Made by a program: the position numbers and the translations under genes. From the NCBI GenBank assembly GCA_022813865.1, contig JALDZX010000073.1, forward strand, positions 1 through 64,000: DNA of 64,000 nucleotides, in the 5' to 3' direction. The stretch is from Xylographa opegraphella (Eukaryota). This document shows positions 1 through 64,000 of this stretch, one piece after another. Under the pieces are notes generated by a model. The model was not told the DNA's origin. It searched no databases and was given only the letters and a program-made list of their open reading frames with translations. The number at the start of each line of letters is the position of its first letter. Position 1 is the stretch's first letter.

Positions 1-21
1 AGAAGACTCCTCTAGTTCTGC

Positions 22-309
22 ACTAAGCTAGGCCTAATCGGCTATAGTAAAGGACCAACAACACGGACTGCTAACGCCCTGATTTTCAACAGCTTTATTA
101 ATTTAATATAAAGTTTTAAATTAAATAGTAGAAAACTTAATTATTTCTTAAAGCGATTCTAAGTTTATAATTACTATAATACAAAGCAATATAGTGTGTA
201 AAAAACGTAATATATTATAAATATTATATAAAGGTTTACTGTTGAAAATCAGGGCGTTAGCAGTCTGTGTTGTTGGTCCTTTACTATAGCCGATTAGGCC
301 TAGCTTAGT
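22..309. repeat. Fold-back inverted repeat with AT-rich spacer (MITE-like or RIP-degraded element)
   Basis: 22-92 is the reverse complement of 239-309 (71 bp, one mismatch). The spacer 93-238 is very AT/TpA-rich. The right arm runs into an N gap. Confidence 0.85.
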
Positions 310-330
310 NNNNNNNNNNNNNNNNNNNNN
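310..330. other. Assembly gap (21 N)
   Basis: Run of n in the sequence. Confidence 0.99.
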
Positions 331-924
331 TGGAGCCCCGTCTCCAGAAGAACTCTTCACCTTCTTAGTGATTAAGCAATGCACTGTTACCTGCTGCCAT
401 TACCTGTGCCTAGTGATTAGTTTCAATATTTACGACTATATAAAATATTTGTTCGAGCGGGCGAAAGCCCTTTTTCAATACCCGAACCTCCGTAATACTC
501 CGCACCGAATCGGGCAGGTCGCTTACTAATGCGATTAAGCAAGCCGTTAGTTAGCGGCTTCGCCTGCGACAGTTCCTTACTAATTACTCCGTACTCGTTT
601 GTTTCAAAGACAACGATTCTGTATCGTAGCGAAGCCTAGCCTCAGCTCTAGCCTCTAGCTACCTACCTAAGGTACGGAGTTACCTGGTAGCAGCAGACTC
701 TCAAACCACATTCACTCACCTTCACCAACCTGCTGTCGCCATCATGGGAAGGTTGCGCTATACTCTATACACAACAAGGTGGAAGTCGTAAAATATCATG
801 CGTGACTGAACTGGTTCATCGAGTTGGATGATTAGCTGTGCTGCTATGGTCTGTTTTGATGTGCTTGAGAGCTACTGGATATCATTTATGCTCCGCGTTC
901 CATCAGATTTCGCGCGCTTTATAC

Positions 925-1017
925 ACGCGTTCCAGCATATAGTCGTGGCTGCAATCTGATTGTTGTTATTCTCTCATTGTCGAGCTGCGGCTGGGTACTG
1001 AATACTGCCAAACGCGT
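925..1017 (+). promoter_or_regulatory. Two MCB-like ACGCGT elements upstream of the EZH2/KMT6 gene
   Basis: ACGCGT at 925-930 and 1012-1017, with additional CGCG cores near 894 and 911. Confidence 0.35.
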
Positions 1018-1034
1018 CATTCTTGGTGAGCGAG

Positions 1035-4000
1035 ATGAACCACAACGCGCTTGTAGACTTGACGGGGAGCTCGGATGAAGAAAGATCTTCGAAGAGGCTG
1101 AGGTTACATCATGACGGCCGCTACTCCGTTATGAAGGTTTCCAACCTGATAGATCTTACCGTTGAAGAACATGCCGATTCTCTACAACCCGGAGACCTGG
1201 TTCCTCCATTCTCACCATCCCGGCAGAATGTCTACCGGACCCCAGTTTTGGTTGACAGGTACTCCGAGATGAAATCCCTGCAGTCGGATGCCATTTTGAG
1301 CCTCTCCAACAAAGCACCTGTGTATAAAGACATCGGCCAGGTCAATGGTGCTCTGATGAAGCTGAATGGACGTCCTCTGGCGCAAATGACCGTCTCCAGG
1401 AATTCCATATCTGATCAGAGATTAGAGGACATACAGACCTTGCAGCAGCCTACTATCAATGCAAATCTATCGAGTACTCCACCTAAGAACACGCTGAGCG
1501 TGCTGACCGCACTAACCGACAATGAGAAGTCACTAGCACTGCACACTCCCATTGGGGAAGTTCCCAAAGCCGCGGAAAACCAAGCATCTGCTCCACGAAT
1601 TCGTGAAGATGTCAGTGTTTCATCCCCGGCGGCAATAAGCTATGCTACACCGGACGCTGAGAGAGAATCAACGGAAGTTGAACAACTAAAAGAATTGCCT
1701 TTGACGTTCGCAGCTGTTCAAGCAACATTACAAAATTGTTTGCATGAGTTACGTGGGGACCACCAATACTATATTAAAGTAAGCACTTCGAATGTGTTTA
1801 TGCTTATTGTGCTAAACGTACGTAGTCCAGGTTAGCACATGCTCGCCAGCAACACACATCATGCACCGTTTTTGGGATAAATCTCACCGCTGTTACTGCC
1901 ACTACCAGCGTACAATCCCGGCCTACTTTGAATAAGGAAAATGGCTTCCTCCAGAGAACTTCTCCGTTTAGGCATCTAGTGGCGCTACAGCGAGACAAAG
2001 ACGGCGCTCATGCTGGTCAACAGATGACGGGAAGACTATGTCAGCTTGGTGCCAAAGCAACAAAGCAAGGCCCAGAGATCACCACTGCACCTTGTATCGC
2101 ATATAGCACTGGCAATGTGGCCATTCCGCCCTACACCAACTACATATCCACAAAGCGGAACATTCTTGTTGAAGATGATAAAAACAGGACTTCTCTTCCA
2201 TATTATGGAGACGACGTTCCCGTGGATCGGGACTCGGCCGATCTCGAATCTCGAATCACTCAAAACAGGTCTTATTACCATCACACTAATTCAATTGCAG
2301 AGAAAGCGAAGCTTTACGGGCCCTATGCAGAGTCGTTCCTTGCCAAGCTGGGATGCGATGTCTCCATGGTACTCAGATATCTTCTTGACGAAACGAGTCC
2401 GGCAGCGCCCGAAGAACTTCCTCCAAACTTAGCCACAGTGTGGCTCAATCGCGAAGCTCATCTTAATGAAGGCTACTACGACGACAGTGAAGATTTCGAT
2501 TCTTCAGTAGCGCAGCATCGTCCAAAGGCAAGACGGCCACAAAAGCAGTGGACCGCTGTGTTCAACGACCTCCCAGGCCCTTCCACAAGCAGAGAGGCTG
2601 CTGCTGCAGGTATCGCCTGTACTGCATTCGCAAACATTTTGGACTTGAGTCTGTGGCACGTCGTGAAGAGACATCGCCTAGTCTTGGATGCTGTAACCAG
2701 AAAAACCAGGACAGCTGACAAGGATGCTCGAATTTCGCGTGCTATCAATAGTTCACCGGACGGTTCGCTAAGCCCGATAAGGGATTCTGATCCCCTTGGA
2801 ACTTATGCCGATCTAGGATGCTTGGTATGTTATGCGTAGGTCTCCAATAACTGCGTTCAAGGCTTGAAGTATCGGAGTTAATAGAACCAATGTAGACACG
2901 AATGCCCTGGACACGGAGAATATGAGGACAACGATGACCAGAAGAATGTCCGGGTTCGAATCAACGCGAAACCTCCATCTCCAAAACTACCCAAGGACAA
3001 ACCTGATCGTCACATTACGAAAGAAGAGATGACAAAAGTCGTTTCATCGTTATCAGCAGCAGCAATTGGAATCAATGAGGATAGAAGTATCACCGGTAAG
3101 CCATGGGCTTGGTTCAACAACGAAGAATCAGGATTCAAGGATGATGAGATGTGCTCAGACAAGTGCTTCTGGCTCAAGAGTAACCGATTTATATCATCGT
3201 CGTCCTGGAATGATGATGACCTGAAGCTTTTCAATACTCTTATACCTGCACATCAAGCTAATCGCCGAGGCTGTTGCTTGCTTGCTCTTAGTATGAACAA
3301 GCCTTGTAATGAGGTGTGCATATGGCCCTTCATTGAAAATGTTAATGCTAACGTGGATGGAGGTTTTTCTCCAGGTCCTTCGTGCCGCAGCAACGACTTC
3401 ATCCTTGGCACCAAGAAGAGACGTGAGCGCTGCTCTTCCAAACAGTCGCCTGCCAACCCGCAAACATTTTGATTACTGGCTGGAACATTCAAGTACATGG
3501 GCACACCACGAGAGGCCGCCCTTCAAGCCTTGCAGTCATCTTGGTCCTTGTAATGCTTCTACCGATTGCCGTTGCCATCAACAGCAAGTCACATGTGAGA
3601 AGACATGCCTATGTCCGGACGGATGCAATAGACTTTACCGTGGCTGTATATGTGCTGCTCGTGGTAAGGTATGTTGGCAAAACGAGAAATGCGATTGCTA
3701 TCGACTAAACCGTGAGTGTGACCCGGATCTTTGTCAAAATTGCGGAGCGAATGAAGTTCTGGATCCTGCAAATCGGTACCGGACAGATTTGGCTGAAGGC
3801 AAATGTACAAACGTATATGTGCAGCGCGAGGTGCCTCGACGCACACTGCTGGGCCATTCAAAGCTTATGGCGAGTGGTGGAATATCAGGGTGGGGACTAT
3901 ACATGGGTGAAGCAACGAAGAAGGGTGAATATATTGGAGAATATGTTGGGGAAGTCATCTCGAAGGAAGAAAGCGAGCGAAGAGGTATCATATACAATAA

Positions 4001-4813
4001 ACGGAACCTTTCCTATCTCTTCGACCTCAACTCATGTAAGTAAGCATTAGATGCTTTTCATCTGTAGAACATGACTAACAATTCCTAGCTCAAACACTTG
4101 ACAGTACCTTAGTCGGAAACAAATTGCGCTATATAAATCATCAAGCACCACCTTATGCCAACTGCCAAGCCAAGACTCTTTTCTGTAATATGGTGCACAG
4201 GATTGGGATGTTTGCATGCCGTAATATCGAGGTCGGAGAGGAGATACTATTTGATTACGGGTTCGTTTTACTTTTCCTGCCTTCTGACGACTACTAATCA
4301 TACTTACACTACTGAAGGGAGGGATTTGCGGCCAAGTTTGATCTCATCAAACTTGACGACCAAGCACAGCCAACGATAGAACGTCGTCGAAAGGGTATCG
4401 CGTACCGGATCAACAAGGACCCTATGAGACCTCCAACACTTAGTAAAAATGGAAAGAAGATTGGAAGACCCCGGAAAAATGCTTTATATGGCCAAGATGT
4501 TAAGAAAACCGCTGGAATGGTGGAACCAACATCAGAATCGAAAGCGAAAATAATAGCGACTGCGACGAAAAGATCGCACAAACGGAAAATACCGTTGCCT
4601 GAGCCTGTATTAGACAAGGTAGTCGATGATCAAAACTTTGAGGATATCCTCCCTTCTGATGGGCTTAGAGAGGATACCAGCAGTGACTCCTTTCGTTGGA
4701 CCGATGACGAAGAGGACGAATTTGAAATGATGCGACCTGCCCCGCTTGATGCCTCAAGGAAACGTAGTCCACGATCAAGAATATTAAGCCGGGGCCAACT
4801 AGAGGGCATGTGA
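1035..4813 (+). CDS. KMT6: Histone H3K27 methyltransferase, PRC2 catalytic subunit (EZH2/KMT6/SET-7), multi-exon
   Basis: Cys-rich CXC domain (PCSHLGPC...CEKTCLC...NRECDPDLC) followed by a SET domain (GWGLY...IGEYVGEVIS...YLFDLN / GNKLRYINH...RIGMFA...GEEILFDYG). Introns at about 1779-1825, 2835-2895, 3314-3362, 4037-4088 and 4261-4317 restore the frame. Confidence 0.92.
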
Positions 4814-5675
4814 ACGGCGTGGGTTCCTTGGATGTGAGGACTTTGAGAGTGCTCAGTGATCGGGACTTCGAGATAGGTGACACGCGTGAACTCCAGATGC
4901 TGGAGAATCCTCGACCAAAAGCCACTTTGAAGACATGTCGTGGTGAAAGCTCTGCAGAGTCACGAGCCAGATCTATTGCACAATCCGCTGCACTATATCA
5001 CAGTAGTCACAACGCCGAGACACCTTGAGGACATGGAGGGGAGACTCACCATGCGACTATAGAGTCAGGGAGAGGGAAAGAAAACCAGACAGAGGCTTTT
5101 GGACGAGGATTTGCGGATCTCCGAGTACAATCAGACAAAAATGAAGGATAGCTACACGAATGACGCCGTACAATGCGGTGGTCCCTTAGCTTAGTACGCA
5201 GACAAAACACACGAGCATGGAAAGCCACAGCGGTCTAGTGGTTGTTCAACGCTCTCGAATAGACTGGAAAGGAGATCAGGAGGCGGGGCTAGGAAACATA
5301 GGCGGCGCCGATAACAGAATTGTGGAACGTCGGATACCCTGTCAGTATTACTTCACGACATAGCTCATTGCATCTGCTTTCTTCAGTGCAATCAGTCCAC
5401 CATGGCCCCGAGGAATATGGTGGGACTCGCTGTGAATACTTCTAGCGAAGAGCTATACTGGCAAAGCAAACATCCTCAGGTTGAGAAATTCCTGGTTGCC
5501 AAACTACTTTTCTTATACATATGCTATCACTTAGCATTGACAGTATCTAAGATCCTCCTCAAATTTGTTAGATCCTTAACCACCTTCTAAATCCACATTT
5601 TACCATTTGCAACAAGCTTCTACTTTGCCTATTGCAAAAGGTATTATGCCATCTTTCGCGCCGTTTCCTCACTTG

Positions 5676-8095
5676 TCAAAATCGGCCCCACCTCGAGAGA
5701 TATGGTTGTGAGTCTTCAACATTCACATATCGGTGGGTCATGCAAACAATTGCTGCCTCGGCGTAATACAACCTTGCCTTTCCTACACTTCTACTGTCAT
5801 TCTGTTTTGGCTCGAGCATTCCAGCCATAGCGATTCTGATGTCACATTGATCTACCATTGATACCGCTTGCTAATACGGCTATCATTGCTTTGTGCTGGT
5901 TTCAGTGTCTTCTCTAGAATGCGTCATTCTTCAAGATTAACGATGTATATATGATACAGCATAAGCCTGCTTTGCCCGGCCCTCGATCTCTCCCTACCCG
6001 TCTCCAGTCCTTGATATCCACAACTGGCGTTAATGTCAATGCTTCTCCAATAGTGGCTGTCGTTCTGAAATCTGTTCGGCTATATGACCAGCTGAGATGT
6101 CGTCACTGGAGGTAATGAGGGGTTGCTTTGAATTGGTTGACGGTAAGATGAACCTACCGCAATGATGACCTGGAACGCATATGCTTTATTTGGTGAACAA
6201 CGGAGTTATTGGGATCGTAGGCCTCGGGGGGACGTTGGACACGAATGACATGTACGAAAGACAGACAAAAGGACTTGCTATGTTACCAGCTCGCAACCTG
6301 GCGGCATATGCCGGCGTGTTCTCGGGGAGAATTCCTGTCGACTGAAAGCTGGGACGAGCTCAACCTCCGCGCTGGCGTCGACGAATCACCAAGCCCAGAT
6401 GTCCACATGACATCCTGTACTGCAGCTAAGCAATCTATCCCCACTAGCTCTCCGAGGTATATAACAGATTGATCCAGATTCGTGGACTTGGCCAGAGAGT
6501 TGGACAAACGCATATACCAGGACGAGACAGGGGTCCTATCTCACTCTTATCTGCTCCGCCTCGAAGAATGAAGAACCAAAAGTACCAATAATATTATATG
6601 TGCTACCAGCGGACTGGGCGAGGGTTTGAGTATATCCAATGTCGATGTTACTGTTTGTTTCAACAATACCTATTCGTCGAAAGATTCTATGCAACAGTCT
6701 GGTAATAACGGACGTCAAGGTCAGCCCACTGTCTTCTGGTCTATTCTTATTTTTTGCCACCACCTCAGGCTGTCGTCGTACGCCTCTCTCCTTAAATATG
6801 GACGGTATCTCAGTCACACGTGATAGTTGTATGGGGCCATGTTGAAGAATTATAATTTTACATCTTCAAGTCAATAGGGCAATTCTGATGATCTGTTTCT
6901 GTAGATGATGCGTAAAGAGCGAGCTCTGCGGGATTTTCATCTATATTGAACCGCAAAGCCATTCTTCTCTCAACTGTCTCCTCAGCCACCGGTCACACCT
7001 TCGTTATGACTTCGCCACCTACGAAGCGGATAGTGCACAACAGACTCGCCAAGGACGTCAAGCTGTGAGCAGACGTATACAGGAGTACTGGCCAAGGAGG
7101 AAAGCAAGGCGAAGGACCGGCCAACTAGGCTTGATTCAAAGCCTGCTACAGAATCGAGAGCCATCAAAAGAGTCATCAAAGCAGGAGAGGTTGAGATCTA
7201 ATAAGAACTCTCTCACCAATTCAATCCAAACGAGAGTAGACCCTTTATGTCCGTCGGCACTATTTCGTCAACTTCCTGCCTTATCTATGTTACAGCTCTT
7301 CGTCCGAGTGACGATGAGGAAGTTCGGCCTAGGTATTGGGACCGAAAAGTTGCTCAGGCGTGTGGTCAAATCTGTCGACGTCGGATTTTGTGTCTCGGAT
7401 TTCAAAATAGGTTGCGTTAATTTCTACAGTTCTCGTTTGCAACCATACCGATTGGGAAAGTCATTCCCTGACTCTAGCGCACGTTTTAGGAGGACCCAGT
7501 TACTTCGACCTCTTCTAGACAAAGATTTCACGAACAAGGCAATCTCACGAAAACACATAAAAGAAGTGGTCAGCAAGACGGCGAGAGCCACAAAGTTGTG
7601 TTCGTCAACATCCTTTTCCATGGCTTCCTCATCCCGGGTGCTGGCTACATATGAAATATTCTTAACGAACCTATAAGCCCATGATACCAAGGCCTCCTTT
7701 GCTTCTCTTTCAAGACCAGGTAATTTGACTCGTTGACTGCTCTTCCTGTTCGTCTTGCTTGACTTTGACCACTCCTCTTGAACGTTTCTTCTTTGTCAAG
7801 CTTTTCGTGCTCCTTTGTAAACTTTGTTTTCAAGCATCCCCGAAGTGTTTCCGGACGATATCAGTGACTCGATTATCATGAAATTACCTCCGAGCATTGG
7901 CAACGCGATTTTGAAAGATGAGAAAACCACGACTGTATCGAAAGCGCTTCCCGGTGTCTCCGACGTGTCTCCGCACATGTCGGAGATGTAGTTACTCCAG
8001 ACATGTTTCCAAGCATGACACCTAGCTCGCAAGGCGTGCCAGGATTCATTGGGACCGTAGGCGAGGGTGGTGAATTCATGGAGACAGCACACCAT
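5676..8095 (-). pseudogene. Possible decayed gene remnants in a 6 kb gene-poor interval
   Basis: Several short protein-like ORF fragments on the minus strand, interrupted by stops. No recognisable domain. Confidence 0.15.
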
Positions 8096-10950
8096 AGCTC
8101 AGAAATTTCAGATCTCAGACTGCATCCTTAGATGCGTCTTCTCGTTCGCTCCGCCGGACCTAGTCATCCCGCAATTGAGGACTTCGACGTGGAATCACTG
8201 CGTGCAGATGTACCGCATGGTCTGCTCGCGGGTGAGAGAAAGAAGAAAGATGTTGGCAGAGTATCTCTTGTGGTCATCACATCGCCCTGATCTATTCGCA
8301 CAGTGCTGGAGCTTCCATACTAAATATCTTATTGATAAAGTATTATCCTGACGCTAAGCTTGCAAATAACGAGTCCATGCATTGTACCCTCGGCGTAACT
8401 TGTCTGTTACGCAAGAGTCGGATATGCAAGGAATACAAAATTACAATTGGGAAAGCAGAAGGAGGCAGTCCCTCTAGAATTTGCAATGCCATCATCCTAG
8501 CACCCTGCAGGCCGTTGCAGAAGCAGCAGCTTGTCATGGAGGCAGCAGAACTAAATCCTGGACCTAGACTATATCACTCGGAAGACGGAACGAGATAGCG
8601 AAGGACAGACAAATTCCAACATGGAGATCGTACACTGCTTCGGCTTGTCTACACCAGGCCTCCCAAGCGATGTCCTCTTTGTGAGTCGGGCTCTGGATCT
8701 GTTTTTGTTTCATTGACTCACCCTATGAATCTGAGTCCGGCATTATCCTATCAGTTACTTAGCGAGACGTTATACGGAACCTCAAGAACGCACTGAATAA
8801 TCCTTTACAGCAGTCGATTACAGACACGGCCTTGATGAACAACTCAGACATAAATATAGAAAACCTTATTATTATTTTATATAAAATTATCTTAAAACAC
8901 CACATAACCGCGCCTACTATCACCAATCCACTCATGTATCTCTGAGCCGTTTATGGCTTTCAACCTTTCAGCATGACATCCCAAGGGCCTTCATTCACTA
9001 AACATACTATCGGCATTCTTGTACACTTCTAGGGTATCAGAAGAAGAATCCAGACAAAGCCAAGGCGACTTCCCACGTCGACGGGTCTATAGAATACTAC
9101 TCTCCGTTTACCCTAGCTGATAGTTTCCAGCACGCGTGGACTGATCACACGCACATACGAGGCTAACGCAAGAGCCTTGGAATGAAAATAATTCCTAACA
9201 TAAGAACACAAAATCACGCACGGAATCCTCCGCACCATACGTGAAAAACGTTGCGATAGGTTCTCCAGACTACTTAGAACTGTCATGATTCGTAGAAGCA
9301 GCGAGACAGACTGAATCGGCAATGAAATCGCGAAACTAAATCCAGGTATGGAATTGGCTGGAAATTGGAATAAGAAATGTTATTTCCTCCTCGTGGCTAG
9401 GGTACCTGGAGGTTCTATATGTTGGCTGTTGCATTATTTGTATTAATATTTGTATCGTGTGACTATCCCGACGCCATGCTTGGTGGTTCTATTTCATTAT
9501 ATACATATGATCGATGACCGAGAACAAACACGAATGCTAGAGGGCGGCGTTACAAAGTGGACTAGCTGATCGCCGGCATACTTCACTTAATTCATATCAC
9601 TACAAGCCGTGAGCATGATTTTTGCCAGCCCAACAAGCAAGTCCGGTTTTGATAAGGGTGAGTCATCCTATCATTTGAAGAAGCCAGAGAGCTTCATCCT
9701 AGGTGCAGCCTGCTCGAACGGGGCCGATGCCGAATGCTGGAAATAAGAAGGCAGGATCTGCACACGACTGGCGTATATACGGTACGAACGGCGAAGCATT
9801 TAGGGAATCTTTCGGCGAAACGGTTGCCGAACACGAGCAGCTGGGCGTCCTTTATGTCAGCTCCCAGTTAGTGCTGTTACAGAGATGAAGCGAGCGCTGG
9901 AAGGGGCGTTCTCGAGTTCGGTATAACTTGGGAGCAATTGGGCGTCAAAGCACAACGTGCGTAGGATCAATGTGTCGAGGATCAAAACAAACGTCGAGAT
10001 ACGGATACAGTGAAGCGGTGAAAGACGAGCGGGGAATGCTGCGAGAGCACATGCAGGAAGTGCCCGGACGAACGCAGTGAATGATGAGCTGCTTGGAGCC
10101 TTGGTTCAACGATCATCGGGAGCTTTTATAATGGTATACAAAGGTTTCGGAGAGACGGGAGAGAGGAGTCATTGAGTTTGAAAGCTGCTACTGGGAAAAG
10201 GTGCCAAAAACGGGTGTTTGCTGATCTTTTCTGCTTGCTGGTGAGGACACAAGTCACAAAGGAGGAGAGGAAGGGCACTTTAGGAGCTTCGGGTTGTTAA
10301 ATAGTGCCTCCTAGATTTGATTCCCTATAACTCAAAACCGATACTAAAATCTCCCAACTGGCGCTGTATCAATCAATAGAGAACTGTGACAACACCTGAG
10401 GATGGACTTATAATATACACAGCGACTGTTCGACATTGGAAACATGGCCAGCAGGAAGCAGAAGTCCAGCTCAACACCTTGTTTGTAGATCTTCGTCATC
10501 TCGTTGCGCAAAATCCCTTCCTACTAAAAGTCCAAGCGCCGTTTCGGTTCGGCATCTATGAGCCTGTCTACTCCAGGCTACCTTGGTAAGACCAGTAGTC
10601 GAGGTCACAGCTTATTCCACATGAGAATCGGCTGCAGAGAGTAGGCATAAACGCAGGCGTCAAGGCCATCTGCAGCGCAAGTAGCCTAGAACTCTTCATG
10701 AGTCATGTACGAGGCAACGCAGGATCATTAATTGCCATTCGCTGAGTCATCGGTGACAGAATAACCTGCGTGCGGCTTGAGGATTTACCCCGGTGCCGCT
10801 AGTTGGGAGATTGGAGATGTGATCTGCTGCAGTGGAGACGTCCACAGGCAGGAAGCAAATCTCTGCACGCCATGGGACTCTATTGAAAGGTGTTTCCGGC
10901 ACGCAATGAGCTAATCCATGAGAGAAAGGGGGATCTCAGAATTCGAATTT

Positions 10951-13900
10951 CTAAGATTCCGCCATGGTCTTTCTATTCTTCCTCGCCGCCTTCGTACGCT
11001 TCGTAGTCTTCTTCGGTGCTTGGTACTCATCGTCGCCACTCATAGACTCCGTATCAGCATCATCAACTGGAGCAGCTCTCTTCCTGGCTCGTGGCCGCTT
11101 GGCCTTCATACTGTCTTTCCCGGTCGCAGTATTCACCGTAGCTGTGTCAGCTTCCGCGCCCACCTGAGTGGTCGTGTCATTCTCCGTCTCCGCCTCATGC
11201 AACCCACCAGCTTCATCCTCACCATGGGTCCTCTCCTTTGCCCGAGCGTGCAGCCTTCCCAAAGCCGTTTCCATCCGCTTGCTCTTCCCCTCGCCTCTTC
11301 GCCTTGGCGCGAAAGCGTTGTTGCTGCTTTTTTCCCTGGCACCAGCTCCTACTCCTCCACTAAAGAATTGCGTGATGTTCGCTTGCGTGCCTTCGTTCTC
11401 TCTACGGTTCATGTCCCTGATCACCGGAACCAATATCTCATCAGCGCGTTCCTGGTTCCATCCAATGGTTGCCATGAGGTAGCCTCTGAGCGCGTCGAGG
11501 TCAGGCACACCCCATGCGAAAGGAGAGGGATCACTATCAACTTCTGGATGTAAATAAGCGTGATCAACGCGCTTATCCGGAAAAATTGGAGGTAGGAACA
11601 GCTTAGTTACATTCCGCTTGAACTTCCGGCGGAATGCCGAGGACGCGTCCTCCGCATGTGTGTGACCTATTTGGATTTCTGTCCACCAATCTCTAAAAGC
11701 GTCCAAGTTTTCGAATTCGGAAAGAATTTCGAGCGCAGTAACTGGACCTACCGAAGGAATGCCTTCTGTGTAGTCGCTACCGAGGAGGTGAGCAATCTGT
11801 ATAATCTTATTGCGGTCGAGTGAATATTCCTTCTCGAGATCCGAAGAGAGATAACACTCGACGAACTTGGCTTGATTGAACATGTTTTTGTAGACACGGG
11901 TCCCACCGAAGAGAAAGATATCAGAGTCATCTGTCACAATACCATCAACCAGTCCCAGATGAAGAAGTTCTGCGCACTGAGCCTCCGCTTCCATGGGTGC
12001 TGTGATATATGGAAGGCCGAAGAGCTTGAGGAGCTGCTGACATTCCGTTACCATCACGTGTGAGACTTCATCTGCATCTCGGCGATCCTTTTTCTGTTGG
12101 TTTCGGAGTTGCCGTAGTTCTCGCTCGTAGTCCTCCGCACTCTGGACATGGGAGCCTGAATTGAGTGTAGCAGCAAAACGAGCATGTTCTTCAGCTTCCA
12201 CGGCCAATTGCCGCATTAGCTCTTCGTCTTCAGGGTCGGAGTATATGTCTGCATCATCCACCATGTCGACATCGTCGGGAATAGGTGCAGTTGCTTCGTC
12301 GTCGTTCGGAGAATGTACCGAAGCCCCATCCTCTGCCGGCATGGTAACGGAAGGGTGAGGCTGCATTGGTGATCCAGGGATTCCGATGCTTTCAAACTTC
12401 GGAGATGGCGCCCGAGGCTCTTCCGGCTGGAACTCACCACCCACGGGTTTTAGCACACTTGCTCCTGTATTATTCTTGACCCTATCCTCATCAATATCGC
12501 TTTCTTCCCATGCGATAGGCTCTTCCTCCGAATGGTCTGCGGACGTTGGTTTCCGTGTAGCATCTTGCACTTCATTTGAAGTTATCGGCACAGGAATACT
12601 TTGCGATGGTAACTCAGACTTTGGAGGTTCTGCACGCACTAGATCCGCGATATCTCCCATCCGAACTTCGGAGTCCACGTAAACAGTTTCTCCCATCACC
12701 ATATCATCAACATCATCCTCGCTCTCGGTGGATTCGACTTCAATGAGTTCGTTGCTTATTGTTTTAGGACCTTCAAGATCAATAACCTCCGCAGTCTCGT
12801 ATCGCTTCAGAATTGGTCTGACATCCTGGAGCAATGCCCTCGCCTGAATGTTGGTCCCATCGTGCTTAGCATCCTCGATCTCCTTCTGCCTCTGTGCATT
12901 GTAGTCTTGCCTTATATCGCCGGAGAACCAAGGCGGTATAGGTTGTGGTGCGCTTTCTTGCTCAGCATCTTTCTCGAAGCCGCCCTCTTCTTCGAGCGGT
13001 TTCTTCTTCTTCTTTGTCAACATAGACTTGCCTAGGCTGAGTGACTCGAATGGTAGTGGTCCATCAAATCCGGTGACCTTTGCAAGCGGTGGAAAATTCA
13101 CAGAGCTAGCTCGTTTAGGAGACTCAGGACCAGAGAGACCCTGCTTGTCCTTCCGACGCAAGCCGCTAACATATGGATCGTTATGAGGCTGATATTTTGT
13201 GCGCCTAGATTCGGCAAGAGCTGCCTGAATGTCCATGTTCTCTGCATCGTCGGCATCTTCCTCGAATGGACGAGGTGCAGTATCGCGCGCTCTAGCATTC
13301 GCAACATGGGCAAATGCTCGCCCAGCTTTTGCATTTCGCTGATTGAAGTCAAGAGGCTTGTCCAATCTAGGTCCGTTGAGCATAGCAACAGAATGGGTCT
13401 TCATTTCTGAATCTAGACTGTCGTCTTGCTCCGGGTCCTCAAGTGACATGGCAATGGCCTTTTGCAAATCGTTTTCTTCATCCGACATTTTCGGTATTAC
13501 ATCTTCAAAAAGATCATCATCTTCTTCACCGTCAGAAGTATGCTTTGGTACGCTGCTCTGCGGTACGAATAATGAATCCGGGTCTTCGTCGATAGCCTCT
13601 TCCCTTGTATGACGCGAAGGATCTGCTGCTTCCTGCCTAGCTCTGTAAAGTGCTTTTCGTCGCTCGACAGCTTCGTTGGAAGCATAGTCCTGATTGTAGT
13701 CTCCAGCATTACGTGTAGCAAGTCGCTTGGGTAGTCGATTCAAGCCTTCGATTGGTACATCTTCGAAGCGGTCATCCTCCCATTCATCCTCGTCTTCCTC
13801 TATTTTTGCGTTGTTTCCCAAGTCATCCACATCAATTGGCTTATTCCTTTCTCCTTCTTGTTTATTACTTACGACACCCAGAGCCCATCCACCCTCAACT

Positions 13901-14859
13901 CCGTCATTTTTGACAAGGACATATTCCCTGCCCTTTTCACCAGCCACTCTGCCTATCCCGTTCACGCCAAACATCGCATCCTCTCCGTTCATACCAGAAA
14001 GATTCATAAGCCGTTGCGTAAGCTCATTCCTCTCCTTGACCCGCTCCACTTGGAATTTTGAGAACGCCATACGGTCCGGGAACATGGTATCTAGTTGTTC
14101 CTTGCTGTAGCCCATCCTTAAACGACTTCTCAAACGTGCTGCATTCAGGATATTATATCGATCGCTGGCCGGCAGACTCACAAAGAAAGGACTGTTGAAG
14201 TCAATCTTACTGAAGTCGTATAAATTGATGTCCTCCCCCGTATGAAATTGCCTGGCGTACTCTTCCAGTTCCTGCTGGCTCATAATCCTAGGATCGTTCG
14301 GCGCTCCCATCTCTGCAAGACTGACGTCCAGCTCGGGAAGGTGATAAGCATCCTTCTTCCGAAACGTCCTGTTCTGCTGCCTCTCCTGTGCGGTCATATG
14401 TAGCTCGTCCACATATACCAAGTTGTCCGGAACTTCTTCCTCGTCATCCTCTTCCACTCTTCGAGGTCTGTCCCTTTCCTCCCTCCTCTTGTTGTCCTCC
14501 TCTTCCGCCCGTCTCTGCATCTGCACCGCCAGAAGCTTGCCCGCCGTTCTCACAGCATCCTCCCTTCTCCCTTCCCGCCTCGCCTTCCGCCCGCTGATAG
14601 TCTGCCTCTTGAGTGCTGGCGCGCCGCCATCAAAGACGAAAACCGGCTTGATCCCGAAGAAGAGGAGCTTGCAAATGCGGCGGAAGAAGCCGACAACGTG
14701 AGAATTGCGCAGGGCATTGCCCTCTTTGTCACGGACAGCTTTGAGGAACTGATAGATCCAAATCGAGGCATCGACCGCGAGGCGCTTCTTGTTAAGGGTT
14801 TCGAGTTTTATGGGACGGGCACAAGGTTGAAGAACTGTCCAAAGACCCGTAACACCCAT
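10951..14859 (-). CDS. RAD2: XPG-family nucleotide excision repair endonuclease (Rad2/Rad13)
   Basis: 1302 aa single ORF. XPG-N (MGVTGLW...LAVDASIWIYQF...PVFVFDG), XPG-I (PYITAPMEAEAQCA...TDDSDIFLFGG...GSDYTEGI), UIM-like 'DLQKAIAMSL' and a C-terminal NLS. Confidence 0.97.
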   Translation of the reverse strand: MGVTGLWTVLQPCARPIKLETLNKKRLAVDASIWIYQFLKAVRDKEGNALRNSHVVGFFRRICKLLFFGIKPVFVFDGGAPALKRQTISGRKARREGRREDAVRTAGKLLAVQMQRRAEEEDNKRREERDRPRRVEEDDEEEVPDNLVYVDELHMTAQERQQNRTFRKKDAYHLPELDVSLAEMGAPNDPRIMSQQELEEYARQFHTGEDINLYDFSKIDFNSPFFVSLPASDRYNILNAARLRSRLRMGYSKEQLDTMFPDRMAFSKFQVERVKERNELTQRLMNLSGMNGEDAMFGVNGIGRVAGEKGREYVLVKNDGVEGGWALGVVSNKQEGERNKPIDVDDLGNNAKIEEDEDEWEDDRFEDVPIEGLNRLPKRLATRNAGDYNQDYASNEAVERRKALYRARQEAADPSRHTREEAIDEDPDSLFVPQSSVPKHTSDGEEDDDLFEDVIPKMSDEENDLQKAIAMSLEDPEQDDSLDSEMKTHSVAMLNGPRLDKPLDFNQRNAKAGRAFAHVANARARDTAPRPFEEDADDAENMDIQAALAESRRTKYQPHNDPYVSGLRRKDKQGLSGPESPKRASSVNFPPLAKVTGFDGPLPFESLSLGKSMLTKKKKKPLEEEGGFEKDAEQESAPQPIPPWFSGDIRQDYNAQRQKEIEDAKHDGTNIQARALLQDVRPILKRYETAEVIDLEGPKTISNELIEVESTESEDDVDDMVMGETVYVDSEVRMGDIADLVRAEPPKSELPSQSIPVPITSNEVQDATRKPTSADHSEEEPIAWEESDIDEDRVKNNTGASVLKPVGGEFQPEEPRAPSPKFESIGIPGSPMQPHPSVTMPAEDGASVHSPNDDEATAPIPDDVDMVDDADIYSDPEDEELMRQLAVEAEEHARFAATLNSGSHVQSAEDYERELRQLRNQQKKDRRDADEVSHVMVTECQQLLKLFGLPYITAPMEAEAQCAELLHLGLVDGIVTDDSDIFLFGGTRVYKNMFNQAKFVECYLSSDLEKEYSLDRNKIIQIAHLLGSDYTEGIPSVGPVTALEILSEFENLDAFRDWWTEIQIGHTHAEDASSAFRRKFKRNVTKLFLPPIFPDKRVDHAYLHPEVDSDPSPFAWGVPDLDALRGYLMATIGWNQERADEILVPVIRDMNRRENEGTQANITQFFSGGVGAGAREKSSNNAFAPRRRGEGKSKRMETALGRLHARAKERTHGEDEAGGLHEAETENDTTTQVGAEADTATVNTATGKDSMKAKRPRARKRAAPVDDADTESMSGDDEYQAPKKTTKRTKAARKNRKTMAES

Positions 14860-16129
14860 CGTGAAGAGAACAAACTACCGCCGTCAGACCTGTATCGGGC
14901 CCTCCAGTCCATGACTATATGCCCGAAACCTTAAGGTGTATCCCAGAGAATCATGGCTAGATCACGAAAGGCAACGATGATGTCGTCTGTATTTCCGTGA
15001 CTGTGATTGGCTCAATGCTTTGTCACGTAAACTCCATAACCCGCGCGCGTCAACTAGTCTAACCAAAGCGTTTAAAGCTGTTTGATGTAACATATTTTCT
15101 TTCGAGGACAATTGAAAAACTTGTCATTATTTCCGATCTGGGAGCAAGCAGTCCCTTCAAAATTGACAATCAAGGTACACTTTGGTCAAGTCCTTATCTA
15201 TCATATATTCTATCTGGACCTCAAGACTACAAGCCGGAATTAACATAGAAGCACCGCTGAGCATGCATACCTCCTTCATAAGCCCAAGTCAGAACGAAGA
15301 ACTTTCATGCCTTTGAAGTTTGGATACAGCGCAGGCTCATAGATCCGTGCGTTTGGCCTTCTCTGGGTCACTGTGTACAACTACATATCCTTGGGATTGC
15401 ATAATGAACGCAAGTGCTAGACATACTCGTAGCTAGCAGAGAGACCCGAACAACCATTCGCCCCAGGTCTTGGTTTGTGGTTTCAAGCGATGAGGATGAG
15501 GATGACATTGTTTGGCTCCAAAAGTTTTCCGTAGCTGAAAGCAGCATTTCAATACCTGAACAATGACTTGGTCGCATATGGCTTTCAAGGACTTTGGCGG
15601 TCAGCAGCTGCTCTCAACGATCAATGACGAAAATGAAACCAAAAAAATGCTTACAAAGAAAAAAGCATCCACGTCATGAATTTCTGCAGCTTGAGTAGAA
15701 TGACAGAGAGTCGAGACATCTCTAAATTAGCTAGGTACGGTACACGAAGCGTCAAATGGATTCCTGAAACGCCCTTCGTGGTCGCGCGTTACAAAAATAT
15801 GCTTTGCAAGTCGTTACGTCTTGTGAAGCCACTCTTCCGAAGACCACGAACAATCACTCCCGGCGCCCCTTGCTTGAAGTCGCTGTGCAGACCCTCCGAA
15901 GCTCGATGCCTGAAATCTGTTCATACGATTGAGCCTATCAATATCGCACCATCCTGGAGGCTGGTGAACATCCCTGAAAAGTGTGTCGTCTCTGTGCTAA
16001 CATTCTGATCCGTTGAAGATGTTGAGGGAAGAAGTGTTGATGGGCCTCAAGCCTATTGTAAGAGCAATGTTGTCATATGTATGCAATCTCCAATGTTGCG
16101 CCAGTGTTTGTATTGCCGAAAGTCTTGTC

Positions 16130-17884
16130 TCAATAACTCTGGGCAGAAACAACGGCAGGCTGCATATCTTATCAGCAGTGATCATGACTCGGTCTGTCGC
16201 GGCACTTACAGGACTGTTCAGCATACTTTGCCGCTTGTTTCGGCCCTTCTTAATGTGGCTTTTTAGCGCACTAGAGTCCAATGGCTTAAGTAATTCGAAG
16301 CTGCAGAGCAACTCGTCCGACACCGCCATCACTGCGCCCCAGTTGTCAAACTCGCCGCAGTACTGAACACACGTCAGTCAGAGCTGGAGGGAAAGTGCAG
16401 AGTTGCCTTACATTCGGGGCAGAGAAAACCGTGACTAAGATTCTGTCCTGGAAGAACTCATATCCGTCTTCGACCACCATGTGTGCTCTGCAGACCAGAT
16501 CAAAGTCATTCTTCTGTAGAAATTCCATGATCACTTTCTTCCCAAAGCAATAGCTAACACCCCTCTCGTTAGATTCCCAATCAGCCTCCATGTCTGCAGG
16601 ATCGCTCCATACTAAGTCGTTCAGCAACCCATAATCTGGAACATCTGTTGGCCGGGCAATCTGGCGAATATCATCCATATGCGATAAGCTAGGAGAAAGA
16701 CCCCCGTGTACGCAGAAGATCTTATTCGCAACTATGGCAGCTATGGGAAGACAATTGAACGCATCTATGAACGTCTTCCAAATCTTAATATTGCATCTCC
16801 GCTTGCATTCATCGTAAAAGCCGTAAACGCGAGTTACATTGGCACATTCGTGGTTGCCGCGCAGCAAAAAGAAATTCTCCGGAAACTTCAATTTGTAGCA
16901 CATCAGCAGCAATATGGTCTCCAGGCTCTGCTTTCCTCGATCCACATAATCACCCAAGAACAGAAAGTTTGCATTGGGAGGGAACCCACACATTTCAAAC
17001 ATTCGAATAAGATCGGTGTACTGGCCATGTATGTCACCAACAATCTTGACAGGTGCCGAGAGCTCGATGAGAGCAGGCTGCGCAAGCAGCACTTCCCGTA
17101 CAGCAGTGCAAATAGCAGTTATCTCGGCGTTTTTCAAGCACACTGCTTTGGTAACCTTGGCAGAGTATCCGGCATCAAGGAGTCTAGTGATCATCTCGTC
17201 AAGGTCGATAGACCTGGGACTTGACAATCCCATCCCCGGCGAATTAGCGATACCGCCTTCGTCGCGCGATCTTGATCTTGACCTCGACCTCGAACTTTTT
17301 CTCTTTGGAGGACTTAGTGTGTTCTCCCTTTTCACCAAAATGGACTCCTTTGGTTGCTGGTTCGATGAAGGATGCAGAGAACCTCCAGGGGGAGCATCAG
17401 AAACATGATCAACTTCCCCGCTCTTCTGAGCTTGACTCACGGCTTGATGGCCACGGCCGAGAGACGCAGACTGTGTAGGAGACGGCGGTGGCTGTGGTGA
17501 TCCTGATCGAGGTGTACTGGGTGAAAGCGCCCCGTCAGGCGTTGGAGTTTCCGGAGTTGGCACTGCTACTAATGCACGAGGTGTCTTGGATGCGCTTGAC
17601 TTGGTGCTATTGAAGGACTTTGTAGAAGCGGCATCCGATTTATCCACATTTCCCAGACCAGTATCTATGTTTGACAAAGACGTCCTTGGACTATCCAGCT
17701 TTCCACTTCCAGGTATCTTAGATCGAATGGACTCGCGAAAAGACCGCGAAGATTCCTTGGTGTCAGACTTGCTGAAAGACGGATAGGATTGCAAATCATT
17801 GCCCAGAGTTCGATCGGCCAGCAAAGAGGACTCGTTGGTTGGGGTTTTGGAGCCATCCTTTAGTTTGGAAGGCTGTTGTCCCAT
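16130..17884 (-). CDS. PPZ1: Ser/Thr protein phosphatase PP-Z (PP1-related), 3 coding exons
   Basis: Myristoylation-type start MGQQPSK and a Ser/Pro-rich N-terminus. Catalytic motifs GDIHGQ, GDYVDRG, RGNHE and SAPN|YCGEFDN. Introns at about 16364-16410 and 16160-16209; last exon PAVVSAQSY*. Confidence 0.92.
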
Positions 17885-19278
17885 GCCTATGATTGACTCA
17901 GATGCCTCAAATGTTTGTTATGGCTTAACCTTAGGCCTGATGTCCGAAACTTTCAGCTACAAAAACACTTACCTGAGATGTAAAGTTCTTACCGTGACGG
18001 TTATTGCTATAATATTGACAGGAGTCGAAGGTAGCAGAATTAGCGGTTCAAGCTGCTTCCGTCTGAACCGAACAGCTTCAGGCCTATTGTACAGATATGT
18101 AGACGTGGATGACTAAGTTTCCAGCGATGTGATGGCTCCAGCGGTCTTTGACTCGTATTACGGAGGCTCGAATAGTGCAGATAAGTAGCACAAAAAACGA
18201 GCTTCAGCGAATGACCATGAGCTCCCCTCACTCGCTTTTGTGGGTCTGTTCTCTGTGACTATTGGAGGTTCCGAGTGGGGAGCGTGGTAGGGCAGCGGTA
18301 TGGGCGAGAAAAGCTCGTCGAGTAGTGGTGCCAGGGTTGGGATCGCCTTTGCGACAATAATTAGACTGGCAAAGACTTCAACGGTTGCCCTGCGGAGCAA
18401 CCAGGAGTTTACCTTTCTGGTACTATTGTGGACTGATGACTGCAACATGTTAGCATTTCTACAATGGATCAGACAAGTGAGTGAGAGTAGCGTATTCTAA
18501 CATGGCAAAAAGGGCATAAAGAACGACATGAGCTTTGTGTAAGCGTGAGGGGTGGAAGTGGCATGGAGAGCAGAGGTCGTTGGAGGTCGGTGACCAATGC
18601 CAATCGACCAGATGTTGTACGGATGGCGCTGTGGGCTTGGGGCTCACTTACAAGTGTTTCTAGAGTCAACGTCGCTGCGTCGAGCACGTGCTAGATTACC
18701 AGTTCTGAAGTCCGCGATCAGTGCATAAATATCAGGTTCACATGCAAAGTACCCAAAAGGCCATCTGGGCTCGAACCAAGCTTGGCGCTAGTCCAAGGCA
18801 GACATCCGTTCAGCCCTGAATGCGTGACACGAGACGGAACTACATACAACGCAATCCGGATTGTGATCTACAAACTACAATGGGCTCTAAGTCTCACGCT
18901 CAAACAACAATAGGGAGAAGCAAGTGATCTCGGGTGGCAGATCCATTGCCAAGGCTACGTGGCTATGTGGCAGCGCTGATCCACGAGTACAGGAGCAGAG
19001 CCATCCCCGGTACCGCCAACTCCACTCACCCAAACCATCACAACATAGCCCTTACATCACAACCCTATTGTCATTTGCCGCATCAACAGCAATTAAATCA
19101 GATCTGCAGTCCGCAAATTGCGCAGGGACCATGTGAGTCGTCCTGCAAGTAGCCGCCAGGTCCCATCATCCGTCGCTCTCGCAAGCGATACTGCCTGCCC
19201 CTTTCCCCTGTCGATGGAACCAATGTCAGCATCGCCCTGTCGTTCATTGTTCTGTCGCAGCGTGTCAAGATTAGGCTT

Positions 19279-19689
19279 CTACTCACGAAATTTCTGTTGT
19301 GCGAGCCAACTTGAATGGTATCTGCGGATGATCGACGGACTTTCAACTTCGTCTAACTTATCAAGCTCCTCCTCTTGTGGTAGTGGGAACTCAAACGGGA
19401 TATTGCTGTCAGATAGGTCGTGCTCGTTCACGAAGTAGAGGTAACGAAGCACGTGAGTTTTGATATAGTTTTCGTCGCCAACGATCACATGAGGGTTATA
19501 AAAGAAACATGAGTATTGCACAGGCGAAAGCTTTTTTAGTGATATGCTCGGCAGCGGACGATTTTTCAAGGGACCAAAGGCTGATGAGTGGAGAGACGGA
19601 AGATGCAGCCTCTGTTGTCGAGTGGTGCGGTGATTGAAATTGGAGAAGATGGTGTGCCAAGCGTCCTCCGGAGACATTGCGTTGCACAA
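19279..19689 (-). CDS. Hypothetical protein or gene fragment
   Basis: 136 aa ORF with protein-like composition. No domain recognised and no clear start. Confidence 0.2.
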   Translation of the reverse strand: MCNAMSPEDAWHTIFSNFNHRTTRQQRLHLPSLHSSAFGPLKNRPLPSISLKKLSPVQYSCFFYNPHVIVGDENYIKTHVLRYLYFVNEHDLSDSNIPFEFPLPQEEELDKLDEVESPSIIRRYHSSWLAQQKFRE

Positions 19690-20213
19690 TTACAAGAAAT
19701 TGATTTTGGATTGAGAATCAGCACAACGCACATCAATTGAATCGTTCGCGAACTTGAAACTCCTGCTGTAGAAATGCCTCTAATAACGACTTCAGGCAAC
19801 CATCGGCTTGTATTTGTGCCGTAGGTACATGCTCGAGGAGGAACCACTTTAGCGTATACACATACAGTGTTTCGCGTTGATGCTCGTATATCACCACATC
19901 TGCAGAAGATAAAGGGTTTGAGAACGATATACCCTCGTCTCGAAGCTCAGAGAACCGGATATCTTCGTTGCAAGAGCTGGGGGAATCTAGTTTGTGACGT
20001 TGGCATAAACCTTACTAAGTCGGGACTAGCGCCAGACTACTGGAAGCTCAAATTAAAGTCCGCCGTCAAAGCCGGCGCTAGTTCTGCGCTCCCATCTTTT
20101 TGTTGCTCGACTTTCAATCACCACTTCGAGTATTCATCCGTAGTCATACGGCTCAACCACGCAAAGGGCGAGCCACCATAGGCAGTGAACCCTTTAGCAT
20201 CCACTATTACAGC

Positions 20214-20782
20214 ATGTCTGACCAGGTTTCGGCCGGTATGTTCATTATCCACATGCATAAGCCTCACTAGACTTAGGTAGCTGAAACGAACGCAGCCTGG
20301 CCCGTTGCCGACCAAGCTCTCACCCAAACCATCCTTGATCTCGTCCAGCAAGCCTCTCACTATCGCCAGCTCAAGAAGGGTGCGAATGAAGGTGTGTCAA
20401 CGCGCATGGTTTTTGGCTTGCGCGGTGCGGACAGCTGATAGGACTGTTACATAGCTACCAAAACGCTGAATCGAGGTATCTCCGAGATTATCATCCTTGA
20501 CGCTGGTGTGTTTAGTCTGGCTTACCTTGGGGAGACCTCATTGCAAAGAACAGGCTGATATTTGAGGTAGACACGTCTCCACTGGCTATCCTCCTCCATC
20601 TGCCATTGGTCGCGGAAGACAAGAACGTCCCCTACGTTTATGTTCCCAGCAAAATGGCACTGGGGCGAGCATGTGGAGTAAGTCGCTCAGTCATAGCGGC
20701 AAGCATCACGACGAATGAAGCAAGCGAGTTGATGGGGCAGATTCGGACGCTGAAGGATGCTGTGGAGAGACTGATGATCTAA
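20214..20782 (+). CDS. SNU13: 15.5K/Snu13 kink-turn RNA-binding protein (U4 snRNP, box C/D snoRNP), 4 exons; absent from the ORF track
   Basis: Spliced translation MSDQVSA|AETNAAWPVADQALTQTILDLVQQASHYRQLKKGANE|ATKTLNRGISEIIILDA|DTSPLAILLHLPLVAEDKNVPYVYVPSKMALGRACGVSRSVIAASITTNEASEL...ERLMI*. Three GT-AG introns. Confidence 0.96.
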
Positions 20783-21599
20783 GCTCTTCTGGAGAAAAAC
20801 CGACCCGAGGAAGAGCGTATATGCGCACTCCGTGATAAAGACAATCTATGTTATTCCAGTGAGTGGAAAAATCAAGACTGCGTGTCTATCGCGTGTGAGT
20901 GCCTTGGGTAACTTTGTGGCACCTCTCTGACCTTAATTGGTCCGGTCCATGTTTCATAGAGACGTCAGCATAGCTTCATGCATAATAGTCCGAAATCTAA
21001 CTTGCCGGTCGTATATGACTCGAAGGCCAAGTCAGCTTCCATGAGCTTCAAAACGAGCTTCAAAATGTTTCCTAAGGTCGCGTGGACAATCTGCAAACAT
21101 GATGGAAGCACCGCTGGGTATGGATCTTGACCCGCCCTGCTACAGCATAAACGAATGATGGATTTGATTCAACTGACAAAACTGCGTTCCGTCGATCTTT
21201 CCTTGACGCCGCCTCACCGGGTGAGTCTCCCAGAGGCCCTGCCCATAAGACCTATCGCTGAATTATCTTCACCGAGTTGTAGCACCTATCACCAGACAGG
21301 TCTGTTGTCAAAGTTTGTAGCGTGTCGATTTGTCATTGAGATTGTAAATCCAGTGCTTGACGATTGTGTTTGGAGTCGGGTGGCAGACAGCCAAGAGGCT
21401 ATGATCAACAAGCTGATAGCACGTATGTTCGAGCGGCGCCTGATGCGGCGCCTCTGTGAATTCAAATCGCTTACATAGCCATCAAACTCGAAAGGTGCTT
21501 CATGGACAAACAATGTATGAAATATTTCTTTCATATGCACGAACATGGCAAGTACGCTAGCTCTTCGTCCAGAACAAACATTGGGTATATCTAGCAGCA

Positions 21600-22681
21600 T
21601 CACCAACCAAAAAAACTACTGATCTTGTCTCCGAATGTCTCTTTCCCTTGTTCTTTTCTCAACTGCTTCGCCTTCCCAGTCTCTTCGTATATCTGGCTTA
21701 CCTGCTTCCCTACTGTTTCTCCGGCCGCGACCTCCATGACCATGGCCTTCTCTTCAACCTCTCGTTCCTCCGGTGAAAGTCCCTTCAACCGCGCCCTGAA
21801 TTCTGCCTTCACTTTAGGCTTGAGATCCTGGAGTTCTTGCGGCAGAGGTATTTCCGAAGCAGGGCCTTTTGCAGGCAGCGGCTTCGTTGAAGCTGCATCT
21901 CCTGTTGATCTTGTGGATGATATAAGACTTGGGAATGTTGGTATGGGAAGACCGGCATCCTTGGCTTCTTTCACCAAGCGTTCCTGGTCAAGCATGCGAT
22001 GGTACAGCGTATCTGCGTGCATTTGGATCTGCTCGTCTACCTCGGGAGGGCGATCGTAGGTGGAGAGATATCCTAGGGCTTTCAGAAACCGCTAAGCGGC
22101 CATCAACAGCTGCACACATATGGCAAGACAGGAGAGGCGTTATTGCGCACCGCTTGCATATTGTAACATCTCTCGAACGACCGGTTCTCCGCGTGACATA
22201 ACCTCAACCTATCCGTAATCTTCCCAGATCTGTAGCATTCGCTAACTGCCCACTGCTCATCGGCGCAATTTTCTATCGCTGCTCTCCCGATCTGGGCTTT
22301 ACGCTCTTTGAAGCCATTGAGCACGTCTAGAAGCTTCTCCTGATCAGTTTTTGTAGCATCTTCGATATCGGCGAGCGGGGTGTAGGTGGACCAGAGATGC
22401 GCATAACGGCCGTCAGGAAATGCAGACTTGGAGGCGACGATGGGGGATATAGGGGCAGTACTGGGTGTACCGGACGTCTGCGTGGAGGCTTCGGAAAATA
22501 CAGGATTCGATGGTGAAGATGGAGTAGTGGACGAAGCTTGTGACGGAACTTCTGAGGTCTTGTATTTCACTGGGGATTCTTTCTGGAGAAACTCCCGAAG
22601 ACTCGGGTCCAGGTCTTTCAACGGGTCATTGCCGAATAATTCTGGGTCGCCGTCTTTGCTTGGGCCCCATAGCCAGCCCAT
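21600..22681 (-). CDS. Conserved fungal protein with twin CX9C motif, 2 exons
   Basis: ORFs 22103-22681 and 21600-22022 are joined by an intron near 22092-22150 (...CYNMQA|RFLKALGYLS...). Motif C-ADEQWAVSE-C-x12-C-HAENRSFER-C. Confidence 0.8.
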
Positions 22682-22869
22682 TTAGCTAGATTGACAATAT
22701 ACTTCAGCAATCAGGTTGCTCACGCAATAGAGGGAAGTGGAGGAGTATGATCGAAGTTGCCGTGTCAAGTGTATTGTGACGGAACGAGCCGAGCCTCAGT
22801 CACGTCTTCCCCGAATTTCATGCGCAACGACGACTACAACAGCATAGCTTCTGCGGGGAGTCCGCAATA

Positions 22870-24964
22870 ATGGCAGCAAGTAGGACAATCATACTCTTAG
22901 TCAACCAGGACCTACTGATGTGAATCTTTAGATCGAGAAGAGCGATTCTTGATGCGCCAGCGGGGTGCAGGGTAAGCACTCTTATGAGACTGGACTTTAC
23001 CAACGCTCATAGGACGACAGCGCCCGACAGTTGCGAAATTCTGGTTTCAGCTTTGACCTACTTGGAGAGCAAAAATCTCCACTCAAAGCAGCTTCATCGG
23101 CCAAGTCTCGACGGACGCCCAGATCGAAATCTCAAATCCGAGCTTCTACAAAACGAACGCCGAAAGTAACATCCGTCATCCCTCGGCGGTCATCGAGACG
23201 AACGCCAGCTTCGAAAAGAACTCAAGACTCGGAAATCTTGTCGTCTGAGCAGCTGCCGAGTATATCGGAACAACAAGATGCACCGACTTCACAAGCAAGC
23301 AAGGCAGACGAGCAAGGAACCGTCACGAAGAAGAGGAGGCTGGCCGGACGCCCTAGGACTGGTTCATTGTCAATCTATGAAGAACCTCGAGGTACTGTGT
23401 CCATCTTTGGTAGTATACCGGAAAATAGCGAGCCCATCGAATCGGATGTTCAGAAGGAGATAGTGGAATCCGAGCCTCTAACTACAAAATCGGGCAAAAA
23501 ACGCAAAAAGCGAAAGTCTGTAGGACAGAAGCCCAAGAAGAGGGCGAAGACCAGTCTTCCTAATGACCAAGCATCAGCTTCGGGACTGCCGGCAACAGCT
23601 TTAGCAGAGTCTTCTTCAGAACAAAGACAGTCAGAGCTGCCAGAGCCGGAGGCAAACCAAGCTCAGGTATTGCCAGTTACGGTACAAGTCGAGTCAATCA
23701 AACGCAAAATAATGAAACGAAAGCCTGTTGGAGCGCCCCAGAGAAAGCGAAAGTCACTAGACGTTACATCCTCCTCAGCTCTGAATGTGGCAGGGGGTTC
23801 TGGTGAGTCGCCATTACCATCGCAGCAAGAGGCGGCAAGCAGAAAGCAGCGAAAGGCTGGTAAAGCACTGGCTTCTGTACATGAAGAGCGGGAAAACGAA
23901 ACTGACGAGGACGCTCTTGGAAGCCCTAATCGCATAGAAGAACAACCCTCTTCAAAAATCCCCTCTGCGCCTACTCTCCCCCGACGGCGAGGAAGACCAA
24001 GGAAGGCCGATAGTTCAGCTTTAAGTTCTACGACGACAAGAGTCTCCAAACCGTCTACCTCTAAGCCTAGAACCAAGAAAGGGTCTGACCCTTCCCACAC
24101 CCGTCAACCAAAGCAGAAAGCTGGCAGTATCCCTATCACCGTCCACCGCAATTCTCCCATCAGAAATCTCAACCATGACCCCACGGACGAAGATATTCTC
24201 TCCGCTCCGCCTCCCTTCCCAAACAAAAGCGGCGTCAACGCAGTCGATGTCGTCAGCCAGATATGCTGCGAGACGATCACGAAATCTATCGGCACCCTAA
24301 AGCAAACCACCGACAAGCAGCAGAACCAGCGGCAAAAGGCCGAATGGCAGCGGAAGACTGAAGCGGTGGAGATGTTTGGCGATGAGCTGGATATGAGGTT
24401 TTTTCAGATGGTGAGTACTTCATTTTCTCTCACAGTTTTTTTGTGCAGCCATATATCGAAAAGCAACACTAAACATGGCATGTAATACCTTAGAGCGAAG
24501 CGATCGACAACAACCACGGCCTCGCTACTCGCCTCCGCCAAGCGAAGAAGGCCAAAAACGCCAAACGAGACGCCCTTCTCGACATCAAGAGGCAACGAGA
24601 AGAGGTCGCAATAGAGATGGACGCCGTGCGCGCGCAGTACGAGACAGCCACGAAAATCACACAGGTTTGTATTCCTCTCCCTTCTCAACCCACTACACAG
24701 AGCCTGAAACTTCAAGCTAACATGAACCACCAGGATGAGAACGACCTCGACACTATGATCCACGACATCAAGCTCGCAGTCCAGCGTGGGCGCGCGGCGC
24801 AGCAGGCGCAGGGTGAAGATGCCGGTACTGCAGAGGAGAGTGTAGGGCTGGAGCTGCGGCTGAGAAAGCTAGCGGCGGAGGTGAGCGCGATTGGGGGAGG
24901 AGGGCTCTTGAACAGGGTGAAGGGTTTCAATGCTTTGATGGAGAAGGTTTTAGACGATACTTGA
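22870..24964 (+). CDS. AT-hook protein, probable inner kinetochore subunit CENP-U/Ame1, multi-exon
   Basis: Spliced start MAA|NREERFLMRQRGAG|. Basic disordered region with AT-hook (RRGRPRK). C-terminal NAVDVVSQIC...EMFGDEL...coiled coil...GGGLLNRVKGFNALME. Family assignment is from memory. Confidence 0.75.
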
Positions 24965-25374
24965 CACCGGTGGTCTGCTGTTTAGACTGGCTGGCTGGGT
25001 GACGAGGAAGGCTGGGCAGATGGATATGTCTCCTGTTGATAGAGCGAGGCTCTACCTGCACCTAGGGAGGCTTTGTAGCCGTGGCTATCTCGACAGTAGT
25101 ACCAAATAATGAGCCTATTACTGTAGCGCCAAGGTCTCAGAACCACGTTCATCAACTGCACATCTGAGCTCAAGGAAACCAAGCATGCGCGGAAGCACAC
25201 TGCCGCTTCACTAACCCACGAGACCTGCTATATATATCAGCTATTCTACATATCCTACTACCCTTCCCTCTCCCCTTCCATAGACTACGATTAATATGAA
25301 ACATTTACTGGTGCACGATACGCCCGCTTCCAACACGCTTTTTCCGAGAAATAGAACTTTGTCGCACCTCGTTT

Positions 25375-27719
25375 TCACTGCGGCCACGATTGCTGAGGCT
25401 GGCCGGGTCGCGGGAAGACGGGTATTGTCTCCATTTGCTCGAGACCGCCCAAGGTGCCCTGGCTTGCTTGCCAGCCTTGGCCTGTTTGCTGGTTGACAAA
25501 GGCGCTTTGCCGGAAGGGGTTCGTGTTGCCGGTTGGGTTTGGCATTAAAGGTAACGTGATGGGGGTGTGTGATTGGGACTGCGGCGTTGAGCGCGCGAAT
25601 GGGTTTGTGCCTGTTCGCGTCGGCTGAAGGGGCTGTGCGGACTGTTGAGGTTGCATTTGTTGCTGGGGTGAAAGAACTGGTTGGGGGGATTGCATCGCTT
25701 GTGGGAAAAACGAGGACGTGGAAGAGGAGGGCATGGATTGCGTGTTTTGGACCGGTAGAGGCGAGTAAAACAGTGTCCCTTGTGCTGATGCAGGTTGCTG
25801 GGAAGCTAAGTGCCGCGCGAAAGGGTTGGTAGCTTGCCGGTTGAGAGGCGAGGTTAATGGTGTACCCGAATATGGAGGAGTTGTGGAGGCTGTGGGTTGG
25901 GGCATCATCGATTGTCGAAAGGGGTTCGTAGATTGTGGTTGCTGAGCTGCTGCGAAAGGGGACGATTGCTGCCCTGGAGAGAAGGGACTTGGTTGGGACG
26001 AGAACGAAGCAGCTTGCCCTTGCGGCATATTCGAAAGTGGCTGACTAAGTTGTTGCTGAATCTGCGTCGGCGGCTGAACGGTAGACTGTTGAGAATATCC
26101 CCCAAATCCAGCTTCAGTAAATTCGGACTGCATTTGCCGTGGCTGTGACTGTGGCTGTGGCTGTGGTTGTGGTTGTGGTTGTGGTTGAGGTTGTGGTTGA
26201 TACTGCTGAAACATTGTCTGTCCGAAAGAACTGCTCCCGCTGAAAGAACCATTCGGTTGCTGCTGTTGCTGATTCGGCATTCCAGTATAATTTGGTTGTT
26301 GGGCAAATGCTTGCTGTTGCTGATATTCATATTGAGGTACGGGCTGAAAATTTGAGATTTGCTGCTGCGGCTGAGCGATCATAGGCTGCTGATTTGCCTC
26401 TATCGACTCGAAGAAATCAATAAGATCCGGTGCCGGGCCCTTGAGCTCATTACTGGATGATGCCGCTTGAGGTTTCTCAGGCTTAGGAAAGCTTTGGCTG
26501 GAGGCTACATTGGTAGTACTGGTCTTATTGTTGTTGACTGGTGCACGCGTGCCATTGCTCGTAGACTTGCCGCTCTTCTTAGCTTCCTGCTGTGCTAAAT
26601 ATTGCCTTCTGTTAACCTCAAAATCAGGATCGTTAAGATATTCTTCTAGTGAAGCGGTCAAGCTCGTAGGCGCATGCTTCAGTTTGGGAATCTCAAGTCG
26701 TGTGGCGTTCTCGTATTGCCTTGCCACGCTGAGATATTCCACTACATCATTCGTCTGCTTACTGAAAGTCTTATAGATCGCCAGGGCTCGTTCGGCATCA
26801 TATTTGGACATTTCAAAATAGTGTTCTATGCTGATTTAGTTATAGCACCCAGCCTTAGGGATATTGTTTAGTTGCTACCTAGAACGTTGATGGTCCCTTC
26901 GTTCATGACATGATACAGTATCAGCAAGTCCATTGTAAGAAGGCGAAAGGCTGTTAGTGAAATCTCATTTTCCGGTTCCCTACTCAGCATCTGCACAAGA
27001 TTTGGTCAGTACACCATGTTTCTTCTATATTTTGGGACCATTACATCACATTTCAGCAGCGCTGCAATCTGCTTCTGTACACTTTCAGTCTCCCTGAGCA
27101 AGCCTTTATCGATGGTCTGCCTCTTGAGCCGGCCGGGACCCTCGCGAACCCAATCAAGCTTAGTATCTCTATAAGATTTTGCTCGTGATAGGATATAATT
27201 GTAGTAATGCCGGATGTTGCCTCCCTGTTCTTGCACTAACAAAGCAGTCCAGGTCAGCGAGCAGTCCAGAGCAATTCGTACTATAAGCTCATAACCCATC
27301 AATTTGCCCTTGTTGGATATTGGCCTTTTTGTATACCACTAGTTCTGATTTGATATATTCTTTTATGCACTACGTACCATCGGAGAAGTTACTAATAGCA
27401 AGCTTTGAAGGTGATTCGGCTAGGAATTTCAATGTGACGTTAGGCTCGCCCTCGCGAATCATCAAATGTACAATGATCAAGCCCTTAAATACTATGGTCC
27501 ATGTTGAATCTCGCAATCGATTGGTCAGTGTTCGGAATACCTCTGCTACCCCCGCTTCTCCAGCATGTGTGGCGATGAGAATATGCTCGACGTATTTCGA
27601 TTTGGGGGCAGCAAGCTGTTGCATTGTAAGTCAGCGCATGGCCACACCAATGCTGTGTGGTCTGGCCGTACCTTTATCTTCGTCCCACCTTTCACGGACT
27701 TCTCGAAAGAATTCGACAT
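25375..27719 (-). CDS. YAP1801: ANTH-domain clathrin assembly protein (AP180/CALM), multi-exon
   Basis: MSNSFEKSVKGGTKIK|LAAPKSKYVEHILIAT...RLRDSTWTIVFKGLIIVHLMIREG. Clathrin-box-like DLIDFF, several NPF motifs and a Q-rich tail. Confidence 0.93.
26140..26199 (-). repeat. Coding hexanucleotide microsatellite (PQ repeat) in the ANTH gene
   Basis: (TGGYTG)n on the + strand, encoding QPQPQPQP... Confidence 0.9.
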
Positions 27720-28262
27720 CGTTGCGTTTGCGCTGGAAGGTTTCCACTTTAATATGATAGACTCACAGCTTATAGAAGCAGAGCAGTCTCAGAGACGACT
27801 TTGAACGTGATTGCGACTATTCTCGCAGGTCGCCTTGCCATAGGCAGGTCGGACAATGGCTCATCTTTAGGTGTTGGTTCGACTGCTGTAATCGTGGTGC
27901 GTCAGAGTTGAGGCGGAAGAAGCCACTTGTTCTGGGGGTGCAGCGCAGGCGGCAGGGACATAAAAGAACGAAGCGCGCACCCCAAGGATATCCAGAGACT
28001 AAATGATCGTATTCATAGAACCGGAGTTCAAGCACTATTATGGAGGAGCTGTCATACAGAAAGACCAAGCCTATGATGAAATGAGACCAGAGCTAGATGT
28101 TCCCACCGCAGCTTGGCGGTCGGTACGACCTCGGAGCACAGATCGCAATCTCAAATTGGAGCTCTACTTCCGCCGTATTTCAAGCTGAAAGCGCTTAAAT
28201 TTTCCTATAAACAAAGCGATATATTGCATTGTGATGCTCAGAATACAGGATTTTAATTGGTA

Positions 28263-28595
28263 TCCCACCGGTTCCCTACAGTAATCTAATCCGGCCTCGC
28301 TCAGGCTGCGAGACTTCTACGAAACGGCATTTATAGCCATCAAAGATATTGGAGGTCTCTGATGAGGCGACGTACGAATTGGTGAACTTTGGCCCGCGAA
28401 CCTGTCGCCACATTGTTACGCCAAGACACACATTGGAAGCCTCAAAAGGCCAGTATGTTTGGTTGTTGACGCGGCCAAAGATGATCTGCCGTTTGACGAC
28501 CGCCAGAGATCGGAAAGGTCCGAAGATCCCCAATTTGCCATACGGGGATAGTATTGAACGGTATTGATCAGATCATGAGACAGCCCGACTTGGGA
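28263..28595 (-). ncRNA. Unidentified structured RNA candidate (closed multi-stem fold with pseudoknot)
   Basis: Stems found by eye: 28591-95/28263-67, 28566-75/28282-91, 28487-94/28322-29, 28470-80/28387-98, a crossing stem 28404-09/28366-71, and several hairpins. G-U wobbles mostly favour the minus strand. No credible ORF. Confidence 0.5.
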
Positions 28596-28743
28596 AGAAT
28601 TTGTTAATTTGAGTACATACATTGGACTATATAGGGGAAAGGAGGACAATTGTGGTCGAAAGTCCAAGAGCAACAATGACCATTGATAAAAGAAAGTGAA
28701 TAAGGGTTGAGGAGATCAGGGAAGAAGCCTTTCCAAGTCTTTA

Positions 28744-28994
28744 GGGTCAGAGATGCCTTCATCGCGTCCGTTGAAGTAACAAGGTGTGTGTGCCGAACGC
28801 CAAAATCACTCTCCCTCCACACCCAATCAAGCGAACCACTTAAGCCCCGTGAAGGGAGAGTTCGCAAGGTCGGGTGGGAGAGATCGCTGTCATATGTTAC
28901 ACGCTAGGCTTTCATCATCTGCACCTGTTAGCAACATCTACGATGATACATTGTTGAAGCGGAGAACTTACATTTTTAAAACTTGGAAGGATGA
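28744..28994 (-). ncRNA. SNR45: snR45/U13-type box C/D snoRNA (18S rRNA helix 45 ac4C guide), intron-containing
   Basis: 5' guide AUCCUUCC (28992-28985) is antisense to the 18S 3'-end GGAAGGAU, followed by AAGUUUUAAAA. C box AUGAUGA 28918-28912. Second guide ACCUUGUUAC (28785-28776) is antisense to 18S GUAACAAGGU. D box CUGA 28750-28747. Motifs AGCGAUCU and GGACGC match yeast snR45 as I recall it. Confidence 0.88.
28919..28971 (-). other. Spliceosomal intron (53 nt) inside the snR45 snoRNA
   Basis: GTAAGT donor at 28971, GCTAAC branch at 28932-28927, CAG acceptor ending at 28919 immediately before the C box. Confidence 0.85.
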
Positions 28995-29156
28995 AGAAGG
29001 AAAAGAAACAACTTTGGAGCGGGAAGATGAAATAGAGCTGTTGCTAGATAACTTCGGGACTAGTCTTGTGTAGAGCTCTTCAGCCTTATGTAGCTCGAGC
29101 TTGGGCAGGAGGCATTATTCTGACAACGATTCTGTCTGTTGTGCCTTGGAGCTCGA

Positions 29157-31348
29157 ATGCTGCTCTGCGTAGGCAAAAGAGGCTTTCATAAATACGAGTC
29201 ACTTTGCTCTAGCTATTTGGAGATTTCAAAATTCGTACGGGGTGAGAATCGTTTGGGCTCTCCGCGGCGATTTAATGGGCGGAGCAGTTGCGGAGGCCAT
29301 ACCTTGAGCCGGCGGTTGCATTACAGTCATCGATCACTTTCAAATGTCTCCAGTAAATCCCCAGAAGCCGAACTTTTTGATAAATATAAGTCGTCGCGTA
29401 AGGTTTTATGTTTCAGTGGTTGAACACGCTAATCATTGGAAAGTATCGTTCCCATCTGCCACTCATGAGATCCATAACCTCGAGCGACCAGATTTCCCTC
29501 GGCAAGAAGTAGTTCTGCATGGCTATCTAGGCTCGCGAGCGGATCTGTCAAAAAATCTGTATTTTGTCCCTCTTCTCAGCAAGGATCTCAGCCATAGTAT
29601 TCAGATTGTCTCTTCCGCCAAATCGATCGGAGGACGAGAACATCTCGCCCACGAAAAGCTGAAAACTCTCGACTCAAATACCCCTGTAGTGGTTAGGGGT
29701 TTGCTTAAAGTCCGAGTCCCGGCAGCTAGTAATGATCTTGGAGACGTGAAGAAAATCAAAACGCAGGAGGTAGAGTTATGGGATGTGCAACCTCTCAATG
29801 AGTTCCCGAAAGACATCGTTATTACTCCTGAGATGGTTTTTCCGCCTGAGTCACGGCATCTTCAGATACGGAAAGACAGATCGTTGCGGTCTGCACTCGA
29901 TTTTCGTTCACAAACTGCTACTATATGCAGAGATGTTCTTAGCAGAGACTTTGGCTTTACAGAGGTCGAAACTCCTGTACTGTTCAAGTCTACCCCGGAG
30001 GGGGCTCGTGAGTTCGTCGTACCTACGCGACGGAGAGGTCTGGCATATGCCTTGCCTCAAAGTCCTCAGCAGTTCAAGCAAATACTTATGGCTAGTGGTG
30101 TCTCCAAATACTATCAATTTGCGAGATGCTTTCGCGACGAAGATAGAAGAGCAGATCGACAGCCAGAATTCACTCAGGTTCGCAAGGGATTCCCTGGTTT
30201 GAAACAAGGCTGATAAGCTCCAGCTCGATCTAGAAATGTCATTCGTCAGTGGTGAAGATGTGATGGCATGCATAGAAATTCTTGTCAGGCGTCTATGGAA
30301 TGATATGCTGGATATCAAGCTACCCTCTCCATTCCCTCGAATGACCTACCACCAGGCAATGTCCACTTTCGGCTCAGACAAACCAGACATACGACTTGGC
30401 ATGGCAATACATAGAATTGGCCTTCTCTTACCCGCGGGACTTATTCGAATGGTAACTTCTCTACCAGACCCAATTCTCGAAGTAATGCTCTTCCAGTTAG
30501 GAGCGAATGATTCGAATCCAGGAACGACCAGGAAATTCATCAACGACTTTCTTGACTCCCCAGAAGGATTACAGTTTAACGACAACGTAGATGGTGGCCC
30601 TGGAATATTCGTGTATAACACAAAACAGCCCATGCAAGGGCTGGGGCCCTTCGGCTTTGAGGCTGCGGAGGAGATAGAGAGACTACTCGAACCCGAGCCC
30701 GGTGATCTGCTAGTGTTGCAAGCGCGGAAGAACGAAGATTTCTATGGAGGTTCTACCATGATTGGCAATCTACGACTAGCTCTACACAGAGCTGCCGTCG
30801 CTCAGGGTCGTGTGCCTGCTCCGAAAGGCTTTGAACCGCTTTGGATTACCGACTTTCCACTCTTCTCTCCCTCGTCGGCCTCTGAACCTGGACAGGGCGG
30901 TGCCGCGGGGCTGGCTTCAACGCATCATCCTTTCACGTCACCAAAATCCGCTGAGGATGTTGACCTCCTCCTCAGCGATCCTTCGAAGGTCATCGGAGAG
31001 CATTACGATCTGGTCATGAACGGCGTCGAATTAGGAGGTGGTAGCCGCCGCGTACATAATGCCGAAATGCAGAGGTACATTATGGAAAAAGTCTTGAAAA
31101 TGACGCCCGAAAGAGTCGAGGAGTTCTCACATCTGTTGGAAGCACTGCGAGCGGGCTGTCCTCCGCATGCTGGTATTGCACTTGGTTTCGATAGACTGAT
31201 TGCTGTCATGCTCGGGCGAGACTCCGTGAGAGACGTGATTGCTTTTCCGAAGAGCGGGAAGGGGGAGGATGTGTTGGTGAAGAGCCCCAGTGCGATTAGT
31301 GAGGATGTATTGAAGACGTATCATCTTCGGCTGCGTGAAGAGGAATGA
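29157..31348 (+). CDS. MSD1: Mitochondrial aspartyl-tRNA synthetase, 3 exons
   Basis: Motifs [64 protein letters not shown] and [15 protein letters not shown]. Basic N-terminal presequence. Introns at about 29398-29443 and 30178-30223. Confidence 0.95.
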
Positions 31349-31639
31349 GGCATTGACATCCATATTGAAGCTGCTTACCAATCTCCGTTGGTTTTCGAAA
31401 TACAATAGACGCATTCTAGCGGCACACGAGGGGTACGATATGGCAGTACAATATATAACATTGAAGTAACATCCAGCTGTCACAAGAGCACAATGCTCTC
31501 GCATGTACACCTGAATACTTGCCTCGTGAACTCATAATTCTTGTAGCTTCATTCCCATCCTCGCTATGCTAATCAGTCCTCCCTACATGTCCTGCCTTCG
31601 TCTGGCTTCCACCTCCATCCTCTCGTCCGTCTGCATCCC

Positions 31640-32361
31640 CTACCCCATCTTCGCCTTCGAAAAGTCCATCTCCGGATGCTGCTGCTGAAACTTGCGTAGC
31701 ATCTCCATCTTGCCCTCCTCCTCGCTCGTCGGCTTCCCCATCTCCTTCTGCCGCTGGTCGTACATCATCTTCTCCACCATCCCCCTGGTCTCCCCGTCCA
31801 GGTCGCTCAGCTTGCTGTTCTCCGGTGTGATTTTCGAGGTGTCGATCTTGGGCGCGGAGGTTATGACGTGCGGCCACCACTCCATCTTGTTGGACTTGTC
31901 GAGGTGGATGTCGATCACCTTACTGGGCTGCGCGTCGGCGGCGGATTTGCCGGACGGCGGCAGCGTGGTGAGCGTCCAGGTGGATTCGTCGACGTGGATG
32001 GGGTGCGGAAGGTCGCCCTGGAAGAAGTGAGCTTGCACTGACTGAGGTGGACAGAAGCCAATGATACAGCAGCGCCGACTCGGGGAGCCACGCGCATAGG
32101 ATGCTTTGCATTCAAATAGTAGAGCTAGAAACGTACATCTAATATCGGCTCCTGCCCCTTCACCCCCACCTTCAGCTTCGTCTTCGACAGCACGACGGTG
32201 AAGTCCTTTCCTTTGAGATTTCCAGGCACAGGCACGGTTATATCGAGGTCGCCAATGGTTTGGGTCCATTTGTAAGGGAGCTGGGATTGCTCTTCCTCTT
32301 CTCGCGCTTTCGCCTCGGCGTCTCTCTTCTCGCGCTTTTCGGGTGTAGGTGAGGTAGACAT
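31640..32361 (-). CDS. nudC: Nuclear movement protein NudC (CS domain), 2 exons
   Basis: LPYKWTQTI...|[16 protein letters not shown]...KMEWWPHV...[27 protein letters not shown]...[10 protein letters not shown]. Confidence 0.95.
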
Positions 32362-32788
32362 TGGGTTTCGAATAACTCTGGACGAGTAGGGAGTAGAATA
32401 ATTCTACCAGTCGTCTGTTCGGTACCATTGGTCGTTTGAAGCGCCCTCGTGCTGAGTTATACTCGGAGTGTGATTGAATATTCGGTTTTAACAGAACACC
32501 GATTGTTTAGCGTCACAATGCTCCATCTTGACTGATCACAAGAACGGATAGGCTTTACAGAACAACTAAGTAGAGTCGAATTAACTATGACGCGTAAGCA
32601 GTTAAATTCAACCGTTTCCTTTCACCTCTTCGAAGGCGGCCTAGAATGCTTATCTTTCTAGTAAGAGACTATAAATCCAAGTTTATGGACGGGAAATCTC
32701 GAGTTACACATTTGGTACACAGCGGTCTTGCGCTGCCTCTCTCTCTTTGTCAACCACAATATTACTCAAGTCGCAGTATCCCAATTTA

Positions 32789-34936
32789 TCAGGCGATGAT
32801 AGCAGCCGATGTGGTATCCTCTGCAGCTTTGGCGAAGCTGTTGGAACACAAAGCTGCCACACCAGCTCCATACATACTGACAATACAAGCCCTTGCCTTC
32901 GGTAACGAATTTGTAAGAATTACTATTCCAATCTCCGGTTCCGACGGAGAAGCTATCTCTGCTTCTGTCAGGTCACGGTGGCGAATTTGAACACCACCGT
33001 GGTACTCCTCAAGCCTTGCACGGATAACTGCGGCGAATAGCTTATCGGCAGGTTTAACCTCTTTTACTGGTCGAACCGGTTCAACCCAGGAAGTGAGTAC
33101 TGCGAGGTCGCCGTCGATAGGACTGACGCGATGGACAATTCGGCCGCGATCGCGATATGCTACAAGGACCCTTTGCGTGTCGTAGCCCCAGTCAGGTTCA
33201 ATGTGCGAAGAAAAATCTTCATCGCCACTGGGTGACTCTGCCAGTGACTGGCTTATAGTTTGTGGGATGCTCTGTGTTGTAACTTTGGGACACAGCTTTC
33301 GCAGACCAGATAGAATAATACCTCGAGAATTGCTTGGAATGCAGGATGCATCGATATCGAGAAGGAAGAACATACCGACCTTGTCTGGTGTATCTGCTCC
33401 TCCCATCAAGCCCGCTGTGACCAATGCTAACTTGCCAAGCACACCGACGGATCTGTTTTTGAGCGGTAGTAACTGTTCATCGTATTCGGCTCCAGCGAAC
33501 AAATATCCTATGAGCCTTATAATCTCAAATCTTGGGAATCTATGGTTGTCTGGATCTTTGGCCATTGTCAAACGCCTGCAAGCTTTTGCAACTTGGATGT
33601 CATTCCATCCCCAAGAACCGTAAGCCTCTTGGTCTGGAAGCTGAGACGTGTTCACGAGTGGCTGTAAAACCGTGTACCAGTAGCCAAGGAGAAAGACTTG
33701 AAGCTCAGCGAGACATTTCCTTGTGCCAGTCCCGAAATGGGAAATTTCTTCGTCGGTACTTTTGCTCATATTTACCTCTTCTAGCCAGAACCCAATCTCA
33801 TGACGAGATCTAGAGGGCCAGTTTCTTGTAAGCTTGGTAACGTACTGCGCGGCGCGAAGAGTTGGAAGAAGAAGAAAACTGTTCAATATTGATATGTCTT
33901 CCTCTCCAGCTCTTTTTTCAAGTGATTTTGCCGATTGTTTCGTAATGTAACACACGTCGATCTCTTCTTCATCCAGGGAATATCGATCCCCACTGACGAC
34001 CAGATCAACGCCCTCTGCTGCTCGAGCTCCATATGTGAAGATCGTTCGATACTGATTTCGTCGATTTCCATCACAAGGCCATAGCGATACACACTCCTTG
34101 AGGTCATTAAGAGGAATTCGCATCCCGCGTCTTTTGGTCGATTCACTTGCTTCTAGAGTCAAGGAGTGGAACAGTGGAAGTGAAGAGAACGATACAACTA
34201 AACGATTTTCGTCAAAGGCCCTCCCATCATAATCGATGACCAAAAGCTCAAGCCCTAGCTCGCTGAGAATTGCAGCAAGACACATGATATCCGTAGAAGT
34301 GGTTGTAAATCGACAACTCGGGCCAGAGATTATCCATGTCAGCAGACGAAGAATCTCCGGAGAGTCGGTTCCAGGTATCTCCCCTGGCAGATGTTTACCT
34401 TCTCGCGCAAGCCGCTGCCATATACTTCTGGCAGTGTGTGAAATACTTCGCACACATGCTGATGACCTCCAGCCCGTAATATGTTGCTGTGCTTCGTTGA
34501 GAAGATAATCTACACTGCCTGTAGTCTTATCACCAATGATATCCAAAAGCAACGATACGACCAGTTCCTTCAGTGTCTTCGAGCCGACCGCGGCATCAAG
34601 CGTGGCTATGAGTAAGCTCATGAACCAAGTAAAGCTATCCATGTTCTCCACTACACTCCCCGTGGATGAATGGGTTATAACATGCCGTTTTCCGTTCTTT
34701 AGCAGGACAAGCTTCTTGTCCCAACGATTATGAAGGGCGACGGTGTCGACTAAGCCTTTCCGCTGCAAGATATCTTCGGGTTCCAGAGCAAGGAAGTCAA
34801 GTAGAGCACGGTCCCGTCTCTGAGCCATAAGCCAATTGCCAACGAAGCGGCCAGCCCCTGCCATGACGGCTATATCGCCCGCGCCGAATCCCCAGCTCGT
34901 CAAGGTCATCGTTCCCGTGACGAAAGATAAAGCCAT
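32789..34936 (-). CDS. Hypothetical fungal protein (715 aa, intronless)
   Basis: Long uninterrupted ORF with globular composition. No domain recognised. Confidence 0.8.
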   Translation of the reverse strand: MALSFVTGTMTLTSWGFGAGDIAVMAGAGRFVGNWLMAQRRDRALLDFLALEPEDILQRKGLVDTVALHNRWDKKLVLLKNGKRHVITHSSTGSVVENMDSFTWFMSLLIATLDAAVGSKTLKELVVSLLLDIIGDKTTGSVDYLLNEAQQHITGWRSSACVRSISHTARSIWQRLAREGKHLPGEIPGTDSPEILRLLTWIISGPSCRFTTTSTDIMCLAAILSELGLELLVIDYDGRAFDENRLVVSFSSLPLFHSLTLEASESTKRRGMRIPLNDLKECVSLWPCDGNRRNQYRTIFTYGARAAEGVDLVVSGDRYSLDEEEIDVCYITKQSAKSLEKRAGEEDISILNSFLLLPTLRAAQYVTKLTRNWPSRSRHEIGFWLEEVNMSKSTDEEISHFGTGTRKCLAELQVFLLGYWYTVLQPLVNTSQLPDQEAYGSWGWNDIQVAKACRRLTMAKDPDNHRFPRFEIIRLIGYLFAGAEYDEQLLPLKNRSVGVLGKLALVTAGLMGGADTPDKVGMFFLLDIDASCIPSNSRGIILSGLRKLCPKVTTQSIPQTISQSLAESPSGDEDFSSHIEPDWGYDTQRVLVAYRDRGRIVHRVSPIDGDLAVLTSWVEPVRPVKEVKPADKLFAAVIRARLEEYHGGVQIRHRDLTEAEIASPSEPEIGIVILTNSLPKARACIVSMYGAGVAALCSNSFAKAAEDTTSAAIIA

Positions 34937-35492
34937 ATCTGAAAAGTGTCTAGATGGACGAATAATTATACAGAGGTCTTCCAGTCAGTCCAGCCACAGT
35001 CAGTCAGGACGACCAGTAGCCCATCTCTACGTGAGATGGGCTGCTGGCCCCGCATAAACAATGGTGTTTGCCTGAATTCTTAGCTGCAGCACACCACGAC
35101 AGCCTTGTTCTTGATGCCCGAAGTCGATCTTTGGTCCACACAGAACGCCGAGTCGAAGTATTTCTTGTCCGCCGGTGTGCCAAAGCTAGGAAGCAAGGCA
35201 CTCGGACCATTGATTTTCCGTGTTGGCGGTCTTTCAAGTTTCCCTCATCGATCGTCTTGCTGATTCGGTAGTATTCAATCACTCAGTCTAAGTAAAGCTC
35301 GCGTCATTAGAAAGAAAGAAGATGTATTTGTGGTCACGTCTCTCAGAGACAAAGTGAAAGCCGTGCGTAGTTACTAAGCTTTGTAATTGTGCTCTTTGCT
35401 TTGACGTCCTCAGGAGGTCTTACATTTTCGTTTTTCCTTCTCCGTCAGTACACTCATAACTAAGATATATTAATCTTGTCACAATCCTGTCC

Positions 35493-37389
35493 ATGGCGGT
35501 TCAAGGAGAATATAGCACGATTTATGTAGATGTTTTGATTGTTGGTGCTGGTCCAACGGCCTTGATGGCAGCTTCCTGCCTTACCAGATGTGGAGCTACA
35601 TTTCGGATCATCGAAAAGCGCCCCAAATGTACAAGGAGAGGTTACGCCAATTGTTTGTGAATTTTAGTTCTAGAGCTTATTTGGCTCTGGACTTTACTTA
35701 TGGACTGTAGGTCTACAGCCAAGAACGCAAGAAGTGCTGCAAATGCTGGGCCTTCGCTCAACCATAGCTGATAAGGCTGTCCGTGTGCGCGAAAATGCCG
35801 TATATAGCCGTGAGAGCACAGGCCAACTTCTACGAGAAAGTATTGGCCTCGATACATTGAGCCACACTTGTTATCCGTACTCCCTCGTGGTAGACCAAGG
35901 TGTCGTGGCAAATGCCCTTGAAGAGGATCTTCGAAGTTGGGGTCATATTGTGGACTACAATCATGAGCTAATGAATTATGTGATAAATACAGGCGACATC
36001 GACTTGTGGCACATTCGAGCTTATCTTAAGAATCATACTACTGGTGCTGTCGAGCTATGGCAAGCCGGATATATCCTGGGCTGTGATGGTGAAACTAGCA
36101 CAGTGAGAGGTGTCGCGGGTATTAGACTTGAAGATTATGGGGTCGAGAACGTGTGGGCAGTTGCGGATGTTGCCGCAGAGACTTCGTTTCCAGACATCAA
36201 GAGAAGATCTGTCGTGAAGTCGATCCATGGAAGTTGTATCCTTGGGCCCAGCATAGAAGACCGAGTCCGAATCATCTCTCCATTGACTCCAGCTTTTCTC
36301 GCCTCCATGACTCCGAGCGACTATTCCATGGGTGCTCACAGCTTACACGATCATAGGACTCACCCTACAACCTTGCTGAATTCTCTGCAGACACGCCTTA
36401 GCGCCGTACTAGCTCCGTGGGCCTTTGATATCAAAGGTGTCTTGTGGATCGCTCGATACCATAATAAGAAGCGCCTGGCAATCCGATTCAGCGATCCTGC
36501 CCACCGCGTCTTCCTTCTCGGTGATGCCTGCCACACACATAGTCCACTTACCAATCAAAGCGTGAACACCGGGATGATGGACGCCCACAATCTGAGCTGG
36601 AAACTGGCTCTTGTCCTCAGAGGCCTCGCATCACCATCACTTCTAGCCACGTATGAGACAGAGCGACGGTCCCTAGCACAGCGACTCATGAGGTTTGATG
36701 TTAAAGTCGACCAGATTATGTGCCCCCAATCAACCAGTCCCTCTGTGTACGAGGGTTTCCACGACTTCGAGGATGGCAACCATATTACCAGTGGCTGTGG
36801 TGTCCAATACTCTCCGGGCATGCTTGTGAAAGAGGAAGTGCGGTTATGGATTAAGAGCTCGTACGAATCGCTCAAACCTGGAAAGCGGCTCCTTCCGATG
36901 ACGCTGACACGCCACGTGGACGGCAATGAGGTCAACCTACTGGATGAGCTGCAGGCTGATGAGCGCTTCCACCTCGTCGTCTTTGCTGGCAATACATTCC
37001 TGTCGCCAGACTTTGTCTCGCTGTCGATGTACTTAGCCTCGGCCGATTCTCCACTGGCCGTCTTCACATCTCCACAGCTGGTGGGTCTTTCCCTGGTACA
37101 TACGTGCAACCACTTCGGCGTCTCAATCCAAGACCTACCCGATCCTTTCCCTCGGTGGCCTTATCGAGTGTACGAGGACCCCGGTGGCACAGCGTATGCT
37201 TCCGTAGGGGTCAACCCCAAGTTTGGAGTTCTGCTATTGGTGCGCCCGGACGGGCATGTGGCTGTGGTGACGAACCTAGATGATGGGAGAGGGATCATGG
37301 AATTCTTAAGAGGTTTCCTATTGGACACCAGGGTAGGCTCTCCGGGCGAAAGCACACCAAGGGCGAACGAGGACGGTATGAATATGTGA
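35493..37389 (+). CDS. FAD-dependent monooxygenase, phenol 2-monooxygenase-like, 2 exons
   Basis: DVLIVGAGPTAL, LQPRTQE, GCDG..STVR, RVFLLGDACHTHSP..Q..NTGMMDAHNLSWKLA and a C-terminal VRPDGHV thioredoxin-like domain. Intron at about 35653-35710. Confidence 0.9.
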
Positions 37390-38317
37390 AGAGGGAAGTT
37401 CTACGGGTAAGTGGAAGACTGGTATTTGCTATTTGCCCTAGCAAGTTGGCATTGCCTTTTGGCTCCGCAAGATGATGTTATTCAATCACCACGGGGAAAC
37501 TTAATTGACCGGACCAACCGGTCTCGACCCTGTGGAAGGATAACAAAATCTACAGATACATAGGATCGGTTGTTCAGCACTATGGATACGATCGTTCAGG
37601 CCATGAAGCCAAAGGGTACCAAGGACACCTCACGGGACTGTTCTTCAATCAGCACCTTAAACATTTCATAGACGCCAGGGTATCAAGTCAGGTACGCAGA
37701 CCGAGATACCCTGCCTATGTGCTATATTCACCTCGACCGATGCTCTTCCCGTGGGGGTTTTCCTTTACACTCATGTGTAAGCTGCTGAGTCACAAAAACA
37801 GCTGTTCGGCGGTGTCGGCGGAGTCGGTGGCTTCCGCAGCGGCAATCAAGCTCGTCCCGGATGACGACAGAGTCTCTGTTATCGCGAGAAAGGCGGGACG
37901 AGAAAGTGCAGCCAGGGGGTGGAGTGGAACAGCCCGATGGATACCCACAAGCAGCTTAGCGCATGCTCACGTGGGCACGCTAGGCCCGATCAAGCAGTTT
38001 CCCACGAGAGATAAGGGCTTGACCATTCACGTTGCACCTTGCACCTGGCTGCACGCTCCACATCGCTGTATCTGACCTGCATGCTGCTAACGCCGCAGAC
38101 GGGGATGAGCTGTTGGAAGATGCAAGATGCCCAGGCACCCATGACGAAGGTGTGTTTACACACGCAGTGCCCCACCAGCCTGCTCTCTTATTACCTCGGA
38201 GCTCCCCCCAGCCTCGCTCGAGCTCTTTTCTTTTTTGTCTCTCGTCAGTAAATTGACATCTTTCTGCTCAATTGAACTACTCGTTCCTGTTCGTGCTTGT
38301 GTAGAGCTTCAGTCGTC

Positions 38318-39657
38318 ATGTTTTCCGTCAGTACTGCGAGTATGCTGTTTGCCTCGACCGTGCTACTCGGATTGACTGCTGCGAGCCCCGTGATCCCGCT
38401 CGAGGCAACGGCGCAACCGTTGGAGAAGCGTGACTATGTGATCTCTCCGAAAATCATGATTGTGAACATGGTATGTATCAAAGCCTCAATGAGCTTCACG
38501 GCGTCCGTTGACCCTTCCGGCGCAGTTCAGCTACGAGCAAGACGCCTGGTATAGGATCCCCGAGTTCGACCTCCTCGCGCAGAACATCACTGTCCCGGGG
38601 CTCTCGCCCCTCTACCCAGACGTGCACTGCACTCTCTCCAACGACATCTGCCAGATTGTGACCGGCGAGAGCGGTAAGTCCTACCATGCCCCTTTCTCAC
38701 TGCGCGCTCACTCATCTGCCACCCGCAGAAATCAACGCTGCCTCCACTATGTCCGCACTCGTATACTCGCCTCTCTTCAACCTCACGCACACCTACTTCT
38801 TTATCGCCGGCATCGCCGGCATCAACCCCGAAGTCGCCACTCTCGGTAGCGTCACATTCGCCAAGTACGCCGTGCAGGTCGCTCTGCAGTACGAGTTCGA
38901 TGCGCGGGAGATCCCCGCCAACTTTTCCACCGGCTACGTCCCACAAGGTAGCACCTCCCCCTCCGAGTACCCGCAGTCCATCTACGGCACCGAAGTCTTC
39001 GAGGTCAGCGACTCCCTACGACAGATGGCCATCGGCTTCGCACAGACGGCCGCGCTCAACGACAGCGCCGCCGCGATGGCCTACCGCGCGCACTACGCCG
39101 CCACCGCGGCCTACCAAGCCGGCAGCCAGGCCCCCAGTGTCGTCGCCTGCGACGTCGCCACCTCGGACGTCTACTACAGCGGCGCACTGCTCTCGGAGGC
39201 CTTCGGCAACTTCACCTCGCTCGTGACCAACGGCAGCGCCGTGTACTGCACCACCGCGCAGGAGGACAACGCCACGCTCGAGGCGCTCCTGCGCGGCGCG
39301 CTGCACAACCTCACCGACTTCGCGCGCATCGTCGTCATGCGCACGGCGTCCGACTTCGACCGCCCCTACGCGGGCGAGGCCGATACCGAGAACCTCTTCT
39401 ACGCCGACCAGGGCGGCTTCGAGCCCGCGATCAAGAATATCTACCTCGCGGGCATCAAGGTCGTCGAGGGCATATTGGCCGGCTGGGAGAGCACTTTCGA
39501 GGTCGGGGTCAAGCCCGCGAATTATATCGGGGATATCTTTGGCACGTTGGGGGGGAGTCCCGATTTCGGGCCTGGCAGCGTGTTTAATAATAATCCGGTG
39601 ATGACGAGGAGGAAGAGGGGGTTGGGGAAGAGGGCCGCTGTCGGGGTGGGGCGGTGA
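38318..39657 (+). CDS. Purine nucleoside permease (NUP) family protein, secreted-type, 3 exons
   Basis: Signal peptide plus an EKR site. Motifs TGES|EINAAST, YFFIAGIAGINP, LQYEFDARE, YCTTAQEDNA and MRTASDFDRP. Confidence 0.88.
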
Positions 39658-40062
39658 GTGGCAATGGGTAAGGGGGGAGCTGGGTGGGTGTGGGGATATT
39701 TATAGATAGCTGGGATGGAGAAGTGGTAAAATGGTTCGTGGATAGATTTTTCGTAGGTTATGGATGAGTGAATGCCTGATGGCCGATGTCTTTGATGCTG
39801 GAGCTTGTACTTAAACGAGCGGATGCTTAAAACTTCGACTTTGGTAGCACTGTGTTCGTCCTGCTGGTTCTCTGGAGCTTGAGTCTTCGTATTTGAGAAG
39901 GCGTGCATTTATATTTGATGTTATATTATTGATCCTCCACGAGCTTTGACGGATGTTTTCCTTGCATATACAGTTTCACAGCACGTGATCGACACAGGAA
40001 CTTGACTACCACCACAGCGCACGTGCAGACAACGTTCCATAGCTTTCCCAACCCCCGAATCC

Positions 40063-41207
40063 TCAATACTTCTGCTTCGACGTCCAGCCCGTACCCTACA
40101 GCCACAGCATCAGTGATATACCACCAATCGCCGCACCGGATCGACTTACATTCCCCAGCAGCGCCTGCCCCTTCGCCAGCGACCTGCTGGGCTCCTCGCC
40201 CATCCACTGCGGCTCCAAGCGGTTGATGTTGTCCTCTACCTCCCAGGCGCGCCCGCCCTCGACGTACATGGCCTTGCCGTTCAGCCCTTCGGAGCGCGTC
40301 ACGTCCAGGATCACCTTGGCGACGTGGACCGGCTGGTTGACGGGCAGGTCCGCTCTGTACCACTCTTCTTCGATGCCGGCCACGATGGCCGTCGCGGTCA
40401 TCCATGGGCAGATGGCGTTCACACGGATGTTGCAGGCTACGGGGAGGTAGGGGCGGAGGGTGCGCATGAGGCCGAGGACGCCGTGCTTGGCAGCCTTGAA
40501 GCTCGGTTAGGAGGGCGCGATGTGAGGGGTGGTGGCGGTGGCATACTTGGTAGACGAATAGCCCGGGGCTTTCCTTGAACCCGGCGACCGATGATAAGAG
40601 CGTCAAGCTCTTGTCCTCGCCTTCTTTACGGTTCTGGCGCAGGTACACGGAAGCGACGCGGGCGAAGTAGAGCACACCGAGCAGGTTGACGTCTAGGACC
40701 GCCTTTGTGGGAACCTGGATATTCATGCGGTTAGTCTGGGATATCTCCGAGTTGTTGCAGCTTCGCTATTGATCGACTCGCCTTCTCGACGCTTTCCATT
40801 GTCAACGCAGGATCGAACCAGTTCCCTTGCTCGACGATCCCGGCAATACTCATGGCGTGGTCCACCTTCCCGAACGTCTCGTACGCCGTCTTGAACAGGG
40901 CAAGGTTGTCCTCGTACTTCGATACGTCCGTCTTCATGAAAAGCACCTCTTGCGACCTAATCTCCTCGACGAGAAGTTCGCCGTTCTTGGTATCCATATC
41001 TCCGAAGACGACGCTCGCGCCCGCTTCGAACAGCAACCGGACCGTAGCCGCCCCAATGCCATTGGCACCGCCTGCGAGCAGAGAGTCAGTACGAGAACTA
41101 CGGCGGTGAAAGACGGTTGTCGCAGGAGGACGGTACATGCCCGTCAAGACTACCACCTTGCCCCTCAGATTAGCGAGCGATTCCTGTGATGGGGCGAATC
41201 GAGACAT
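40063..41207 (-). CDS. Short-chain dehydrogenase/reductase (15-hydroxyprostaglandin dehydrogenase-like), 5 exons
   Basis: VVVLT|GGANGIG, DVNLLG, SVAG, YQ|AAKHG and IRVNAICPW. Last exon GTGWTSKQKY*. One GC-AG intron at 40715-40781. Confidence 0.9.
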
Positions 41208-41694
41208 CTTGCGCAGCAGCTGGAGGACGGAGGGTCAAGAACAGCGTCATGTCTCGAGGACTATTAGCGGAGACAGTGAATGTTGTGTCTCAATGCCGTG
41301 GGGCAGACACCATTCACACTGCCCCGCAATCGTCGGGCCATACAATCAGGTAGACCCCGCATTTGCATGGCGTGAATTGATGGAGAAAGGAGAATGGAGA
41401 TCGGCGAGCATCTCGGCAATAAGCGCACTCTGCAAGTGAAACCTGAGGCGCTTCCAGATGAGGTTAGGCTGTCGAGCGCTTTGAAGCTCTCCATTGGAAG
41501 CTGCCAAGCCCCGGTGTTTCAAGCTTTGTGTTGATATCCGATGATTGTCTATTGATCGGGGTTTGTTGCTAGTCGGTGTTTGTTATCTCTATTCGTAGGA
41601 CATAGTCATGTCAGATATGTCATGCACCAAGTCCCCACTCCGTTCGGACTGTCCTTTCCTACCCGCCTGAACTGTCCTGGAAACTCCAGACAGC

Positions 41695-43786
41695 ATGGCA
41701 GCGCCCGAGAATGAAGCTATGTCTATAATCCCTTACCCATCAAGTCGCGAGATTATTCTGTAGGTGTGATCTAGTTTTGTCCAGCATGAAATCAATCGCT
41801 GACTTCTGCTGAAGCCGTCACAAGGAATCCATCGTTGTCTACGACCCAGAATCAAAACAACTCGTGGTTCGGAATACCTCACCAGAGAACAAACTTGATG
41901 TTACAGAATGCCCGTACTGCCACCGACCGCTACGAGACGTAAACGGCAACGCTGGTGATGCGGAGCATCGTACTGGTCATAGTACTACGGCGAGCTTTGC
42001 CAGTCCCGAATACTTCCGCATGCTCCATCACAGCTTGCCTGGATCCGAAGATTCATCCCGTCCACCATCACCATTGCGGCGCTTGACTCATGCTTTTACT
42101 TCTCCTAGAAGTCCTCCAGTTTACCCATCGGCCGATGCGGAGTTTGTTGGAAGCTCACCCGCACTGCCTCCTTCATCCCATGGGATTTCATCAACCGCAT
42201 TCAGTCCCAATTACTTCAAGAAATTCTTCATCGAAGAGCGCGAATTAGGAAGGGGGGGCAAGGGAGTTGTGCTCTTGGTAAAACATGTATTGGATGGAGT
42301 ATCTTTAGGGCACTTTGCGTTGAAGAGAATACCAGTGGGAGATGATCATGAATGGTTGGAAAAGGTTCTCATCGAAGTACAATTGCTCCAGCATCTCTCA
42401 CATCAGAATCTGGTTTCTTATCGCCACGTCTGGTTGGAGGACGTTCAGATATCTCATTTCGGGCCTTCAATACCGTGCGCCTTCGTTCTACAACAATATT
42501 GCAACAAGGGCGATCTTCTCAACTACATTTGCCAGTCAATGAAGACAAGATCCACTACCGAAGACCTAAAGCAGAGGATACGACGGCAATCAAAAAACGA
42601 ACCGGAGCCTCCAAAGGATCTGCACGGACCTCGGAAGCTGAGCTTCGAAGAGATCTATTCCTTTTTCAGGGACATCACGTCTGGTCTCAACCATCTTCAT
42701 GTCAATGGCTACATACATCGAGATCTCAAACCAAGCAATTGTCTCTTGCATGAAACAGGTCAAGAGATTAGGGTACTTGTCAGTGACTTTGGAGAAGTTC
42801 AAGCTGAGCATATGACTCGTCGTGCAACCGGGGCTACAGGAACGGTATCATTCTGTGCTCCAGAAGTACTCAGGATCGAGCAGTCTACTGGTACTTTCGG
42901 CAACTTCACTGCCAAATCCGATATCTTCTCTTTGGGAATGATCCTTTACTTTCTGTGTTTTGCTCAACTTCCCTACCGGTATGCCGACACGCTGAACGAA
43001 GAAAACGAAGACGTCGATCTTCTCAGAGAAGAGATTGCGACCTGGTCTGGACTAGAAGATCAGAGAAGCGTTCGTCCAGACTTACCGGACAAGTTATACA
43101 GGTTCTTGCGACGCCTGCTTTCATTAAATCCGCACGACAGACCGTCTGCCGAGGATATTCTCCAAGGGATCAGGACAGGATCAGGACTGGACGAACCTCG
43201 AGAGACAAGTCCTCGATCGGCCGGACATGTATTTGAAGAGGTCCGGAATACCTCACGGATATTGCCCGTTGATAGCCCCTCAGCGGGAAGTCCCATGCCA
43301 CAACGTGTAAACACACCAAGGGCGTTGACGACTATGGGGCGGCAAGGGCCTCCTGGAAGGCTTCGTCTGTCGTCATTCTCCAAAGGCCGAAGGAATTCTT
43401 CCGTCATCGGGGAAGATGACGATACAATAGCTGGCAGTCCTGGAGGGAGTCTGGTCTTACGGTCGACTCATTCATCGCCTGTCAAGATTTCGGAATCGCC
43501 TCCTATGTTTCCCACTCCGCGAATGGCTAACGTGCCGAATCCTAATACGCTCCTATCGCTAAAAGTCGTGTTTCTTCTTCTCAAGGTACTTTCAGTCAAT
43601 TATCTGTGTAATCCATATGCTGCGAACCCCACGGTGGCGTTGCCCTTGCTGGGACTAGCAGTTTCCGATATCCTCCTGAATGACTTGGGGCTTTATGTCT
43701 CCTTCATACTTATAGCTTTACACGTCGTTACGGTCTATGGCGCTTACATCAATGGAGGTTTATGTTACGAAAAGCTATCGCTTTGA
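41695..43786 (+). CDS. IKS1: IKS1-family Ser/Thr kinase with C-terminal hydrophobic helices, 2 exons
   Basis: ELGRGGKGVV, ALKRIPVGDDHEWLEKVLIEV, HRDLKPSN, SDFGE and TGTVSFCAPE. N-terminal CPYC. Intron at about 41760-41814. Confidence 0.88.
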
Positions 43787-44213
43787 ATGTTATGTATTTA
43801 TGATACCCACTAAGTCAAGCAGCATTTAATGACTTAATTTTTTATTCAAATTTATTCATTAGACAAAATTCATAGGTTCCTAGATAAACGTTCTAGAGTG
43901 CCACAAATGGTTATCCAGCTGTTTCCCTGTGCCGTGCAATTGATACCAGCATTCATTTTTCAAATTGATCTGTAATGATGCTCGTTCCTTCTCACGATGT
44001 GATAAGTCTTGTGAGAACTCTACAAGCCCTTCTCTGCGTCCGCTGTCGAACCACATTTGAAAAAGCTTGCAAATTGGACACTCTCCAATGGAAAAGAATC
44101 AATTCATGTTGTTTCCCCTCATATTTCTCTCCATTTGTCAAAGGGCCACTCGATCATATCTACAGCTGCCCTACTCCCGACACTCTATGCAAGCAGACAT
44201 GAACACCTATTAC

Positions 44214-44695
44214 TCATGTTCCACGTGCAAAAATGCCTTCCATATACTCAAGAGCCAGAGCAGATTTGATCCAGGGATCATCACTCACGAATACGGCTGG
44301 GAAGTATTCAAGGGGTCGAGCGCTACGACCGGCCAGCATGCGCAGAAATACCAGAATGGAAAGGTGATGATGCTTATAGTTCGTCTGGCTATAGGTGCGG
44401 TCCACCCGGTTGGGTGTACACAACTTTTTCACTACTGACCAGAAGACTATCAACCTCCACTCTGATATGTCTGCTGCTCTGCTTTTTGCCATCTTCCCTC
44501 GTGAACTTTGCTGATGATATGGATATGGCTTTGCGTCCATCAGTTAGCGATACTGTGTGAGCGGCTTTCGGGATGAGGATTAGTTTTGCGGATGGCGATC
44601 TTGCTTGTTTGTCTGCCTCTACGATTAGGTTGATGATCACGCCGCCAGTGCTGACGGAGCTCGTTTTGGCGGTCTCTGGAGTGGATGGCTCATTG
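44214..44695 (-). pseudogene. Possible degenerate gene fragment
   Basis: Two overlapping protein-like ORFs in different frames between IKS1 and COX10. No clear start or domain. Confidence 0.15.
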
Positions 44696-44859
44696 CTTGC
44701 TTGGTTTCACGGCAATTCCTGAAGCAGGTTATGCAATAAACTGATTTGGAGCGACGCTATCCACAATCCGATTCAGATTGGTGCTCAAACCCCAGCGCCC
44801 AAATTCTAGCTTCGCCGTGCGACTCGTTGCGTGTCTCTAAAAGAGGTATTCCTGTCCAT

Positions 44860-46413
44860 TCAAGTTCTTGCGGCAGTTGAGGGAGGAGTGGGAGATATTC
44901 TGCCCGGCTCGCCTTCCAATTCGTCCTCCTCACCATCCCATATATCATGCCTGTCGTCCTCGTCCCCAAACGTGCGCCTCCAAATGCCCTCCCACAAACC
45001 CTGCTTATGCGCCATCGCCAAAACCATCACGACAGGCAGATGCCAAACACTGGCCCAGAACAGGCCCCTCGCACTGCCTTTCTGCCCCTCCTTCCTCCAG
45101 AACTTCCACGCCTCCCGCACCATCCATGCATTGACGACGGTGCTGGTGACGAGGAAGCCTCTGTCCGTCACTCCGCACCACGTGAGGCCGAAGCAGATTG
45201 GGATGAAGAGCAGCGAGTACCGCAGCGCCACACGGCCATTCATCTTGGTGTTCGTCCACGCCAGCATGCGGAATCCCGCGTTCTTGTATTCCTCGCGGAT
45301 CGTCCAGCTCAGCGCGTTGAAGTGGGGGAACTGCCATGCGAAAAGAAGCGCGGCGAGCAGCCACCCTCCAGCATTTTCCTCTCCCAACAGCAGTTCTTTC
45401 CATTCTCCACTACCGGCGGCGCTCTGCCCTGCAGCTGCAGCCCAGCCCATCAGAGGTGGGATACTGCCTACTATCGCCCCCACCCAGGTATTGAGCACGG
45501 AGATGCGCTTCATGGGTGTGTATACTCCTGCGTAGAGAAATATGGTAAACCCACCTAGGAAGGCCACGGTAGGGTTTACTCCGAACCATAGTCCCCCAAC
45601 TCCGAGGATGCCTGCCATCGTAGCGAATACGAGTGCGCCTTTTTTTGTTATAAGGCCTCTGACCAAGGGGCGGTTCCGTGTGCGGCTCATCTTCGCATCG
45701 TGTTGGGGTTCCATGAGCATATTGAAGGCATTCGCGGACGCTGAGCAGAGTCCTGTCCCAGCCGTGAGGAACACAAGTGTGAGAGCTGAAAGTGACGGGG
45801 CGATTGTTGTGGATGAAAGAAGTACAGCTGGTACTGGGTAAAGGGAGTAGGCTGTGGCGGTTGTAAGAACCATTAGAAACGAGAGACGTGGTTTAGAAAG
45901 GGCGAGATATGTAGTCAGTCGACGGCGAAGAGATGTGGCCGGAAGGTTGGTGGATATTGCTGATAACTGTGAGGAGGCATCGAGAGGCATTGTAGTCTCT
46001 ATATCCCCTGGTATAGTAGCTACTGCTGGTTTTTGTATCTTCCGACGGTCAAGCAGATCAGAAATATGGTGGTCTTGCGGCACTATTGCCTCGGACTCTT
46101 CAGAGGTATGCTGTCCTGAGATTGTTGTAAGCGGCGACGGAGCCTTTGACAACTGCTTTATCCCGGAGATCCTCCATAAAGAACGCCCAGCTAGGTCAGC
46201 AGAAGTCCCAAGAACTCCGTTGGCAGAGAAGTATTCCCTTCGGAAGCTTCGGCGTCGAGATATCCGAGTAGCAGAGCGCTCTAGGTTCGAAAGCGGAGGC
46301 GCAAATGACTTCTGAGCGGCAATGGGCTGAGATGCATATGATCGCACCCAGCAACGGAGACAAACCGACTCGTAAGCTATACCGCTCGATGCCAGTCTCC
46401 TCCTGGCGGACAT
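44860..46413 (-). CDS. COX10: Protoheme IX farnesyltransferase (heme O synthase), mitochondrial
   Basis: YLALSKPRL, DAKMSRTRNRPLVRG, YTPMKR, NTWVGAIVGSIPPLMGW, WQFPHFNALS and EYKNAG. ATG at 46413 is preferred over the ORF-track start. Confidence 0.95.
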   Translation of the reverse strand: MSARRRLASSGIAYESVCLRCWVRSYASQPIAAQKSFAPPLSNLERSATRISRRRSFRREYFSANGVLGTSADLAGRSLWRISGIKQLSKAPSPLTTISGQHTSEESEAIVPQDHHISDLLDRRKIQKPAVATIPGDIETTMPLDASSQLSAISTNLPATSLRRRLTTYLALSKPRLSFLMVLTTATAYSLYPVPAVLLSSTTIAPSLSALTLVFLTAGTGLCSASANAFNMLMEPQHDAKMSRTRNRPLVRGLITKKGALVFATMAGILGVGGLWFGVNPTVAFLGGFTIFLYAGVYTPMKRISVLNTWVGAIVGSIPPLMGWAAAAGQSAAGSGEWKELLLGEENAGGWLLAALLFAWQFPHFNALSWTIREEYKNAGFRMLAWTNTKMNGRVALRYSLLFIPICFGLTWCGVTDRGFLVTSTVVNAWMVREAWKFWRKEGQKGSARGLFWASVWHLPVVMVLAMAHKQGLWEGIWRRTFGDEDDRHDIWDGEEDELEGEPGRISPTPPSTAART

Positions 46414-47020
46414 CACGATCACAGAGGCGTGGCTATCTCTGGTTTGGAATCCTCGCGCCCTCGGCCAAAGAGAAGTCTTCAGAAATAAGCTAGTCGTGGA
46501 TGTGAGATAGAATAGCTTACCCTGCGATGAAACTACAAATTCATTATAGACCCAGACAAAGCACTCCACAACGCCCTGGAATTGCTTGCTGAAGCCGTCC
46601 TGGAAACGACAAAACAGAGATCGTTGGGCAATATGTATAGGAGCAAAACCTTTAGCAGCTGATGGAATCGTGTGTGACCTCCCCGAGATATCTATGACAC
46701 TAACGAGCTGGAAGAATACACCCCTTAACTATTATGGCACTTCAATCACACATGTCTGCCACGAACTTTGCTCTATCATTCAATGTAGTTGCACCATCAG
46801 TTACCGAGATCATCGTAGTCACAGTCCTATGAAAAATCTGGCGAAAATAGCCTGTTTCTGAATCAAGTAATATGGAGTAAGATATTACAAATTGAGTGTG
46901 TGCATATGTTAAGCTGAAGAAGCCGAGAATGCAGACCTACATTCCTCTCTGGGTATCATGAATGTAAAGTATAATCCAAAAAAAATAACCGCCTCCCATG
47001 ACCTTGTAAACTGAAAACCC

Positions 47021-49803
47021 TCATCTCACTGCAAAATGCCTTGTCAATACCCTCACGTTGTTGATAAATCCTTTGATTAGCGTTTCATAACCGTTGATCT
47101 GACCGAGCTGCAACAAGTTCCCGTGCTTACGCAATTCGTCACTTGCGAGCTCAATCTCAAGCTCATGCTCCTTTTCGGCACTGTGCACAACCTACAATAT
47201 TGGGGTCAGTCGTATGCACCAGCCTTGCAAGAATGGGTCACCAACCTCTGCTGACTTCACTTGTGTGAGGTCGATCTGGTAAGCCAAATGCTTATAGGTC
47301 ATGCGATCCTTATTTCGCTCCGGTGCCCTTTTCCCGCCTTCCATTACTTCTACTAGTTCACCCATATCTCCAGTAAAATTCATTTCCAGATTGACACTGA
47401 CACGCCAATCGAATGGTGTCCCCGGATTGTACACGTCCAAGTCGGCCACTCGCACTTTGATAATCCTGGCAAGGACTCGTCCCGTTTTCTGATCGGTCGT
47501 GACACGAACTTTAGCTTTGTTGTGCCGAGGATTAATCTGTGCACGAATCGATGGAGGTAGCGTGAGTTCCGCAGCCTGAGAAAGCTCGTAGAATGTGTCG
47601 CACTCCTTGGTATGGATATAGTTCATAGGGATACGAGGCTTGGCTGAGGGACTGGTGGCCTGTGAAGGTGGTGGTAGACTGGCGATGTAGGCTTCGTTGA
47701 GAAATCTGTTCAGTGATTGATGTTGACTCTGTCGATCAGTTAGTTACACTGTCATAAATTGTCTGGAGTACTAACTTCTGTCATCGAACTCTTGAACATT
47801 ACACGTAAATTCGGGTCATTCTTGCTTATGACACACTCTGTCATTACCGGTAATCTGAGCCGATCATTGGTGTTCTTGTCGACTAGCTGCCCCAGCTTAG
47901 CCTCCACCTCAAGCACAGCTCCGGAGCCAAACCCGGCTCCTGCAGGCCCGGTGCCGATATCTTTGCGGTTAACAACCTCAGCGAACAGGAAATCAGCCAC
48001 AATACGCGTAAGTTCCTCATTAGGCAGGATGTTGACGATGTTGTATTCCCAGGGACCCAAAGCTTCGTCGTTGAGATCAAGCGGTTCCGTTTTCATCACC
48101 TTGACTTCACTGACTGGCGTTATGTGACCGTTACCATCTTCCTTTGACAGGTCCGCAGTGTTGTATGACCCGTGTCCTTTTGTTTCAAGCTTCTCTGACT
48201 TCGCATGTGGCGGCGTTCGAAGCGTTGCTGGTTTCCCTGTAGTTCGTAATTGGTTACCGTTCCCATTTTGCATTGCTCTCCAACTTCTTGCAAAAATTGG
48301 AGGCGATGTAAACCTTTGCCTTCTTTTTGCGGTCCGCTGGGTAGTATTGGAAGTTTCCATCATTTGAGGCTTGGCAGAGTTTGGGGGCTGAGAGGCAGAC
48401 AAAGATGGGTTGACAAATCCAGCAGATGGGGGTGTTCGTGAGATTTGTGACGCGGGTGTACGATGATTGGACGGAACTTGCGGTGTGGTAGGCTGCTGAC
48501 GGGATGGAGTAACAGCTGCGGAGACGGAGTACTGGTTATCTCGCGATACGGGATGATCGGCTTCTCTCTCGAAATGTGGTGGGACCATGTTGGAGTCGAC
48601 TGTCGATGATAATTTTATGTGTTGTGGCCCGGGAACATATGCCTTATCTTTCAATGCCATGCCAACATTAGAATGCTGATCAGGGAGATCACGATTTTCT
48701 GAACCATGTGAAAACTGAAGTTCATGGTGGGCGTGATTATCGTCGGAATCCGAAATAGGTTTTGTATCTGGCAAACTATCGGTCATTTTACGTTTGACTG
48801 GTGTGACGCCCCCACTCCAGCGTCTGTCTGTTTCTGGTGTAACCTCCAGAGCTTCAACCTTTGTTTGACTTGGCAGTCTTGTCTTTGGGCTCACACTAAG
48901 GCTTCGTTCACGTTCTTCGTCCGTCATGTAGCTTCGGCTTCGAGATGGAGGCTGTCGAGTGCTGTAACTGGCAGGCGAAGCAAGGATGGTAGGCGTTTCA
49001 GTTGTAGGCGAAGGCAACGGAACGTAAGCATGACCATAAGAACTCACGGACTGGCTTCGATAGTTCTCATACTGATAGGGCCCCGAAGATTCACGATGGA
49101 GGATTGGGCTAGGTCGACCGGTCGAAGGAGGCGGACCGAGAGGCGTGCCTGGCTGTGACTGATATTGTTGGTTGTTATAGGATTGTACCTGAGCATTCAC
49201 TTGTGTGCGGACAAGACGAGGACTATCCCGTGAAAATTGTTGTACATGGCTTTGTGCCGAAGTTGGCGTAGCAGAAGAATGGGAGGACTGTGGTCGCTGG
49301 AATTGCGGGTAAGGATACGAGTTTCCTGGTGTTGTAGAGGTCGGAGTTGATACTGAGGAACTTGGCTGACCATAGGCCTGACTATTGGGAACAAGGATCG
49401 TGGTTGTTTGGTCTCTTGGTTGATATGGGGCCCCATGAGTATTTAATACCTGCCCGTGACCGGGAGGTTGAGGGAAAATATAGCGACCTCCGCCGGCAAT
49501 TGGAGTCGATGGTCCATGATAGGGCGACTGAGCAGAATGTTGTGATTGTGACCCATGAGGTGATTGTAGGTCTTGATGCGAGGGTGGTTGCAATGGAGGT
49601 GGTTGCAATGGAGCTGGTTGAGGAGCGCGTTGATTCGGATGAGCTTCTTGATGTCCTTGCAGAGGTCCATCAAGGGAGGCTCGGTATGGGGGTGGATGGT
49701 TGGGGTATATATGCTTGGCTGGTGATTCAAGCTTGGATGAGAGTCGCGATGTAGGAGATGGGTTTGTTGTGGAATCGGAGTTGATTATTGATGCCAAATC
49801 CAT
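47021..49803 (-). CDS. CET1: mRNA-capping enzyme subunit beta (RNA 5'-triphosphatase), 3 exons
   Basis: PPIFA motif, LGPWE, EVEAKLG, FKSSMTE|, KVRVT, DWRVSVNLE, RNKDRMTY..QIDLTQV| and EHELEIEL. Stop at 47021-47023. Confidence 0.93.
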
Positions 49804-50661
49804 GTTGCCTGGATAGGTGAAGCCTTCTGGGCAAACACCGACCTTCGTGAAGCTGTGACACTATTGTCCTCCCTATGATAGCCCTCCGTGAAGTTTTGTG
49901 TGCAGTACAGCATCACACAAGGTGCTGCCTGCAGTGGTCGCAGAGCCACTGAGGAGGTTTTGCACTCCACTTGTTCAATTCCGCTTCGGGAAGATCCAGA
50001 GGTGAGCAAGTGTTGTCAAGCTGGTCTCCGTATCCGCTAGCAATACATTCAATCCTATGGGTATAGAATGGCGTATGGAATGAAGCGCGGGCGTGACACT
50101 ATGATACAGCTCCTCAGATGCTGAGCGTAGTCCCCTGTTGCTCTCTCCCTTTCGCGTCTTTTGACGCATAGCGTTGCCGTTTCACAATCCACGGCAGGCC
50201 GCAGAGACAAGGAAGCTACGATCGGAGGCTTTTACAGTGCAGCGAGAAAAGGCAGCTTCCTACTTTCAACTCTACATTACGTGCCGCTAACCATCAACAG
50301 CATTGAAGGGCTCCATTTTCGTGGTGGTGAGGATCTATGTGTCTGAAAGGGGTTTAGGGCAGGCTGAGAACTTCGCTTGCGCAAGTTGACGTGCCTGTTG
50401 TCGCTGGTGTCAAGTCGAACGCCGGAACTTCAGCAACCATCGATCACTGTTAACTTCACCTCAAATTCGCCTTCCTGTGGTGTCGGATAACACAGACACT
50501 GCTCTCCTTGTCGATATAGTACTGATAGTATCTCAAAGTCGGTAGAGCCATAGCTTTTCTTGTTCCTGTCGGCCTCTAGCCACCATCTACCTCGCCCTTA
50601 CCGTTAGTGCTCCAAGAGCTCGAATCCGTTCGCAACTGAGCTTCGAAACCACGAGCAAAAT

Positions 50662-53600
50662 ATGGTCGGGTTGACTTCAGCAGCTGGACTGGTGGGTTTT
50701 TTATCAGAATCCGATACAGAACTTCAGGTTTTCGCGCTCCGAAAACTCAACGACGAGATCAACTCCTTATGGACAGAAGTTGCAGGATCGGTTGGCGAGA
50801 TAGAGGCTCTCTACGAAGATGAGACATTCCCAGAGCGTGAGCTTGCGGCTCTTGTGGCTGCGAAGGTGTACTATAATCTACAGGAATACAATGAAAGCAT
50901 GGTCTTCGCGCTTGGAGCCGGAAAGCTTTTTAACCTGGATAACGAGGGAGAGTTCGAAGACACTATAATATCAAAGTGTGTTGACACATATATTGCGCTC
51001 TCGGCAATGTTCAATCCTGCCACACCGGCAAGTACCGCAAATCAAGCTCCACCTCAGCTAACAACGGCCTTTCCTTCTACTACAAATGGCGCAACAAGTA
51101 CTTCGGCTGGTCTCGCATCCCCGACTACACCCTTTTCCCAGTCGACACTACCATCACGATCACTTCTCTCTCGTCAAGATAGTTCTACTACTTTTGATCC
51201 ATCGTTACCCGGTGGTGGGAATGCCGGCGTTCCTGGAGCCCACCCGTCACCATTGATACTACAAAGGGGTATTCAGAAACAGCTACACTCTGTAATTGAG
51301 CAACTTTTTGAACGATGCTACAAAGAGGGACGATACTACCAGGTTGTGGGTATAGCTATAGAAGCTCGCAACTTGGAAAAGCTTCGGGCAGCAATCCTAA
51401 GGGCAAGTGACGATCAGGTCAAGAACAAATCCACTTCCAGGGAGGACTCAATTGATATCGGAAAGGATCTTATGGAGTATGTTCTCGAGATTTGTATGGG
51501 GGTGGTACAAGAACGTGGCCTACGCAATGAGGTGATTCGCAATAATTTTCATTTCATTAAGATGATTACTGACGACGTCCTGTCCGTAGATACTCAGACT
51601 GATCCTCGACCTACTGAATGATATCCCCGCCCCCGAATATTTTTCAATCGCTAAATGCATCGTCTATCTCAGCGAGTCCACCATGGCTTCCGATCTCCTT
51701 TGTCGACTGGTCGGTAAATCTAATGCTAAATCACTTGCGGTCGCCTATCAGATAGCCTTCGACATGTACGATAACAGCACTCAGGAGTTCTTAAAAAAGG
51801 TTCGGAGCAATCTTCCAAGCGCGCCTCCACCAGCATCAGAAATTGCAGCGGTATCAGGGACCGATGGAGACAATGATCGAGCCCCTTCGTCGCAACCATT
51901 GTTACAGGACTCAAATAATGCTTATGTTACAGCCACTTCGATTAACGGTGTGTCAGAAAAGCTCCCAACCTCGTCACCTGAGGAACAGAAGGCCTTCGAG
52001 TCGATTAGAGAAATACTTCAAGGCACTAAAACTATAGAACTAGACCTCGAATTTCTGTATCGCAACAACCACACCGACAAGAATATACTTAATAAGATCA
52101 AGGACAGCCTAGAAGCTCGAAACTCTATTTTCCACACGGCAGTAAGTCTGGCAAATGCGTTCATGCATGCTGGAACCACAAACGATCGATTCTTCCGAGA
52201 TAACCTAGAGTGGCTTGGCAAGGCAGTTAATTGGTCGAAGTTTACGGCCACTGCTGCTCTCGGTGTCATACATAGAGGCAACCTCGGGCAAGGCCAGAAG
52301 CTTCTGGAACCTTACCTCCCTAAAGACAGAATTGAAGGGACAAACACTGGTTCGGCGTATAGTCAAGGTGGCTCGCTATATGCGCTTGGGCTAATCTATG
52401 CGAACCATGAAGCGCTTGCGCTTGATCTCATACGAGGTCATTTCAAGAAGGCTACTGAGGAAGTCGTGCAACACGGTGGTGCACTGGGTTTAGGAGTTGC
52501 TGGCATGGCTACCGGTGACCAAGGTATCTACGAAGATCTTAAGAATGTTCTCTATGCAGACTCTGCGCTAAATGGAGAGGCTGTCGGTATCGCCATGGGT
52601 CTTATTATGCTAGGTACCGGCAACTTCCAAGCGCTGGACGACATGATCCAGTACGCACATGAAACTCAGCACGAAAAGATTGTGCGAGGCCTTGCCTTGG
52701 GTATGGCTCTTATAATGTACGGACGTCAGGAAACCGCAGACGAGCTTGTAAATGCTCTACTGGATGATCCTGACCCAATTTTACGGTATGGCGGTATCCA
52801 GACACTTGCCCTTGCGTACTGCGGCACGGGTAGCAACAAGGCAGTTCGGAAACTTCTACACGTAGCTGTCAGCGATGTCAGCGACGACGTACGAAGAATC
52901 GCCGTGATGAGTCTTGGCTTTATTCTCTTCAGGAAACCCAACAGTGTCCCTCGCATGGTCGAGCTGCTCTCTGAGTCTTACAATCCTCACGTGCGGTATG
53001 GTGCGGCAATGGCACTAGGTATTTCCTGCGCTGGTACTGGATTGGATGAGGCCATCGATCTTCTCGAGCCAATGATCAAAGATCCCACAGACTTTGTACG
53101 ACAAGGTGCTTTGATCTCGCTTTCAATGATAATGGTTCAGCAAAATGAAGCCATGAACCCCAAAGTTGGCACGATCCGCAAAACCTTACAGAAAGCTATC
53201 GGCGATCGTCACGAAGACGCAATGACCAAGTTCGGCAGCGCTGTCTCTCTTGGCATAATAGACGCAGGCGGGCGAAACTGTACCATCAGCCTCCAAACAC
53301 AAACTGGGAATCTTAACATGGCTGGTATAGTTGGGATGGCAGTCTTCACTCAATACTGGTACTGGTTCCCACTCACACATTTTCTTTCACTCAGTTTCAC
53401 TCCTACTTCTGTCATCGCCCTTGATCAAGACTTAGAAGTACCGAGCTTCAAGTTTCATAGCGCCACTCGGCCCAGTCTGTTTGATTACCCGCCCGAGCAA
53501 GAAGCGAAGGTTGAAGATGCACCAGAAAAGGTCAAGACTGCTGTGCTTTCTACTACTGCTCAAGCCAAGCGGAGAGCACAAAAAAAAGAGAAACAACAAC

Positions 53601-54239
53601 GGCGTGAGAGTATGGATATTGACCCCACTCCTACCACACCTAAGGTTGGCATCAGTGAAGATAAGATGGATACGGATGAGTCAGCGATAAGAGCAGACGG
53701 AGAGAAGCCTGAGTCGGCGGAGAAGGAAAGCGAAGATGCTAAAACTAGCGCAGCACCAGAGGGATTGAGGAAAAAGATGGAGAAAGAGAAAGTCGGATGC
53801 GAGCTTGAGAACATGTCGAGGGTCTTACCGGCGCAGCTTAAGTTCATCACCTTCCCTGACGGAAGATATGAACCTGTGAAGAAGGTATGTCATTCACTCT
53901 GACCCTTGATTCTTACACCCCTGACTAATTTGACTACTATAGCCAACCGGCGGTGTGATCCTGGTCATCGACAACAAGTCGTCTGAACCCAAAAGTCTTA
54001 TGGAACCCAAGGCACGAAAAAACATCAAACCGGCCGCTGCACCACAAACCCTTCAGGATCGCATCAACGATGTCCATGCACTAGAGAACAACCGAAGTGG
54101 TGCGGGGGGTGTAGAGGCTAGCGGTGCGGCGGCAGGTGCAGGCGTCTTAAACGCATTAGACGAGGGTGGAGAAGGTGCTGAAGAGGCCGACGTGCCTAGA
54201 GAGTTTGAGTATCACTCGGATAATGAAGGAGAAGAATGA
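50662..54239 (+). CDS. RPN2: 26S proteasome regulatory subunit Rpn2, 3 exons
   Basis: LTSAAG..., FFRDNLEWLGKAVNWSKFTATAALG, PC repeats, ESYNPHVRYG, QYWYWFPL and NMSRVLPAQL. Introns at about 51532-51588 and 53885-53942. Confidence 0.97.
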
Positions 54240-55258
54240 GTGAGTTCCACCATTGTATTGATAGCTACATTATGTGAAAGGGCTATTAGCGAGAGGGAGC
54301 ATTGCTGGGTCGTTTGGCATGCATAGACCAGCGCGCAATTGAGGGTGTGTAATAACAGAGGGTCACTACTACCATACCGCTAGAGTTTGCAATCTCTGTT
54401 CGATGAGCTTTTTTAGAGAGTATGCAGCTGATAGAGCAAAGCGGAATGGGTATTGTTCTGTTCAAGAAGCGGTTCACGGATTCATAACGTCAAATAAAGT
54501 GCTGTAAATGTAAACTATCCACTCTATATCACTCTCCATTCCACGATTGTAGTACGCTCACTGTGGTTTCCGAGTCGCATGGGACTTCGATTATTCAAGC
54601 ACAGACGACGAAATGCACAACACCTTGAACTGCTGTTGTGAGGGAGGTACTAACAACCAAGACTTTGGAATGATTACAATTGACTACCGCGCTGTCCCGC
54701 TAATATCATTACAATTCGAAACAAAGTATCATTTCCCAGATAAATAGTGAATTTGGACAATATAGCTAGCTTCCCAGCATTTATTGACTTGCCACCACAG
54801 TTGATGCCAGTTACGCTAGACATCGGTGGTCCAAGTATTATGAGGTGATGCGATAATGGTCGCAAGAACCACTTAGAGACTGGCCCAAATATCAACTTGA
54901 CCATAGGTTTGGTGAACGAAAGCCTGAGCTATCAGTATTTGGTCGATGTGATTAATGCTACGTATACCATAACGGCACATTTCAGCCGCTCGCTTCACAA
55001 GCGCGACAAGGCAGAGCTATCCCACCCTAAGACAGCCGCGCAGCTATAATCAATTTAAGCTTAAGCAACAACAACGGCCCAATAAGCTTGCAGTTACGCC
55101 CGATGTGTGTCGTTCCTGCAGCTCAATAAGACCATGCGAGGACTTAAACATCCTCGATAGTACGGGTTCCTTGCTATCTAATCCTCGTGGTAGCACCAAG
55201 CAGATTTAATGACGATAATGTTAGAATCTAATACCTCATCATAGTTACTTGCGGAACC

Positions 55259-58200
55259 ATGCCCGTCTCCATATCGAGCTCCAATTCGTCTCTGACCCGT
55301 TATCGTCCTGCCATCCTTGTCCTTACGGCTTTGGCTGCTGGTTACACAATATACTACGTCCATAGCAACTTTTACTCCTCAAAATCATCGTCTTCGCATC
55401 CTTTAGTCCGAAGAAATGCTGTCCACCGGTCGTCACAACGAAGGCGAGATCGGCTGCGCTCGTCAGACGCGAGAGATACCAGAAGGGTTGTGAGCAGCTA
55501 TGAGGCCCTAGAAGAGTTTCATTCATATGAAATAGATGAACGGTACAGGTCGGTTGTGGATAATACCACCATCACAGTTCCATTGCGACACGGGCTGCAA
55601 TCGCCAGAGGAAATAGCTACCCAGTTTTCGCTGAGTCTTGAGGATGCTACTCGTGTCCGAGAAAAAGTGCAAGAAATGTTGCTTATCGCAGCTTTTTCTG
55701 CAATAATACCTCACAACGCTATACTTGCAGACCCTGGAGGCCGGCAAGCATACGTGGACGTTTTTGCGCAGGAAGGCTTTTCGCGTTTCGCCGTAATTGG
55801 TGCTGTGGAGAGATTCAATAGTCGGGATTTCATTCATCCACACCCGCTTCCGGGAGAGGATTCGGTCCTGCTTGGCCCGCTCAGGCCGGTTGAATTGCTT
55901 CACAACACCACAGACGATAGTCAGGCGCAATACAGGATACCTAGAATGGACGGAGAAGACGACGACTTACCTCAGATACAGGCACTGGATGTATCCGAGA
56001 CCGTGGTTGAGGAGGATAGCGAGAATTCGTGGAGGGGGGGGGACGAAACCGACGAGTCCAAGAAGGAGGGTCAGAGTCTGCTGAATCTCCTCTACCATAT
56101 CGCCGAAGACCAAGCGAGAAGAGAGGGCTACGTGCACAGGGGTGTAAGCTGCAACAGCTGCAACACCCAACCGATTAGAGGCATTCGTTATCGTTGTTCT
56201 AATTGTGCAGATTTCGACCTCTGTGAAACTTGTGAAGCAGCGCAGGTCCATCCTAAGACACACGTGTTCTATAAAGTACGAGTGCCAGCTCCATTCACCG
56301 GCAGCCCGCGGAATGTTCAGCCTGTTTGGTACCCGGGAAGACCGGTTGGCCTACCCCCAGCCCTCCCTCGTGAAGCGAGTAAACACTTCCAGAAGACTAC
56401 AAGTCTCGAAGGTGCTGAGATTGAGGCTTTATGGGACCAGTTCAAGTGCTTGGCAGCCACTGATTGGCCTGAGGACCCGGATAATCTGGGTGTTGCCATC
56501 AATCGCTTAACATTCGACAAGTGCTTCACAAGCAGCATAAGTTCTCGTCGTCCTCCACCCAACTTGATTTATGACCGTATGTTTGCATTTTATGATACCA
56601 ATTCTGACGGACTCATTGGCTTTGGCGAGTTTTTGGGGGGTTTAGTCAATTTGAAGAGCAGGAACCTTCGAGAGAGGACGAGAAAAGTATTTCATGGCTA
56701 TGATATCGACGGGGACGGCTTTGTCAGCCGTAGAGACTTACTACGCATGTTTCGTGCATATTATGCTCTCACGAAAGAACTCACACGTGAGATAATTGGT
56801 GGGATGGAAGAGGACGTAACTGGGGATGGAGCTCAGCGAGATATTGTCGAAAGTAGCTTACCGATCAGTTCCGCATTCCCAGGCCCAATTCCACCAGGAG
56901 AATCTTCGCACTGGGACGGAAAGTCCAGAGATCGTAACGGAGACTTTGTTCCTGACCGAGAAGACATCCTGAATGAGCAAGAGGCGGATGAGGGTGATTA
57001 CCACGAAGTCATCGCGGATGTTATGGAGCGGCAAGTATTCGGGGATATCAGAGGTGAGCCGCTTGATTCGGAGACTTCGGATATAGATCTACTTGACGAA
57101 CGGATATTTTCTGATGAGGCATTCCATGAAATGTTCCCTGATCATGAAGGCTCACCTGGTGATGTTGCGCGGTCACCTCCTGACCATCCACAGGAAAGCA
57201 TGTCAAGTACAGAAGGACCAGAAGACAACAATACCAGTGCTGAAGAAACAAGACACACATCAGACTATGCCTTTCCCGATGACTATGTGCTGCCTGAGGA
57301 TGTAGAGAGTGCTCTTGGGACTGCTACTGCATTTGAGGATGTTGGGGATCCACGAGAGCGGTCAGCGGTTAGACGTGTGACTAAGAGACGGCTGAGCAAG
57401 GAATATCGAGAGGACCGACTGTCGATTAGACAAAAAAGCGTACAAGAACGCTGGGAACGAAGACAATTTTATCTTGTTGAAGAAGATGGGTTTCCGGTCC
57501 CAAATACTGCGGACAATAAAGCAGACTTGCATTCTACAGATATACCAGCCCCTATTGATCCTGTCAAGGCGCGAATTGACGGGATCAAATGTATCAGGGA
57601 TTCTTCATCATTGAAGCCGTTCAAGGCGACGATTAAAGATGGGATGAAGTTACGTGGGTGGCAAACGGGCGACGAAGCCGAAACTACGGCATTGGCTGAT
57701 CTTCTCGTCAACATGGCCGGTCTAAATTATGAAGCTCAGGTAATGACATCAAACCTCCAACACCTTCGTCACTGTCCCGACGCCGATAGCTTTATCAACT
57801 GGTTTGTTGAACGCATTTCAAATACAGAGAAAGAGATTCGAAATAGACCTTCCACCACGACCAATGGATACGCCAGCAATTCTCAGAGACGCTCTAGATC
57901 TTCTTCAAAGGTCCGTTTCCAGGATGATTTGACAGATACAGAACTTGAAACCCGCTCGAATACCTCAATGTCATCACGTAGCATTCCCCTCGGTGAACGA
58001 TGGGGGGGCTTCGAAGTGCCCGAACCGGAGAAAGATTTAGGTCGCGAGTATCTTTACCAAGTAACTCAAGAGAGCCTGAACGAATTGCTAGATCCAATCT
58101 TTAGACAACGTGAAGACCTTGCGATGGAAGTCGCACGTTCAGCTGAACTTCGGTCTCTACTCAGACACATTCTTAACCAATGGCTGACACCGAAGAAGAA

Positions 58201-59290
58201 GAAGTTGGTTGAAATACAGTTCTCCAGATGGCAGAAGATGTGGCGAACCCTCGAGGGCCATGATTTATTGACTTACAAGAAATCCTCATCCGAGGGGCAG
58301 GCGCTTCTCCTACACATGGCTATGCAACACAGGCGTGGATCACCCTCATACAGGAATAACGTTGAGGATCTCTGGGCCGCAGGCATGCAGAGTACATTGG
58401 GAGAGAGCGAAGAAGCACTTGATCGAGCCATTGAAAAGTTTATGAGGGAGGTACAAACTGGAGGATCAGATTTCCAGCAGGGCGCAGGAAGTGCAGGATT
58501 GTTGCTCAGCAGCGACTTCATCACAACACCAAGGTCTTCTCCTGATGACACTTCGGAGAGGGTGGAGCCTGCTCTCCCTCAACATCAATACCTCTCCGAC
58601 TCCGAGTTGAATACTAAGAGTCCGGCTGGTCGCCTAGATAACGACATCATTGATGATGACTTTTCATTGGCAGGAACCCCAGGTGTGGATGCGGAGCTAT
58701 TCAATGAAATGACTGCAGATACACAAACTGGAACAGAATACCCAGCACCAGCACTGGAGCTCCATAGTGCCGTCACCACCTTCAACGAAGCGGACCCCTC
58801 TCTGGAGCAAGCCATTTTGCAGAAGCCACTCGCCGAACTCCTCCACTCGGCCGGCTACCATCTCTGCTCCCCCGACGAAAGCAACCCAAGCCACGAATAC
58901 ATCGACCCTACCCTTCCCCAGAATCGCCCTTCAACCACCGACTCAGGCACGCCTCCAACTACCTCACCCCGCCGCTTCGACCCCACCCGCCCTCCAGGCC
59001 CATGCAACCGTATCCCGGACTACACCGACTACTTCGTGCGCCTGCCCCTCGACGAGCCGCCCGTGGTCCCGCTCCACTTCATCGTCTGCGTGAACCACCC
59101 CGCCATGGAAGACAAGCTCAAGTTCCTGGCCATGATGGACTGCATCGAGCAGGAGGACCGCGACCGCGGCGGCGCCGGCAGGATCAGCCTCCCGGAGTTC
59201 GAGGAGATCTTGGAGGGCCCGCGAGGCGCGACGTTGCAATTTGTCGGCGCTTGGCTGCACACGGCGACGTTTTGGGGGAGTGCGCTTTGA
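55259..59290 (+). CDS. ZZ-type zinc finger / EF-hand protein with N-terminal membrane anchor
   Basis: 1343 aa ORF. HRGVSCNSC...RYRCSNCADFDLCETC...H..TH. EF-hands DTNSDGLIGFGE and DIDGDGFVSRRD. Confidence 0.9.
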   Translation: MPVSISSSNSSLTRYRPAILVLTALAAGYTIYYVHSNFYSSKSSSSHPLVRRNAVHRSSQRRRDRLRSSDARDTRRVVSSYEALEEFHSYEIDERYRSVVDNTTITVPLRHGLQSPEEIATQFSLSLEDATRVREKVQEMLLIAAFSAIIPHNAILADPGGRQAYVDVFAQEGFSRFAVIGAVERFNSRDFIHPHPLPGEDSVLLGPLRPVELLHNTTDDSQAQYRIPRMDGEDDDLPQIQALDVSETVVEEDSENSWRGGDETDESKKEGQSLLNLLYHIAEDQARREGYVHRGVSCNSCNTQPIRGIRYRCSNCADFDLCETCEAAQVHPKTHVFYKVRVPAPFTGSPRNVQPVWYPGRPVGLPPALPREASKHFQKTTSLEGAEIEALWDQFKCLAATDWPEDPDNLGVAINRLTFDKCFTSSISSRRPPPNLIYDRMFAFYDTNSDGLIGFGEFLGGLVNLKSRNLRERTRKVFHGYDIDGDGFVSRRDLLRMFRAYYALTKELTREIIGGMEEDVTGDGAQRDIVESSLPISSAFPGPIPPGESSHWDGKSRDRNGDFVPDREDILNEQEADEGDYHEVIADVMERQVFGDIRGEPLDSETSDIDLLDERIFSDEAFHEMFPDHEGSPGDVARSPPDHPQESMSSTEGPEDNNTSAEETRHTSDYAFPDDYVLPEDVESALGTATAFEDVGDPRERSAVRRVTKRRLSKEYREDRLSIRQKSVQERWERRQFYLVEEDGFPVPNTADNKADLHSTDIPAPIDPVKARIDGIKCIRDSSSLKPFKATIKDGMKLRGWQTGDEAETTALADLLVNMAGLNYEAQVMTSNLQHLRHCPDADSFINWFVERISNTEKEIRNRPSTTTNGYASNSQRRSRSSSKVRFQDDLTDTELETRSNTSMSSRSIPLGERWGGFEVPEPEKDLGREYLYQVTQESLNELLDPIFRQREDLAMEVARSAELRSLLRHILNQWLTPKKKKLVEIQFSRWQKMWRTLEGHDLLTYKKSSSEGQALLLHMAMQHRRGSPSYRNNVEDLWAAGMQSTLGESEEALDRAIEKFMREVQTGGSDFQQGAGSAGLLLSSDFITTPRSSPDDTSERVEPALPQHQYLSDSELNTKSPAGRLDNDIIDDDFSLAGTPGVDAELFNEMTADTQTGTEYPAPALELHSAVTTFNEADPSLEQAILQKPLAELLHSAGYHLCSPDESNPSHEYIDPTLPQNRPSTTDSGTPPTTSPRRFDPTRPPGPCNRIPDYTDYFVRLPLDEPPVVPLHFIVCVNHPAMEDKLKFLAMMDCIEQEDRDRGGAGRISLPEFEEILEGPRGATLQFVGAWLHTATFWGSAL

Positions 59291-59320
59291 GGCATGGGAG
59301 GAAAGCAAGGGGGCGGTCCC

Positions 59321-59426
59321 TGGGCGTGGGTGAGGGCGTGGGTGAGGGCGTGGGTGGTGCGATCGGTGGTGTACATAGGCGGAGAGAACCCGGTGTTGGC
59401 GCTTATTTGTTGTTGTTGTTGTTGTA
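59321..59426 (+). repeat. Short tandem repeats in 3' UTR: (GGGCGTGGGTGA)x~3 and (TGT)n
   Basis: Directly visible in the sequence. Confidence 0.8.
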
Positions 59427-60286
59427 GTGGTAGGTATCTATCTATCTCACGAGCATGCATTCACAATTCATCTTACGCTTCTGTTCTGCACAACCGCTCG
59501 CTTATACGCGCCTTGCTTTTGGGGGATGGTCCGTTTTGGCTAGCGATCGTTGAAGCACTTTGGACGGGTGGACCCTTCATCCTCTGTCGCCTCCAAGCCT
59601 CTTGCGGCATGCGAGCACCTTACACTTGCTACGCTTTCCGAGCCATCGCAACTGCGTAGATGACCCGTTTCCACGCGGTCGATAGATCTACCCCTTATCA
59701 TCCCTCCCACTCTTAGTTTTCTCACGCAAGACCAGAACCAATGTGCAGCACCGAGCAAGCTCTCTGCTACACAACTCGCTCCTTGGCTCCGCGTGCCATT
59801 GCTGTCGCTCTCGCTTCGTGGTAGATCACCGAACTTTTAGGAGGTTTGAAGCCTGGGGACGGCATCGACGGTGGGGATGCTGTGGGTTGTGGGTGGGCTT
59901 GTTGTTGAGAGTGGGAGGATGGGGAGTGGGGAGGGGATGGTGGTGGGAGGGGTGGGGAAGTTTTTTCCGCGGAGAGGTAGGTTGGATATATGGGAATACG
60001 GTGGGGGTGGGATCGAGGAGGGGGATGGTTTGTGATAGGTGGACGTGATGGAATTTATATTCAGGATGCAGGCAATAAGCTGCGGTTTTTGTGGATTCAA
60101 TAATGAATCGGTAGCCATGAATGCGTTTCCGTGAATATGTCGCTTGTATACAGATCAGAATCTTCACGACAGTACTAACCACTCCGACTGCAGCTCTCTG
60201 ACCTTTATGGCGCCCACGGTCACATCGAAAGAAATATTTGACGCCCGCAACTCCCAGCTTTCCATGCCGCTTGATCCCTTCCACAA

Positions 60287-61726
60287 TCAATCCCAATACT
60301 TGATAGCGCCATCAAGCCCCGCGGTAGCAACTTTGCTGCTCTCCTGCGGATGCCACTGCGCACATACCACGGGACCATCCGCCGCGATCATCTTATGCCA
60401 CATCTTGCACGTCTTCCAGTCCCAGAAACAAACGTATCCTCCGCTGTCGCCACTCATCACGAACTGGCCATCCGGGGATATGCTCACGTCGATCGCGTAT
60501 CCTGCGTTGTTGTGCCCCCGGAAGCTCTTCTTCCGGTTCTGGCGGAAGCGGTCTGTTGAGGCGTAGACCACAATCTGGTTGTCACCGGATTGGAAGGCGA
60601 CGTGTTTGCCGGATGGGTGAGCAGAGGCGCGCACCAGGGAGTACATGTATGGCTCAGCGATGAATTTGATCGGGACGGGGATGTTGTACTCCCAGGCGCG
60701 AAGTGACTTGTCATCGGATGTGGTGATGAAGCGGCGATCCTGGTCAACGAAGGTAATTGTATTGACGGGGCCGAGATGATGATCGTACTCCTGAGTCATC
60801 TCGCCAGATCGCGTGTCGAACTGCACGATCTTCTTATCCGACATGCCCGCGAGGAACTCATGTGAGTTCTGCTCAGAAGGATTGAACCGTATAACATGAG
60901 GTATCTTGCCGGTAGTAAACCTAGAGATACATTTGCCATACTCAGTGTCCCAGAGTTTCATTTGACGGTCATAGGAGGCGGATAAGAAAGTCGTTCCAGA
61001 GGGAGAGAAGGACGAATCAGTGACTGATTTCGTATGGCCGGAGAAGGTTCGGAGAAGCGAGCGGGAGTGGAAAGAGTCCCATATCTTGAGCTTTGAATCG
61101 GCTGAAGAAGAGAGGAGAAGGTGACCTGAAGAGGGGAAGAAGCGAAGGGAGGTAATGGCTTTGGTGTGCGATTTCCAGACATGGATCTGTTTCTTGGGGA
61201 CATAGTTTTTTTGCGTACCAGCCTCTTGCCGCAGATCTATGTCCAGATCTTGTGGAACATGCATATACGTCCGTCCTTGATAGTCAAATTGCTCCTCACC
61301 ATGAAATTCCGTGGTTTCGGATGTTCCCACTGAATCGGCATAGTCAGTACTTGCTGCTGGTAAAGCTGGCATGGTGGGAGGAACGATAGCCTCCTCAATA
61401 TATTCCTCGTCACTAGCGAGCTCTGCGCCCGCTATCGCAGCTTCGTCTTCATAGGCTTGATCTTGGTCCTCATATTTGGCCCATGGGCCACGATATGCTC
61501 CCTCACCATCCACTATACTCGGATCACCTTTCTTTTGCCTTTTCGGTTTAACAAGGGCGCTGGCCTCTCCCTCTGTATGGTTCCACTTGAGCCTCTGTGC
61601 TTTAAAGGTGGAATGGCTTATGGCAATTTCTTCAGCGTGCCCGGTGGGAAGATTCTTCCGCTTTAAGGCGTTGTTTTGTGTAGCTGCGCTGACACCGTCC
61701 TTACCATTGTATACTGCGACCTCCAT
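60287..61726 (-). CDS. PRP17: Pre-mRNA splicing factor Prp17/Cdc40 (WD40)
   Basis: YRGPWA, DYQGRTYMHVP, WD repeats (HTKAIT...KIWD), QEYDHHLG and ESSKVATAGLDGAIKYWD. Confidence 0.95.
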   Translation of the reverse strand: MEVAVYNGKDGVSAATQNNALKRKNLPTGHAEEIAISHSTFKAQRLKWNHTEGEASALVKPKRQKKGDPSIVDGEGAYRGPWAKYEDQDQAYEDEAAIAGAELASDEEYIEEAIVPPTMPALPAASTDYADSVGTSETTEFHGEEQFDYQGRTYMHVPQDLDIDLRQEAGTQKNYVPKKQIHVWKSHTKAITSLRFFPSSGHLLLSSSADSKLKIWDSFHSRSLLRTFSGHTKSVTDSSFSPSGTTFLSASYDRQMKLWDTEYGKCISRFTTGKIPHVIRFNPSEQNSHEFLAGMSDKKIVQFDTRSGEMTQEYDHHLGPVNTITFVDQDRRFITTSDDKSLRAWEYNIPVPIKFIAEPYMYSLVRASAHPSGKHVAFQSGDNQIVVYASTDRFRQNRKKSFRGHNNAGYAIDVSISPDGQFVMSGDSGGYVCFWDWKTCKMWHKMIAADGPVVCAQWHPQESSKVATAGLDGAIKYWD

Positions 61727-62155
61727 GATAGAATATTACAGAAGATCTACGAGCATCTGGAAACGAGCATCTAGAAGCCGGATGGTCGGGCGCATGTTCA
61801 CAAATAATACTGTAGTTCTCCACTACTTGCCCTAGTAGTCGAGGCAGTTTAGTGCAAAATGCTGAGTCATCATGATAATCAAGATAGTACAGCAAAATTC
61901 AAGAATAATCTTTCGTGGTATTCCAATATCAGGTCCTTTCAATTTCTCTTATGAACACTAAGTATCCATGACATTCTTCTCATACGTGTCCCAGAGAGTC
62001 CACATGTTTGCCCAGCTCTCATACTTCCTTCCCGCTCACCGTCCTGAAACCCAACCACGTACAGCATCCCGAAGCCCCACCTTTAATCTCCTTCTATCCT
62101 ATTATTCACGGGTTCCGCCGCCATGTATCATACTTGTAGTGAGCTCTGCTCGTAG

Positions 62156-62821
62156 TCAATGCGATTCGTCCTTTATCAGCGCCACGATCATACTGTAGAG
62201 GTAGAAGAAGAACATCACAAGGTGGAATCCAAGCTTGATGAACGATTCCTGTATTGAAACATCCAGTTAGAAAGACCCTCTCAAAAGCTTTGGCTTAGTG
62301 ATTCTCTGACCTTCTTGTGCACGTTCAGTTTCCGGAATATCTCCGTTGCGTCGAGGAGATGTTGATTGTCGAATATCCTATTCATAGGTTATCACTGCTT
62401 TCGAGTTCCGAACAACCGTATTTGCTTACTTCTTTGCGTTGAATGCGAGCAGAGGGAGATTCAGGAGTAGTGCAATCCAATATCCGTTGATCAGGAAAAG
62501 GAAAGTGAGGAAGGCATGTACGGCAGCCTCGGGTATAATGTACATATTGAGCCGATTACAGAGGTCGATCGGATTGATATAGTCACTGTTGAGATATACA
62601 TGTTAGCCATGGTGAATTCAAAGCTTCGGTGGAGTAGTTGGCTCAGTGTAATCCGGTGCATGAAACTCCTGCCATAACTGCATAACTGAGCAGCTACCAG
62701 GGACGAGGGAGTCTGACCATTCCAAGTCACTGTACATGATTGTGAAGAAGACTTGTAGAAATAGATTGACGGCATTGATTAGCACGGCTAGCAAGTATAG
62801 CCATGCTTCTCCGGACATCAT
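62156..62821 (-). CDS. ERV14: Cornichon / ER-derived vesicle cargo receptor, 4 exons
   Basis: [47 protein letters not shown]...[27 protein letters not shown]...DESH*. Confidence 0.95.
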
Positions 62822-63405
62822 CTTGGGCTATGGTGCGTTCCCGTTGTACTGATTGGTAGTCGACCAGATCGCGATCTCGCTAGGAGTTTCAAGAGAGGTT
62901 CCGAAGCCGGTTGTGCACCGAGGATTTATGTTGCGATATAGCTGTTCAAGCTTTTCCAGAAGATAGTAAGCGGCCTGCGTCGAGGGGAAACTTGGTGTAA
63001 AGTAGACTCCTGAGGAAAACCAGACGAAAATCACAAACGCGACAAGCCCCACGATGTCTCTGGAGTATTGCGTGTCGAGATGCAGACTAGATATACTGAG
63101 GCGCAGGTACGCGAAGTTGCTGCACTGCGAAAAGTTGTTGATTTGATTCGAAGATACGGCGTCAAACTAGGCTCGCGTGCTGAGCAAGCTCAAATCTAGA
63201 TACGGCCATGCCCTAAGGTATCCTACCTTATATGCAACCGGACGTCACATGCCGACAACAAGGAATGATCAGCGTCAATTTCCCATTACGAAGTATTCCT
63301 GCTATAATAACATATCTCTACGACCGGTATACAACAGAATGCTTGGATCCTCGGTCGCTCAATTATTTGAATGATTTGCGAAATCTATACGCCTTGCTAC
63401 GAGTC

Positions 63406-64000
63406 TCATGAGGCCAGTGGGACCTCACGATACCCTTCACGCATGAAGCCTCGAAGTTCTTCCAGGCCCTGCCTTACCACCTGCGTCTCGTTCACGAAGC
63501 CTATGCGTACATACCCCTTGAAGGCTTTGTCATCACCAAAACATCGACTTCCAGGGCAAAACATGACCCCTTTTCTCTCTTGCAGTAGCTTGCAAAGTTC
63601 AACGTCGTCTACCTCCTGACCTTCCCTAGAGAACTTTACGAAAGCTGTGGTTCCAGCCGTCGGCTTCACCCATTCGCAGGCCCATCTGTGGCGCTCGATA
63701 AACTCCTCTAATATTGCTAGATTTGTCTTGGCAAGCTGAATGTTTCTGCTCAAAAGACTATGAATCGTCTCAGGGGCCAAGGCGAAGGTGGCCACCTGAT
63801 CGTCCAGACGGCTCACTGAGATAGTGGTATAATCTCTTGCGCTAGCACATGCCTCTACCAATTCTCGAGATCTAGAGGCGATCCAGCCAACTCTAATTCC
63901 TGCCAGCGCGTATGCTTTCGATAATGAGCCGGTGGCTACAGCCTTTGGGTAAGAAAGCGAGAGAATCGAGGGGGGGAACTCGGGATCCAGTGGACCGATA
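63406..64000 (-). CDS. PLP-dependent class I/II aminotransferase (5' part outside window)
   Basis: ATGSLSKAYALAGIRVGW (PLP lysine), PG..F...GYVRIGF. Open frame to the window edge. Confidence 0.9.
   Translation of the reverse strand, partial: IGPLDPEFPPSILSLSYPKAVATGSLSKAYALAGIRVGWIASRSRELVEACASARDYTTISVSRLDDQVATFALAPETIHSLLSRNIQLAKTNLAILEEFIERHRWACEWVKPTAGTTAFVKFSREGQEVDDVELCKLLQERKGVMFCPGSRCFGDDKAFKGYVRIGFVNETQVVRQGLEELRGFMREGYREVPLAS

Follow-up and report, generated by a model that had tools for sequence, protein, structure and literature searches.

A conserved box C/D snoRNA gene of snR45/SNORD13 architecture with a putative spliceosomal intron before box C in filamentous ascomycetes

Does the region upstream of MSD1 in Xylographa opegraphella encode a guide RNA for the acetylation of a cytidine in helix 45 of 18S rRNA, and is this gene split by an intron directly before its box C? 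Guides of this kind are represented by snR45 in Saccharomyces cerevisiae, which acts with Kre33 on 18S C1773, and by SNORD13 (U13) in vertebrates, plants and metazoans. In filamentous ascomycetes such a guide has been reported missing: a passage of a recent survey states that SNORD13 counterparts were not identified in "Fungi (other than budding yeasts)" (Bortolin-Cavaillé et al., 2022, PMC9226516), and the snR45 family was assigned "exclusively" to Saccharomycetaceae in the relevant part of another study (Canzler et al., 2018, PMC5824354). The locus described here is a real, conserved and structured box C/D snoRNA gene with the architecture and the targets of snR45/SNORD13, and its 31 copies supply a candidate helix 45 guide for these fungi.

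The gene upstream of MSD1 and its homologs

The gene lies on the minus strand of the window, i.e., of the whole 64,000-nt stretch that was analysed. It is divergent from MSD1 (mitochondrial aspartyl-tRNA synthetase), which starts about 350 nt away at position 29344 of the plus strand, and the start of an ANTH-domain gene, also on the minus strand, is found at 27719, about 1 kb downstream of box D. The initial annotation had placed the elements of a split snoRNA between 28744 and 28994 of the minus strand, all of them correctly to the base; its span proved too short, as the gene reaches further, to a trailer at 28743-28728 that pairs with exon 1. In the order of transcription, the elements are the following:

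28993..29004, minus strand: pyrimidine-rich leader, probable transcription start region
28992-28985, minus strand: guide 1 (GS1), ATCCTTCC, 8 nt antisense to 18S GGAAGGAU in the 3' strand of helix 45
28972..28990, minus strand: 3' portion of exon 1, including at 28990-28977 the 5' strand of P1, the terminal stem; after GS1, exon 1 reads AAGTTTTAAAAAT and ends at 28972
28971-28919, minus strand: putative spliceosomal intron of 53 nt, GTAAGT..GCTAAC..CAG
28971-28966, minus strand: predicted 5' splice site GTAAGT
28932-28927, minus strand: predicted branch site GCTAAC, with the branch A at 28928, 9 nt before the 3' splice site
28921-28919, minus strand: predicted 3' splice site CAG
28918-28912, minus strand: box C, ATGATGA, abutting the 3' splice site
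28907..28909, minus strand: GCC, 5' strand of a short internal stem beside boxes C and D, with its partner GGC at 28757-28755
28892-28890, minus strand: D'-like UGA
28810..28889, minus strand: variable central helix with a conserved apical CCC/GGG hairpin, between the D'-like UGA and the C'-like GUGA
28809-28806, minus strand: C'-like GUGA
28764..28800, minus strand: conserved hairpin GCGTTCG (28800-28794) / CGGACGC (28770-28764), whose 23-nt loop holds guide 2
28785-28776, minus strand: guide 2 (GS2), ACCTTGTTAC, 10 nt antisense to 18S GUAACAAGGU, just 5' of helix 45
28750-28747, minus strand: box D, CTGA, 25 nt beyond GS2
28743-28728, minus strand: 3' trailer TAAAGACTTGGAAAGG, 3' strand of P1 and mimic of the rRNA target, predicted to mask GS1

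About 125 nt of structured sequence separate box C from GS2. The pattern ATGATGA-N(100-130)-ACCTTGTTAC-N(15-45)-CTGA matched only once in the 64-kb window and in none of 100 shuffles, and the gene was also found as a single copy in the window with an nhmmer profile. At the 5' end, the CT-rich leader tract is conserved in an alignment of 26 sequences, and a motif search identified TATA-like elements at -35 to -40 of the guide in eight of the 31 copies, with TATAAA at -35 in L035, L036, L038 and L040. By eye, and not as a count, A/T-rich or TATA-like elements were seen upstream of the guide in many homologs.

An intron-agnostic DNA pattern was too unspecific to find relatives, with 16 matches on viral contigs that were taken for chance without inspection of the loci, and the N-terminal part of the MSD1 protein was therefore aligned with metagenome-derived fungal orthologs. 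This metagenome scan kept 80 loci of 582 confirmed relatives, with 32-60% MSD1 identity to the window. A motif scan, followed by an nhmmer profile of the body from box C to box D, detected a homolog of the RNA gene in 30 of these 80 MSD1-anchored loci (E-values from 8e-46 to 1.5e-20), always upstream of MSD1 and on the opposite strand, in a head to head arrangement. No homolog was detected at the remaining 50 loci, among which L020, L032, L039, L046 and L053 have less than 410 nt upstream of the MSD1 match, whereas L023, L045 and L050 have sufficient upstream DNA and yet no profile match. With the window, the sample amounts to 31 copies, 29 of them distinct, as L035, L036 and L038 are identical in the RNA. 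Judged by the best matches to named proteins, L041, L043 and L044 are Chaetomiaceae-like (77-82%) and L025 is Cladosporium-like (85-95%), compared to 55-56% for the proteins of the window itself. Since Chaetomiaceae-like and Cladosporium-like loci are among the homologs, the sample takes in at least two classes outside the lineage of the window. The initial annotation had made its reading depend on the conservation of guides and boxes in relatives, and the 30 syntenic homologs do retain the two guides, the two boxes and an intron at this site.

It had also been anticipated that covariance scans of genomic DNA may miss this gene. Indeed, the Rfam snR45/U13 models gave no match on the genomic sequence of the window (20 kb; 341 nt at E up to 10), and Rfam gave none at gathering score in 20 homolog loci. 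A plausible reason why the gene was missed is the split at box C by the intron, combined with a diverged sequence; the published homologs are themselves "not highly conserved," in the words of one passage (PMC9226516). The 341-nt search returned only chance-level fragments of miRNA, snoZ17 and sR60 families.

The insertion before box C, the terminal stem and the RNA body

In all 31 copies, an insertion of 49-118 nt (median 58) separates GS1 from box C. According to a script that looked for GT..G and YAG, so that the following tallies are partly by construction, it starts with GTGAGT in 14 copies, GTAAGT in five, GTAAGC in four, GTACGT in three and once each with GTATGT, GTTAGT, GTAGGT, GTAAGA and GTATGA, and ends with CAG in 19 and TAG in 12, with a YTRAY branch motif 9-18 nt before the end in 31 of 31. 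The insertion itself, its length range and the invariant G-T..G alignment columns are independent of this script, and the G-T as well as the G of intron position 5 are invariant in the 26-sequence alignment. In 28 of the 31 copies, box C follows the 3' splice site directly; in L021 and L042 (A) and in L052 (TATC), extra nucleotides lie between the two. Among the same 26 sequences, mean pairwise identity reaches 0.65 in exon 1 and 0.675 from box C to box D, and 0.24, which is the random level, in the interior of the intron. No intron-less copy was seen among the 31.

A spliced intron is expected to leave just this in an alignment of very divergent fungi, namely splice signals that are conserved and an interior that is unconstrained, and we read this as the signature of one. 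The strict pattern GTAAGT..CTAAC..AG is present at two loci of the window, compared to 0.53 expected on both strands, and because it is so rare, the match that falls precisely between the 5' tract and box C is not due to chance. Host introns are of the same kind: one in the ANTH gene measures 56 nt (GTACGG..GCTGAC..CAG), and one in MSD1 measures 46 nt. As expected of an intron in a small RNA gene, the segment has canonical GT-AG borders, a normally spaced branch motif and the size usual in this host, and we infer that the spliceosome removes it from the transcript.

Further support comes from the pairing of exon 1 with the trailer. In the window, RNAduplex predicts a terminal stem P1 of 13 pairs (-15.2 kcal/mol), and pairing between exon 1 and the trailer is predicted for all 29 distinct copies, over 8-18 pairs (median 14). 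Across these copies the mean energy is -17.1 kcal/mol for cognate trailers, vs. -13.2 for non-cognate and -5.8 for shuffled ones, and GS1 is sequestered in P1 in every copy. In the core of P1, the rRNA antisense tract CCUUCC is paired with GGAAGG, and this core is nearly invariant. The second position after the core varies between A-U (15), G-C (6), C-G (3) and U-A (3), and the position after that between G-C (15), U-A (9), A-U (3) and G.U (1). As these adjoining positions drift yet stay paired, the core appears to be held by a partner outside the stem, which we take to be the rRNA target.

Once the intron is spliced out in silico, P1 and box C are 2-10 nt apart (median 4), vs. 53-122 nt in the unspliced sequence, and the spacer between box D and P1 measures 0-10 nt (median 3). 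With such a distance as long as the intron is retained, the usual geometry of terminal stem and kink-turn is available only in spliced RNA; the stem brings box C and box D together, in an adjacency that exists only once the intron is removed. The idea that splicing is needed to build the C/D core, already put forward in the initial annotation, is supported by these spacers. P1 and the variable helix were not recovered by RNAalifold on sequence-based alignments.

In the body of the RNA, box C reads ATGATGA in 25 copies, ATGAAGA in four and GTGATGA in two, and box D (CTGA) is invariant in 26 of 26 aligned sequences. RNAalifold on this alignment returned the GCC/GGC stem beside the boxes, whose three pairs are kept in 22-24 of 26 sequences, the small CCC/GGG hairpin, and the 7-bp hairpin GCGUUCG/CGGACGC that carries GS2. 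The seven pairs of the latter are kept in 21-26 of 26 sequences, with changes from U-A to C-G in one and from U.G to C-G in three, and the hairpin is also present in the single-sequence fold of the window. In per-sequence folds, all 29 distinct copies form a single, irregular hairpin, 70-88 nt long, from the segment between the D'-like and C'-like motifs, with a mean z of -3.7 against shuffles and 27 of the 29 below -2. This central helix was then scored for covariation on an alignment fitted to a covariance model, which leans toward the window's own structure: standard pairs filled 71.1% of the cells (shuffled 63.5%; slid partners 44-54%), 87 cells had changed on both sides (shuffled 50.5 ± 6.3; slid 44-60), and the covariation score was 0.295 (shuffled 0.189; slid not above 0.194), values that were reached by 0 of 500 shuffles in each case.

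Two tracts of this RNA are complementary to 18S rRNA, as had been claimed from the window alone, with the 18S sequence taken from the literature and not from the rDNA of this organism. The tract upstream of box C is complementary to the 3' strand of helix 45, in a continuous stretch of only 8 nt. It is identical in 25 of the 31 copies, the others reading ATCCCTTCC (three), TGACCTTCC (two) and TGACCCTCC (one). GS2 is complementary to the sequence just 5' of helix 45, and all 26 aligned sequences share its core CTTGTT. We take GUAACAAGGU to be 18S 1760-1769 and GGAAGGAU to be 1788-1795, by our own count from the 3' end of the yeast 18S, and on these positions the two tracts flank C1773.

Relation to known guides and possible readings of the locus

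In yeast snR45/snR4, box C is preceded by a conserved 5' end with 18S complementarity, the second guide occupies a loop that adjoins a well-supported helix downstream of C', and D' and C' are bridged by a variable helix (Sharma et al., 2017, PMC5464676). All three are matched here, the last by the long hairpin between the D'-like and C'-like motifs, and the architecture thus agrees with the snR45/U13-type reading first proposed for this locus. The 18S partner of snR45 GS1 (nts 1-15) is 1781-1798, and that of its GS2 (nts 120-127) is 1760-1767 (PMC5464676). The two RNAs nevertheless differ in the length of GS1, 8-10 nt here vs. 15 in snR45, and no similarity between them is detected by sequence or by model; the description of snR45 includes no intron, the word "intron" having 0 occurrences in that article.

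Similarly, SNORD13 carries two tracts that flank the helix 45 cytidine, the 5' one at the start of an independently transcribed RNA, as is the case here, whereas it is much shorter and lacks a long central helix. In vertebrates, pre-SNORD13 carries a 3' extension that serves as a mask for its 5' antisense tract through stems IV and V, as described in a part of Thalalla Gamage et al. (2022, PMC9670809), and the stem P1 between exon 1 and the trailer is its counterpart in this gene. Because this masking trailer, so far described in vertebrates, would be shared with fungi, common descent is favoured over convergence. Passages of the 2022 survey report some SNORD13 genes within host introns and no intragenic intron (PMC9226516), in contrast to the gene described here. 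The Drosophila Or-CD1 and Diptera SNORD13-like RNAs are also helix 45 guides whose 5' end is shaped by the relation to an intron; in the accounts of them considered here, these RNAs either reside within a host intron or are made without the 5' tract, whereas in this gene the intron is intragenic and the 5' tract conserved.

The closest parallel for the intron is fungal U3, likewise a box C/D gene with its own transcription and a short GT-AG intron in its 5' part, beside the tract that pairs with pre-18S. The splice signals found here agree with the consensus of fungi (PMC5832005). Among 310 U3 genes, only 138 carry introns, with differences between paralogs (PMC5832005), whereas here 31 of 31 copies have the intron at one site. 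In the literature searched, U3 and U6 are the only small RNAs named as being often split by introns (PMC5832005); with an intron in every copy seen, this gene would be the third small structured RNA that regularly bears one.

This intron-bearing form of a known guide family is new, in that it was not found in print. No snR45 gene of Neurospora or Aspergillus was described in the open-access literature and bioRxiv records searched, and conserved strings of the RNA gave only unrelated primer matches in open-access full texts. Such a gene was likewise absent from the term matches searched in papers on 17 conserved fungal structural RNAs, on SnoBIRD, on Sni445 and on the structure of NAT10, for the portions they cover. 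It is also lacking in the portion of the N. crassa snoRNA catalogue used here (PMC2780460). The search covered the open-access literature, and an earlier, unnamed A. fumigatus snoRNA cDNA of this gene may exist. The orphan snoRNA CD53 of N. crassa (212 nt, intergenic) was considered as an ortholog and rejected, its sequence, as published in that part of the catalogue, being unrelated (PMC2780460).

The locus probably encodes an independently transcribed acetylation guide of the snR45/SNORD13 type, whose intron would be removed to build the core and whose trailer would mask GS1. The primary transcript would contain, in this order, GS1, the 5' strand of P1, the 53-nt intron, box C, the variable helix, the GS2 hairpin, box D and the trailer. 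Once the spliceosome cuts out the intron, the stem between exon 1 and the trailer would arrive within a few nt of boxes C and D, and the resulting terminal stem and kink-turn may serve as a platform for the snoRNP core proteins; the mature ends are likewise predicted. By pairing with GS1, the trailer would mask it until trimmed or displaced, as proposed for vertebrate SNORD13. On the pre-40S particle, GS1 could then bind GGAAGGAU in the 3' strand of helix 45 and GS2 could bind GUAACAAGGU, just 5' of that helix, leaving the cytidine of the CCG motif (C1773 in yeast numbering) single-stranded for the acetyltransferase Kre33/NAT10. The acetylation function is attributed to this RNA by analogy with snR45 and SNORD13.

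Several other readings have to be weighed, and they differ in what they make of exon 1. The intron could be real and exon 1 serve solely as a strand of a processing stem, so that the mature RNA would begin near box C and act through GS2 alone, a mode reported for SNORD13 of Drosophila. Diptera SNORD13-like RNAs without the 5' tract still support helix 45 acetylation, according to a passage of the 2022 survey (PMC9226516), and the sequestration of GS1 in P1 in every copy would fit such a role. This reading is unlikely, because the rRNA-complementary core is near invariant while the rest of P1 covaries, which points to an outside partner; moreover, GS1 is essential in yeast snR45 (PMC5464676), and the TATA-like elements at -35 to -40 in eight of 31 copies put the likely start near the guide, as in capped SNORD13. 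At the other extreme, the intron-like segment might be retained as a long 5' leader, with splice-like motifs that serve another purpose. P1 could indeed form with or without the segment, yet nothing in its 49-118 nt is conserved except GT..G, YTRAY and YAG, the interior is at random identity, the host introns of the window are similar in size and signals, and the symmetry of the spacers around boxes C and D appears only after removal, all of which makes retention very improbable.

Other readings accept the RNA as a C/D snoRNA and assign it another task. U3, U14 and U8 act in processing and not in modification (PMC5464676), and passages of the 2022 survey leave open that NAT10 acts alone in fungi other than budding yeasts (PMC9226516); an RNA that binds the 3' end of 18S might accordingly be a chaperone of helix 45 or control the timing of dimethylation or of cleavage at site D. 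We give this little credence, as the two tracts flank the very cytidine targeted by snR45 and SNORD13, in the same architecture, and the CCG motif is kept even in the variant helix 45 of Sordariales, as listed in part of the supplement of that survey (PMC9226516). A canonical guide for 2'-O-methylation of 18S is hardly credible in spite of box C, box D and an rRNA antisense tract of 10 nt: GS2 ends 25 nt before box D with no D'/CUGA beside it, which makes the fifth-nucleotide rule inapplicable, and GS1 lies upstream of box C.

Beyond the acetylation guide favoured here, it is conceivable, although on balance we doubt it, that the intron is an obligatory, selected step of snoRNP formation. Splicing would then license the terminal stem and the kink-turn, perhaps together with factors deposited at the junction over GS1. 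If true, helix 45 acetylation across Pezizomycotina would depend on splicing capacity, and cap-proximal introns beside an rRNA-pairing 5' domain could be a biogenesis device shared by U3 and this RNA.

Guide variants in Cladosporium-like and Chaetomiaceae-like copies

At the level of sequence, the guide variants can be reconciled with rRNA variants. The Cladosporium-like copy has UGACCCUCC (CCCUCC) where L022 and L037 have UGACCUUCC (CCUUCC). The 18S of Cladosporium presumably ends in GGAGGG (GGAGGGAUCAUUA), a string with 0 occurrences in a full-text search of open-access papers; with this end, the GS1 of the Cladosporium-like copy would be a clean compensatory change.

In part of the supplement of the 2022 survey, helix 45 has the canonical sequence GGUUUCCGUAGGUGAACCUGCGGAAGGA in human and two yeasts and reads GGUCUCCGUUGGUGAACCAGCGGAGGGA in N. 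crassa and P. anserina (PMC9226516). The GS2 region of the three Chaetomiaceae-like copies reads GACCUUGUUAC, i.e., G-ACCUUGUUAC, with an additional G that matches the C of GGUC in helix 45 of N. crassa and P. anserina. Their GS1, AUCCCUUCC, forms 8 pairs with GGAGGGAU, one of them G.U, and it is not counted as compensatory because the canonical guide would do equally well with this target. As judged by eye and not tabulated, a G at that position of the GS2 flank is absent from the other aligned copies.

Near-invariant stretches and the central helix

Besides the two guides, the intron-split snR45/SNORD13-type snoRNA contains two nearly invariant stretches, AUGAUGAAAGCCUAGCGUGU located 3' of box C and GCGUUCGGCACAC located 5' of guide 2, as indicated by A3, the alignment of 26 copies of the gene including the intron.

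Near-invariant stretches (window coordinates, alignment A3)
28918-28897, minus strand: AUGAUGAAAGCCUAGCGUGU stretch, A3 columns about 157-180
28800-28786, minus strand: GCGUUCGGCACAC stretch, A3 columns about 286-300

The GUGU and ACAC of these stretches could form a pseudoknot as proposed for snR45, or could else represent protein-binding sites; since the stretches do not vary, both readings lie beyond the reach of covariation. The variable central helix also carries a conserved motif at its apex, CUCUCCC-UUCAC-CGGGCUCAAGUGG, found at 28860-28835 in the window and in the homologs. In three metagenome loci (L021, L048, and L052), the small apical hairpin takes the form of a UUCG tetraloop, which is accompanied in L052 by a compensating stem, AAUC/GAUU.

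Unusual homologs

The most divergent group of homologs comprises L035, L036, L038, and L040 (about 1656-1960, minus strand), where AUGAAGA takes the place of AUGAUGA as box C and guide 1 is preceded, 35 nt upstream, by a clear TATAAA; an identical RNA gene is present on three contigs within this group. The snoRNA intron of L042 (2053-2170, minus strand) reaches 118 nt, twice the usual length, and is filled with CTACAAT/TTATAAT-type repeats. In L028 (1309-1363, minus strand), the intron includes a decoy copy of ATGATGA that precedes the true box C by 32 nt.

Neighboring genes and a possible shared promoter region

At 36784-36940 on the minus strand, Rfam gives a low-scoring hit to a Coxiella sRNA family, with 17.8 bits where the gathering score is 172 (E 6.9), which is at chance level. 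Two protein-coding genes neighbor the snoRNA gene.

Neighboring genes and their introns (window coordinates)
29344-31348, plus strand: MSD1, mitochondrial aspartyl-tRNA synthetase, divergent from the snoRNA gene
30178-30223, plus strand: MSD1 intron, 46 nt, inferred from the reading frame
25375-27719, minus strand: ANTH/AP180-like gene, ATG at 27719
27671-27616, minus strand: intron of the ANTH/AP180-like gene, 56 nt, GTACGG..GCTGAC..CAG

In the window, the snoRNA gene and MSD1 stand head to head, separated by about 350 nt. Since 30 metagenome loci retain this order, a bidirectional promoter region common to both genes is suggested. The inferred MSD1 intron presents an unusual 5' splice site, GTTCGC. 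The snoRNA is followed, ~1 kb further downstream, by the ANTH/AP180-like gene, which has the same orientation and whose product is Q/P-rich in its C-terminal half.
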